The position numbers and the translations under genes are program-made. Below the pieces are notes generated by a model that had not been told where the DNA came from, searched no databases, and saw only the letters and a list, made by a program, of their open reading frames with translations. A DNA stretch of 63,502 nucleotides, filler included, from Pelomyxa schiedti (taxonomy: Eukaryota > Protista > Evosea): the NCBI GenBank assembly GCA_020536535.1. It is 5 parts of 5 records of this genome, joined end to end, with 100 filler letters (N's around TTAATTAATTAA, not from the genome) between each part and the next. Parts side by side here need not be neighbours in the genome. Positions count along the whole stretch, not along the records: positions 1 to 21,164 come from JAHLWZ010000374.1; 4 more parts are not named here. The stretch is one strand, 5' to 3'. Shown here piece by piece: positions 1-63,502 of the stretch. Each line of letters opens with the position of its first letter. Position 1 is the first letter of the stretch.

Positions 1-102
1 TTAATTCTATTCTTTCTTTGAATTCACCTTTTGTCTTACAGTACAAACGTGTCTGTCACGTCTGAGACACAACTCACACCAAACATCAAGGAGATCCTCA
101 CA

Positions 103-842
103 ATGACCTCCGACAAGGTGATGAAAGCAAGGACAACGACGTGCATCACGTCCCCCAGCCAGAAAGCATTTCCTCTCTGCTGATTATTTGTTCACCAGCC
201 AGCTAACCGAAGATGATGACGCATCAACAACAGACACAGACCGCGGCGCGGTGCTCAAGCCCACGTCCTCCTCGTTCTCCTCCTCCTCCTCCTCCTCCTG
301 TTCTTCTTCATGGCGGCGGTGGTAGTGCCACTCGGCCAACCACCATCGACTGCTTTGTCGTTGGGGAGTCTTCCTCCGACACGTATCTCCTCGACCTGCT
401 TCACAAATACAACAGCAACAAGAACGAGAACAAGACCGGTGGCAAAATGGACGGTGAGGAGGCCTCCTCATCCTCTGCAGCAGCAGCAGTTGCCCTGACG
501 GACCTCACAATCACATCCCGGATCTACATGAAAAGCGATGGTGATTGTAATTGTGATTGTGATTGCTCTTGCTTTTCTGCTGGCCGTGGTGGTGACATTG
601 ATGTTGTTTTTCACAGGAAGGGCAGTGAGGAGATGAGACCTGAGTGTGTGCAAAAGGAAGGTTCAGTGGTTTTGGCAATGATGCCATTTGGGGACCACCA
701 GTACAAGGAGGAGAACGAGGAGACAAAGAAAGCCTACATGAGCGATCTGTTGCTTGATTCTTGTGGGTCACGTCCTCTGAGCGGTGATGGGTCACTTATC
801 CTGGTAAACTTTGGTGAAAAGCAGCCTGTTTTCACACATATG
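103..842 (+). CDS. 5' fragment of a second copy (allele or paralog) of the Roc-COR-like gene at 17828; truncated by the N gap
   Basis: Bases 1-842 align to 17726-18608 at high identity. ORF 213.. encodes MMTHQQQTQTAARCSSPRPPRS...NFGEKQPVFTHM, matching ORF 17955.. apart from in-frame indels. Confidence 0.6.
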
Positions 843-1116
843 NNNNNNNNNNNNNNNNNNNNNNNNNNNNNNNNNNNNNNNNNNNNNNNNNNNNNNNNNN
901 NNNNNNNNNNNNNNNNNNNNNNNNNNNNNNNNNNNNNNNNNNAAAAGGGAGCCAGAACAAACAAGTGACGAAGAAGGCCCCCTTCTGCCTTGTTCTTATT
1001 TCCACCCTGCTCCTCCTGCAAAACTCTGCCCCCCTCGGCCTCGGCTACCACACCGCGGCCGCGTCGTATCCGTGGCACCAGCATCCCACACCAAAACGAC
1101 GACGGTCTCCTCGGTT

Positions 1117-2408
1117 ATGGGTTGCTGCACGACTACGACGACGACGGAGACGGCGAGGGACCAAGTTGGCGCCATGGCGGCCGGGGCGCACCGGCGGTGC
1201 GGCGGGGCAAGGTGCCCACTGTGGCGGATCACACGCACTTATGGGAACAACGGTGGCGATGGGGCATCGCTGGTTGCGAGGCTGGTGTGGGAGTGGCTCA
1301 TCGAAAACTCGCGGTTCTACTGCGTGGTGTGGGTGAATGAAGGCGGGCAAAGGGTGGTGATCACGTTCGGGGTGTCACTGGTGCTGCTGACGCTGACGCA
1401 CGAAATGAGGTGGTGGGTCCAGAGGCGCGGCGAGACCCTTTTCTGTGCCACTCAGGATTACTTGGTGCTGAACAGAGGCCATCGCTGCGTTCTTCAGGAC
1501 AGGGTGACTGGCCAGAGGGTTTCGCTGTTTGATTACAGGCCACTGGGCAGTAACTGGAATTCTTCAAATTCGAAATGGCTGGTGGTCTGTGACCGTGAGA
1601 AAAGGGAGATGGTTGTTGTTGAGATTCCAAAGAAAAGTGCTGCATCCCTTATCAAGAAGCCAGTTGTTGTTCCACTTGACACTGCCTGCAAGGGAGGAAG
1701 AACGTGGGAGGACTGCAGGCCAATCTGTGGGGAGAAAAATGAAGACCACGTCGAGCTGCTTTTCACTCGTGAGAGATTTTTGGAGTATGCAATTGTTGAC
1801 CTCAGGGAAACTTTTTCGTCCAAGAAACTGGTAGTGTTGAGCAAGCCAGTGCCACCACCAAAACTCCTCAGCCAATTTGACCCTTTTGTCGAAGGAGGCC
1901 TTCTGTTCCAAGTGAGAAAAGGCGGGAAGGAGATTCTTGTCACTGAGGAGTCCTCTGGTGCACACATAGTTACATTTAAGTTGTTCAAACCCTTCAAATG
2001 GTTACTGGATTGTCAATCAAATCAAAGTTCTGTGTACACGAGCTTGAGTCGCACTAATGCGGACCGCAGCGGTGATTGGTTCCAAGGTGGAATCAATAAA
2101 TGGCATCCTCAACAAGTAGAGAACGACTATTGTAACAGAAAATGATTGTGTGTATCCCAATACATGGCTCAAGTCCCACAATCAAGTTCGACGCAGGAGA
2201 CCCGCGGTGGCACACGGCGACTCTACTCCTCTCGATGCTGCCGTGTCCCACAAGTCCCGCACGGGGCCGCGTCGAAGACGATCTCGAAACGGGCTACAAC
2301 AAGCGCAACGGCGAGGACAAGGAACACTACATGGTGGAGACGATGAAGGAGACGGCGAGCTGTGATGATTCCCTGCACGAAAACAGTTTGTCCCCACAAA
2401 ATTTATGA
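1117..2408 (+). CDS. Orphan expanded-family protein (N-terminal ARDQ..AHRRCG..LVWEW motif); probably spliced
   Basis: ORF 811-2145 read after the gap. First plausible ATG is 1117 (MGCCTTT, which resembles a myristoylation/palmitoylation start). It shares the N-terminal motif with the ORFs at 33418 and 34812. The last exon is probably in ORF 2142-2408; the boundary is uncertain. Confidence 0.55.
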
Positions 2409-2677
2409 GACAAAAAAACTGGTGGTGAGGAAGCAGACGTACTGCTGTATGACCCCACATTTAGACAATAAAAAAAAAAGAACGCAGACCCACTGGCACA
2501 GCCGCAGGTTGTCCGCGCAATCAAGCGATTGTGACGTCATTGGTGTAGGCTGTTGTTGTAGTAAACATTGCGCAATGTGAGCACGTAACAACAAATTAAC
2601 AGTAACAAGCAAATAAACAAAAAAACAGGAGGCTCATCGAGCAAAAAGAAGTGAGGGGAGAGAAAAACAACCGACAA

Positions 2678-3486
2678 ATGTCCATGTATATCGACCCGGA
2701 GGTTGCTTGTTAAATATATATATGTTTTTGCGGTTTACAGTAAACAACAAACCCAATTAGAAGCTGTTTGTGACCTGCAATGACTATTCAATCAAGTAAT
2801 AACAACTGCAGGAGTTGATGGCTGCACTCGGCGCGGCAATGAACACGCCACCACCATGGGAGTTTTGCAGAAACCAAGAAAAGCTTTCACAACCACGTTG
2901 GACTGCAAGACACTTTGAGCAGGAACTTCTCCCGAGCATGGTTTCATCATGGAATGATCTGTTGGCAAGGCAGCAAAGGTAAATCACACCTTCCTTCCCC
3001 AGTAAATAGTAGTAGATCACTAAAAAACCACAACAATAATTTCACAATCAACACAGAGTTGGACTTGGTGATGTAATGCAACTCGCGGTGGAATACGGCT
3101 GTGTTTCCGGCAAGTGGTTGTTGTTTGCTGACACCGCCAGAGTGAATGACACATGGGGAAAACTGCGCCAGTCAATTCAATCAGACCCGCGGTCAGTTCT
3201 CGCACTCGCCAAGGTTTCTACAACACCGGGACAAGGAGGAAGGAGCCACGTGATATGCGTTTACACGCCTGACTTCACCGACGAGGCGGACGTGATGGCA
3301 CACAGGAGGCAGCTTCACGCACTTGGGTTCCATGCCAAGTTGACATACAAGCCTGACATTTACACTCACCTTGGAATATACCGCAAGAACAGGTTTGTTG
3401 TCCGTCTCGTGTTTGCTTTCCAGCCAACCCAACCAACAACCCACAATCACAGATGGGGCATTCCACCACATGCATATTACGCCTGA
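2678..3486 (+). CDS. C11orf68: UPF0696/C11orf68 (BLES03, DUF1917; eIF4E-like fold) homolog
   Basis: GKWLLF...W...AKVS...HVICVYTPDFTDEADV...L..LGF...LTYKPDIYTHLGIY matches the family signature. Upstream exons were reconstructed from ATG 2678. Confidence 0.85.
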
Positions 3487-3705
3487 GAAAACACAACAAA
3501 GCCTGAGTCGAACACGAAGTGGATCTGCCGAATGTCCGTCTCCAGAGCCTCAGCCAAAGAATTTCGATGTCTGGTGTCTTTGGGGGACGAGATGTCTTTG
3601 GCACAGCAGAAGCAACCTGTTAAAAAAAAACAGAGATTCACACGGTTTTTGTGCCTACAAAACTCTTTCTTTTGTTTTTTGTATTTGTTGAGGTGCGGCA
3701 CGACG

Positions 3706-5330
3706 ATGAGCGGAGGTGTCGGCGCCGGATCTTGGCGTGGTGGTGGCGATGCGGAAATGCGACACGGAAACGGGCCTGCTTCGTCGGTGTTGTTGTCTTC
3801 AGAGCCAGCGGCGACGTTTTTGGAACGGCCGACTGTGTTTGATGTGTACGTGCAGGACAATTTGGCTGCTGCTTTGAAGCCTGCTCTCAAGTTTTTGGCC
3901 AAAGTGTGCTTTACGGTTTTGTTTGTTTTGTTTTGTTTTGTTTTTCCCCTTGTTTCTGGGATGCTGGCGGAGTCTCTCTCAAATGACGTACCTTTTATCC
4001 TTATTGCGTTTGTAACTGTTGTTGTATTTCACACAAAGAATGCCGGGAACTACTTTCCTGTGTTGAGGCCAGTAAAGAGCCACTTTGATGTGATCTTCTA
4101 TTCTTCTTTGCTTGTTGCAGAAGCTTTTTCACTTCGGAAATACAGTATTTCACTCCTTTTCCCAATAAAGAAACCAACCCTGTCGACAATGCGCTGCACA
4201 GATGCGTCGATTGCGGAGCATTTTTATTCATTGAGGAGAGAATCTCTCAGTCCCAATGCGACATGCAATCTCTCAGGGAAGCAAAAGTTCGTTTCTCTGA
4301 TTTTCCTTGTGAGGATTCATTGGCATTTAATTTATTTATTTTAATACTTAAATGGTTTTTTTTTTCCTTATGTTCCGACATACTCACGTTTGGCAGGTTG
4401 GGGTTCCTGCACTGTTTGATAAATTGACCAAACTTCACAAGTCACTTGGAAACTCTGGAATTGATGAAGAGCCAGCTCCTCTTCATCCCCTTTCAGCAAC
4501 TTCAAGAGTATCATTTCATCCAAAAGCGAAGACTCAAAGCAATAATGATGCCAAAACAAAACAATAGGTTTCATTTCGGCAAAGATTGTTGCAAGTGAAA
4601 CTTACGACATCTCGAATGTTTATCAAGTGGTTTGGCTGGGTCAAGGCAATCTGGGAACTGTCTCGCCTCGCGTTTTACATCGGCTACATGCGGGACAACA
4701 AAAGATGGCCAAACATTTCATTCTGGCTCACAAATTGCAGCCTTGAGCATTCTGGTGCAACGGCCCCTCAACAGTCCTCCCCAACTTTGTCTCAAAGCAA
4801 GGCAACCATTGGAAGACTCATTGATCTCACACAGCGGTGTGTCATTTCTCACTATTATTTTTCCACCAACCAGTGCACTCTTCAGGATTCTTTCCACTGG
4901 AATGTGGTGGATGGGTGAAGCGGCCAGATTCCTAGCGCCATTGCTTCTGTTTGGATATCAATCCCTTGAGTGGTGGTATTCCGTTCCAGCTTCCCACACA
5001 ACCAGCAACGAGGAAACGTTGCCGCCGCCTCCGCCGCCACAGGTTTGTTTTCTCTCAAATTTGCAAGCAACCCGCACACTGACCGCCAACAAGCTCTGGC
5101 CTGGAGTGACCGACTCCGTTCTGAAGCCCTCTGACAGGTGCCCCCTGTGCAGCAGGCGGCGCACCAACGAGGCCGTTCTGGCCTCCTCCGGCTTCGCGTT
5201 CTGCTACACGTGCATCATGCCGTACGTCCGCTGCAATTCGTGCTGCCCCCTCACCGCCACACCCTCCACCAACTCCCAAGTCTGGAGACTCTACTCCAAC
5301 ACCAGCACCTCCACAAACACAGACTCATAG
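3706..5330 (+). CDS. PEX12: Peroxin-12 (peroxisomal RING E3 subunit), multi-exon
   Basis: N-terminal RPTVFDVYVQDNLAAALKPALKF. C-terminal degenerate RING CPLCSRRRTNEAVLASSGFAFCYTCIMPYV...CPLT...VWRLY is diagnostic of Pex12. Confidence 0.92.
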
Positions 5331-5632
5331 CCGGGCACACACAAACCACACAGCCACATTACATTATCACAATTCCATGGAATCACTGATACTCACCCAA
5401 TTCGCACCAACAACTACACCACAACCTCTCCCCAAAACCAGTCACAATCACCCCCCTTTCACGGTATTTTTCCCAAAGACCCCCTCTATCATCAACCATC
5501 AAGCCACAATAAAAACCCCTCCTCAATCAACAACAAGCCGAATCGTCGTACGAACACCACCACCAACCCAAACAAACAACAAACAACAACACCAAAGGAG
5601 GGCAAACAATAGGAGTTGCATTTTTTTTTGAA

Positions 5633-6660
5633 ATGCCTATTGTGTATAGCGTTGTTACGGCGAACGGTGCAATTGTTGCTGAATGTACATTGGCTAGGGA
5701 CCATGTGTGTTTCACACGTTTATTATGTGGGAATTATCTCATTTGTGTTGCTATTAGGACTTCAGGCCAATTGTTAATCTTTTGCTTGAGAGGATAGTTC
5801 TGACACCGAACATGAGGAAGTCATACACCCACGAGAAGTGTGTTAGGAAAAATATTCTGGAACCTATCAGCTAACCTTGAATACTTAGCTTGACTTTCAA
5901 TTACATTGTGTCTCCTATGTCAGTACTTTTCTTGTGCGTTTCTGACAAGGAATTCCCAACAAGGTACTATAATGCAACCCATACCAACACTTTATTTTAT
6001 TGCGGAACTTCTCACATCAACTCCAGAATTTCATTTGCCTACTTACAAAACCTCATGGCAGAGTATGCCCCATTGAAATTCAACGAAGAATTCCTACGCT
6101 CAAAAATGGTACATCAATATGTATTACTTAAATTAAAATAAATCCCTGTATGTGTATCTTCTTGTTCACTCTCGTGCTTAAGGACTTCTACTCCAATGAC
6201 CCCAAAGCAGACAAAATACTCACCATCAAGAAAGATGTAGAGGCAGCCAGAGAAGTTATGGTTGAGAACATAGAGGCCGTTCTAAAACGGGGTGAGAAAC
6301 TAGACGACTTACTCCAGAAGACTGACATGCTGGCCACTCATGCAACTACATTCCAAAAGGGTGCCACCAAACTCAAGAAACACATGTGGTATGTGAAATA
6401 CTTATCTACTAAATACTTCCTATTGTTCTCTATTGAACCAAAAAATCGAAAGCAAAAACCCAAAGATACTATAAACAACAAAAAACATATTAACAAAAAA
6501 AAGGTGGATGAACGTGAAGCTGTGGCTAGTTATTGGTGCTATTGTGGCTGTATGTGTTTATCATACATTCATTTGTACTTAAACAGCGCACTCTTAGGTA
6601 ATTCTGCTGGTTATCATTTGGATTGCATGTGGTTTGACATTCCAGCGTTGCCGGCCTTGA
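5633..6660 (+). CDS. VAMP7: Longin R-SNARE, VAMP7-like
   Basis: MPIVYSVV..(longin), YLCVSDKEFPTR..., SNARE motif VEAAREVMVENIEAVLKRGEKLDDLLQKTDML...FQKGATKLKKHMW, then a TM segment ending IACGLTFQRCRP* at 6660 after splicing. Confidence 0.88.
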
Positions 6661-6858
6661 GTTACTCCATTGCGGTCTATTTCCACAGAGAACTCTTTAT
6701 GTACAAACCCACCAAACTAAAAGTCAAGAACAAAAAGGAAAGCCTCTAGTATTTCAAAGAGGGAACTTGTTTATTTGAGTTTGGAAAAAGGAAATGATAC
6801 TACATAGTGATAACATTAAGTTATTTACAACCATGTGCGCCACCATGCTGCCGACTTT

Positions 6859-7643
6859 TCATAGGGTCCGGTGCAACCAATCAAAGCCTTCAGAAAGGCC
6901 AACACCTTCAGTGGCAACGCTTGCCTGAATTGTAGTAAGTCAGAAGCCACAGGGCACAAATTTCCGGTAGTACCTGGATACACCACTGCCGGTGTGTGAG
7001 ATGTTCCAAGCCAAGTGCAGAGGAGACTTCATTGGTGAACATAGCCCCTGGTTTGTCTGTCTTGTTTGCGAATACTTTTATACATAAGGATGCAAAAAAC
7101 TTAGACAGTGAGTGTCCTCACCTAAGACAGGCAAGCCTCTTAATTCGGGTGTTTCCATTAGTAATTTGAATTCGTGCGCTGATTCATCCATCCTGCCTCT
7201 GTCTTCACTATCTACGACAAATATTACTGCATGAATGCCTGTGAACTAAAGGAAAAGTTAGCGATGTATATTAAATTAAGATAAAATTTATGTTTAATCG
7301 AGTTTTTGAGTGTGTACATAGTCTCTCCACATCGCCCTGTAACGGTCCTGACCTCCTGTTATTTATCAGATATATTCACAAACTTGTATTATGAGCTGTA
7401 CCCAAATCCCAGATTGTGAATTTAGCCTTTTTGTAAACTACAGTTTCCACAGTAAACCCGAGAGTGGGCTTAGTTATTACTTTGATATCGCCTTTGAACC
7501 TCTGTACAATAGCTGCATTGTTTTGGTTTGTAAAAAAAAAAAGTGTACTTGGCAGAAAAAGAAAGAAACGCACTCGTTTTGCCAGCACCATCCAAACCAA
7601 CCATAACAACACGCAGATCTTTACGTGAGAAAAGTCCTCCCAT
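6859..7643 (-). CDS. Arf/Arl family small GTPase, multi-exon
   Basis: Minus strand reads MGGLFSRKDLRVVMVGLDGAGKT (G2 myristoylation, P-loop), KPTLGFTVETV, FTIWDLG, VFANKTD and ASVATEGVGLSEGFDWLHRTL*. Confidence 0.9.
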
Positions 7644-7692
7644 CGCCTACGACGTATACCCACGTTCACGCACCGCCGCTAACGCGTAACCA

Positions 7693-8034
7693 CACCAGAT
7701 CTTCTTTGTTGTTTCCTTTTGGCAATTTGTTGAACATCCTTTCACAGATCTCGCAGGGCATTTAGATTGTAACAGGTAATTGACACCTTCACACTCACTT
7801 CTCTACTCTCAGTNNNNNNNNNNNNNNNNNNNNNNNNNNNNNNNNNNNNNNNNNNNNNNNNNNNNNNNNNNNNNNNNNNNNNNNNNNNNNNNNNNNNNNN
7901 NNNNNNNNNNNNNCACCAGATCTTCTTTGTTGTTTCCTTTTGGCAATTTGTTGAACATCCTTTCACAGATCTCGCAGGGCATTTAGATTGTAACAGGTAA
8001 TTGACACCTTCACACTCACTTCTCTACTCTCAGT
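7693..8034. repeat. 121-bp exact duplication flanking a 100-N gap (assembly overlap)
   Basis: 7693-7813 is identical to 7914-8034. Confidence 0.9.
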
Positions 8035-8285
8035 CGTCAATCTCCACAGCATCCAACTTTCCCTTCAACAACCTCCATCTCAAGTCTGAATCCCCCCTCA
8101 TCAATTGTTACTTTTCTTTCGTGATACACAATTCCCCGGCGAGGTCGTCACCTCCAACAAAACCACCATTTTAAAAAAAAAAAAAATACAACCCGTGCAC
8201 AGGACCGTGCACGCTACACACAACACAAGTCAACAAAGGCAAATAACAAAGCAAACAAGCGTCAAAAGGAACTACCGCAGCGAAG

Positions 8286-9020
8286 ATGGGGAAGAGAAAG
8301 GGAAGGAAGAGGAAACCACCGCCAAGAAAAATCAAACTCACGGTGCCTACGCAGTTTGACTGCCCCTTCTGCAACCACGAAGATGCTGTCGAATGCAAAA
8401 TGTGTGTGGTCATACATTCACGTCAGTCTGTGCATTTTGTTTCGTCCCTCAGCCACGCCACATTAGCGTCACGCTGTTTGTCTGTCATATACTGTTTGTA
8501 ATTAACCAAGTTCAGGGACAAGAAGGACGGTATTGGAACCGTTATGTGCAATGTCTGCAAGGTCAACTACAGTGTAAACACAAACGGTAACTCTTCTCAT
8601 TTGTTTTAAGAGCACAAATAATTAAATATTGTACCTCCGGCTGAACTAAAACAGCCCCACAAAAACTGAATGCTAATCATCACATCAGCCCTATCAGAGC
8701 CAATAGATGTGTATAGTGCGTGGATAGACCACTGCCACTCTACCAACAAGAGGGGCGCAGGTCACAGCGGAAACATTGGTGGCCCCACGCAGGATGAGTA
8801 CTCCCAGGATGACGAACCGAATGATCAAGTCGAACAGCAAGAGGACTACTACACAAGCAACGTTTCCGGCGAAGGAACCTCAGCTCCACCAGAAGAGGGA
8901 GCCGGCTCTGCTGCGGAGGGAGAATACACCACTACGGAATCCCATGAAACTGAAAATTATGATGAAGCTGAAGGTGAGCCCATTGAACCCACTTCCAAGA
9001 GAAATAGAGCCGGTCACTGA
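8286..9020 (+). CDS. ELF1: Transcription elongation factor Elf1 with acidic C-terminal tail
   Basis: MGKRKGRKRKPPPRKIKLTVPTQFDCPFCNHEDAVECKM / GIGTVMCNVCKVNY / ALSEPIDVYSAWIDHC across exons. Confidence 0.95.
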
Positions 9021-9223
9021 AATGCATTACCGGTTGTCTTCCCCCAGTCCTCACACATCACACCAAAGTTTGTCTTTCCTAGTGAATAACAAAACAATAC
9101 AACCGCAATTTTTGCGATCTTTGTTTACTATCTAGCGCTACCATAGTTCGAAACAGAACTTCCTCTATGTGCAACTACGTAAAAGAAAGCCCCAGTCATT
9201 CTTATTTTCACGGAAGTCGTGTG

Positions 9224-10029
9224 ATGATTGGGTCTACGCTTGTGTACCTTATTGACCACGAGAATGAGGCCATTCTATTGGCAATGAAAAAACGAGGTTT
9301 TGGTGCTGGGAAAGTCAACGGTCCTGGTTAGTGAGTGTTAGTGCTATTGCTTGTGCTTTATTTTCTTTTCATTTTATTCTTTTTTTGTTGTTGTGGGTGT
9401 TGTGACCTTTCTTTTTTGTTTTTCTTCAAGTCATTGATTGATGTTGGCGTGGAGGTGGAAAAAGAAATAAAGAGGAGTCATTTAGGGACTGTGCAGTGCG
9501 TGAATGTGTGGAAGAGACCGGCCTAACACCCCTTGACCTTGTGGAAATGGGTGTGGTCACATTCATATTTCCGGGTATGCATACCCGGATCCTTTGCTTT
9601 AACCTTAATATCTATATATATTAATGCTCAGAATGCTCTCTAATGTGAAATAATTAACGCGAAATACAACTAAATAAACAAAAGGGAAAAGGGAATGGGA
9701 CCAGGAGTGCCATGTATTTGTTGGGACCAAGTGGGAGGGCACAATGCAAGAGACCAATGAAATGTTACCTCAGTGGTTCCCCCTTCACAGCCTACCTTTC
9801 TCACAAATGTGGGATGATGACCCCCTGTGGTATGACTGACTGTCTCTGTTCCGTTATTCGTTTTCATACATTTTGACTAGTCCTATAATTTCCTTGTCAT
9901 GATACTGACTTACCAAAATGAAACAGGTTGCCAAGAGTTGTTCACGAGAAGCTTCCAGTGAGGAGAGAGTTCCACTTTGACATCAACAACTCAATGAGAG
10001 TTCTACTCCACATAAACAACGACCCCTAA
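9224..10029 (+). CDS. NUDT1: Nudix hydrolase, MTH1/NUDT1-like (8-oxo-dGTPase); not in ORF track as a unit
   Basis: Spliced reading gives ILLAMKKRGFGAGKVNG, Nudix box GKRNKEESFRDCAVRECVEETGL, and PQWFPLHSLPFSQMWDDDPLW. These parallel the MTH1 motifs LLGMKKRGFGAG and W...MWPDD. Confidence 0.85.
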
Positions 10030-10301
10030 GGCCCCTTTTCAATCTGAAAGCGTTTTCAGACACATGTGCCGGAGTCTTTGATTTAGGAGAAAAGAAGCAA
10101 AAAAAAACGAAAAAGTCGAAAAAAGTCTGGGCGAGTTGCCGCAGGACTCCGAAAAAAGACTTGTTGGGGGAACATGCCGAACTTTGTGGCGTTGGAGACA
10201 AGTTATTTTCTAAGCTCTTTTTAAACTCAAATAACCAAAAAAAAAACCAAAACCCAAAAACCAAAAACCAAACAACAAACAGTAGTACTAATAACATTTG
10301 G

Positions 10302-13300
10302 ATGTTACCTCATAACCAACAACAACAAAGGCGAGGAGGACATAATGGTGACAGGGGCAGAGGGAGGGGCCGTGGTGGACGTGGAGGTGGACCAGGGTCC
10401 GCGGGAAAGGAACAGTTCCAATGGATTCCTCTCGGTTCTTTCAATGGGGACAGGGTCGCTTCTGGGACCAGCAGCCATTTCCGGATTCAGCTGACTTACC
10501 CCAATGCAGAGAAAGTGCTGGTATGAGCTTTGTTTGTTTTCCGTTTTTATTTGCGGGATGTAGGGTTATCTTGTTTTAGTGAACTAGAATAAAGCCTCAC
10601 CTTGAACAGAATGCTGCTTGGATGCAGGAGGACTTAAGGTTGAAATTCTGCCTGTTGAGTAAAATTCTATCACCTTCGGCTTTATCCTGTGCCGAACCTA
10701 TTCCTGCAGTTCACACTATGCCTCCGGCAGTATCTTTTTATCCACTGGAGGAGGTATTCGAAGGCCGCCTGGGTAAGCTGCGTGATCAATGCGCACAAGC
10801 TGGCAATGGCTGTGCTGCCGTGGAAGTCTTTTACGAGTTCAGTTTCTCACAAGAGAATTCATGCTGTTTCACTTTATACCAGTGCTTGGCTGCCCCAAGT
10901 AGCGGCGCTCAGCCTCTGACTGCACAGAATATGTCCCAGGCCCCAGTGGCCTCTGTGACAACTGGTGTTCTGGCCCGGCGAGATTGGGGGCGGGCTTGCC
11001 ATTTCACAATTATACTGGTTGCTGATGGTGATAACGTAAGTCAAAACCTGTATTGTCTTGGAATAATATCTTCTTTTTCAGAAGGTTGCAGAGCCTCTTG
11101 GTGGAACTGTGCTTGGCACTCTTACGGCACATTTGTCATGCAACAATCCGACAGCCACACAACTGTACTTTACTTTTCTTTTCCTTTCCCCTTGATAATT
11201 CCTTTCAAGGTCGCATTTACGGTTCCCAACCCTCTTAAATGTTATGCAATCTGAGGATTTCACCACCTGGGAAAAGAAGGAGCTCTCTACATTTACTTCC
11301 CATGATGATCTTGCTTTTCTGCCAAAGATTCGAATCCACCCAGCATTTGGTGCAGCAGCGATTGTGCACTGCTCGTCATCTATCATTACAGAGCTGCTGC
11401 AGCGATGTGAAACTGTCATGGCCACATACAACAATGTAATCGCCGGAGTGGTGCCAAGTGGTTCACAGCTTCGCTTTAAATTTCAGCTTACTCCATTGCA
11501 TACTACCTCTCCACTTAATACCATGCCCCAACAGCTCTCATGCACCCTTCCACCAACAAGAACTATTGTTGAAAGACTACACTTGCAGACTCAGCGAAAC
11601 CTTCCAGTTTTTTCATACAGGGAGCAAATATGCCAACGCTTGGTAAAGGAGGGATGCTTGGTTGTTTCTTCACCTGGGGGTGCTGGGAAGAGCACCCAAA
11701 TTCCACAATACCTCGCCGATGATCCAACATTAGGTGTGTATTACCTTAATCGTATACCTCTACTCGAACTAATTCTTTTAAGGTCAAGGAGTTATTGTGT
11801 GCACCAACCCTTGTCATCTGGCGTTGAAACTTCTCAGTAGGCAGGTTACTTCTGAATTTGAAGGTATACAAGGAACAAAGGGGAGCATGGTCTCGCTAGG
11901 CAATGACGTCATTCTGAACACATGCAAAATCCTCTTCATGTCAGAAATGGGATTTATAGCAGCAGCCAAAAATGACCCAATGCTATCTGGTGTATCGGTT
12001 CTGATTGTGGATGAAGCACAACAAAGAACAGTGTATACTGACCTTGTCCTCAGCATTGGGCTTTCATGCTGGAAGAACACAGCGCGGCAGGGTCAACTAA
12101 GACTCCTTGCGTGCACATCCAGCTTACACTCGCAATCTCTGTGCAGTTATCTTGGCTGCTCCAGGCCTGTAGAAATTGTTATGCCTGGGCATCCTCATTC
12201 TGTGGAAACTCTCTTTTATCCTCCAATCTTGAGCAAAAACCCCAACAAATTTGCTACGCAAGTGCTTGAGGTTACATTAAATCAAGTCCAGCAAATACCC
12301 ACTGGAAACACTTTAGTGTTCCTTCCAGGGACACTTGAGATTGCACTTGCACGAAAATTTCTCCGCAACGCCAAGGTGGACTTCTCTTCTCGGGAACTCC
12401 ATGAAGAAGCCAAAGCAGCGGGTGAGTATGAACACATGTAAACTTGCAAAACTGACTCTCTTTCAAGATATCACACAGTTTGGTCACGGAAACATACGGC
12501 ATATCATATTCTGCACGGAAGCGGCAGAATCAATTTTCACTGTACCAAATGTCACCCTAGTGATTGATTCAGGGCTGAATCAGTCAAATATCTGCCGGCA
12601 AGAATCACACTTGACTGTAAGACAAGTAACCCGCATTTCAAGGGGTTCTTCTGCTGAAAGAATGAAACGGGCCAGTCTCCGGTATATTGGGCTCTATGGG
12701 TCACAAGAGATGCTCCCTGCCTTTGGGTTGCCAGAAATTAGCCACGCCAATTTGGATGGGATCATTCTGCAAATTATTTCTCTTGGGTTTGACCCTTGTA
12801 CTATTCCACTCCCTACAAAACCAGACCCTGTGCAGGTTGATAGGTCACTGGCGTTTCTCACGCAGCTTGGTTGCATTTCTAAGGCCCCTGACAAGGCATC
12901 TAAGTATACAATGATGCCACTCGGCCGCGCCTGCTCCAAGTTAGGAATAAGTGACTTGAGGTTGGCAGCTTTTGTTGCCAAAGCTTTCACAAAGTTCGGC
13001 CAACTCCAAATGGCTTGTACTATCGCTTGCCTTTTATCCTCCCCGGAAAGTGTCTTTGCCAGCAGTATCTTGAACCCACATACAAAATCGGCAGCAGCCG
13101 TGGGGCATATGAGTGATGCCAGCCTATTTGAAAGTGATATTACGTTTCTGTGCGAGAGATACTGTATGTGGGAGAAAAGCGGCTATGCCTGCCATATCCC
13201 CACCCACCAGGAAAGACTGCGGAAACAAAGGAGTTCACAGTGCCAAGAATGTATGCATCAATCAGCCTCTACCCTTGGCCTCAACAACCACGTGATGAAG

Positions 13301-16300
13301 TATGTGCAATTCCAGATAGCAGAAATGTGCCGGGAATTCCGGAGGTGGATTCCAGACCCAGTCGATACTGATAAAAGGGAAAGCTGGCTGGCCTTGTCAC
13401 TACTGGCACCTTTTCAAGATAACATTGGTGAAGTCTTGGTGCCGACTTCTCCAGAAAGGGGAGTCTCCTTGGCTATCTCAAAGAACCGGGCCCTCATTCA
13501 TCCAATGTCTTGCTTCCTGCAAAGAAGCAGGAGAAATCTCTCTCAGTATTTCGTGGCTTTGTCGGTACACCAAGAAAAAGGCCTTGTTGTTTCCGCTTTG
13601 CATCCAGTTTCCATGGAACAACTTTCTGAAGTCCTTGGAAACAGATGGTCCGTGGAACATGATTTCCCATTGAGGATGGCCCCTGTTCTTGAAAGGCCTG
13701 GCATGAGCTACACAACATTCCACCACTATGAGAAGGAACTTCGGGAATCAAACTCAATGACTGCCGTTTACAATAACGAGACCTGTTGTATCCAAGTATT
13801 CTCCAGCCGTGGGGATGCAGCCATTGCAAAACAACAAGCAAATGAGGCTCTTAACAAAATCATAGAAAAGCTACTCCACACCGATATTTCTGTAGCTGTA
13901 TGCTCTGCCAGTGCCATTGCAACATTTTCTGCCGGTTTGAGTGTTGTGCAATCAAAAGTAGCTGGGCACAGATGTTGCTTCACGAGGCTACCATTTAGCA
14001 CCACTGATGAGTTCAAAGGTTGGCTGGACACCGTTGTTGCCCATGAAAGTGATGTTGTCCATGCCAAATACACTGTGCAGTCTAGAAAAGCCCAGGTGAT
14101 CTTCTCCTCTGCTGAAGCACTCGAAACCACATGCGCCAGTGTTCGTAAATGGCAAAAGGGAAAGCGGAATAGTGATGGAGAAGGGTCTAGCTCTGGGGAT
14201 GAAGACTGTGTGGAGACAAGTTCATCCATGGAAGAGGAAGTGGGGAAGGAGTTATCCCTGAAATTCAATAGACTTGTAGCCTCCAAAGAAGAGATTGCAC
14301 AAATTTGTGAAATCTCCGAGTGCAAGCTGGCGGAGGCTGTGTGCTTGGCAGCAGATTGCACTGTTTTGATAAAACACCTTCCAGGAGGAACAACAGAAGA
14401 GAGCCTTAAAACTATGCTACAGGACATGGACGTGAGTGTGAGGATCAAAACCCACACAAACAATGTTTGGGCCTGGTTGCAGTTCCGTTCCTTAAATTCC
14501 TATAATCGCGCAAAGCCAGTTCTTCAATCCCTTGGGACCTGGCCGAGAGTTCAGATTCAACCACCTGAGAGCTGGTGCAGGTGGAGGATCAGGCTTGACA
14601 CTATGACAGCAGCAGATGTACTGTTTGGAGCAGTCAAAGGCAGGTCTCCATCTTGTTTGACCAACTGCCAGGGATGCTCACGGGTTGAAGTATTTGAGCC
14701 CGACACATATCCTTTGAAGGATATGTGTTCTGCCATCAGTGGTAAATTGCGTGGTGAAGTCGAGTGGAATTTAAAGCCCTGGAGAAAGTCAATGGTTGTG
14801 CGGTTTTCTGGTTCTCCAGGAAACTGTGCTCAAGCATCACGCTTCTTATCTGCGGCAACACAACCTATAGTCATCAAAGCCCACCCAGTGAAGAACCCTC
14901 TGCAATTTGAATTACTTAAAGAGCTAACAGAATCTGGTAAACTACAGGAGTGGGCAAAAGCCTTGGGCCTCAAAATTGCAAAGCAAAGGCGCACTCCAAG
15001 ATATAGAAGGAAAGGGCGCCATTCCCGTACAGATGAGTTCGCGGACACAAACTGTGTTATTTACGGAAATCAGGTCCAACAAGGTCAGTTCATGTATCAG
15101 CTGGGAGAATACTGTGATGAATTTCGCACCCGCTTTCTCTGCGTGAGAGTAAATACAATCGACCTTCCCCTGTTTAAAGAGGGGAAAGCCGGAGACTCAT
15201 TTCTATGCAGTCTCAAGAAAGAGTTTGAAGGAACTTGCCGGGTCTCTTTCCTGTACATCAAGGCTACTTTCGTTTTATGTGCAAACACCTCCAGCGTTCT
15301 AACAGCATGCCATAAAGCACTTCAAACTGGCCTTGCTGCAATGGGTGTACAGCACTTGATGAATCCATGTGTAAAATGCTCTAACCTGAGTGATATTCAG
15401 CTTTCCCTGTGCGGGCACTTCATGTGCGTGCAATGCTTTGAGAAGGAGGCAACTTCAAGTTCTTTCCCTGTTAAATGCAGCTCCTGCAACCTTCCGATTT
15501 GTTTAGATGACCTTCAGAATAACCTGGACAAAACCACCTTTGTGAATTTGTGCCAGTCTTCCTTCATGGAAAGTATACAACATAGCCGTGATATTGTACG
15601 GTGTCCAAACAGCGGCTGCAGAGGAATTCTGTCAAGCAACACCTATTCTTTATGTGGTGTTTGTAACACCTGGGCATGTGGCTCTTGCAAGGCAGTCAAT
15701 GACCCACACCATCTAAGGTCTTCTTGTGCTATGTACCAGGAACTACTCAAAGATATCGTTCCCTGTATAAGTCCAGGCTGCAAAGGGACCCTTTACAAAA
15801 GCAAAATGTACCAGTTGTGTGGTGGTTGCAAAAAATCAATTTGTGCGAACTGCAAGGTGTCGGATCAGGAGCTTCACATCAAGCGCTCATGCACAGAGTT
15901 TGTTCTAGCACTTTGTTCATTTTCGAAGTGCCCTGCTGGATGTGGAATGTACCTGAAAAAATCGGATCAGTACCAATGCTGCACCAAGTGTGGAAAATAT
16001 GTTTGCCCTTCCTGTTGCATCGTCAATGACCCTCTTCATGCTTCGAGAGGGTGCAATGCCTACCGGGAAGCCAAGTTGAACTTTGTTTCTTGTTCGGCTA
16101 ACTGTCCTGGATTACTTGAAAAAACTGCAGGATACCAAACATGCAAAGCTTGTGGACGTGAAGTCTGCCCTGATTGCAAAGTGTGCAATGAGCCAATGCA
16201 CAAGGGTAGAGCATGCCAGGAAACAAAACAACTTATCTCAAACGGGTGCTGCCTCTGTCCCCAGAGTGGTTGCACTGGTATTTTATATCCAGTGGGACCA

Positions 16301-17668
16301 AAGCAGTGTGCAGTCTGCCGTAAGTTTGTGTGCCCCACTTGCAAGTCTATTGAAATTACCGGAATCCATATGGGCTGCAGCTGTGCGGAGCTTGCACAAA
16401 GAAAATCAGAGTCGGCTATTGTGGAGCTGCTCTATTCCAGGGCTGAGAAGTGGGCGATAGAGCAGTGGTGTCCTACTCCTCCTGCAATAACCAACGTGGT
16501 ACGAAATCCAGGAGTAGAAACCAACTGCCCCGCCTTTCAACTCTTCCGGAAAGCAATTGCTCTGAACGACTGTGATAACAGCTGCTTCTTTGCTTGGCAC
16601 GGGACTCCTTCAGAAGAGGGAGTTGTCGGAATATCTCACTTTGGGTGGGATCCCCAACGCAGGAGGGGTCAAGCCTATGGGCCAGGAGAATACTTTGGAA
16701 TCACCAGTGCTGTGTCCCTTGGGTACTGTGGCAATGTGAAACGAATGATCGTGGCTTTGATAAGCAGGGCGCGTTCCACCACCGTTCAAGGGTTTTGTTA
16801 TGTTGTAAACAACCCTGTGGATAAGTCCTCCAGTTATTGTCTTCCTGTGCTCACTGTATCCTTTGGTGACGAAAGGAGCACACCCCGCTTCATCAGCGTA
16901 TCATCACCGCAAGGCATCTTATTGAATAATGGGCACTCAGTGAACCAGGAATGGGTGTCACCCTTCCGGTGGTTCTGGAAGACAGATAGTAACGAGTTTG
17001 AACCCTACCGCAATGAAGTCAGTGCAGTTTTGGAGGAGTTATATGACGCCTATAGCTGTGGCGGACCTGCAGTTGTCATGACACGGCCAATAATGCGGTA
17101 TGTTGATGACAGGCCCCAGGAGTACCGCATTGATTTCTTGTCCATGAAGCAGACCAATCCAGCAACAGGTTAACGCCCTAACATTACTACATCATTAAAT
17201 TGCAAGAACCGGAAACCACATAATCTAAATTATAAATACTAAAATACTAAAACTAAAAACTGTACTTATTATAAAGACTGCAATTTCCTTTCTTCACACA
17301 TTGCGACCCCCAGCAATATAACACACATCTAATTAACCAGAAACTCTAATCGGCCGAAAACTCACAAAACAACAGGTTACATCCGGCCGATTTGCCGGCG
17401 ACCACAGCCGATTGCGGCTGGCTCCAGAACCACGTGGCAGTACCTCTCCGACCAAGGATTATGGGTTCCATATGACCCGATTGTTCAAGGCACCATCGAA
17501 GCCGCGTTTCAGGTGTATTCCTCGTCCATAAGTTCCGGTCCTGCATCATCAGCACCCGGGACACTGAGGATACACCCGCCGGGCCCCTGGGAATATTCCA
17601 TCAGCTTCATCACCGGCATGCAGACAAATCTCTCAAACAACCAGACAAGGCCAATAAGGAGGAGTTAA
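10302..17668 (+). CDS. Giant fusion: RGG N-terminus - degenerate DEAH helicase/HA2/OB - RRM-like x2 - RING - 5x IBR-like - PARP-like ART - tandem WWE
   Basis: ORFs 10161, 10622, 11244, 11797 and 12335-17173 join by GT-AG introns. Motifs: GAGKSTQIPQ, VDEAQQR, LVFLPG, VIDSG; CxxC..CGH..CxxC..CxxC; five CxxxxC..CxxC..CxxC..H..C repeats; AWHGT..YGPGEYFG..SLGY; WFWKTD..F.PY. An extra exon 17376-17668 gives a second WWE domain. Confidence 0.88.
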
Positions 17669-17827
17669 ACCACATCATCCGTTTAATACCTGTATCACCA
17701 TCACCAAAAGTGGGGAAAAAAAAAATTAATTCTATTCTTTCTTTGAATTCACCTTTTGTCTTACAGTACAAACGTGTCTGTCACGTCTGAGACACAACTC
17801 ACACCAAACATCAAGGAGATCCTCACA

Positions 17828-20800
17828 ATGACCTCCGACAAGGTGACGAAAGCAAGGCCAATCCGACCGGACAGTCAAATCGGTGCATCACGTCCCCCAG
17901 CCAGAAAGCATTTCCTCTCTGCTGATTATTTGCTCACCAGCCAGCTAACCGAAGATGATGACGCATCAACAACAGACACAGACCGCGGCGCGGTGCTCAA
18001 GCCCACGTCCTCCTCGTTCTCCTCTTCCTCCTCCTCCTGTTCTTCTTCATGGCGGCGGTGGTAGTGCCACGAGGCCAACCACCATCGACTGCTTTGTCGT
18101 TGGGGAGTCTTCCTCCGACACGTATCTCCTCGACTTGCTTCACAAATACAACAGCAACAAGACCGGTGGCGAAATGGCCAAAGTCAGTCAAACCAGTCTG
18201 GACGGTGAGGAGGCCTCCTCATCCTCTGCGGCAGCAGCAGCAGCAGTTGTCCTGACGGACCTCACAATCACATCCCGGATCTACATGAAAAGCGATGGTG
18301 ATTGTAATTGTGATTGTGATTGCTCTTGCTTTTCTGCTGGACCTGCTGGCCGTGGTGGTGACATTGATGTTGTTTTTCACAGGAAGGGCAGTGAGGAGAT
18401 GAGACCTGAGTGTGTGCAAAAGGAAGGTTCGGTGGTTTTGGCAATGATGCCATTTGGGGACCACCAGTACAAGGAGGAGAACGAGGTGACAAAGAAAGCC
18501 TACATGAGCGATCTGTTGCTTGATTCTTGTGGGTCACGTCCTCTGAGCGGTGATGGGTCACTTATCCTGGTAAACTTTGGTGAAAAGCAGCCTGTTTTCA
18601 CACATATGGTGCCCAAGGGCAGCAACCCGCTGGATTATACCATGCTGGGCATTGCAATTGGGGTATGCATTATTGCTCTGTTCAAAAATATAGTAACTAA
18701 TGCAAAATTATTTAAAACCCAGATGAGAGCCGGGCATCTGTTCAAGAGTAATAGAGAGCCTGATAAGGAAACAATAAAAAATCTGATACATGCAATTGTT
18801 CATACTTCTCAGACTTCTTATCGTAATGGCCAAGGTTGCTCCCTCCAATTCCATTGGCATTCATTTTTTCTTACTGTTACTTCCAACACTGCAGGGTCCT
18901 TTCACAAGAAGAAGTGCCGAAGAACGTGTTTGTCATCTTGTTTCCTGGAGGCACTATCATTTCCAAAGGAAGGACTGATTGGAGTCACAAAGATGAGCTG
19001 CCTACACCTCCGACCGTTAGTTCGCTTAGTATTATCATCATACAATTTGAAGTCTGCTACTGTATTTGAAAGCTTGTTGCCACTCTGGTTTCAAGCTGAG
19101 AACTGGCCTGCTGTGGATGAGCTTGTTTTATCAAACTTCTTTCTTGAGTCAGAACTGCAAGTGCCACTTCACTCAAGGTTTGTGCCACAACTGGAAGGGA
19201 TTCATTGTCGTGGTGTTGTGCTACACTCTAAAGAAGTTCAGAGCCATGGAATTCCAGAGTGGCTCCTACGTCCAAGGGTTGGGGGAATGAGGTTCCACCC
19301 AGAACAACCAACCTACCTCCCAAAATCCAGCAATTCACCAGATTGGTCATTCCTCAAACTCTTCCTGTCGTTTGGTGATGAGGTAATCACTGAAGAGGCA
19401 CCCAACAGAATTGTTTTTGTTATGCTTGGGGGCCCTTCCCCAGAAAAAGTGGCACTGCTGAAATGCCTGATGGAGAACAAAGTCAAAGCGACTGTGAAGA
19501 TCTCCACCACCAAAGCTCCCCCAGTTATCCAAGTGCACAAAGCCTTCAAGCTGTGGAACACATCCAAACCTCCACTTTCTGACCTGTGCTCAGCATGGGA
19601 AATAGGTCTGTATTTGATTCTGTCTAATTTTTGGATAATCGAAAAAACAAGGTGGAGGGGACACAGAAAATGAGTGGAACCCATTTAATCCATGTTTCTT
19701 TTTCAGTGACTCAGTCTTCATGCTTGCTTTTGATCCATCATCACAAACACAGATTTCTAACTTGGATTTCTGGATAAACGAAATCAGTTCACGCCACAGA
19801 AACAAGATGAATCCTCTGTGTTATCGTCCACACTCTCACAAACCCCAAGTGCTCCTAGTTGGAACTAGGACAAAGTACTTTGACGGGAAGCTTTTCAGGA
19901 CCATCAAGTCTCGGTGGGAAAGCAGAATTAACATCCTTGGCTATTTTATCCTTGACCCAGAAACTGGGTTTGGGATTTCATGGCACCCACACAACTTAAC
20001 CCCCTCCAAGCACAAGTCAATCATTCCGTCCATTGCAGGGGCAATACAAAGTACCCACAAAGCCAAATACAACATCCCACAAACCTGGGCCAGATTTCGT
20101 GCTCATTTGGGTACTGTCAAAGCAAGTGCAGTGAAGTGGTCACAGCTTGCTAGAATTGCACATGACTGTGGGGTGGGAAGATGCGCGCGAAAGGTGAGCC
20201 AAGCAGCTGAGGAGGAGGAAATGAGGCTGTGCTTTGACTGGCTCTCTGACATTGGTGCCCTTTTTCACTTGAGGCACAATGCTGCTTCTCAAAGAATGGA
20301 AGATGACATTGTTGCCTTGGATCCATCCTGGTTCAATGACACCAATAAGTTGCTGCCTGTCGAGATACATCTAATTCCCTCTGATGCAAGTGAGTCACCA
20401 TTGGAATCCCTGCAGCGATACACAATTAAACACCTGCACGATCATCACATCGGCACTGATATGACCAGTGTCCTTTTGCAAGTGGGAGTGCTGGTGAACA
20501 GCATCAACAACCAGCCACACTTCTCGTTCTCCAAGCTTCCTTCAGTCTCCTCCCACTCCTCTCTTGTTGATAAGTTCTGCAAGCTATGTGGTGATGACAC
20601 CAATGCCTCTGGGTGTCTCCTCTGCCTTAAGCTCCTTCCCATTGAATCATTCTCCAAGGTTATGTGCCATCTGAGCAAAATGCCAGGTGTTCACCCAATT
20701 CAAATCAGAAGAGATGGTATACTGGTCTCAAAAACTCAATACCAGAGGGGTGATACAGGTCCTGTTGCTGTTGATGGAGCTGGTGAAACTCACCTTATGA

Positions 20801-21164
20801 TGATTCGTACTGTGGATCCAAGACACGAACAAAACACACTCGTTTTGGTGGTAATGGGAGCAGAAAGGATTCAGAGGAGTAGAAACCTGAGGCGAGGGGA
20901 TAATTTACTAGCTGTTGCAACAAATTGTTTCCTTGGAAGTCCAGATTCAACATGTGAATTCTTTATCGATTCCTTATCCATTTGCACCAGCTGCCTGTCA
21001 CAATACTTGCATATGAATAGGTCTCACTCAGAAGGTAATGAAAGTGAGACAAACAAACTATTGCAGACAATGGTGGCTGTACATGGTGGTTACTCTCAGG
21101 ACATTGCCATGGACAAGTGCAGTAAAGCTGCCAAGGCAGAGATTGGCTACTCTGACTGCTTCTA
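17828..21164 (+). CDS. Roc-COR (ROCO-like) protein with degenerate GTPase motifs; 3' end truncated at scaffold end
   Basis: Roc-like IVFVMLGGPSPEKVALLKCL, WEIG/GG, FFFSDSVFMLAFD...LDFWINEI...VLLVGT. COR-like IPQTW..F...VKWSQL..IA..CG...CFDWLSDIGALFH...VALDPSWF. The start is either ATG 17955 or ATG 17828 with intron 17843-17954. Confidence 0.72.
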
Positions 21165-21264
21165 NNNNNNNNNNNNNNNNNNNNNNNNNNNNNNNNNNNN
21201 NNNNNNNNTTAATTAATTAANNNNNNNNNNNNNNNNNNNNNNNNNNNNNNNNNNNNNNNNNNNN
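21165..21264. other. Artificial contig-join spacer N44-TTAATTAATTAA-N44
   Basis: Six-frame-stop linker at 21209-21220 centred in exactly 100 positions. Confidence 0.95.
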
Positions 21265-21900
21265 GGGGGATCCATCACTGAACAGGACAGCACATCTATT
21301 TTCAAAGCAGTGTGTTCAGTTGAGCCTTCTGAGATTGAAAAGTTCTTGGCACGCTGGCCAGGCTTAATTGAGAGCATTTTTACCTCTGTGGCAGATCAGG
21401 AGATTGAAACTGGCTCTGTGTTAGACAGATTTCAAAGAGAGGTTTGCAGGACTCAACCACACTCACACTAAACCTGTGGAAGCTCTGTTTAATTTGGAGG
21501 ATTTTATACGAGAAAAAGCTCCTCAGATGTCTCAGCTCACTAACAATGTAAAGATGGTACAAAAAGTGAACTCTATCGAAAAACTCTGGGTACCAGCAAC
21601 ATATATTGCCATTGATGATGATCTCTGGGGGTGGTTTGTATGTTCTCTTGGTTACAACTTGTAATTTAACTTCTGCAGGGCCATTAAAGTAAAGAATAAC
21701 AAAAAAGCTGATAAGTGTGGCATTCTCTCTCTGGGAAGATGGTTGATCAAGAAGGTTACTGTTTGAAGATCATTGTTGGTTGGTTGCTTCGTCAAAACAT
21801 GCTGTCCTCTGCTGCTACTATTGAGAAAGACTCTGATCTTCCTGGGAAGAATTTATCTTCTGTATGTTCATTTTTTAAACTCTGTTGAATGTCATTCACA
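21265..21900 (+). CDS. Unassigned probable coding exons (fragment at scaffold start)
   Basis: Open protein-like frames (IFKAVCSVEPSEIEKFLARWPGLIES...; ALFNLEDFIREKAPQMSQL...) are separated by GT..AG segments. No family recognised. Confidence 0.3.
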
Positions 21901-22650
21901 TTGTAGACAATGATGCCAATGTTTTTGACCACATTACACACCAACCACCCACAAGGAAGTGGACTGTACAGTTGAGGTTACAACACACAACACAGCCGAC
22001 TTGTCACTCATGCAACAGTTTAATGAGGTGGCTGAAGGAGATGATGATGTGAACAATTGGTCCACCCCTTCCTCTGGGGCTATTTCGTCGTATGGGTCCC
22101 TAAGTTTCAACAGCATAGGGGGAATCGCCTGTGCAGTGTCGGCCTGTTCTGCACTTCTCATTCTTTCCTCCTCTACTGTGACTGGCCACGCTACCGCGAC
22201 GAGCTGCCCAGCCCTCACCACCAGTGTGGCCGATCCTTTGTTGAGCAGGCCCACGGTCGCCACTCACAGGTCGTCGTAGGTTGTTCACCAGCACCACTTC
22301 CAAGAGTGACTCCACCCTTCTGACAACGATCCACAGCATTTGTGTCAGTTTTGGGTTCTGGCTTCTTTCTCTATTTTCAAAAGAATGAAGTGAGTGGGTT
22401 CATGCCGTCCAATGATTACATTGAAGCAGGTCACCGAAGTGGTATCCATGCCTCAAAATGGTCTGTGTCGGATGAAGTAGGTTGTGGGAACATGGTGCAA
22501 CCGATGGTGGTGCTGTGGGAGTGACTCTGGCTCACCACAACAATTCCTTTTACACTCTATGATGCTGACTCTCTTTCTAAGTCAGTGTTGTGACTTGGCC
22601 CTTACTCTATGTGGTACAACGTGCATTTACCCATCAGACACACTACTGCC

Positions 22651-22692
22651 CCACCAAAAAAGCAACAGTAGTTGCTGTTGCTTTTTTGGTGG
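22651..22692. repeat. Perfect 18-bp inverted repeat (hairpin)
   Basis: CCACCAAAAAAGCAACAG-tagttg-CTGTTGCTTTTTTGGTGG. Confidence 0.9.
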
Positions 22693-23072
22693 TTGCCTCC
22701 TTTTCTTCTTTTTTATAGCAAACAAATCTGGTCATACGGAATCGTGAGGCCTTCTGAGAAAACACACAAACTTAGGAAACTTGTTGGATCTCCCTGGGGC
22801 TTTTCTCCATGAAGTTTGTATCACAGAGAAAGAGAGACTCAGGTAGAAGTTGCTGGCTCAACATCGGAGGTGGACTTAGGATGGGTACCTCAGCCGTTGA
22901 TGCTACTTGTGGTTTCTTTTCTGACCTTGTTGTAAGAATAATGTGCTTCGTCTGTAGTGCTGCTGCTTGTTGTTTTCACGTCAGCTAGTGCTGCTGGACT
23001 GGTGTGGGACAAGAATTGTTGGGTGGAGTTGAGGCTTCCTTTTTTGAAAAGCAAAAAACTACGATTTTCTTT

Positions 23073-23414
23073 TGGCAAATTACTATCACATTAGAGGACA
23101 GTTCTTATGAACGCACTCCTCTTGGAAGAACAGCAAGGAGTGAGAACAGGCGAATGGGTAACACCAAGTTATCAATTTGTGTGGTCAGTGCCTNNNNNNN
23201 NNNNNNNNNNNNNNNNNNNNNNNNNNNNNNNNNNNNNNNNNNNNNNNNNNNNNNNNNNNNNNNNNNNNNNNNNNNNNNNNNNNNNNNNNNNNNTGGCAAA
23301 TTACTATCACATTAGAGGACAGTTCTTATGAACGCACTCCTCTTGGAAGAACAGCAAGGAGTGAGAACAGGCGAATGGGTAACACCAAGTTATCAATTTG
23401 TGTGGTCAGTGCCT
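23073..23414. repeat. 121-bp exact duplication flanking a 100-N gap (assembly overlap)
   Basis: 23073-23193 is identical to 23294-23414; it duplicates the DOLK 3' end. Confidence 0.9.
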
Positions 23415-25499
23415 CAGCCAGCATGCTCAAGAATGTTGCTGCCACAACAGCCAAAGCCCACAGCCACCTACCACCAACAACAAACGAATCAGCCAAGCCA
23501 CCTTCTTCCTCCCAACTGGTACTGCCACCACCCCCACCACACCAGAACATGAACACAACACCACAGCAGGCCACTAGCACCGCAAAGCAGGCAGCCAAAG
23601 TGCCCTCCACAGTCTTCACAGTCCCGGGCCATCTGTGCTGGCCGAACCGGCGTCCAATCACAGAGGCAGTGGCATCACCCACACCAATGGTCAGAATTCC
23701 AGAATACTGGGCGAGGAAGTGGGGTGGTTTTGCTGGAGTCAGTGAGGCCAGCCACACAGGTGTGACCAGTCCAGCAAGGAGGTACACGTGGGTAAGTACG
23801 GCAACTCCGGAATCGTGCCGCTCACTTGCTAGTGAGGACATGAATGCAGTGCAGGCCTGGGCAAGTGGAGACACTGCAGCGTACCGCATAAGCTCCACCA
23901 GTAGCATGAGAAATAGAGCGGCGCCAGCGCACAGCCGGAGGAGGTTGGTGTCCATGTAGATAGCTGGAACAAACATGAGAACGGCCGCTAGGTGGAACAC
24001 TTTCCGTAGGGTGTCATTTTCGTCAGCCTCGGAACTGGTGGGAAGTTGATGGCTCTGTCCTTCTGTTTTTGCGATGTGGTGAAAGTTGATTTTGGTGGTA
24101 TGTGAAGTGGGTGGTGGAACTGCATCCATCATGAACATTACAACTAACACTGTCCCAATTACTGCAGCCAGCCAGTAAATACACATTAGCCACCGGGATG
24201 TTTTGCTGAACATAAATGCCAGGAGCCATGGTAGAACTCTTACACTTCTCACAGAATTCACCCAAAGCAATCCACAGCCGGTACAACAGCACACTATCAT
24301 GCCTATAAGTGAAGCGTATAGCCAGAATCTCCAGGTTGCCCTCAGGTGTACAGGTGTGCATCGCAGTTTGTGAGCAAGAGGTGCACACAGCAACAGCGTA
24401 GCAGAGCCAAATACACTAGTTGCAATCAACGTGGCGGAAACATCTGAATCAATTATTGAAACGGCAGCTCTGCTACCAACTAGTACAACTCCTCCAAAAT
24501 GGAAAATGGTAGCAGCAATAAAATCCCAAAGGGTCAAAGACATACATTGCACAACAATGACCATTTCGGTAAAAGAAAATGTTCTGGGGAGCCACCATCG
24601 CAGACAATGGCATATGGATATGAATACTGTGTGGCAGAATAGCACGGAAATTATAAAATGCGTCGATACCGTTGGTGCTGGGCAGTACACACACACAAAG
24701 TAAGTGCCAAATGCAGCAGATGCAGCACTCGAAACAACAGAAAGTAGAAATGACATCACCCAGTGCAATTGCACTCCGCCTTTTGAATCCTTGTGACCTC
24801 CAACGTGACAGTTGTCACTCCCAAGTAGCAATGGGAACAGTATAGACAAAATTGCTGTGATGCCAAAGCCCATGCACAGCCAGAGATGCACACGAAGTGA
24901 GTCTGCAAGCACACTGGATGTGCCATAAGTGTGCTGTGGAGGACACAGCGATGTTAACTGAGCAAACAGTGAAAGAGGCAAAATGCCACTCGTCAAAGTC
25001 AACCCCAGGTCCACGTTTCTGGTTATTGTTTTTTGGGGAATAGTGTTATTTTTGCCTATTCACACAATGACCTCGCGTTTCTAATAATAGGAACCGTTCT
25101 TTAGTAGTTGAAATTGCATTAATAATTGCAGCAATTACCGACAGAGTTACAATCGACGCACCTCAGTCCGCGCAGAGTCGTCGATGCCTTGATTGACGAG
25201 ACCAACCGAGCGAGGACGTACGACGCCACGACTGTGCCCATCAGAGCCATAGCGTCTGTCGTAATCGGGTCGTACACGTAGTGCTCGTAGTGGTGAGGAG
25301 GAGGAGAATATGTAACGGGGGAGGAGAGGTCGCGGGTTCCACTCCCGCGGTACCCGAGCGTGGTTTTCTGAGTTGCAGATGTGGAGGGGTGGGTGTTTGT
25401 GTTGCTGGTGGTGGTGTTGTTGTGTGTTCCTAGTAGGACTACCCACAGGACCTCGATGAGGAACAGGAGTTCCTCGATGGCGTGGCGGCCAACATGCAT
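23326..25499 (-). CDS. DOLK: Dolichol kinase
   Basis: Multi-TM ORF with RKVFHL, HVYLLAG..TPVW, GILTIGVGDATASVIGRRFG..RWPGT.KTVEGT and EALTTQIDNLVLP. The first exon (ATG 25499) splices into ORF 23326-25014. Confidence 0.92.
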
Positions 25500-25897
25500 G
25501 GTGTGCCTCGAGTGACGTCGGCAGAAATACCGATTATTTTTTTCGTATTTATTGCTTAGAGGAATTGATTGGGCTTTTTAAATTTTTACAATTTCAGGTC
25601 CACGTGGGACTGGTGTTTTGGTGTGAGGTGCAGATTCTCAAGTGAATGTTGTGTGATGTTAGTCTCCTCCCATGGTAAGAGGTCCGTGCTTTTCAATAGT
25701 TTCTACTGTGTTGCGGAAGGAATACTGACCGGCTCTGATTAGGTTCAGAATGGATTCCGGAGGTGGCCCTGTTGCGTTTTGTTAAGCTTTTGGTTATTCA
25801 GTACGAGGGGGGGGGGGAGATAGGTAATACCGTCGTCGGCCATTGTGTAAACATTATACTTGAGTACTGTTAGCAAAAGTGGGACCAAGGTTGTTGT

Positions 25898-28069
25898 TTA
25901 TTCAACCTTTTTTGCTGCTTTTGCAGCTTGTTCTTCGGGATCCATTGGGTCCCAAGAATGTAAACAATCCTGTTCAGTGTCAAACGAACTTATTCCCAGC
26001 TCTTGCATCAATGCGGCCATGAATACATCCGTCCTTGCATATATTCGTACGCTGGCCATTGAGTCGTACGGCGTGTTCTGCAAGTTCACGATGATTAACT
26101 TACTTGATGCGGAATCACCAAGACATTTTTCGGGGTAGCTAGATGCACTTTGCACATTAAGGGATGAACCCAAGACAAGCATTGCATTTGCTTTTCTGGA
26201 ATGATAAAGAGCTGTCATTGGATCCATTGGTGTGCGGTATAAATCCCTGGTAGATTACTTCAGTGGCCGATATGGTGACAGGACCATACGAGAAATGTAC
26301 AATTGTATCCATAAGTTTTTCGTGGCACCACTTGCATGACCGACCTGTTATATGATCCCTATTTGGGAATCCTGTCATTACGTCAAAGCTTCTCAGATGT
26401 GTTTTTCCGCATCCCCTGCACCACTCTTTGTAGCATGAACCGTGCAGCTCAACTATCATATGGGGAGGAAGACCACTGCGAAGATGCAGACCTTTCTATG
26501 TAAGTAAAAGGGTAATTTATTGCATTTACCATCCATATTTGTAGTGATGATGAAGTGCAGCAGATTTCTACGAGCAAGTTCAGTGACCGCGTAGTGTGCA
26601 AGTGTTGGTCTTGCTCTAGATACATTTTTTCCTTTAACGTGCTCCCCTTTGTCTTTGAGGGTCCACATGCCCTACAAATTGAGTTTAGTGGGTGCCACAT
26701 AAATCTGCGGCCTACTTGGGGGCCTCGGAAGTCAGGAATACCTCCTGATGTGCTTATTCCAGCACCAGTGAAACATACATTATGGCTTCCTCTCTTTAAA
26801 ATTTCCGCCACCTCTCTTACCTTTGTAAATTTAGTTTTCCTGTCTTATCCAGAAAAATACTTTTTGCTGAAGAACTGACACAGAATCTTCGTATTCCACT
26901 CTTTCAGCGTCATATGCTGCCTGGAGTTCGGCTTTACTAAGTAGAAAAGGAGTTGCCCTCAAAGTGGAAAGACTCTATTTAGTGCAGCATTAGGGAAAGG
27001 CAGAGTGAAGGTCAGACTCACTCTCAGAATTGCTTCGGTGGTCGGTAAGCCCATTGGTAAGTTGTGGGCGTCATCTTCAGGGAGGCATGCCTGAGTAACC
27101 CTGTTCAGTTGCTCAAGGATGACTTCACCTTCGCTTGTAACCTTTACAAGTCCGTCATCTATGCATTTTCTTAGAGGAAAAAGAAAAAAGGGAGGGATTG
27201 ACCATTGGCAGTAGCAAGTAAGACATTGTGGATGTAATTGATAGGGAAAAGAGATGTGCACCACTGTTTTGCTGTTATACTTGGGGGAACTTCCAGTGTA
27301 TTCAACACTTTATACTGAAAAAGGGAATGAGTCAAATGAGATGATTCTCTTGCTGTTAATTACCCTGAGAGTATAGGACAGTAAAGTGTTCGACATCTCA
27401 GCACGTTGAACAGTGTTTCCAGAACAACCCTCGCGCCAAAGAATTCGCACGTTCTCCAACAATGCCTCATCACCTAGAACGACAACTTTGGAGTTGACTG
27501 TTCCGTAACACTCCACCTTAAATGCACATTAGATATCATCCAAACATATAGCACAGTACCTTCCTAGCATCGACGTCTTCAATCTCCAATGTGCACGAGT
27601 CACAATTGACCATCCTCACAGTTCGTGATGTCAAAACCACACTATCCAATATCGAGATAGTGCAATTCCTACAACCCACGCATACAACCATAGATAATCT
27701 CTATTCACATTCAGTCAATTAACCAAAAACATCCAAGCACAACTACCAATTCAAAAAAAAAAAAAGAAACACCTGGTTCTGGGCAACAGTATAAGAACAA
27801 GATAGAGCAGCAGAGATGATCACCACGTCGTTCGAGAAGCACTGCAACACGCGCTTCATCTCGCCCCGCCCTCCCTCGTGAACAACAGGCCTCTTGGCCA
27901 CCCTGGCAAAGCACCCAGTCCCAGTCCCAGTCCCACTCACACTCCCGAGTACTTGTGGTTGCGAGGCAAGGCACCCGTCGCCTCCATTGTGGGACGTGGT
28001 GGCTGTAGTTGTCGTGGTGTGGGCGCCTGGTGTGCTGGTATTACTGGATGTGTCAGTCTGGTCCAGCAT
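25898..28069 (-). CDS. Class IV (SIRT6/7-like) sirtuin with N-terminal CARP/C-CAP-like beta-helix extension
   Basis: Sirtuin core: [75 protein letters not shown]. Upstream exons: [13 protein letters not shown]...[13 protein letters not shown]...[11 protein letters not shown] and [11 protein letters not shown]...GLPTTE, which splice in frame to ..[27 protein letters not shown]. Confidence 0.8.
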
Positions 28070-28227
28070 TGTTGCGATGAAGGTGATTCAAAAGGTTTGG
28101 TTTTGGAGCCTCAAAAACAGGCCCACGCCCGTTGGGTCATTTTCAGCGGAACAGGGGTTTTCAGAGGGTCTTTTGTTGGAACGAAAAGGCTTCCAGGAAA
28201 GCGCCCAAGTTGATCGGGTGCGGCTCG

Positions 28228-29713
28228 ATGTCGCGGTGGTTCGCCGTGTCGTTCCGGAAGCTGTTCGTGCTGGTGTTTGTTTGCGGCGTACTTATGGGAA
28301 TAGTGAACCTGGCCCTGCCCATAATCCGCGGTTGGCCTTCGCAACGCCAACAAAACCTACCACCTCCCACACCGACGCAGACAGTAACCCATAATCAAGA
28401 ACCCAGGTGCGGCGGTATGTGCACAGTCCACCATCTGCCCCCGCTCCCGGCACCTCCAAATGATGGGATCCTGAAAAGCCGTGTCCACGAGCTCATGTTT
28501 TCGCCCGGGGCCGAAATGCAACTGCACGAACAAGAAAATCCACATCCGCAACATTTCAAAGTGTCGAGGAGAGTTTTCCCTGAGGTAGGTCTTTGCCTTT
28601 TGTACTTATTTCCATTTTTGTGGAACTCAACTCATTGTAGCTAAATAGCACTGTTTGCATTACTGCACTGAGTTGCAAACGGCGTCAGTTACTTGAACAA
28701 TCGCTGGAGTCTGTCATATACCATATGGAAAATTTTGAACCTCGCTCCCTTAGGTATGATCAATTTACCTTTACAAATTTTATCTGAAACAAAAGGGATA
28801 TTTTTATATAGATACCAAATCGTAGTCACTGACAACTCTGGTGACATACCACAGACCTACGACCTCGCCACGCAGTTTCCAATAGAAAAAATTGCAACGT
28901 TTGCAGTACTCCTCTATTCTCCAAATCCCATCTAAAAGGTTCACAGGAAAATTTAGGGCAAGGTTGATTGAGAGTAGTTGTTTAGGTTTCCCTAATCACT
29001 TCACTTAGGATATGGTTTCAACATGGCATACTTCTCTCTGTGCAGATGGTCGAAGTATATTCTTTCCATTGAAGATGACTGGCTTTGGGAAAAAGCATTT
29101 AACTTCTCTGTAATTGCCGATGTAGTCTGCCTGCACTTTATCCTTTAGAATTCACATTCACGGAACAGGCCATTGACGTAATGGAGACTGACCACCGCGT
29201 ATCAACTGTAAATTTACGGAATAGAGTGTTCTGGCGTGGAGAGAACAAGACAACACCAAACGGCGTTTCTTACAATTATTGGATGCAATCCAAGTCGTGG
29301 GGCCCATATACTGCAGGTTACTATCAGAGTCACCGATGTGGAGAGTTGATAATAGCTTAAAGGAGATAGGTTCTTTGCTGCATTATGACAGAGTTCTATC
29401 TGGAGGTCTCTGGGAAGAAACTAAAACAGTATTTCATGGTGGGGGAGGCAAAAGTGCAGAATCCAATTTTGCTTTGCGGCTCAGAGTGAGTACCCATACA
29501 TAGTTACACCAAATCAACTAACCAGCAAACAAGAACAAAGGATTCAAAGGAGCGGAATTGACTTTCCCCGATGGCAGGACCATACACCCACTCTCGCACC
29601 TTGCAAACAAAAACCACGCTCCTTGCTCAAAAGCTCGATTACAAGAGGTGTACCTTGGGCTGCCAAACACAAGGCCTGACTGTCACACAATTCCAGAAGA
29701 ATGGCTAGACTAA
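28228..29713 (+). CDS. Type II membrane GT-A fold glycosyltransferase (GT2-like), multi-exon
   Basis: N-terminal signal-anchor (FRKLFVLVFVCGVLMGIVNLAL) and Pro-rich stem. Spliced core reads CITALSCKRRQLLEQSLESV, IVVTDNSG, GYGFNMA..YILSIEDDW. Confidence 0.55.
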
Positions 29714-29780
29714 AAGAAGATTTTGTACAAAAAAACATAGACTTTGGCCATTGTCGTGGTTTGGTTCTTGGCTCGTTCCT

Positions 29781-29880
29781 NNNNNNNNNNNNNNNNNNNN
29801 NNNNNNNNNNNNNNNNNNNNNNNNTTAATTAATTAANNNNNNNNNNNNNNNNNNNNNNNNNNNNNNNNNNNNNNNNNNNN
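29781..29880. other. Artificial contig-join spacer N44-TTAATTAATTAA-N44
   Basis: Linker at 29825-29836. Confidence 0.95.
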
Positions 29881-30226
29881 CTTCTCTCTCGGCGCCGCTG
29901 TGCCTCGGCCGGGGGTGGTGGAGGAGGAGCCAGCGCAGGCACGAGGGGGCGCCAGCCTCGGCCGCGGCCTCGAGGGAGTCGCGGGAGCGGCGGGATCGCC
30001 CAAGGAGGGACCGGCAGGCGCGGGGCACGAGGGGGAACAGGGCCTCCCCGGCGCGGCACAGCGCCACGGCCGCCCGCAGCCACGACTGCGGCGACCCCCC
30101 GTCGTCCGGGGGGAACACGACGAGCCAGGGGATCGCCCACTCCCACACGATCTGCGAGACACCCACAATGCGCTCGTGGTACTGCTCCCTTGTTCTCCTG
30201 TCGTCCTCCGTTGTTGTACGTTTCAT
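29881..30226 (-). CDS. 5' fragment of ankyrin-like family gene (near-identical to 49561-49915)
   Basis: MKRTTTEDDRRTREQYHERIVGVSQIVWEW... runs into the scaffold end. Confidence 0.7.
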
Positions 30227-30376
30227 TCTATGATTTCGCTTTGGCGACGATCACGAAATGGATATCCATTCACGAAATGGAATGATTTAATTCTGTTGGT
30301 TATTTTCTTCAGCGCCCACAATAAGCATGGTGGTGCGACACACTGTTTGAATTTTCAATCAAACAGTTCGGGGATA

Positions 30377-30778
30377 TCAACACTTGGTCAGAGCGTTGTT
30401 GTCGTCATCGTCATCGCCGTCAGTGGATGATGGTAGGGCACCAGCAAGCCAGAGTACAACACTTGCACGGAAAGATCCTGGCAGATTGGCCTCTGCAATG
30501 TCGGCAATGGTCATTTCAGGGAACATTCCCATTGTGTATTGTGCAATCACTGGTGACTGGCACACAATACACATCAGCTTCTGCTTCACTGTTGACACTG
30601 TGATTTCTGGGAACACTCTCAGCATCATCTGCCATGTTTGAAGGTCAAAAAACCCACGAGAAAAGATGTTCAAGTGCATGTCTTTGTTCAAGACCTAACA
30701 AGTCACAGTTAAGTCTTGAGGGTGAACAGAATGAAGTTGAATATTACCTCATCCAAAGAGAAGTGGAACATGTTGATG
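30377..30778 (-). CDS. 3' fragment of ankyrin-like family gene (near-identical to 50058-50450)
   Basis: Last exon ..DLQTWQMMLRVFPEITVSTVKQKLMC.. plus the preceding HFSLDE/ donor; the upstream part lies in the gap. Confidence 0.65.
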
Positions 30779-30878
30779 NNNNNNNNNNNNNNNNNNNNNN
30801 NNNNNNNNNNNNNNNNNNNNNNNNNNNNNNNNNNNNNNNNNNNNNNNNNNNNNNNNNNNNNNNNNNNNNNNNNNNNNN

Positions 30879-31424
30879 GACAGGGGAAGAGTCTCACCTT
30901 TAGCTTCCGGCGATTTGAACTTATCTTCAGTCTTTCCGGAAGCATGCCCAAAGTAAACAGCAAGTTTCTTCTGTGATGGCGAAAGGTAACACACTCCTTA
31001 TGTGAGTTAAAAAATACAGTATTTTGGTGCACTCGCTTGCCAACAACCAAAGATTAGTTTATATATCTACTAGCATTACTAGCAAACTCTTTACGGTACC
31101 CCAACGTACTAGTAGTACAGGTTTTTATTAACAACACCACAAAGCGAACTAACCAAACATGTTTGACTCGAGGATTTTGTTGTAAGTTGCACCATTGCGA
31201 TGTAACACCACGGCCACCAATCTCGGCGTGTCGTGTGTCACCCAGCTACTCCACGCAACAGTTCGCCCTGTGTGTGTCTGTGTGAGGTAGGTGTTTATGC
31301 ATAGCCGCAACACAAGGGTCGGATGAACGCACTAGGTACCGTAGTCGACCCCATTGTGGGATGTGGTCACAATGCTCAGAGGCTGCTTCACCAGACCGTG
31401 CTCGCTGTCAATCGTTTCGTTCAT
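30879..31424 (-). CDS. Flavin reductase-like FMN-binding protein (flavoredoxin/DIM6-NTAB type); 3' end lost in gap
   Basis: Three exons splice in frame to MNETIDSEHGLVKQPLSIVTTSHNGVDY/GRTVAWSSWVTHDTPRLVAVVLHRNGATYNKILESNMF/GVCYLSPSQKKLAVYFGHASGKTEDKF. This follows the family pattern vvTt..g..g.t..w...s..Pp.v.v...T...i.....F.vn.L...q..la..fg..SG...dKf. Confidence 0.72.
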
Positions 31425-31761
31425 CAACCGGTCTCCCCACGCAAACAAAAAAAAGTGCTTGTGTGTCAAACTAAGATCAAGCAATCATGGGGGTTGTTGT
31501 TCTGGGGATCATGCGCGGGCACACACTTGTGGGTGTGGGCCCACGACTTGTTTTGTTTCATCATTCACACAAGTAAGAGAGAAGCGGCGAGTCAGGCAAT
31601 ATATTTTCTGGGCTTGGTTCCAGGTTGTGGAATTATTATGGGTGGTTGTGTAATGTGGGGGTTGGAGGTTTGTTTGTTTGTTTGTGTAGGTGTGTTACAG
31701 TGCAATGTGCGTGTGCTTTTGCTTGTGTGTGCGGATTGGGTTTGTGAGTAGTTAGGATTCA

Positions 31762-32778
31762 TCAGTCGGCATGTGCGCCGTCTCCTCTGCCTAGTTGGTA
31801 TCCCGCACCCCACTGGTATCTGGGAGGGTCAACCTGGCCTGGGGCCGCGAACTGCCCTACATCGCCGTACACGCCGGCCACGGTCCTGGGACCGGGTGGC
31901 AGCAGGTTTGTGAGCCACTGGGGCGTGCGGATCAGTGTGACGTGATGTGTGTTCGGCAGTATGTCCGCTACGAAGATGTAGGCGTGTCCAACAACTATTC
32001 CTAGAAGGTCCGGGATTGGGTTACTGCCAGTGAGAAGTCCGAAGCCGGTCATGACCCAGGGAAGGTACAGGGCTTTGAATCTGGTATTCTGATGAGATTC
32101 GTAGGTAATGCATTGGGGGTTGGCAAGTGAACCTAATTCCAAACATGAAGGTCATAGGCGCTTCAGGGTGTTTTCTGGACCACACATATATTATGGACAT
32201 TACAATCGATCCCGATAGTACTGGCAGATTCAGCAAGAATCCAAGCAACTAGGGCAAGTTAGTATAAAATTTCTAGAAGCTCAACGCGAGTACTAGTAGC
32301 AGTATAGAGTTAAAAAGGATCATTGTGAGGTAGTCAGCAGGTCTCCCTCTGAAGTCGTCTTCCTCGAGGCTGCGTGAATGGCGATACCTAAAGTGCCGAA
32401 TTATTCAGTTGGAAAATCCTCAGTTTCTAGTGCATACAAGAAATACAGTTGAAACATGAAGTGAAAGCTAAGCTTCCATAAGAAGAAGCAAGTAAAAATT
32501 CTCCACACCTTAGAAAACTCTCAACGGGTGTGTATACAGTTTTTAAGGAGGCAAACCTGCAAATACCGAAAAACGGCGTCGAAGCTGAGCAATAGCCTCT
32601 CCACGGAAATCAAACCAAAACTGGCCGCAAGCGTAAATCCACCATGCAGTGAGATCTACCAAGGGAAATAGTGAGGGGTATGTTGTGGTAATTTCTTTTT
32701 TTTTGTCTCTGTCCACTTTCACACCTGCCATTTTGTAACTTGCGGTACCGTCGCCCACCACGCCGAGATGTCGCCCAT
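31762..32778 (-). CDS. DERL: Derlin (Der1-like ERAD component)
   Basis: MGDISAWWATVPQVTKW start; SIVMSIIYVWSRKHP...FMFGIRF/KALYLPWV...LLGIVVGHAYIF..LP...LIRTPQWL; C-terminal YQWGAGYQLG (SHP-box-like). Confidence 0.92.
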
Positions 32779-33107
32779 TGCTTGTTGTTATGAGATTGTT
32801 CCTCTATATCACTGTTCTAACAATCGTTAAATTTCCGCAAACGACCACGTCACCCACCCGCCGTCCGATGCCACCCGATTATTATTTTTCGTGTGACTCC
32901 AATCAAGACTCAAGAACATGACCCTTGCCCTTGGAAGGGCAGTAGTGCCAGACAAAAACCAATACAGGAACACCAACAGGTAGATGTGGGTAGGTAAGAC
33001 CACGATCAGATCCCAGTGTATCACTAGTGTTTCGGTGAAGATCAGGTCCCACAATTTCCGGTTGGTTCCGGGGGTTTTTTTTCGGGGCTCAGTTGAAGGA
33101 AGAACTC

Positions 33108-33322
33108 ATACCTTCTCGGCCTTTTGGCTAAGATCAAGTGTAGTATCTGTTCTTTTCAGCTTAATATCTGAAAGCTGCCCATTGGGTGGCATCGATATTA
33201 AACTTATTTTTTGTGGGGTTGTTGGGGGTGTCCTCTTGGTGGTGGGGCTTGCTCTGCCGCCAAGCTGGGTGCCCTCCTGATTGCCCAGGCACTGCACTGC
33301 CGCCTCGTGTGGTCAGCCCCAC
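33108..33322 (+). ncRNA. U2: U2 spliceosomal snRNA (3' end approximate)
   Basis: ATACCTTCTCGGCCTTTTGGCTAAGATCAAGTGTAGTATCTGTTCT is the conserved U2 5' end with branch-point-binding GTAGTA (33140-33145). Stem IIa TTTCAG/CTGAAA, stem IIb GCTGCCC/GGGTGGC, IIc ATATTAA and Sm site ATTTTTTG (33206-33213) follow. Confidence 0.97.
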
Positions 33323-33417
33323 TCTCATCAATGAACAAAAAACCGACTTGGCCTTCAACTAACAATCAATCAATCAAAGAGCAACAATCACAGAGACTAT
33401 TAACGAAACACCCACCA

Positions 33418-34713
33418 ATGATCCGGTCGATTACGCTACTCGACGTTCGAAAGCAATTTCTTGCGGCGTGCATGGGCACACACGAAAGGTGCGGGAGAAT
33501 GATGACGTCATCGTCACCGCCGTCGGGGGTGGTGGAGGCCACGGGTGGGCAGTTGCAGACTGTGGTTGTGATCGGGATGGTTCTTAGGCTTGTGTGGGAC
33601 TGGGTCATCAACTGTGGCCCCGTCAGGTTCTTCTCTGTTCCTGTGCATTCATTGTGGCCAAGGTACAAGAACCAGACGCCACTTTGCACTCGGTCAGCGT
33701 CCTCGTTGTTCACTTTTGGAGTGTCACTTGTGACCCTTGGTGTGGTTCCAAATCACACCAAATTGTGGAGATTTGAGAGTGAGTCCAGGAACCGTAAGGT
33801 TCGTGTTATGGTTGGTGCGAATCAGCAGTTTTACCAGTCTAGGACAGTGGTGCCTGGGTACCGTGAGTGTGGCCATGTTGGGAGAGTTGTTGATGAGTGT
33901 GTGTGGGCTGACGGCAGGTGTGATTCAGAGAATACCGTAGTGTGGGAAATTGAGGGGTTGTCCTATGCTTCAAGTGGTGTAAATCACAGGTGGTGGGTTT
34001 TGCGCGACAACATTGCAGACGAATCATTAGTTATTAATTTGCACCAGCAACACCATTCTGTGAAGGATTTGCAGAGAGCCATCCGGACTCCGTTTCGCAA
34101 TCCCTGTAGAATACACATTTTTATGAATCACACTAATGGCGACGAAGCTGTATTCGTTTCCCAGGATCGGCATTGCGTGGAAATCATAGTTTCCAATCTG
34201 GGCAAGATGTGGTCTACACAAGAATTCAGTTCAATAAGCATTACAAAGTGTCTGCTTTCAGGAACTGAGCTATGTTGCATTGGCCAGGTTCTGGTTCTCA
34301 AAACGCAATTGGATACATATGCCTTCATTGTGATGTCACACAGAAGCCGTGATTCAATTATAAGCCAGTACATGCAGTCTAATGAACTCCAAAATCCGCA
34401 ATCTGTCCACCACTACAAAAGAACTCCTGGCCAGGAACCCACTCTGTCACAGCTCAGCGAGAGCCTATATTGTGTATCCACTTCCACGTCTTTTGAAATT
34501 TGGGACTGCAACAGCCCCAACAGTGCCATCAGGGTTATTGACAACCAAAGTGATGACTGCAATATGATTGTTGGTCATACTGGATTCCTGTTTCAAATCC
34601 GGGATGATTCCATTATAGTCTCTGAGTACACTTCTGGTGTTCACATTCTTAGGCTTCCTGTTCTCAGTGAATATCGCCACGAGTTTGCATCAATCTTTTC
34701 TTTCGTGCTGTGA
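33418..34713 (+). CDS. Orphan expanded-family protein, tandem copy 1
   Basis: Intronless ORF; DVRKQFLAACMGTHERCG...RLVWDWV. C-terminal LSQLSESLYC...EIWDCN suggests beta-propeller-like repeats. Paralog of 34812. Confidence 0.75.
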   Translation: MIRSITLLDVRKQFLAACMGTHERCGRMMTSSSPPSGVVEATGGQLQTVVVIGMVLRLVWDWVINCGPVRFFSVPVHSLWPRYKNQTPLCTRSASSLFTFGVSLVTLGVVPNHTKLWRFESESRNRKVRVMVGANQQFYQSRTVVPGYRECGHVGRVVDECVWADGRCDSENTVVWEIEGLSYASSGVNHRWWVLRDNIADESLVINLHQQHHSVKDLQRAIRTPFRNPCRIHIFMNHTNGDEAVFVSQDRHCVEIIVSNLGKMWSTQEFSSISITKCLLSGTELCCIGQVLVLKTQLDTYAFIVMSHRSRDSIISQYMQSNELQNPQSVHHYKRTPGQEPTLSQLSESLYCVSTSTSFEIWDCNSPNSAIRVIDNQSDDCNMIVGHTGFLFQIRDDSIIVSEYTSGVHILRLPVLSEYRHEFASIFSFVL

Positions 34714-34811
34714 ACTACCCCACCACAACAAGATAAGCAATAGTAAAAAATGAATGCATCAAGTTAACAGCCATCAATTTCACGTAAAGTGTCCATAAAA
34801 GGATACCCTAG

Positions 34812-36116
34812 ATGAGCAACAAGGAAGAAGCGATGGCAGTACTTGACGTTCGAACGCAATTTCTTGCGGCGTGCATGAGCACGCACAAGAGGTGCGGGAG
34901 GGTGATGACGTCATCATCACCGTCGTCGGGGGTGGCAGAGGCCACGGGTGGGCAGTTGCAACCAACAACCGTGACGGCGGTTGTTGTGATTGGGACGGTT
35001 CTGAGGCTTGTGTGGGACTGGGTCATCAACTGTGGCCCCGTCAGGTTCTTCTCTGTTCCTGTGTATTCACGAGGCACGAATGCCAGCATCCATCCACTTT
35101 TCACAGAGTCAGCATCCTCGTTGTTCACGTTTGGGGTGTCACTAGCGACCCTCGGTGTGGTCCCGAATCACACGAGGTCGTGGAGGTGCAGGATCCCCCC
35201 AAGGAGTGCTGCGATCCACTTGATGATTGGCGCAAATCAGCACCTGTATCAGTCAATGACTGTTGTACCTTATAATATCACCTCCGCTCACATTGGAAGA
35301 GTGGGGGATGAATGTGTGTGTGGGGGAGGAAGCGGTGCTTCTGATGGTAATGTGGCAGCGGTACTCTATAGCTATAATTATTCAAGTGGTGTCAATCACA
35401 AGTGGTGGGTGATCGGTGATAACGCATCAAATCATTTCAGGGTAATGCTTTTGGACCAGCAATCCAAGAAAGAAAGCATAGCCATTCCGTTTCGAAATTC
35501 CCAGCCTGTGGATGTTTTTATGAATCAGGTTAACCATGATGAAGCTGTATTTGTTTCCGAAGGCCTGGACCTCGCCTGCATTGAAATCACAGTTGCAAAC
35601 CTAGATCACCTATGGTCACAACAAGTACTTGGCTCAACAACTACTACAAGGTTACTGATGTCAGCCGAAACTGTTAATAGCCTACTTTTCATTTGCCCAG
35701 TACTGGTTCTCAAAACACAATTGAAGAGATATGCCTTTGTGGTTCTTACACACAAGAACTCTGGAGCCACTCAGCTTTTTCAGTGCTTACAGTCTTATGA
35801 AGCAGACCCCAATCTCTGTCAGAGGAACTACGGAGAGGAAGCTGCACTCTCACAGCTCAGTGAGAGTCTCTACTGTGTATCACATATCAAAGGGTGTGAA
35901 ATTTGGGACTGCAACAACACCCACAACGCCATCAGGGCCATTGACCCCGGCGATTGCTGCCAAAACATCGTCGGTCACTCTGGGTTCTTGCTCCACGTGA
36001 GGGACGATGGCCACATCGCAGTCACTGACTACGCTTCAGGTGCCGAGGTGCTGAGGCTCCTTGTTCCCAGAGAGAACCGCCACCAGGTTGGGGCAATGTT
36101 TTCTTTCATTCTCTGA
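34812..36116 (+). CDS. Orphan expanded-family protein, tandem copy 2
   Basis: 434-aa ORF; its N-terminal region is near-identical to copy 1 and it diverges downstream; both end FSF(V/I)L. Confidence 0.75.
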   Translation: MSNKEEAMAVLDVRTQFLAACMSTHKRCGRVMTSSSPSSGVAEATGGQLQPTTVTAVVVIGTVLRLVWDWVINCGPVRFFSVPVYSRGTNASIHPLFTESASSLFTFGVSLATLGVVPNHTRSWRCRIPPRSAAIHLMIGANQHLYQSMTVVPYNITSAHIGRVGDECVCGGGSGASDGNVAAVLYSYNYSSGVNHKWWVIGDNASNHFRVMLLDQQSKKESIAIPFRNSQPVDVFMNQVNHDEAVFVSEGLDLACIEITVANLDHLWSQQVLGSTTTTRLLMSAETVNSLLFICPVLVLKTQLKRYAFVVLTHKNSGATQLFQCLQSYEADPNLCQRNYGEEAALSQLSESLYCVSHIKGCEIWDCNNTHNAIRAIDPGDCCQNIVGHSGFLLHVRDDGHIAVTDYASGAEVLRLLVPRENRHQVGAMFSFIL

Positions 36117-36278
36117 GAGAGAGACATAAATCTAATCCTTCCTAAAACAACAACCCAAGGGACAAACCTGTTTGTTTCTTTTTGCAAGTCGACAGTCTTC
36201 CCTCTCGTCATCCATCAGAGTAACTTCGTCGGCGAAAAAAAAAAAAAAATAAAACACAACAAACAAGAGTCTGGGGAG

Positions 36279-37387
36279 ATGGTGCGTTGCGCGATGTGGT
36301 TTGATTGTTGTTGTTCGCGTGTCGTATCGTGTCGTGTCGTGGTTCTAGCGACACGTGTTGTGTTGCGTCGTTGTATCGACGTCGTAGTGTTACCACACAG
36401 TCCAATACAACAACCAAACGACGTCGACGAAAAAAAAAAAACACTTCCCGCAACAGTAACCAACAACAACAACAACTGCTACTGATAGGGAGACGAAGAG
36501 GGCCACATCATGGGATACAACGGGGGGAGCGTCCTCGCAATGGCCGGAAAGAACTGCGTGGGAATTGCTTGTGATACAAGGTTCGGTATACGCAACACCA
36601 CCGTTGGCACTTCCTTCCCAAAGGTACTTTTTAAAAAATTCAAGGGATGGGCTATTTGTGCATTCAAACTGTTTTATTTCATTTAACGACATTGATTAAA
36701 TGAAGGTGTTCAAAATGACTGACCGCTGTTTTATTGGAATGTACGGTCTTGTATCAGACATACAGACTGTGTACGCTCAAACCTTCATTACTATGCATTG
36801 TGTCGACTAAGCACTGTTTGACAGTTACAAAGAACTTCGATTTAAGGCTAATTTGTACAAGCTGAAAGAGGAGCGAGAGATGCAACCAAAAGTCTTCTCA
36901 TCTGTAACTGCAAATTTCTTGTACTCGCGAAGGTAAGCAAGCATATCTTCACCCCACTCTCTAACAACTCCCAAGGTTTGGCCCGTATTTTGTGGAGCCC
37001 GTAATCTGTGGTCTTGATGCCGATAATAAACCCTTCCTCTCGGGTCTTGATTTGATCGGGGCACCTGTTTTTGCCCCAGACTTTGTTGCATCTGGCGGAT
37101 CTGTGGACTCCCTCTTTGGAATGTGTGAGTCCTTGTGGCGGCCGGACATGGTACTCTTTTTTCTTCACTTAACATTCAGCATCTCAACAAGAAATAAGGA
37201 ACCGGACGATCTCTTTGAGACCCTTTCTCAATGTCTCATGGCTGCTGTGGACCGGGATGCATTCAGTGGATGGGGTGGCATTGTACACATAATGTGTGTA
37301 TCAACTCCAATGTTTACAATACTAACACAAACCAACAGAACCCCGACATCGATCACTTCCAAGTTCTTAAGAACAAGACAAGACTAA
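36279..37387 (+). CDS. PSMB3: Proteasome subunit beta type-3
   Basis: [47 protein letters not shown]...[45 protein letters not shown]. The start is ATG 36510 or an ATG-only exon at 36279. Confidence 0.95.
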
Positions 37388-37610
37388 ACTTTTATTGATT
37401 TTGAGTGTCATTACTCCTTGGTTTCTTTCTTCCAGTATCCCGTTCCATACCTTTTGTTTTGTGATTTGGTGGGTTAATTACAACACAATACATACATCAT
37501 ATCAGCACGAGGGTATTTTTCCCTCATCACGGGGCCACAATCTTTCCCCAGAGTGCACACAAGCACGGAGTTGATAATCACGCTGTGATCAGGTTCCTAT
37601 GGTAGAATGA

Positions 37611-40600
37611 TCAGGTCTCCCTAATAAAACCTGGATGGTTCCCATTCCACTATCAACATAACATAATGTGGCCGTTTGAAAAACGGAAAAGTATACACAC
37701 CTCAGGACCACCCTCAAGAACAAAGTTATAGAGGGTTCCAACATTGAAAACATCACGCAACACAGCGTCCTTGTGATCACATGCCCTGACCCACTCCCCT
37801 GTGTATTTTTGTGGTGGTTGGTAAAAATGCATAACCTAGCAGTAGGGAATAGTATTAGTTAACAATCAATACCTCCGCAATGACCATCAACGGGTGGTTG
37901 ATGCTGTTGCCACACAGGGTGGCCTGTTGTGAGCCCGATTCCATTGATGAAGACCAACCGCATTGGGTTGGTTCTCTTGGATGACTCTACCAGGGCAACT
38001 GCGCGGCCCCGGTTTTTCTCAGTCATCACACAGTCTCCGGGTTGGATACTGCAAACTGGCCTGTGTGTGATGTGCAGTGTTATTGTGAGGGTTTGATGAG
38101 TGATGTGGGTAGGGAGCTACTTTGTTGTGCCATCATACATAAGAACTTGGCCATTTCCGAGGAAGCAACCAGAGTTTACTGGACCCTGTGAGTGGTGATG
38201 TGTAAGTGGAATCCGAGTCACATGGTAATGTGTGAAGAGGGGATTGTGCATACACTCCAAGTAGAAACGGGAGCGGTGGGAACCAACGGAAATGGATTTT
38301 TCCACACCGGGATGCCTGTGGAGTGTCAGTTAAACCGTATTGACGTGCAGTTGCATGTACACAGCGGTCTCAGGCCGGTGCCCCCGCGTAATACAACAGG
38401 AAGAAATTTCTTCCACACTTCATCCTTGGCACAGATGTGGTATAATTCTTTTGAGACCTGGGGTGTGATTACAACAGAAAGCTTGAAAGGGGGAATTACT
38501 GCTCCCAGCCGGCAAATGTCATCCATGCCCAAATATGTTGTTACGTGAATCCAGAGGTGTGGAGGAAAAAGCTGAAATGCGGACAAAGTGGCGTCGGATG
38601 AAAGTGTGCTTGCTTTGCTGAGTGTTGAAAGAGAATGCCGGTCTGTAACATTGGTCCCTGGAAATAGTGATGGTGTGACTGAAATGTGTCCATCACTCAG
38701 TATTCCACTGTTTGCTGACCGTTGCATTCCACTGGTGATGATGATGTGATTTCTCCAGGCCGTGATCCCAAAAAACTACAATACATTTTAATACCCACAT
38801 AAGGAAAGAGCTCACTCAACCTCTCTTGCAGTGGGAGACATTTGCATTTCCATCTTCTTCCAAGTGAAGGTATTTGTGTCAAAACTTGTTGTTCATCAAC
38901 CAAAATATGTGAAGGAAAACATACTGAAAAAGTTCACATTGTGGGTTCGCGTTTGAGGAACCAACAAACATGAATGTGTCGTTGTTGAGTAAACACCCTG
39001 CATGACCTCTTTGCGGCGTTGGTGGCGTTCCATGACAAGGTATTAGGGTCCATTTCGCTTTCCCTGCCGCTGATGCCGTGGCAAGATCAACTGCCCAAAC
39101 ATCATTGTATTTCTCACCATCGTTTCCAAGGCCACAGAGAACTACCATCACTCCGTTTCTGGGGATTAATGAGTCAAAAGAGATATGTAAAAGAGATTAT
39201 TTTACTTGCAATATGCACTGTGATGGTATCGCTCTCTGGGAGCAGCGCCTTGCGGGGGCAATTCCTTCCAAACCTTTTTGTTTATATCAAACTCTGTGAC
39301 GGGAGGTCAAAGAAAGTATCTGAAGGACATAACAGAAGTGGAAGCTTACCATAAAGCCCATCAATAGCTACATGTGACGTAGATCCACCAAAGAGATACA
39401 GTTTTTTGTTATGGCTGATCACTTCAGTTAGTGTGCTCCTAAAGTGAGGTAACATACAACACCAGAGTGCCACCATAACTTTCCGGTGGGGCTTTCGATT
39501 TTGCCGGTTTAATGATTTCCAAACGAGATTTAGCAGCATCAAAGACCATCAGCTTATTTTCAGTGCCGCGGGCATATGTTCCACCAAAGAAATAAACAAG
39601 TTGACCGCTCATTGCAGTACAGTACGCAGGAAATTGAGGAAATCCTTCGCAAGGTAGTCTTTGCCAGCCGGTCTCCTGTGTTATTGGTGTCCTTGGAGGG
39701 AGTTCTAAATAAAACCCCGCTTCAATTTGGTTGGTGCGATCACGACCACTAAAATGATAGAGACGATCTGCATAAACGGTGCAAACATGGGAATACCTGG
39801 GGGGAAAAAAAAATTAGGAGAAAAAAAGAGATAATTGAGAGAGAACAGGCCAAAGACTGGAGTGTAACCTGGAACCCCAAGGAACGGTTCCCATCTATCT
39901 CCTTGCATCTCAATTTTTCTCTCAAGAGCCTGCACCAATAGATTGCATAATATGTGAGCTCCAGCAGGATTTGTGGCATTGAATTCGAAATAACAAACAG
40001 CACCAATTCGTTTTGCTTCCTGATTTTTATGGTTGGCACAGGAAACAAATTCATTACAGAGTATACCTCGATGCACTGTTGGCGTGGAACAGTTGTTGGT
40101 GTTTCAGGGTTTTCGTTGGTGCCAACCAGAAAGACAGGTGTAAATCGTTTGTTATTCCAAACTTCAGGGAACCACTAGATAAGATAAATAACCAATACAA
40201 AACAAAAGGAAATAGAACTTGACTGGAAATGGAGCACAGTGAAGAAGCTGAGTGGAGTGAAAAGCACAGGACAGTTACATCAGAGATCGCACTGTATCTG
40301 GGCCTATTCCAGTCAGCCCACATATTTGATACATCTTTATGCGGTGAAATGAATCAATTTAAAGTGTCTTAAAAATGGGGAAAAAACCCTCACACCATTC
40401 AAACTCACTGCCACAAGTCCACCTATACAATAGGGTAAATAAGAAGAAGAAAACAACACACACACAAAAACAAGGGGGGAAGTCCCACATAATGAGTAGG
40501 GTGATTACCCTTTGATCTCCAGTCCACATTCCATGTACTTCTACCACCATTTGTGTCCCTTACATTCCCCTCACATGGATTCTGCACTGGTGCATAAGGG

Positions 40601-40789
40601 CCCCCATGCAGTCCCACAAGTCCGAGAACCACCTGGTTCTGCTCACCCACCCCAAAACATGCACATGAGAAACAAGACAGGCGAGAAGGAAAAAAAAATA
40701 CAATTGAGGAACCCAACCCGTCCTGTACAAAGATCACCGAGGACCAGCACTTGTTTGCGGTCGTGGTGCTCGTCACTTCGAAACGACAT
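37611..40789 (-). CDS. Degenerate Rho-like GTPase - Kelch repeats - F-box fusion protein, many exons (3' end approximate)
   Basis: Rho-like: KQVLVLGDLCTGR, RPRYSAISDVTVLCFSLHSASSL, WFPEV...PVFLVGTN, AKRIGAVCYFEFNA. Kelch-like: VYFFGG, LYLFGG, YNDVWAVDL...W....G.PP.P..GH. F-box-like: LFPPHLWIHVTTYLGMDDICRLGA..SKELYHICAKDEVW. Confidence 0.7.
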
Positions 40790-41169
40790 TGTTGTTGATC
40801 CCTTGCGGTTTTTCAATCCGTTGTTGGAAAAAACGAAAGAAGAACCACAATGTTATGGGAGTGAGTGTGTACTCATGGGAGAGCGAGGAGCAATAGGCCG
40901 GCCTATTGGGCGAGGCCTACATCTAATATCTGGTGATGAGTGGACCAGACTGGCGGAATGATGTAACGATGGGGGAAATGCAAATAAGAACGCCGCTTCT
41001 GAGAACTGCCCAAATTAAGGAATGCGAATTATGAAAGCTTTGGTAAAGGGAAAAGAAACATCAAAAAAATTAAAAAAGAAGCGAAGCGTGGTGCGCGTTG
41101 TAGCTTTGCGTACGTAGATCCGGAAAAGCGACAAATTGCGACACTTGAGAGTGGTTGGTTGTCAAGGAG

Positions 41170-43151
41170 ATGAACTTGTTGCAGAGTGTGATAAGCACGT
41201 TCTCGTCGTGGACGCCAGGGGCCAAACACGCACCTGCTACTACAACAGCCACAACAACTACTACTACGTCTGCTACAACGCCTCCACCAGCGGCCTCAAG
41301 TCCTGCAAATGAGATAAACGAAAGCGAGCTCAAAGTGGAAGAAATTGCCACAACAAACAATGCCAACAACGCCGCAGAAAATGCAACGCAAGTAGTAGCA
41401 ACTCCTGCTTGCGTGGTGGACGATGCCACTCGAAGAACGTGGCTGAAACTATTGTACGGAAAAATAGGAATGGATTTGAGTGTGGGCATATCTCTACCTG
41501 TTCATTATTGCGAGCCAACTACCACTCTTTCACACATGGCAGAACCGTACGAATATGCCGAGTTGTTGAACCAGGTTGAGATATTCTTTCGTCTTGTTTT
41601 GTTGTAACTGTGATTAAGGCCGCCCACAAAGCGACACCAATTGAGCGGCTTGCTATAGTAGCTGTATGGGTCATAAGCGGTTTTTCCAACACGGAGCGAT
41701 ATGGTATTACCTTCAATATTTTCCTTTGCACTCATTGCTTTCTAAGCAAAACCGTTCAACCCCCTTCTTGGGGAAACTTACGAGTACATCGACCAGAAGA
41801 GAAACTTCAGACTTGTCTCCGAACAGGTTCTGATTTCACCCACACGCATTTAGTCTAAAACTTTAAATCCAGACAAGTCATCACCCTCCAGTAAGTGCGT
41901 CATACACCGAAGGTGCGGAAGGATGGGTGGCATGGCAACAGATCCACCCAACCACCAAGTTCCTCGGAAACAGCATAGATGTAAACGTAAATGGAAGATC
42001 GCATGTTGTTATTACTGCAACCGGGGACCATTTCACATACACTGGCCCTTTGTATGGCCCAATTCTCTTCATTTCCATACTGATCCCTATCAGCTCCCGC
42101 CTTCATAATTTGATACTTGGAAGGATGTGGCTTGACCATTGGGGTGACTTTGACGTGGTAAATCTGCGTACTGGTAGGCAACAACCAGAAATGCTCGTGT
42201 GCTCACTCTAATAAGGGGATAAGTGCACAATCAAATTCTCAAGGTGTGGGTGGATGGGAAAGAACCGATATGAGGTTCACGCATTGTGCTACTCTGGCAA
42301 AGGATTGTGCTGGTAACGACATTTCATATTCTCCCAACTTTTAATCTTTTTTCCTCAAGTGCTCGTGTGACTGGCAAGTGGAATGAGAAGGCGACAGCCC
42401 AGTGGGTTAGTGAAGCCATAAGAGCTCAGTATATGGAGTCTCTGAATGTATGGAAACCCTATTTTACCAAAAAGTTTACTCATGCACTCTAGTTACCGCA
42501 AGTACATCCGGCAATGTCTGCTCCCACCGCTGATGGTGCTCTCTCAGCTTCTTTAACAATATGTGCGTGGGCAGTGGAGCCTAATCGTTTCTCCGGAAGG
42601 TATAAAATGAGCGAATTCGCCAAATCTCTTATAAGTATGTGTGATCAGAATTGCAATTAACTTACCAAAACAAAGCTATTGAGAACGAAGAGGCCATTTG
42701 TAGCACTGACTCCAGGCTAAGACCTGATAGAAGGGCACTGGACTTGGACGACTACGAAAATGCTTCTGTATTCAAGGTTGAAACCTTCAACACAACACAT
42801 CCTCTGACTCATTCCCCAGTCCACACTCGAGGAAAGGCAAAGAGCAGACAGACAAACTCACGCGCACATAAAGGACTGGAAGTGGACGCCCAAGTGGTTT
42901 AGGTTGGTTCCTGCCTCCGGCGATCCAACGGCACCCCTTGGCAACGACTACGCAATTGAATACATGGGACAGTACTGGGCTGCCAAAGCCGAAGCAAACG
43001 GACAACACAAGGTACGAAACCAACCCATAAAGAAACCGCACTCACTTTCGGCAAGGTTTTCTGTTTGCCAGATATGAACGAGCTTGCATGCAACTTTAGG
43101 ATATATGGTTACCACCCACAACCACCAGAAACAGACACAGAAAATTCCTGA
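41170..43151 (+). CDS. Oxysterol-binding protein-related protein (short ORD-only ORP)
   Basis: GMDL...[67 protein letters not shown]. Confidence 0.93.
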
Positions 43152-43433
43152 GCAAGAGAATCACAGTCACCATGCCCAAACAACAACCTCCACTACAATC
43201 GCAATCACAAACCATATCACAAAACACAGCCACAAACTAAACAGCAATCAACACTATACAATAGCTGTAAAAAAAGGAAGGTTAATGAATCCCTCACTCC
43301 CTGAAGGATTGATGCTGATACACTTTCGTTTAATTTTTTTGTTGCAACAAAAATTTTTTTTGGCGTAACTCCCCGCCGTTGAAGTGATAAACGAAAAAAA
43401 TAACCAAACAATAAACTAATCGGCGTCGGGAAC

Positions 43434-45804
43434 ATGTCCAAGATTATTGTAGACAGTCAACTTTGTTCCGGAGCCCTCCACAGGCAAGATCTACCCTGTA
43501 ACTTTTTTTATTGTTTGGAAACCGAGCAATCGCACTGACGAGTTGCGTGTTTTAGCTACTCGCAAGAAGAAAAAGCTGGTATCGTTGAGCACTTGAATGC
43601 CGCACTTAAAGACGACGAGGAATTCAAGTCCGTTTGTTTCCTTTTTGGCTCTGTACTTACTGTTCGGTAGGCGTGTAAAACTCCAATTTGGAAAGATGCC
43701 AATCAACCCTGCTAACGAAGAAATTTTTGAGGCACTCCGAGATGGAGTCATTTTGTGGTTTGTCTCTTTTTATTTTTTTCCCAGTTCCCTTACAGCTGTA
43801 GCAAATTCATCAACACACTCACACCTCCTGGAAAGCCACCATTGTGTGCAGGCTACATATGCAGACCAAATATGACTGTTTTCCAAATGCACGAAAATAA
43901 CCAGAAGGTCATCGACGCTGCAAAAACGTTGGGCGTTACTCTCACAAATATTGGCGCGATTGATTTGGATGCGGGAACTGTACAGCTTCAATTCATTCCA
44001 TCCTAGTATTAAGTTTCTCCTTTTAGTCGCCTCACATTGTACTTGGTTTGCTCTGGCAACTTGTTGCGGTATTCATTACTCTTAAAGTTGCTCCCTCTCT
44101 TAAAGGCAACAGCTAGATCTACGGCGAAGAGTGAGAGAAACAGTCAGGAAACAAACTGTAGCGGAAGCAAAACCTGGCTCAGATGTACCAAATGATGCCA
44201 GCGTATTAAACGCTTCAATCGAAGAAGTACTGCTGAAATGGTACGTTTTGTTACTATGTACGAAATTAATTCATGTAGGGTTAATGCTCATCTGGAGAGG
44301 TCTCCGTACTCTGTCCCCCCACTTACAAACTTTGATTCAGACCTTAAGGTATTTTTCCCTGGGTGAAAGTGAAAGTACCAATGTTCAACAGGACAGCTCG
44401 AAGTACCTTGTTCTCTTACACCAGCTTGAGCCACAAAAGTGTGCTCTTGATGCGCTCAATGAGGGTGATGCTCTTGCACGTGCAGGTCTTATGCTTGGTG
44501 AAGCTGATAAGATTGGGTGCAAGAGGTTTTTGAATCCTGAAGATGTGTGCAAGGTGAGACACTCTTTTTTTTTTGTATTTGCTCACCGTTCACTACCAGG
44601 GAAATTCCAGAATGAATTGTTAGTTTTTTCACCAACTTATATACAAACTAATTTCATTTTCCTAGTTGCTTTTCTAGCCAATTTATTCTCCAAGTACCCG
44701 TTCCAACCACAGCCAGAAGGTACACTCTCCCTGATCTTTCACTTTCAATGTTCTTTGACCACCGCTTCAGCACCTCCGGCGTATTCGACTTTGACACCGG
44801 CTGTTCGCCAAGTTGCTTCCTCTGAAAATGCTGGCCATGACGAACAAGAACGCCTTCACAGACAACAAGAAGTGGAACAACAAAGACTAATGCAAGAACA
44901 GGCAGAACAACAAAAGTTGATGATGGAACAACAGCGACTCATGCAAGAGCAAGCGGAACAGCAACGACTCATGCAACAACAAGCTGAACAACAGCGCTTA
45001 ATGCAGCAACAACAAGCAGAACAACAACGACAAATGCAATTACAAGCTGATCAACAAAGACAAATGCAACAGCAAGCCGAGCAGCAAAGACAAATGCAAC
45101 AACAAGCTGAACAGCAAAGATTGATGCAGCAGCAGCAACAGCAACAAGCCGAACAGCAGCGCCAAATGCAACAGCAAGCCGAGCAGCAGAGACTCATGCA
45201 GCAACAGCAACAGCAGCAAGCTGAGCAGCAAAGGCAAATGCAACTCGCCGAGCAGCAGAGACTCATGAATGAACAAGCAATGCGGGACCAACAATCCATG
45301 ATGCAGCGTTCCGTCGCCATGAATTCCGGTATTCCGCACACCTCTTTCTTCATTCTAACCCAAACAACAGGCATCACCATCAACAACAACGCGGCTCTAC
45401 AAGGCAGCAGCATTCCGCTCAACAACATGAACCCGGGCATGAGCATGGGCGTGCCCATGGGCCCCAACATGACCCCGGGGATGGGCATGCCCATGGCCAT
45501 GCCCGGCATGGGATACGGCGGCAACCCGATGATGATGGGAGGCATGCCCGCGGCGCCGCCACCGCCGATGATGATGGGAGGCATGCCGGCCGCTCCGCCG
45601 CCAATGATGATGGGAGGCGGGATGATGATGGGTGGGTACCCGGCAGCCCCACCGCCCATGATGGGAGGAGGCATGATGATGGGTGGGTACCCGGGCGGGG
45701 ATGGAGGGGGGGCGCTGTATGGCGGGTTCGCGGCAATGGCAACAGGCATGATGTATATGAGCAAGAAGGGCAAAATGAAGACACACCCACCAAAGAAATA
45801 CTAG
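43434..45804 (+). CDS. Fimbrin/plastin-type single actin-binding domain (CH1+CH2) with Q-rich and Met/Gly/Pro-rich tail
   Basis: HLNAAL.DD, MPINP...IFEALRDGVIL, ENNQKVIDAAKTLGV.LTNIGAIDL, HIVLGLLWQLV, EEVLLKW, LVLLHQLEP, ARAGLML.EADKIGCKRFLNPEDV, AFLANLF. No second ABD follows. Confidence 0.85.
44842..45310 (+). repeat. Coding tandem repeat (EQQR[LQ]MQQQA)n
   Basis: About a dozen imperfect units in ORF 44131-45804. Confidence 0.9.
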
Positions 45805-45927
45805 TTAAAAACAAAACAACCGTTTTTTTATTTCCTGTTTGTGTTGTTGCATCTAGACAAGGTTGGGAATTTTCTTTATTTGTTACTGCTTCTCTTAGAA
45901 ACCTAAAACCTCGTGCCGGGTGGGGAT

Positions 45928-46378
45928 GTGGAATGGTGACTCAGGTTGTGCAATGCCAGTGGGTGCTGAATCACGTTGTGTGGTGAGAGTGGATGCTAAT
46001 CACGTTTTTGTTTGTGTGATGCTTGTGGGTGCTGAATCACGTTGTGTTATGATGGTGGATGCTGAATCACGTTTTTGCTGTGTGATGCAATTGGGTGCTG
46101 AATCACGTTTTGTGTATTATGGTGAGGGGAATGGGATGGGCTTGGTGGCGTGAATTGGGTGCTGAATCGCGTTGTGTTACGACAGTGGGTGCTGAACCAC
46201 GTTTTTTGTTGTGTGAGGCTAGTGGGTGCTTAATCACGTTGTGTTGTGAGAGTGGATGCTGAACCACGTTTTTGTTTGTGTGATGCTTGTGGGTGCTGAA
46301 TCACGTTGTGTCATGAGAGTGAATGCTAATCAAGTTTTGTTTTTGTGATGCTTGGTGGGTGCTGAATCACGTTTTGTG
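45928..46378. repeat. Intergenic minisatellite: about 12-13 units with core GTGGRTGCTGAATCACGTT, alternating short and long units
   Basis: The core recurs from 45959 to about 46372, with a degenerate first unit near 45928. Unit tails mostly alternate between about 30-nt and 37-nt units. Confidence 0.92.
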
Positions 46379-46739
46379 GGTGTCAGTGTGAAAATGATGA
46401 TGGTGGTTATGCTGTTGAGGGCAGGAATTTGTTGATAAGGAGTTGCTGATAACGTTTGTTGCTACTGCTACTTCCTCCCACCACCACTTTGTTTTTATTT
46501 TATTGTTGTTTTGTTGCCGAGATCTATTTATGTGCGCCTTTCCTTCCCAGGAATATTTTCTAATTTTTTTCCGCCTAATTTTTTCCCAGGTGCTTTCTGA
46601 CCCGACACCCTCCCACAAATAAGAGAGTGCCACCGTTCCAAATGCACAACTAAAAGGTTTTTCCATTGTTATCCAGTGTTCGAATTTCATACGAGTTGTG
46701 TGAAAAGGCTGTGTGTTTGGTTTGGAATGGGGTCTGTTG

Positions 46740-47731
46740 TTAGTTGCAGCCTGAGGGTGGGATTCCAGTGTAGGCATCACATATGGCTTTGAGGAGAGAA
46801 CCCCCGGTGAATGCCTGGCCATTGAGAAGAGCATATGGAACGCCGGAATGTGGTCCCATATCCAGTGACATTTTGGCGTTGTATTGTGTATAGGACACAC
46901 CGGAGTTGGAGAATACACAGTCAGAGAGTGCGGAGTAGTCCAGTGAGGCGGATTCCGCACATGATTGAGCATAGTTGAGGTCGCCTTCATGAAGACCCTC
47001 GAAGCAGTACACAAATGGCCACCTTTTGTTTAAAATTAGGGAATATACGATTGGTTTTTGTAGTAACCATATGGTGCTATTCTGGTAAATGTTCATGGCG
47101 CAAGCTTCGATGCGGTTACCTTCACCTTCATCCTTGCCGTGTTGGTTCACCTGGGTATTGATTACCTTGTTTGCTTAATTCTGGCCGGGAAAACAAACTT
47201 CACCAATTCCTTGGGTGGAAATGCATGTGAAACAGTCGGAGGGAGGGCTGGCAACATCGCACTGCAAGCGGAAGGAAAGGATTAGAATTGCCCATTATTT
47301 ATTAGAAAAAGGAAACGGTATGGGGTAATAGCAACCTCACTTATCCAGCACTTATAAACACTTGAAACATAGGATCCAGAGCCAGGGCAAGAACTGGTCT
47401 CACAATAGGCTGCAATTCAATTAGTATTTTCATAAATAATGGGCAATTCAAAAAAGTGGCACCATTTCCCCAAGGCACAAAAGTGAGGTCCAGGATATCC
47501 CACACCCCCTCAGCCTCGAACACTGGCTCCATTTGGAATCGCACAAACATCTGACAATCCGGACATTGCCTATTGTATATGTATTTCAAAAAATAAAAAG
47601 ACAAAAAAAAAAACATACGCTTCAACTTCTAGATACAATGAAACCTTGTCCTGTCCGCTAACTAGTCCCATAATTGTAACACCAACCAGCAGCGACACCA
47701 CCCAACCAACCCTTCCATCATGATCAGCCAT
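46740..47731 (-). CDS. IFI30: GILT-like lysosomal thiol reductase, copy 1
   Basis: Signal peptide, VSLYLEVEA/..CPDC active-site motif, LTFVPWGN, QHG..E...N.IEAC, FVYCFE, CAESASLDYSALSDC, HSGVPYALLNG, AIC.AY.G..P.GC*. Confidence 0.88.
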
Positions 47732-48938
47732 CTTCGGGTAAAAAAACAGTAAAACAAATACTTCTTCTGAAGCACGAACAGTAAAAACAAGGTTGGGTAA
47801 CTAGGGGATGGCAGCACCAAGCCAGAGTCTGACAAAAAGGGGCACACTGTATGGCGACTGAGTGGACCAGAACTCCACAACGTCAGCAGTGGTTATTTCG
47901 GGGAACATTCTCATTGTGTATTGTGCTGTCACTGGTGACTGGCACGCAAGACACATCAGCTTCTGCTTGATGGTTGGCGCGGTTATCTGAGGGAACACTC
48001 TCAGCATCATTTGCCAGGTGGCCAGATCAGCCTCTGAAAACGCGGTTATGTTGAGGCTGAGAACCTGTTGTGGAGATCATAAGGAAGTGAAGGAAGGGAA
48101 CCGGCTTACCTCCTCGAAAGTGATGCGGAACATGTTGATGAGCCACTCAGCACAGCTGGAATGATGGTGGGACAGTAAATTCAGGAGCAGTGCGTTGTTG
48201 TTGAGTGTGATGTGATCGCGGTCGAGTTGGAAGTTTGTGATCAACCACTTGACAACTTTGCTCGAGGAAACGTGAATACATTGGTCCTTGTCAGTACTGG
48301 TGAGACACTTTGCCACAGCCTCCTTGTTGAGTTCACCCATGGAAATCACTTTCTGCACTTGTGTGAGAGTGTCCCTTTGGATGGTGGTGAGCATTACACC
48401 AGTGAGGAGCTCATTTCGTAGTGGTTCACTGATTGGGAGCTTCTCAATGATGAAGAGGGGAAGGGTTGAAAGGCGTGTTTTTAACACGAGGTACCTGACA
48501 GCTTGAACAACTAAGCTTTCTTCCACATGTGCCATTGATGGGTGATTCAGAAGCCACTTCACACCATCTCCTCTTTCATCAAGATGGGTCTTGCACACCC
48601 GCACAAGGATGGAACCTGCCGCTTTACTCTCAATTCCCTTTGAAGTGGATGTTGCACGCTCCATGATGTGGAAGTGGGCATCCAGCCACGATGCAACTGC
48701 CGTGTTGTTCCGTGTCAATGCCGTGATGAGAGAATTGAATAGAACCTCATCAGAAGGTGGCGGTTTCACTTTCAATGACAACCATTGCACAAGCTGCACG
48801 TTGTCTGCGCTGTTTCCGCAAGCAGCACAGAACATGGATGAATTCAGAGGAATATTTTTTACCTCGGCCACCCACTTGACCACAGCGAGATCTTCTGAAC
48901 CTTGGCAAATATCTTCAAGCATTTCCTCTGAGAGTGTG
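46913..48938. repeat. Duplicated block (GILT + ankyrin-like 3' half), copy at 57868-60239
   Basis: Near-identical including introns; differs mainly by about 320 bp of extra sequence in the second copy upstream of GILT. Confidence 0.92.
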
Positions 48939-49915
48939 AGCTGAGGGAATTCAAATGTTGCCCACAGAAGCACTTTAAGACTGTAAATTGCAGGAAAGAA
49001 ATCAGAAGAACATGGAGCAGTGGTGTGATCTTTGATGAACTGGCATATCTCTCTATAACTCTCAGATTTCCCATCCACGTAATTTAGCATTGCTTCACAA
49101 GTGATACCACTGTGGATTGGAAAAGTTTCAAAACACCACCTGACAACAGCCAAGTTTCCACTGCGGACTGCCATCCTGTGTATCCCAAACCAACGGCAAC
49201 ATTTCTTCATTAGAGGAACCACACCAGGGCACTCTGTGGTCACCCACTGAGCCACTTCCAAGTGGCCCGCGGAAACAGCATCGGTCAGTGGCCACGCAAA
49301 CTCCCAAGGCTCCGTGATGCCGAACCTCTCACACATCCACTGAGCCACCTCCAAATGGCCGTTCCCACACACCCCCCTCAGCATCTCCGAGAATCTCACA
49401 TGGTAACCAATGCCTTCAACTCCCCCTCGTACGTCCCCACGCCCTCCCTCTCCCGCTCCCTCTCCCTCTCCCAGCAGCCTCTGAGCCATTCCCAGGTGCC
49501 CACCCCTGCACAGCCCCGCCAGCACCCTCACCGTGTCCGCCACCTGCCCCTGCCCCTGCCCTTCTCTCTCGGCGCCGCTGTGCCTCGGCCGGGGGTGGTG
49601 GAGGAGGAGCCAGCGCAGGCACGAGGGGGCGCCAGCCTCGGCCGCGGCCTCGAGGGAGTCGCGGGAGCGGCGGGATCGCCCCAGGAGGGACCGGCAGGCG
49701 CGGGGGACGAGGGGGAACAGGGCCTCCCCGGCGCGGCACAGCGCCACGGCCGCCCGCAGCCACGACGGCGGCGGCGACCCCCCGCCGTCCGGGTGAGGGG
49801 GGAACACGACAAGCCAGGGGACCACCCACTCCCACACGATCTGCGAGACACCCACAATGCGCTCGTGGTACTGCTCCCTTGTCCTCCTGTCGTCCTCCGT
49901 TGTTGTACGTTTCAT
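47801..49915 (-). CDS. Ankyrin-like repeat family protein (intact copy, 2 exons)
   Basis: 612-aa ORF with LCRGGHLGMAQRL, VCGNGHLEVAQWM, AVSAGHLEVAQWV and AVRSGNLAVVRWC. Intron EE/gtaagc..caacag/VLSLNITAF adds the last exon ending 47801. Confidence 0.8.
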
Positions 49916-50057
49916 TCTATGATTTCGCTTTGGCGACGATCACGAAATGGATAATGGATTATTTAATTCTGTTGGTTATTTTCTTCAGCGCCCACTGACC
50001 CACAATAAGCATCGTGGTGTGACACACTGTTTGAATTTCAAAAACAGTTCGGGGATC

Positions 50058-52363
50058 TCAACACTTGGTCAGAGCGTCGTTGTCGTTGTCGTCATCGTCA
50101 TCAGATGATGGTAGGGCATCAGCAAGCCAGAGTACAACACTTACACGGAAAGATCCTGGCAGATTGGCAATGTCGGCAATGGTCATTTCAGGGAACATTC
50201 TCATTGTGTATTGTGCAATCACTGGTGACTGGCACACAATACACATCATCTTCTGCTTCACTGTTGACACTGTGATTTCTGGGAACACTCTCAGCATCAT
50301 CTGCCATGTTTGAAGGTCAAAAAACCCATGAGAAAAGATGTTCAAGTGCATGTCTTTGTTCAAGACCTAACAAGTCACAGTTAAGTCTTGAGGGTGAACA
50401 GAATGAAGTTGAATATTACCTCATCCAAAGAGAAGTGGAACATGTTGATGAGCCACTCAGCACAGCTGGAATGATGCTGTATCAGTAAGTTCAGGAGCAG
50501 TGCGTTGTTGTTGAGTGTGATGTGATCGCGGTCGAGTTGGAAGTGTGTGATCAACCACTTGACCACTTTGCTCGAGGAAAAGTGAATACATTGGTCCTTG
50601 TCAGTTCTGGTGAGACACTTTGCAACAGTCTCCTTGTTGAACTCACACATGGAAACAACTTTCTGCACTTGTGTGAGAGTGTCCCATTGAAGGATGGTGT
50701 GCAGTAGGCCAGTGAGGAGCTTGTTTCTGTGTGGTTTACTGATTGGGAACTTCTCAATGATGAAGAGGGGAATGGTTGACAGGCATGTTTTGAACACGAG
50801 GTGCCTGACAGCTTTCACAACAAATCTTTCTTCCACATGTGCCATTGCTGGGTGATTCAGAAGCCACTTCACACCATCTCCTCTTTCATCAATATCAGCA
50901 TGCTTGCACACCCGCACAAGTATGGAACCTGCTGTGTTACTCTCAGTTCCCTTTGATTTGGATGTTGCACGCTCCATGATGTGGAAGTTTGCATCCAGCC
51001 AAGATACAACTGTAGTGTTTCCACAGCCCAATGAAGGAATCGAAGACACCCTCATCAGAAGGTGGTGGTTCCACATTCATTGACAACCATTGCACGAGTT
51101 CCACATTATCTCCCAAGTTTTTACAGGCGTTATAGAGCATGTTTGAATCCAGAGGAACATTTGTTCCAAGCCAACAGGTCACCCACTTCACCATGGCCAA
51201 AGGTTCCTCCCGTGCCTTTGCACAAATGTCCCAAAGGAGTTTTTCTGATAATTCGAGATCTGGGAATTCCAGTGTTGCCCACTGAAGCACTTCAAGGTTG
51301 TAAATTTCCCTAAAAAATTCACACTGTTTAGAGTTGTCAGTGTGGTCTTTGATGTATTGGCATATCTCTCTGTAATCTCTGGTTTTCTCCTCCACTTTTT
51401 TAAACATGGTTGCACCGTTGACACCACTGTGGATTGGAAAGGTCTCAAAGCACCACTTTACAACAGCAAAATTTCCACTGTTGACTGCCTGAGAGTGAAT
51501 CCACAGCCAACGATCGTAGTTTAAGACCAGAGGCACCACACCAGGACACGTTGTTTTCACCCACTGAGCCACTTTCAAGTGGCCCCCATAGACAGCACCA
51601 ATAAGCGGCTGGACAAACTCCCAAGGCTCCGTGATGCGGAACCTCTCACACAGCCACTGAGCCACCTCCAAGTGGCCGTTCCCACACGCACCCTTCAGTA
51701 TCTCCGAGAATCTCACATGGTAACCAATGCCTTCAACTCCTCCTAAGTCCCCACGCCCTTCCTCTCCTGCTCCCTCTCCCTCTCCCGCTCCCTCTCCCAG
51801 CAGCCTCTGAGCCATGCCCAGGTGCCCACCCCTGCACAGCCCCGCCAGCGCACTCACAACATCCCTCTCCCTCTCTTTACCCCCGTCCCTGTCCCTGTCC
51901 CTGTCCTCCCCTTGTGCAGCAGCATCATCGTCCCTATTTGTGGCGGCTGTGGTGCTGGTGGAGCTGCAGCGGGGGTGGTGGGCGTGGTGGCGGTGGCGGA
52001 GCATCCAGCGCAGGCACGAGGGGGCGCCAGCCTCGGCCGCGGCCTCGAGGGCGTCGCGGGACCGGCGGGGGGAGCGCCCCAGGAGCAACCGGCAGGCGCG
52101 GGGCACGAGGGGGAACAGGGCCTCCCCGACGCGGCACAGCGCCATCGCAGCGCACGACCACGACGACCACCAGCGGGCGCGCGAGGGCTCCGAGTCCGGG
52201 GAGTAGAGCGCGGAGGGGGGCGGCGGGGGCTGGGGGGGAACACGACGAGCCAGGGCATCGCCCACTCCCACACGATCTGCGAGATACTCACAACGCGCTC
52301 GTGGTACTGCTCCCTTGCCGTCCTGTCGTCCGCCGTTGTGTTAGTGCGGCTGGCCCGTTTCAT
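50058..52363 (-). pseudogene. Ankyrin-like repeat family paralog with two frameshifts
   Basis: The paralog-matching reading is split over ORFs 51854-52363, 50943-52271 and 50381-51076. Breaks lie at the G7 run 52232-52238 and near 51030. Confidence 0.62.
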
Positions 52364-52580
52364 TTTTTATGCTTTCGCTTTGATGTTTCGTGAAAACCGA
52401 CTCCAAGTGGAGTTGCACCAACTCTCTGCCAAAAGCAGACTCATTTGGGGTGGAGTCTTCAGAATACTGTATTCCACAACTGGGATTGTTAGGCCAGCTG
52501 ACATGACAAGTGCAATCAAATCAAGGTTCGAGGATATCAAGACTTGATGATGATGTGACCAGACGTCTCAAAGTAAGCCT

Positions 52581-52587
52581 TATAAAA
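52581..52587 (+). promoter_or_regulatory. Candidate TATA box for Sel1-repeat gene 1
   Basis: TATAAAA starting 53 nt upstream of ATG 52634. Confidence 0.35.
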
Positions 52588-52633
52588 CCAACTGAGGCTT
52601 TGTGCCATTGCTTTAAAAAATAACAGAGAAACG

Positions 52634-54034
52634 ATGGACAAGACACGACGCGGTCCGCAACCGGAACCAACGCAGCGCAAGTGGCAGGCGATACCAGTGC
52701 CTAGATCTTCCAGATCCTCAATAGGAACGCTACAACGTCGTCGCGTTCGTTTCTGCCTCCGCGCGGTGTCGCGGCCCGCTCCCTCTCGTCGTCGCCAGCC
52801 GCCGCAACGTGCCCCGCCTCGCTGCGCGCCCGATTCCGCGAACGACGCCGAAGCGGCCGCTACGAAGGAGATAGCAAGGGATTGCCTGCGCCTTTTGGTG
52901 TACAACCAGTATCAGCAGTGCTACGACCTCGCGTGGTCGCTGGCGGGTGATGATGATGATGATAACGGCGCCACACACAAGCACGCCGACGCGCGCGCGT
53001 TTGCTCTGGCGCTGCTGGCGTTCTTGTATGAGTCCTACCCGAAGCTGTTTGTGCACAGGCAACCGTTCCGGACGTACTTGTGGGCCGTGCTCATGCAGAG
53101 GGCGGCTGAGTGCGACATGAGGTGCCAGGAATGGATGCTCAATCTGCTCTATTCTGAGTGCGCGCGCAATCCCCTGGAGAAAGTGAGGGCGTTCTGCCAC
53201 TTCTTCTTGGCAACTGTGCTGGCCAAGTCCTATGGCAAGTTTCCATTCACCAGTGGGGAAAAAACCTGCTCCCACGGTACAACAGCTGCAGAGAGGGGTG
53301 ATCTGCGAGCTCTCACAGCCATTGGTGGGTTTGCCAACCTCAAGTACACAGCCTCGTTTGATTTCTGTACCGCCCAGAGGGACCTTGGAGTCATGTACCT
53401 CAAAGGGGATGCTGACGAAAAGGTACCACTGGATAAAGCTGCGGGCATGAGACTGCTGAGGATTGCCGCCGAGAAAGGGGACCCTGTGGCACAAGTGGAG
53501 GTTGCCATACAACTGCGGAAGAAAGACACCTCAGAGGCTGTGAGGCTTTTCAAGTTGGCTGCACCACAGGGATTCCTTGACGCCTCCATCCACCTTTCAC
53601 AAGTGTATCTCACAGGGCCTGAGCACCTCCGCAATGTCAAAGAGGGGCTGCGCATCATGTCAATGGCCGAGTCAGTGTTCACCAACAAGTGGATGAAACA
53701 GGGCAAAGAAGAAGGGAGTGTGATCCAAGAGCGCCGTTACCCTGCTGAAATGTGGGCATCAGGGTTTTCCACACTGGCAAAGGTTTACTGGGATGGAATT
53801 GGTGTGAAGAAGGATGTGAAGGAGGCTGCAAGGCTTCTCCACCTGTCACTGCAGGCCGTGATGCATGACGATGATGTTGACAACACGCTCAAGCTCGAGG
53901 TGATCATGGCAATTGGGCAGTTGTATGACAAGGAGTACCACGATGAGAGGGAGCAGTCCAAGTGGATGAAGCTGGTTCTGGGTTCAAACACACACCCACT
54001 CTTCTGTTTGGCACTGGAACTTGTACGCTCCTGA
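52634..54034 (+). CDS. Sel1-like repeat protein, tandem copy 1
   Basis: AQRDLGVMYLKG, GMRLLRIAAEKGDPVAQVEVA, EAVRLFKLAAPQG..DA..HL..VYLTG, LAKVYWDGIGVKKDVKEAARLL. Confidence 0.88.
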   Translation: MDKTRRGPQPEPTQRKWQAIPVPRSSRSSIGTLQRRRVRFCLRAVSRPAPSRRRQPPQRAPPRCAPDSANDAEAAATKEIARDCLRLLVYNQYQQCYDLAWSLAGDDDDDNGATHKHADARAFALALLAFLYESYPKLFVHRQPFRTYLWAVLMQRAAECDMRCQEWMLNLLYSECARNPLEKVRAFCHFFLATVLAKSYGKFPFTSGEKTCSHGTTAAERGDLRALTAIGGFANLKYTASFDFCTAQRDLGVMYLKGDADEKVPLDKAAGMRLLRIAAEKGDPVAQVEVAIQLRKKDTSEAVRLFKLAAPQGFLDASIHLSQVYLTGPEHLRNVKEGLRIMSMAESVFTNKWMKQGKEEGSVIQERRYPAEMWASGFSTLAKVYWDGIGVKKDVKEAARLLHLSLQAVMHDDDVDNTLKLEVIMAIGQLYDKEYHDEREQSKWMKLVLGSNTHPLFCLALELVRS

Positions 54035-54233
54035 GTACACTGATTTCAAATACACTTCTTGTTTTTTTAATAATATTTTTCTTGTTGGGCACAATGGTTA
54101 AAAGAGCAAATTTCTCAAAGAATCTTGGTTGTCCTGCTTCCTGTTGTATTTTGTCAGTGCTCAACCAAAGCAACATGATCCATGGATCAGATCATCATCA
54201 CCAGATTTTTTAAATGACGGGGCAATAACTTGG

Positions 54234-55679
54234 ATGGACAGCAACAACCAACGCGATGGCACACAACACAAACACAACAAGTGGCGGGTGACGATCCCAG
54301 TGCCTAGATCTAGATCCACAGTAGCAACTCTGCAACACCGCCGTGTCCGTTTTTGCCTGAGAAAAATGTCGCGGCCCCCGACCCCCGCGTCGCCGTCGTC
54401 GTCATCCTGCTCATCATCGCGTTCATCTTCTTGTTCATCGTCGTCGTCGCCGCCGTGCTCATCATCGGACTCACCGACGAAAGAGACAGCGAGGGATTGC
54501 CTGCGCCTGTTTGTGGAAGATCAGTTTCAGCAGTGCTACGACCTCGCGTGCTCGTTGGTGGGTGGTGACGATGACGACAGCGATGACGTGTTGGTTGGCA
54601 ACTGCAACAACAGCAAAAGCAACAGCAACAGTGACAGTGACAAGCACAAGCACGCCGACGCTGGTGCATTTGCTCACATGGTGCTGGCGTTCTTGTATCT
54701 ATCCTACCCGAAGCTGTTTGTGCACAGGCAACCGTTTCCAACGAACATGTGGACCATGCTCCTCCGTCGCGCTGCCGAGTGTGACCTGAGGTGCCAGGAA
54801 TGGATGGTAAAGCTGCTCAATTCTGAGTGTGCGCGCAATCCCCTGGAGAAAGTGAGGGTGTTCTGCCACTTCTTCTTGGCAATGGTGCTGGATGGGTTCT
54901 ACGGCAAGTTTCCATTCACCAGTGAGGAAAAGAGCGGCTCGAATTGTACCATTGCTGCACAAGGTGGCGATCCGCGAGCACTTACAGCCATTGGTGGGTT
55001 TGACAACCTCAAGCACGCAGCCTCACTTGGTTACTGTCCTGCCCAGAGGGACCTTGGAGTGATGTACCTCAAAGGGAAGAACAACAAACAGGGTGATGAT
55101 GCAAAGGCACCATTGGATGAAACTGAGGGAATGAAACTGCTGATGATTGCGGCTGAGAAAGGTGACCCACTGGCGCAAGTGGAGGTTGCCTGCAAACTGC
55201 AGAAGAAACACACCTCAGAGGCTGTGAGGCTTTTCAAGTTGGCTGCACCACAGGGATTCCTTGACGCCGACATCCATCTTGCACAAGTTTACCTCACTGG
55301 GCCTGAGCATCTTCTGAATGTCACAGAGGCCCTGCGTATCATGTCGATGGCCGAGTCAGTGTTCACCAACAAGTGGATGAAACAGGGCAAAGAAGCAGGG
55401 AGTGCGATCCAAGAGCGCCGTTACCCTGCTGAAATGTGGGCATCAGGGTTTTCCACACTGGCAAAGGCTTACTGGGATGGAATTGGTGTGAAGAAGGATG
55501 TGAAGGAGGCTGCGAGGCTTCTGCACCTGTCACTGCAGGCCGCTATGCACCATGATGCTGTTGAGAACACGCACAAGCTTGCACTGGCTATGGGACTGGG
55601 GAAGCTGTATGACGAGGAGTACCACGATGGGAGGGAGCAGATGAAGTGGATGAAGCTCTGCCTTGATTCAAACACTTGA
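54234..55679 (+). CDS. Sel1-like repeat protein, tandem copy 2
   Basis: Same SLR motifs; probable start MDSNNQ at 54234. Confidence 0.88.
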   Translation: MDSNNQRDGTQHKHNKWRVTIPVPRSRSTVATLQHRRVRFCLRKMSRPPTPASPSSSSCSSSRSSSCSSSSSPPCSSSDSPTKETARDCLRLFVEDQFQQCYDLACSLVGGDDDDSDDVLVGNCNNSKSNSNSDSDKHKHADAGAFAHMVLAFLYLSYPKLFVHRQPFPTNMWTMLLRRAAECDLRCQEWMVKLLNSECARNPLEKVRVFCHFFLAMVLDGFYGKFPFTSEEKSGSNCTIAAQGGDPRALTAIGGFDNLKHAASLGYCPAQRDLGVMYLKGKNNKQGDDAKAPLDETEGMKLLMIAAEKGDPLAQVEVACKLQKKHTSEAVRLFKLAAPQGFLDADIHLAQVYLTGPEHLLNVTEALRIMSMAESVFTNKWMKQGKEAGSAIQERRYPAEMWASGFSTLAKAYWDGIGVKKDVKEAARLLHLSLQAAMHHDAVENTHKLALAMGLGKLYDEEYHDGREQMKWMKLCLDSNT

Positions 55680-55891
55680 ATCTAGGAGGCTCCTGGTAGC
55701 TGTCACAGACACAGGCACACAACCGCGTACTCCCACAAGTGCTACGACGTCCGCAATGCTGATCACTCAGTTTAAATATTTTCGGCCTTTGGCGGTTTTC
55801 AGCACGACAAAATGATGACAGCCCACAGAGTACTTACAAAAAAACCTGGCACCTGCCAAAACTCCATTTAAAACCAAACAACACACGAGAG

Positions 55892-57308
55892 ATGGACAAC
55901 AACAACAACAACAAGAGCGACCGTCGGCGACGCAAGAGGGCGGTGGTGCCACCAGTGCCTGGATCTAGATCCACGCCAGCAACACACCAACAACGCGTTC
56001 GTTTTTGCCTGAGAAAAATGTCGCGACGGCCGCCGCCCTGTGGGTCTAGATCTGGTGCCGCCGCCAGTGAAATGGATGGATCTTGCACACACCAGCCCGG
56101 TTCCCAAAGCGACACGACGCGCGACGCCCCAGACAGCGAGACGAGCCAGATCGCACTCCCGGGAGTGCCTGCGGCTGTTTGTGGAGAAGGAGTTCCAGAG
56201 GTGCTACGATCTCACGTGGTCGCTGGTGGGCGAGGATGCTGACGACGAAGACGACAACAACAAGTTCAAGCACGCCGACGCTGGCGCATTTGCTCACGTG
56301 TTGTTGGCGTTCTTGTATGAGTCTTACCCGAATCTGTTTGTGCACAGGCAGCCGTTTCCGGCATACATGCGGACCATGCTCCTCCGCCGTGCTGCCGAGT
56401 TTGACGCGAGGTCTCAGGAATGGATGGTCAATATGCTCTATTCCGAATGTGCGTGCAACAGTTCCCTGGAGAAAGTGAGGGCGCTCTGCCACTTCTTATT
56501 AGCAATTGTGCTGAGTGGATCCTACGGCAAGTTTTCCTTCACCAGTGCGGACAGAAGCTGTTCCAACGGGAAAATAGCTGCACGTCTGCTTGATCCACAT
56601 GTGCTTACAGTCATTGGTGGGTTTAAAAACCTCAAGTACGCGGCCTCACTTGGTTACTGTGCTGCCCAGAGGGAACTTGGAATGATGTTCCTGAATGGGG
56701 AGAAGCACCCAGTTAACGACGACAATGCACCATTGACTAAAACTGAGGGCATGAGACTGCTGAGGATTGCTGCTGAGAAAGGGGACCCTGTGGCGCAAGT
56801 GGAGGCTGCTATGAAACTGAGGAAGAAAGACCCCCCAGAGGCTGTGAGGCTTCTCAAGTTGGCTGCGGCACAGGGATTCTTCGACGCTGACGTACTCCTT
56901 TCACAAGTGTATCTCACAGGGCCTGAGCACCTCCGCAATGTCAAAGAGGGCCTGCGCATCATGTCTGTGGCCGAGTCAGTGTTCACCAACAAGTGGATGA
57001 AAGGCGAAGGGGAGTGTTATCCTGCTGAAATGTGGGCATCAGGCTTTGCAACACTGGCACAACTTTACTGGGACGGAACTGGTGTGAAGAAGGATGTGAA
57101 GGAGGCTGCGAGGCTTCTCCACCTGGCACTGCAGTCCGTGATGTCTGACGATGATGTCGAAAACACACTCAAGCTCGAGGTGATCATGACACTGGGGCAG
57201 CTGTATTACAAGGAGTACCACGATGGGAGGGAGCAGTCCAAGTGGATGAAGCTGGTTCTGGATTCAAACACACACCCACTCTTCTGTTTGGCACTTGGAC
57301 GCTCCTGA
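55892..57308 (+). pseudogene. Sel1-like repeat protein, tandem copy 3, with a frameshift in the 5' region
   Basis: The N-terminus is in ORF 55892-56242 and the body in ORF 56040-57308. An extra CTCC at 56156-56159 interrupts the I-A-R-E-C-L reading seen as IARDCL/TARDCL in the paralogs. Confidence 0.6.
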
Positions 57309-57867
57309 GTACACTGATTTCAAATACACCCCGCATGACACCACAGTAAAAAGGCTTCGTTTTTTTTTTCGCCATCACGTGATGGATGAACTTGGTCCAG
57401 TTTGGAGACTCCCATTTGATCAAGAGTGTAGTCTCAAACAGGACATTTTTGTCTTGTCATCCTTGTCCCTCTGCGGAGTGACTAGCTACTGAATCAAGTC
57501 GCCTCAACACACCATCACAAGGCTGCTATCTGCAGCAACTATTCAAAGTCGTCGAAATCACCGTAGGTAATCACTTGGTCCTTGACGTACAAACGCGGCC
57601 ACGGCGTAATGACAACGATGGAGTTGTGCAGGCTTCTCAGCCATAGAACCTACTATGTCAACACAATGTATCAACACCTTCTACTAATGACAGCATTCCC
57701 CTGCCGCGCAAACGCCTTTATAAACCAAATCTCATAATCTCATTAAGGCTTATTCTTCTCACAGGCANNNNNNNNNNNNNNNNNNNNNNNNNNNNNNNNN
57801 NNNNNNNNNNNNNNNNNNNNNNNNNNNNNNNNNNNNNNNNNNNNNNNNNNNNNNNNNNNNNNNNNNN

Positions 57868-58709
57868 AATACACAGTCAGAGAGTGCGGAGTAGTCCAGT
57901 GAGGCGGATTCCGCACATGATTGAGCATAGTTGAGGTCGCCTTCATGAAGACCCTCGAAGCAGTACACAAATGGCCACCTTTTGTTTACAATTAGGGAAT
58001 ATACGGTTGGTTTTTGTAGGAACCATATGGTGCTATTCTGGTAAATGTTCATGGCGCAAGCTTCGATGCGGTTACCTTCACCTTCATCCTTGCCGTGTTG
58101 GTTCACCTGGGTATTGATTACCTTGTTTGCTTACTTTTGGCCGGGAAAACAAACCTCACCAATTCCTTGAGTGGAAATGCATGTGAAACAGTCCGAGGGA
58201 GGGCTGGCAACATCGCACTGCGAGCGGAAGGAAAGGATTAGAATTGCCCATTATTTATTAGAAAAAGGAAGCGGTATGGGGTAATGGCAACCTCACTTAT
58301 CCAGCACTTATAAACACTTGAAACATAGGATCCAGAGCCAGGGCAAGAACTGGTCTCACAATAGGCTGCAATTCAATTAGTATTTTCTAATAAATAATGG
58401 GCAATTCAAAAAAGCGGCACCATTTCCCCAAGGCACAAAAGTGAGGTCCAGGATATCCCACACCCCCTCAGCCTCAAACACTGGCTCCATTTGGAATCGC
58501 ACAAACATCTGACAGTCCGGACATTGCCTATTGCATATTTATTTCAAAAAAATAAAAAGAGTGTTGCCTATTAAATACAAAAAAGAAAAAACATACGCTT
58601 CAACTTCTAGATACAATGAAACCTTGTCCTGTCCGCTAACCAGTCCCATAATTGTAACACCAACCAACAGCGACACTACCCAACCGACCCTTCCATCATG
58701 ATCAGCCAT
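57868..58709 (-). CDS. IFI30: GILT-like thiol reductase, copy 2 (3' end in gap)
   Basis: Near-identical to 46913-47731; ATG at 58709 (MADHDGRVGW..). Confidence 0.85.
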
Positions 58710-59101
58710 CTTCGGGTAAAAAAACAAAGAAGACTCTTTGTGGCGAGGTGACTTCGCGTCGCTGTAGTTCTAAGTACGGTTCTAATCACTGATGGATTTC
58801 TGGGAAAACTACCGCGAATCTGTTGGGACCCTGAGGGAGATTCAGGCGACACCTAGAACTGATTCTAGCGCCTTTATAAGGCGGGAACAACACCATCGTA
58901 GTTATAGCAAGCAAAAGCTAAAGTAATAAACAATAAACTCTTGTGTTTGTATTCGGGCTTCTTTCTCCCTTACTACACAAGTAAAACAACAACCATCGAC
59001 ACCCCAGCACACCTCACAGTGTGGTGGTCACTATCCCAACCCAATCTACCTCGGCACACTCTTCTTTCTTGCAAGCAACAGTAAAAAACAAGGTTGGGTA
59101 A

Positions 59102-60239
59102 CTAGGGGATGGCATCACCAAGCCAGAGTCTGACAAAAAGGGGCACACTGTATGGCGACTGAGTAGACCAGAACTCCACAACGTCAGCAGTGGTTATTTC
59201 GGGGAACATTCTCATTGTGTATTGTGCAGTCACTGGTGACTGGCACACAAGACACATCAGCTTCTGCTTGATGGTTGGTGCGGTTATCTGAGGGAACACT
59301 CTCAGCATCATTTGCCAGGTGGCCAGGTCAGCCTCTGAAAACGCGGTTATGTTGAGGCTGAGAACCTGTTGTGGAGATCAGAAGGAAGTGAAGGAAGGGA
59401 ACGGGCTTACCTCCTCGAAAGTGATGCGGAACATGTTGATGAGCCACTCAGCACAGCTGGAATGATGGTGGGACAGTAAATTCAGGAGCAGTGCGTTGTT
59501 GTTGAGTGTGATGTGATCGCGTTCGAGTTGGAAGTGTGTGATCAACCACTTGACAACTTTGCTCGAGGAAACGTGAATACGTTGGTCCTTGTCAGTACTG
59601 GTGAGACACTTTGCCACAGCCTCCTTGTTGAGTTCACCCATGGAAATCACTTTCTGCACTTGTGTGAGAGTGTCCCTTTGGATGGTGGTGAACATTACAC
59701 CAGTGAGGAGCTCATTTCGTAGTGGTTCACTGATTGGGAGCTTCTCAATGATGAAGAGGGGAAGGGTTGAAAGGCGTGTTTTTAACACGAGGTGCCTGAC
59801 AGCTTGAACAACTAAGCTTTCTTCCACCTTGGCCATTGATGGGTGATTCAGAAGCCACTTCACACCATCTCCTCTTTCATCAAGATGAGTCTTGCACACC
59901 CGCACAAGGATGGAACCTGCTGCTTTACTCTCAATTCCCTTTGAAGTGGATGTTGCACGCTCCATGATGTGGAAGTGGGCATCCAGCCACGATGCAACTG
60001 CCGTGTTGTTTTGTGTCAATGCCGTAATGAGAGAATTGAATAGAACCTCATCAGAAGGTGGCGGTTTCACTTTCAATGACAACCATTGCACAAGTTGCAC
60101 GTTGTCTGCCCTGTTTCTGCAAGCAGCACAGAACATGGATGAATTCAGAGGAATATTTTTTACCTCGGCCACCCACTTGACCACAGCGAGATCTTCTGAA
60201 CCTTGGCAAATATCTTCAAGCATTTCCTCTGAGAGTGTG
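59102..60239 (-). CDS. Ankyrin-like family gene, 3' half (5' part beyond scaffold end)
   Basis: Near-identical to 47801-48938. Confidence 0.78.
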
Positions 60240-60339
60240 NNNNNNNNNNNNNNNNNNNNNNNNNNNNNNNNNNNNNNNNNNNNTTAATTAATTAANNNNN
60301 NNNNNNNNNNNNNNNNNNNNNNNNNNNNNNNNNNNNNNN
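60240..60339. other. Artificial contig-join spacer N44-TTAATTAATTAA-N44
   Basis: Linker at 60284-60295. Confidence 0.95.
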
Positions 60340-62076
60340 AGAAATGAAGCATAGGAGAGGAATCTTTTCCTTAAAGGCAGCAGTGTCATCGATGTACGTC
60401 CAAGTGCTCGTTGTACAAGGTGACAGGCATTCCGGTTTGAGTTCAAGTTGCTGTTGTGCCGGATGTTAAACATGGTGGAGTGAAGAACGAAAGAAGGAAC
60501 CTTGAGGATTCCAGGGATCGACCCAAACAGCTCAATGATCTTCGATTCGTCACCACTTTTCAATATTGCCGAGCACTTTGACTGGTATTTCTCAATGTGT
60601 TCAAGTCCGGCTGAAATAATTTCCAGTTGTCTTGACAATGCACAAACTGTGTGACATGAAAAGAATTACCAATTATGCACTCAAAAACCTTTGGAGGATG
60701 CAATTTCTATGGAGGTTGAAATTAATTTGTCTTGTCTCCTTTGCAATCTTGACATCACGTCTGAGAACTCTTTTTGAACGTTTTCCTCAAGTTTCTTCTG
60801 ATCCTATTTTAGATTTATTTTTATTTTTATTTAAAAGGCAAAGCACCTGAGTTATCTTGACAGTCTCAGATTTGATGGACACAGCCAACAAATTCAAATC
60901 AGTGGCCACTTTCGACAGTTGCCCGAAAAAGGCCTTCAGGCTTGGCTGATTTCCGAGAGTCATGTCTTGCACCGGAACGGCATCGTGTCCCTGTAGGTGT
61001 CAAACAAATAAATTGACTGTTTCAAGGCCGGCAACCTTGTGGGATGAATAGATAACGCATCTTGTGCAAATGAAAGTGTTGTCTGTCTGACAGAATACAT
61101 CAAGTGGAAGCTGGTGATTTTCACACATCTTCACGCCCGTTTTTAGGGTCACTTCGTTATAACTGAGGTGAGATATGTAAAATATTTTCCTGTATCACAT
61201 AAAACAGTATTTACAAATCGGACCAAATTAATCGCCAACAAAAGAGGAAGAATTACTGGATGCGAAATCAGTAGTTGCTGCCACTGCAGTAGACACAGGA
61301 CCGGACTTGACATGGGACATCATCCACGGTGACCAGTGGGCTCGAGACCAGCATGACTCACAAAACACCATCACAGTCTTGCCGGAAGGTGATGCCTTTG
61401 TGCACTCCTCGCACATGTACTTTGCTGCGACTCCTGTGTTCCCAGCTGCCTGGCACATCACGCACATCACAATGGCGGCAGCAGCGGCAGGAGCAGCAGA
61501 AGCACCCTTCCTCCTCCTCCTCTTTGGATTTGTTGGTGTTGGTGTAACAGTGTTGCTATCTGGTGACTCTTCTTCCCTTTCCCTTTCCACTCCCACTTCC
61601 ACTTCCTTCTTTCCAGATGTTTCGGCATCCGCAGGTATGGTACTTTGCTCCCATGATTGCAACTCGCGGGTGTGGTGTTGTTGTACCGTTGCCTCCCTCG
61701 TGCACCCGCACGCTGGGCACCAAAACTCGATCTTCTTCTTGTCGGCAGCAGCCGGTGATGAATCACAAGGAGGCCCGCCAGACGACGACGACGAGGCGCT
61801 GGGGAGATCCGCCGCGAAGGTCACGATGGCCTCGCCACACCCGCGGCACAGCGGGTGCCCGCACGACGCCACCAGCCACGACCGCGGGAGGGCCGGCGAG
61901 GGAGGAGGAGGAGGAGGAGGCGGCGGACGAGAGGAGGGCGGAGGGGAGGCGGCGCACGGGGTGTCAAGGGGAGGAGGAGCGGCAGGGAGGGTAGTGGTGA
62001 TACATAAGCACACGGAGCAACGAGGCCGGGGCGACGGCGTAATCACAGAGTGGGGCGTGCCGGCCGAAGTACGCAT
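60340..62076 (-). CDS. TRIM/RBCC-like protein: RING - B-box1 - B-box2 - coiled coil (3' end truncated)
   Basis: RING: CSVC..CGH.LCRGC..CPAC. B-box1: CVMC..CEEC..FCESC...H...SH. B-box2 in spliced exons: CENHQLPLDVFCQTDNTFICTRCVIYSSHK/GHD. Coiled coil: LEENVQKEFSDVMSRLQRRQDKLI. Confidence 0.8.
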
Positions 62077-62206
62077 GCACGAGATATGTGGCACACAACT
62101 CCCCCCCTTTGCTTTTGTTTTGTTGTTGTTGTTATTTGAACGGTTCGTGAGACGAATAAATAAAAGCCGGTGTGGTCACATCATCGTGGTCACAACATCT
62201 TCCGGT

Positions 62207-62306
62207 NNNNNNNNNNNNNNNNNNNNNNNNNNNNNNNNNNNNNNNNNNNNTTAATTAATTAANNNNNNNNNNNNNNNNNNNNNNNNNNNNNNNNNNNNNN
62301 NNNNNN
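62207..62306. other. Artificial contig-join spacer N44-TTAATTAATTAA-N44
   Basis: Linker at 62251-62262. Confidence 0.95.
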
Positions 62307-63502
62307 GATTTGTGTTGGTTGGATGAAAACAAGCAAAGACACATTCACACCAAACAGGCAGTAGGCGTGGGCAACAAGAGCAAGGGCAGAGTCAATTTTT
62401 CCGACTTGCAACTCCACAAGTGCTTCCGTCATCATCTCGTTTCGTGTGCAAGTCACACTCCTCATAAAACTGGCTTGCTGCTGAATTGCTGTTGTAGTTG
62501 GGCTCTTTTTCAAGAGCAACAAGGTGGCGTTGTGGATACCATCAGCATCATGTGAAATGTGCCTTGTCCAGAGTGCTGTCAAAACCAATTCAGGGAGTGT
62601 GTTTCTGTGTTTCTTGCTGATGATGGCTCTCGTGAATTCAACGTCTGTGGGTGTGAATGATGCCGTCTTGCCTCTCAGTGATGCTTTGACTGCCTGTTGA
62701 TGACGACTGTCAGTCATCTTATGCCGACTAGCATTGAGATAATGCAAAAGCAGCAAAGCAGGTGAAAAAAAGGGGTTAACATCAAGTGCTTTGTGGATGG
62801 TATCAACACAGTCTTCTGTGGGGGAACCACAAAGAATCTTACATGTTGCCTTGATTGTCAGTGTTCCTGAAAATGGGAGTTTGTGTCAGTGGAAAAGTAT
62901 GGCGTGTTTCTGTTACTGGGTACAACCTGCATCATTTGTAAGAGGCACAACACAAGAGTAAAACGAGAGGAGTTCAGAAGGGCTTGGTGAATCAATGTTC
63001 AACAGAACATTGAATGCATCCAAGAGTGGCATTCTCTTGTCAGGGTCACATTGCAACAATGAACGAACGAGGTCACAGAACTCCTGCGGGAACTGTGGTG
63101 GTTTCATGGGGAACAGCTCCTCACTCTCAAATGAGAAAGTGACCTTTCCACTTGGGCCATAACCACCAGGGTATCCTGGAAGTGGGTGCTTTCCACACAT
63201 GGCAAGTTCGAACAGGATGCACCCAAGTTCAAATGATGGTTGCTGTGTTTTGTTCATGTGAGAGACGAAGTTTCACATGATTAAATCAAAAATACCTTGT
63301 CACAACACAACGTTGAAGAGTGATCAGGGTTCTGCCTAGAAAGTGCAATTCCATTGATGATCTCAGGTGCTCTGTGACTTGAATTTCCTGTGGCTGAAAT
63401 GACAAATTGTGCTTCAGCCTCAAAATCCCCACTTGGAAACCTTGTTGCACACCCAAAGTCAATCAGAATTGCTTGTTCTTTGTTCTGTCAATTAAATTGT
63501 GT
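62307..63502 (-). CDS. Protein kinase (C-lobe) with helical/TPR-like C-terminal extension; partial at both ends
   Basis: ILIDFGCA, GNSSHRAPE, FELGCILFELAMCGKHP, DLVRSLLQCDPDKRM. Confidence 0.85.

What the first reader, a model, noticed from the sequence alone, without database searches (positions are those of the whole stretch)
10302..17668. One gene combining RNA-helicase fold, RRMs, RING-IBR array, ADP-ribosyltransferase and tandem WWE: a candidate RNA-sensing ADP-ribosylation/ubiquitination system
Seen: all domain motifs lie in one spliceable frame of roughly 2200-2300 aa. Established: the DEAH-RRM-RING-IBR part resembles plant DEAH11/12-type helicase-RBR proteins. WWE domains bind ADP-ribose and couple ADP-ribosylation to RING ligases (RNF146, Deltex), and ART-WWE proteins (PARP12, ZAP) are antiviral. 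Inference: one polypeptide could bind RNA, ADP-ribosylate, read the mark and ubiquitinate, which would be an amoebal innate-immunity or RNA-quality-control module. I do not know of this full architecture being described.
Basis: partly seen in the sequence, partly recalled or inferred. Interest (0 to 1): 0.85.

Follow-up and report, generated by a model that had tools for sequence, protein, structure and literature searches.

The report
Helicase–RING–IBR–PARP–WWE fusion gene in Pelomyxa
This is a real, expressed amoeba gene for a giant protein that joins an RNA-helicase body, RNA-binding-like modules, a ubiquitin-ligase RING–IBR part, a PARP-type ADP-ribosyltransferase and two ADP-ribose-reading WWE domains; it belongs to a widespread but unstudied eukaryotic family in which the catalytic end of an RBR ubiquitin ligase has been replaced by the ADP-ribosylation module.

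Summary
The piece is a Pelomyxa schiedti contig, and 10622–17668 (+) encodes an annotated 2217-aa protein misnamed "HrpB". One 4.7-kb exon carries the helicase C-half, the RRM/KH-like linkers, RING1, five IBR modules, a PARP-like domain and WWE1. A 207-nt intron, spliced out in two RNA libraries, precedes WWE2.

- **No RING2/Rcat.** The "RING–IBR array" lacks it, so this is not a complete RBR ligase.
- **Degenerate helicase.** This copy has DEAQ, TSS and ERMKRASL where its relatives, including other Pelomyxa paralogs, are canonical.
- **Variant ART.** The domain is short with an H–Y–Cys triad. Its nicotinamide-pocket residues are conserved, and it is closest to PARP12/ZAP.

The architecture is not unique. 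At least 241 representative clusters carry the ART–WWE–WWE module, many of them 1200–2800 aa. They come from Amoebozoa, stramenopiles, Rhizaria, Picozoa, metamonads, diplonemids, bdelloid rotifers and Hydra.

Profile comparison (99.5%, E 8e-23) shows the linker–RING1–IBR part is co-linear with DEAH11/12-type helicase–RBR proteins. In this family their Rcat is replaced by ART–WWE2.

I found no paper describing the family. The likely function is RNA-anchored mono-ADP-ribosylation coupled to E2~ubiquitin recruitment; that is inferred, not shown.

The parts
10302..10520 (+). Candidate extra 5' coding exon (RGG-rich, 73 codons). It would join in frame to 10610 through a GT(10521)..AG(10609) intron.
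   Evidence: Sequence reading only. It is not in the annotated model P0001 and was not tested with RNA.
10622..11035 (+). Exon 1 of the annotated model (residues 1–138). This N-terminal region has no detectable relatives.
   Evidence: Exact mapping of P0001 on the window; GT..AG borders; BLAST to paralogs only starts at residue about 282.
11081..11166 (+). Exon 2 (residues 139–166; borders within 2 nt).
11210..11733 (+). Exon 3, holding helicase motif I (GAGKST at 11679–11696).
   Evidence: The junction 11733 to 11783 appears as a 13-nt loose end in RNA run X3.
11783..12421 (+). Exon 4, holding helicase motifs Ia–IV. It has DEAQ at 12010–12021 in place of DEAH, and TSS in place of SAT.
12466..17168 (+). 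Exon 5, a single 4.7-kb coding exon. It holds the helicase C-half (motif VI ERMKRASL at 12656–12679), the WH/ratchet region, the RRM/KH-like linkers, RING1, IBR x5, the ART domain and most of WWE1.
   Evidence: Uninterrupted ORF 12335–17173; mapping.
12728..13597 (+). Winged-helix/ratchet (HA2-like) and following region of DEAH/RHA helicases.
   Evidence: Family profile A3 matches DHX15/Prp43/HrpA at 1e-23 to 1e-19 over profile positions 4–176.
13676..15343 (+). Chain of small alpha/beta modules, RRM-like and KH-like. The most RRM-like are at 13973–14173 and 14357–14542.
   Evidence: AF2 model with pLDDT 79. VIA-align gives RRM matches at Z 8–9.7 and KH matches at Z about 8. The region is co-linear with the RRM/KH_DEAH11 region of DEAH11-type proteins. 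Pfam RRM_1 is not significant in P0001.
15368..15517 (+). RING1 (C3HC4).
   Evidence: Cys/His pattern conserved across the family; aligned to RING1 of DEAH11-type RBR proteins.
15602..16384 (+). Five tandem IBR-like C6HC zinc modules (15602–15727, 15764–15892, 15914–16054, 16091–16216, 16247–16384). No Rcat/RING2 follows.
   Evidence: Pattern scan with a positive control for Rcat. Most relatives have a single IBR; Archamoebae copies have 4–5.
16409..16873 (+). PARP-like ADP-ribosyltransferase domain. Residues: H1931 (16598–16600), Y1962 (16691–16693), S1970/Y1973, and C1997 (16796–16798) at the presumed catalytic-Glu position.
   Evidence: Profile A2 against PARP12 at 3.9e-10, with ZAP and PARP15/10/14 following. 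AF2 pLDDT 86. Foldseek matches PARP12/13/TNKS. Residue conservation across 170 relatives.
16961..17413 (+). WWE domain 1, interrupted by the intron 17169–17375.
   Evidence: Pfam WWE. Invariant W, W, Y, E, Y, Q, R, R columns. Alignment to the WWE domains of DTX1, TRIP12 and ZAP.
17169..17375 (+). Last intron, 207 nt, GT..AG.
   Evidence: Skipped in RNA contigs of runs X1 and X2 and retained in the DNA run X4.
17429..17668 (+). WWE domain 2 and the stop codon (17666–17668).
   Evidence: Pfam WWE second stretch at residues 2140–2216; TRIP12 WWE alignment; RNA contigs reach 17671–17676.

Best explanation
The locus is one expressed Pelomyxa schiedti gene. It encodes a protein of about 2200 aa from a widespread, uncharacterised eukaryotic family with this architecture: DEAH/RHA helicase, RRM/KH-like linkers, RING1, IBR (one to five copies), a PARP12/ZAP-like mono-ART domain with an H–Y–Cys triad, and tandem WWE.

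The family derives from DEAH11/12-type helicase–RBR ligases. The catalytic RING2 (Rcat) has been replaced by the ART–WWE–WWE module.

Proposed working (inferred):
1. The helicase body and the RRM/KH-like modules hold the protein on RNA or RNPs.
2. The ART domain uses NAD+ to mono-ADP-ribosylate nearby proteins, itself, or possibly RNA ends.
3. The tandem WWE binds the ADP-ribose mark and retains or activates the protein there.
4. RING1–IBR recruits an E2~ubiquitin, so that ADP-ribosylated targets are ubiquitinated.

In this particular paralog the ATPase motifs are degenerate. The helicase part therefore probably serves as an RNA-binding scaffold rather than a motor, while the ART–WWE end is kept intact.
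For: Shown:
- Single 1612-codon exon plus GT..AG introns, giving the annotated 2217-aa protein.
- The 3' part (16049–17671) is transcribed and its 207-nt intron spliced in two RNA libraries.
- WWE x2.
- PARP fold and profile match to PARP12/ZAP.
- Near-invariant conservation across about 150 relatives of H-G, the Y of GEYF, S, Y and the NNP motif, with Cys in 128 of 147.
- DEAH/RHA WH/ratchet match.
- Linker–RING1–IBR co-linear with DEAH11-type RBR proteins at 99.5% probability and E 8e-23.
- No Rcat in any family member, while DEAH11-type controls have one.
- Degenerate motifs II, III, V and VI in this copy only, against canonical motifs in P0175, P0218, Mastigella and Pyxidicula.
- Family spread over many eukaryotic supergroups, with expansions in bdelloid rotifers and Archamoebae.

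From established knowledge: WWE domains bind ADP-ribose or iso-ADP-ribose and couple it to E3 ligases (RNF146, Deltex), and PARPs lacking the catalytic Glu are mono-ARTs.
Against: - No biochemical data exist for any family member.
- P0001 alone does not reach Pfam's PARP threshold (15.4 against 26.7 bits).
- The equivalence of C1997 to Glu988/Ile660 rests on strand order and motif spacing, not on a residue-level structural alignment. The sequence alignment to PARP12 stops before that strand.
- An RBR-type RING1 normally needs an Rcat cysteine to pass ubiquitin on, so ordinary RING-type ligase activity is not assured.
- No RNA contig covers 12000–16049, so a single full-length transcript is inferred from the continuous ORF only.
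- RRM assignments are only fold-level and near the tool's noise band.
Confidence: 0.55

Rival explanations
1. Ubiquitin–ADP-ribose coupling enzyme. With Rcat gone, RING1-bound E2~Ub is discharged inside the ART/WWE pocket. The acceptor would be either a hydroxyl of bound ADP-ribose or NAD+ (as Deltex RING–DTC does), or the ART would ADP-ribosylate ubiquitin. The conserved active-site Cys could even act as a relay. The product would be hybrid Ub–ADPr marks on RNA-bound proteins or on RNA ends.
For: The Rcat is precisely replaced by ART–WWE2 directly after the IBR. Cys is conserved in 128 of 147 relatives at the presumed catalytic position, together with Glu in GEYF and the NNP motif. The domain inventory parallels Deltex (WWE–WWE–RING plus an NAD+/ADPr-binding domain) and PARP9/DTX3L. 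Deltex ligases ubiquitylate ADP-ribose, including on nucleic acids (PMC10810221, PMC11460948, PMC12000418).
Against: The argument rests on architecture alone. The ART fold is unrelated to DTC. Cys may simply be one more hydrophobic replacement of Glu, as Ile, Leu or Tyr are in human mono-ARTs. No assay exists.
Confidence: 0.2
2. Catalytically dead PARP-like domain, as in ZAP/PARP13 or PARP9. The protein would be an RNA-binding scaffold that only reads NAD+ or ADP-ribose through ART plus WWE and recruits partners. ADP-ribosylation would be done by other PARPs.
For: The catalytic Glu is absent. The domain is short, lacking about 25 residues of the acceptor-loop region relative to PARP12. ZAP is among the best PDB matches. 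The helicase of this copy also looks inactive.
Against: ZAP and PARP9 have lost the His or Tyr of the NAD+ pocket. Here H-G, Y, S and Y are almost invariant over about 150 diverse relatives, which argues for retained NAD+ binding and probably catalysis.
Confidence: 0.2
3. A decaying paralog (pseudogene in the making), or an annotation or assembly artefact that fuses two genes.
For: Helicase motifs are degenerate and identity to the other Archamoebae copies is only 29–31%. One RNA contig is unspliced across the intron at 11734–11782.
Against: A 1612-codon frame without a stop. All family-invariant ART and WWE residues are retained. The 3' part is transcribed and correctly spliced. The same co-linear architecture is present in dozens of species, so no fusion artefact is needed. 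The DNA run holds the whole stretch in one contig.
Confidence: 0.05

Closest known systems
DEAH11/DEAH12-type helicase–RBR proteins (plants, molluscs and other eukaryotes; Pfam DEAD + Helicase_C + OB_NTP_bind + KH_DEAH11 + IBR)
   Same: DEAH/RHA helicase followed by RRM/KH-like linkers, RING1 and IBR in the same order. Profile–profile match at 99.5%, E 8e-23, over 631 columns. They are the nearest helicase cores outside the family and the nearest ESM Atlas clusters.
   Different: Those proteins end in a RING2/Rcat with the GC-x-H/K-x-x-C catalytic motif. Here that domain is absent, and a PARP-like ART plus two WWE domains stand in its place. Pfam KH_DEAH11 and OB_NTP_bind are not detected in this family at E 0.01.
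PARP12 / ZAP (PARP13) / PARP7 / PARP11 group of WWE-containing PARPs
   Same: The ART domain is most similar to PARP12 and ZAP. It is associated with tandem WWE and with RNA-binding modules. The catalytic Glu is replaced, as in mono-ARTs.
   Different: The WWE pair lies after the ART domain, not before it. The RNA-binding part is a DEAH helicase with RRM/KH-like modules instead of CCCH fingers. The third triad residue is Cys. About 25 residues of the acceptor-loop region are missing. A RING1–IBR is present.
Deltex E3 ligases (DTX1–4, DTX3L with PARP9/PARP14)
   Same: Tandem WWE is the best structural match (DTX1, Drosophila Deltex). A RING is combined with an NAD+/ADP-ribose-binding domain. 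PARP9, PARP14 and DTX3L also carry KH-like or RRM modules (PMC11080071).
   Different: No DTC domain (no Pfam hit). The RING is of the RBR RING1 type and is followed by IBR. Here everything sits in one chain together with a helicase.
RNF146 (Iduna)
   Same: The RING plus WWE logic: reading ADP-ribose to direct ubiquitination.
   Different: RNF146 has one WWE specific for iso-ADP-ribose of poly-ADP-ribose and has no ART, helicase or IBR.

Membership tests
DEAH/RHA RNA helicases | Conserved motifs I, II (DEAH), III (SAT), V (TNxAETS) and VI (QRxGRAGR) | tested here: not met
   P0001 has GAGKST (intact), DEAQQR, TSS, TEAAES and ERMKRASL. Relatives, including Pelomyxa P0175 and P0218, are canonical. 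The family is DEAH/RHA; this copy is a degenerate member.
DEAH/RHA RNA helicases | Winged-helix and ratchet (HA2) domains after RecA2 | tested here: met
   Profile A3 matches DHX15, Prp43, Prp2 and HrpA at 1e-23 to 1e-19. Pfam Helicase_C at 2.8e-5 in P0001.
RBR (RING-between-RING) E3 ligases | RING1 followed by IBR | tested here: met
   C3HC4 RING1 and C6HC IBR patterns, aligned to RING1 and IBR of DEAH11-type RBRs.
RBR (RING-between-RING) E3 ligases | RING2/Rcat with the catalytic cysteine | tested here: not met
   No Rcat pattern in P0001 or in any family member fetched. The positive control was found in P0237 and read by eye in P0231. The position is occupied by the ART domain.
PARP (ARTD) ADP-ribosyltransferases | PARP catalytic fold and sequence signature | tested here: met
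   Family profile against PARP12 at 3.9e-10, with ZAP, PARP15, PARP10 and PARP14 at 1e-7 to 1e-5. Foldseek matches PARP12/13/TNKS. Paralogs pass Pfam PARP. P0001 alone is below the cut-off.
PARP (ARTD) ADP-ribosyltransferases | H–Y–E triad (His and Tyr for NAD+ binding, Glu for chain elongation) | tested here: inconclusive
   H1931 and Y1962, plus the S1970/Y1973 pocket residues, are conserved. Glu is absent. The equivalent residue is inferred to be C1997 from strand order, without a residue-level structural alignment. This would predict mono-ART activity at most.
WWE domain proteins | WWE fold with the conserved W/Y/Q/R ligand-binding residues | tested here: met
   Pfam WWE at 1e-23 in two stretches. 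Tandem-WWE structural matches to DTX1, ZAP and Deltex. Alignments to ADP-, ATP- and ADPr-bound WWE structures. Invariant columns. Ligand binding itself was not tested.
RRM proteins | RRM fold with RNP1/RNP2 motifs (Pfam RRM_1) | tested here: inconclusive
   No Pfam RRM_1 hit in P0001; one of 22 relatives hits at 0.004. Fold matches to RRMs at Z 8–9.7 lie near the tool's stated background. An RNP-like motif is visible at 14357–14542.
Deltex E3 ligases | C-terminal RING–DTC module | tested here: not met
   No DTC family among the Pfam hits of P0001 or its relatives.

The most novel reading that the evidence does not exclude
An ancient eukaryotic enzyme class in which an RBR ligase lost its catalytic Rcat and gained an NAD+-binding ART plus tandem WWE. 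A single chain on RNA would then join ubiquitin to ADP-ribose, either by ubiquitylating ADP-ribose or by ADP-ribosylating ubiquitin. That would make it a one-polypeptide counterpart of the vertebrate PARP9/PARP14–DTX3L system.
Probability: 0.2. Interest if true: 0.85.

Novelty: new variant of a known kind. Interest (0 to 1): 0.62.

Why it matters
Crosstalk between ADP-ribosylation and ubiquitination is at present known from separate proteins or complexes: RNF146 with tankyrase, Deltex with PARP9/14, and Legionella SidE. This family puts an RNA-binding helicase body, an E2-recruiting RING1–IBR, an ART and two ADP-ribose readers into one chain. It is present from amoebae to rotifers and Hydra, so the link between RNA, ADP-ribose and ubiquitin may be much older than vertebrate antiviral PARPs.

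The exact replacement of Rcat by ART–WWE is a natural experiment on how RBR ligases can be rewired. It gives a directly testable biochemical hypothesis. It also shows that the database names for these proteins (HrpB, DHX15, splicing-factor helicase) are misleading.

Tried and rejected
- Pfam on the raw exons gave only WWE, with sub-threshold PARP and Helicase_C.
- Pfam on the 320–460-aa tails that follow WWE2 in ten relatives found nothing.
- hhalign of the linker profile against the single sequence P0230 was insignificant (7.6%). Only a three-sequence DEAH11-type profile gave the clear result.
- A profile of the C-terminal half of the ART domain could not be aligned to PARP12 beyond the strand before the Cys. 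The Cys = Glu988 equivalence therefore stays an inference.
- The word-indexed search with the linker region found only family members and no DEAH11-type proteins.
- The ESM Atlas shape search of the 596-residue linker model gave only TM below 0.4.
- The inverted-repeat search around the odd 40-nt inverted piece of an RNA contig found nothing.
- The neighbourhood of paralog P0175 showed no tandem array or telling neighbours.
- Five literature searches found no description of the architecture.
- The pseudogene and fusion-artefact readings were considered and judged unlikely, as set out under the rival explanations.
Full report
**What is in the sequence**

The region holds a 1612-codon open frame at 12335–17173 on the + strand. 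A search of the protein collection returned a 100%-identical annotated protein, P0001. It is 2217 aa, named "ATP-dependent helicase HrpB [Pelomyxa schiedti]", and lies on a contig of 21164 nt, the length of this piece. The organism is therefore the anaerobic archamoeba Pelomyxa schiedti.

Mapping P0001 back onto the window gives six coding exons, with borders accurate to within 2 nt:
- 10622–11035
- 11081–11166
- 11210–11733
- 11783–12421
- 12466–17168
- 17376–17668

All introns are GT..AG. Four are 45–50 nt long and the last is 207 nt.

It can be joined in frame through GT(10521)..AG(10609) and would give about 2294 aa. It is not part of the annotation and I could not test it.

**RNA evidence**

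Three single-cell RNA libraries and one DNA run from the same study hold parts of the stretch. I laid them on 11700–17699.
- RNA contigs of two libraries cover 16049–17671 and 16203–17532. Both skip exactly the 207-nt intron (GT..AG).
- The DNA run keeps the intron and holds the whole stretch in one contig.
- A third RNA library shows the 11733-to-11783 junction as a loose end.
- One RNA contig is co-linear with the genome across that small intron, which means intron retention or carried-over DNA.
- No RNA contig covers 12000–16049.

The physical link between the helicase and the ART–WWE part therefore rests on the uninterrupted 4.7-kb exon, not on a transcript.

**Domains**

*WWE.* Pfam finds two WWE domains in P0001 (E 1e-23) and a Helicase_C match (2.8e-5).

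*ART, sequence level.* The PARP match of P0001 alone is below Pfam's cut-off (15.4 against 26.7 bits). A profile of 25 relatives matches the catalytic domains of PARP12 (3.9e-10), ZAP, PARP15, PARP10 and PARP14.

*ART and WWE, structure level.* An AlphaFold model of residues 1868–2217 has mean pLDDT 86. Foldseek matches its C-terminal half to the tandem WWE of DTX1, ZAP and Drosophila Deltex (E 1e-8 to 1e-5). It matches the N-terminal half to PARP12, PARP13 and tankyrase catalytic domains (E 5e-4 to 3e-3). The WWE sequences align with the ADP-, ATP- and ADPr-bound WWE domains of TRIP12, DTX1 and ZAP.

*Helicase accessory domains.* The region after the RecA domains matches the winged-helix/ratchet part of DHX15, Prp43 and HrpA (1e-23).

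*Linker modules.* The 600 residues before the RING fold, at pLDDT 79, into a chain of small alpha/beta modules. The best structural neighbours are RRMs (Z 8–9.7) and KH domains (Z about 8). These values are close to what that tool gives for unrelated folds. Pfam RRM_1 is not significant in this protein. The RRM claim is therefore only partly confirmed. The stretch at 14357–14542 has RNP-like motifs.

**The RING–IBR part**

After a C3HC4 RING come five tandem C6HC modules with the IBR spacing. The three Pelomyxa paralogs have five. Mastigella, Mastigamoeba and one unnamed protein have four. All other relatives have one.

None of the family members contains a RING2/Rcat. The same pattern search finds one in the DEAH11-type control P0237, and one is readable in P0231. 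The module is therefore RING1–IBR(n) without the catalytic domain that defines RBR ligases.

**The ART active site**

Counts are over 170 aligned relatives:
- The His-Gly of the first strand is present in 148 of 149.
- The Tyr of GEYF is present in 155 of 156. By the PARP12 alignment this is the triad Tyr.
- The following Ser and Tyr, and an NNP motif, are almost invariant.
- The residue that opens the next-to-last strand is Cys in 128 of 147.

By strand order in the model and by spacing to the last strand, this Cys (C1997) takes the place of Glu988 in PARP1 and Ile660 in PARP12. This is an inference. The sequence alignment to PARP12 breaks off just before it, because the family lacks about 25 residues of the acceptor-loop region.

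A retained NAD+ pocket without the Glu is the signature of mono-ADP-ribosyltransferases (established knowledge on PARP10, PARP12 and PARP14).

**The helicase of this copy**

Most relatives have canonical DEAH motifs: GSGK(S/T)T, DEAHER, SAT, TNVAETS and QRKGRAGR. So do the other Pelomyxa paralogs P0175 and P0218, Mastigella, Mastigamoeba and Pyxidicula.

P0001 has GAGKST, DEAQQR, TSS, TEAAES and ERMKRASL. Its ATPase is probably impaired. Every family-invariant residue of the ART and WWE domains is kept.

P0001 is only 29–31% identical to the other Archamoebae copies, but co-linear with them from residue about 282 to the end.

**Distribution**

An exhaustive profile search with the ART–WWE–WWE module found 241 representative clusters at E 1e-30 or better. 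Many are 1200–2800 aa long.

Named members:

| Group | Taxa |
|---|---|
| Amoebozoa | Pelomyxa, Mastigella, Vermamoeba, Pyxidicula |
| Stramenopiles | oomycetes (Lagenidium, Aphanomyces); chrysophytes/synurophytes (Pedospumella, Mallomonas) |
| Rhizaria | Paulinella |
| Picozoa | Picozoa sp. |
| Metamonada | Chilomastix |
| Diplonemids | Namystynia |
| Unclassified eukaryotes | two species |
| Metazoa | many bdelloid rotifer paralogs, Hydra |

In a tree of the module, the other two Pelomyxa paralogs group with Mastigella (98/91) and the rotifer copies form one clade (97/94). P0001 joins the multi-IBR group only weakly, and the deep branches are unresolved.

The architecture is thus not unique to this amoeba. 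It looks old, with lineage-specific expansions.

**Relation to known families**

Ranked by helicase core, the family's own members are followed directly by proteins carrying DEAD, Helicase_C, OB_NTP_bind, KH_DEAH11 and IBR. These are the DEAH11/12 type, and they rank ahead of bacterial HrpA.

A profile of the linker–RING1–IBR region aligns co-linearly with three such proteins over 631 columns (probability 99.5%, E 8e-23). The alignment ends at the IBR. There the DEAH11 type continues with Rcat, while this family continues with a helix, the ART domain and the two WWE domains.

The simplest reading is a domain swap in an ancestral helicase–RBR.

**Literature**

Five full-text searches found no paper describing a helicase–RING–IBR–PARP–WWE protein. 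The 2010 survey of eukaryotic PARPs does not contain the word helicase. The proteins exist in databases only under automatic names.

**How it most likely works**

Shown: the domain set, its order, the conservation of the NAD+ pocket and of the WWE ligand residues, the absence of Rcat, and expression of the 3' part.

Inferred:
1. The helicase body and RRM/KH-like modules bind RNA or RNPs.
2. The ART domain mono-ADP-ribosylates nearby targets.
3. The WWE pair reads the mark.
4. RING1–IBR brings in E2~ubiquitin.

RBR-type RING1 domains usually depend on Rcat. A more unusual chemistry therefore cannot be excluded, namely ubiquitin transfer onto ADP-ribose as in Deltex ligases (PMC10810221, PMC11460948, PMC12000418), or ADP-ribosylation of ubiquitin. 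A purely reading, non-catalytic ART as in ZAP is the conservative rival. The conserved His, Tyr, Ser and Tyr speak against it.

An immune or RNA-surveillance role is suggested only by three things: the similarity to PARP12/ZAP, the expansions in rotifers and Archamoebae, and the occurrence of degenerate paralogs.

**Verdict**

This is a new variant of known kinds, with elements of helicase–RBR, WWE-PARP and Deltex-like logic, and it is not a singular invention of this amoeba.

Noticed in passing
window 17955-21164 (+): Two long open frames lie downstream of the gene: 17955–19673 (572 aa, no Pfam hit) and 19720 to the piece's end (at least 481 aa). The second has a weak COR-A (Roc–COR) match at E 0.0038, below the cut-off. 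This may be one ROCO-like gene with a degenerate GTPase part.
   Followed up: partly
window 16413, 16479, 17544, 17578, 17618: RNA contigs differ from the genome by four substitutions and an in-frame 3-nt deletion at 17544, in the Ser-rich loop of WWE2. Two libraries share the 3' differences. This is probably allelic or cell-to-cell variation rather than editing. No matched DNA from the same cell was available.
   Followed up: no
window 16695-16734: One RNA contig (run X1) carries this 40-nt piece in the opposite orientation inside an otherwise co-linear contig. No inverted repeat flanks it. It is probably an assembly artefact, but it is unexplained.
   Followed up: partly
window 11734-11782: The small intron is retained in an RNA contig of run X1, while run X3 shows the spliced junction. 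This means either intron retention or genomic DNA carried into the single-cell RNA library.
   Followed up: no
relatives P0045, P0053, P0057, P0059, P0066, P0070, P0074 and others: In Paulinella, oomycete, chrysophyte and Chilomastix members, 320–460 further residues follow WWE2. None has a Pfam match. This is an unknown extra C-terminal domain of the family.
   Followed up: partly
relatives P0203, P0180, P0228, P0227: The same helicase core is fused to other end modules in other species: LSDAT/SLOG-type domains (PF18171, PF18139, PF25508) in an Adineta protein, a CCCH finger plus WWE in P0180, a 3'-5' exonuclease domain (PF01612) in an unclassified eukaryote, and an annexin repeat in Mastigamoeba. 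The helicase seems to be a platform for swapping effector ends.
   Followed up: no
Pelomyxa paralogs P0002, P0175, P0218 (other contigs): Pelomyxa has at least four paralogs. P0002 and P0175 are 74% identical and lie on the same 144,564-nt contig, but not within 10 kb of each other. P0218 ends after the ART domain and has no WWE. Their NCBI names (HrpB, DHX15, splicing-factor helicase) are automatic and misleading.
   Followed up: partly
window 10225-10295: An A/C-rich low-complexity tract (runs of A and CA-type repeats) lies directly upstream of the candidate start at 10302.
   Followed up: no
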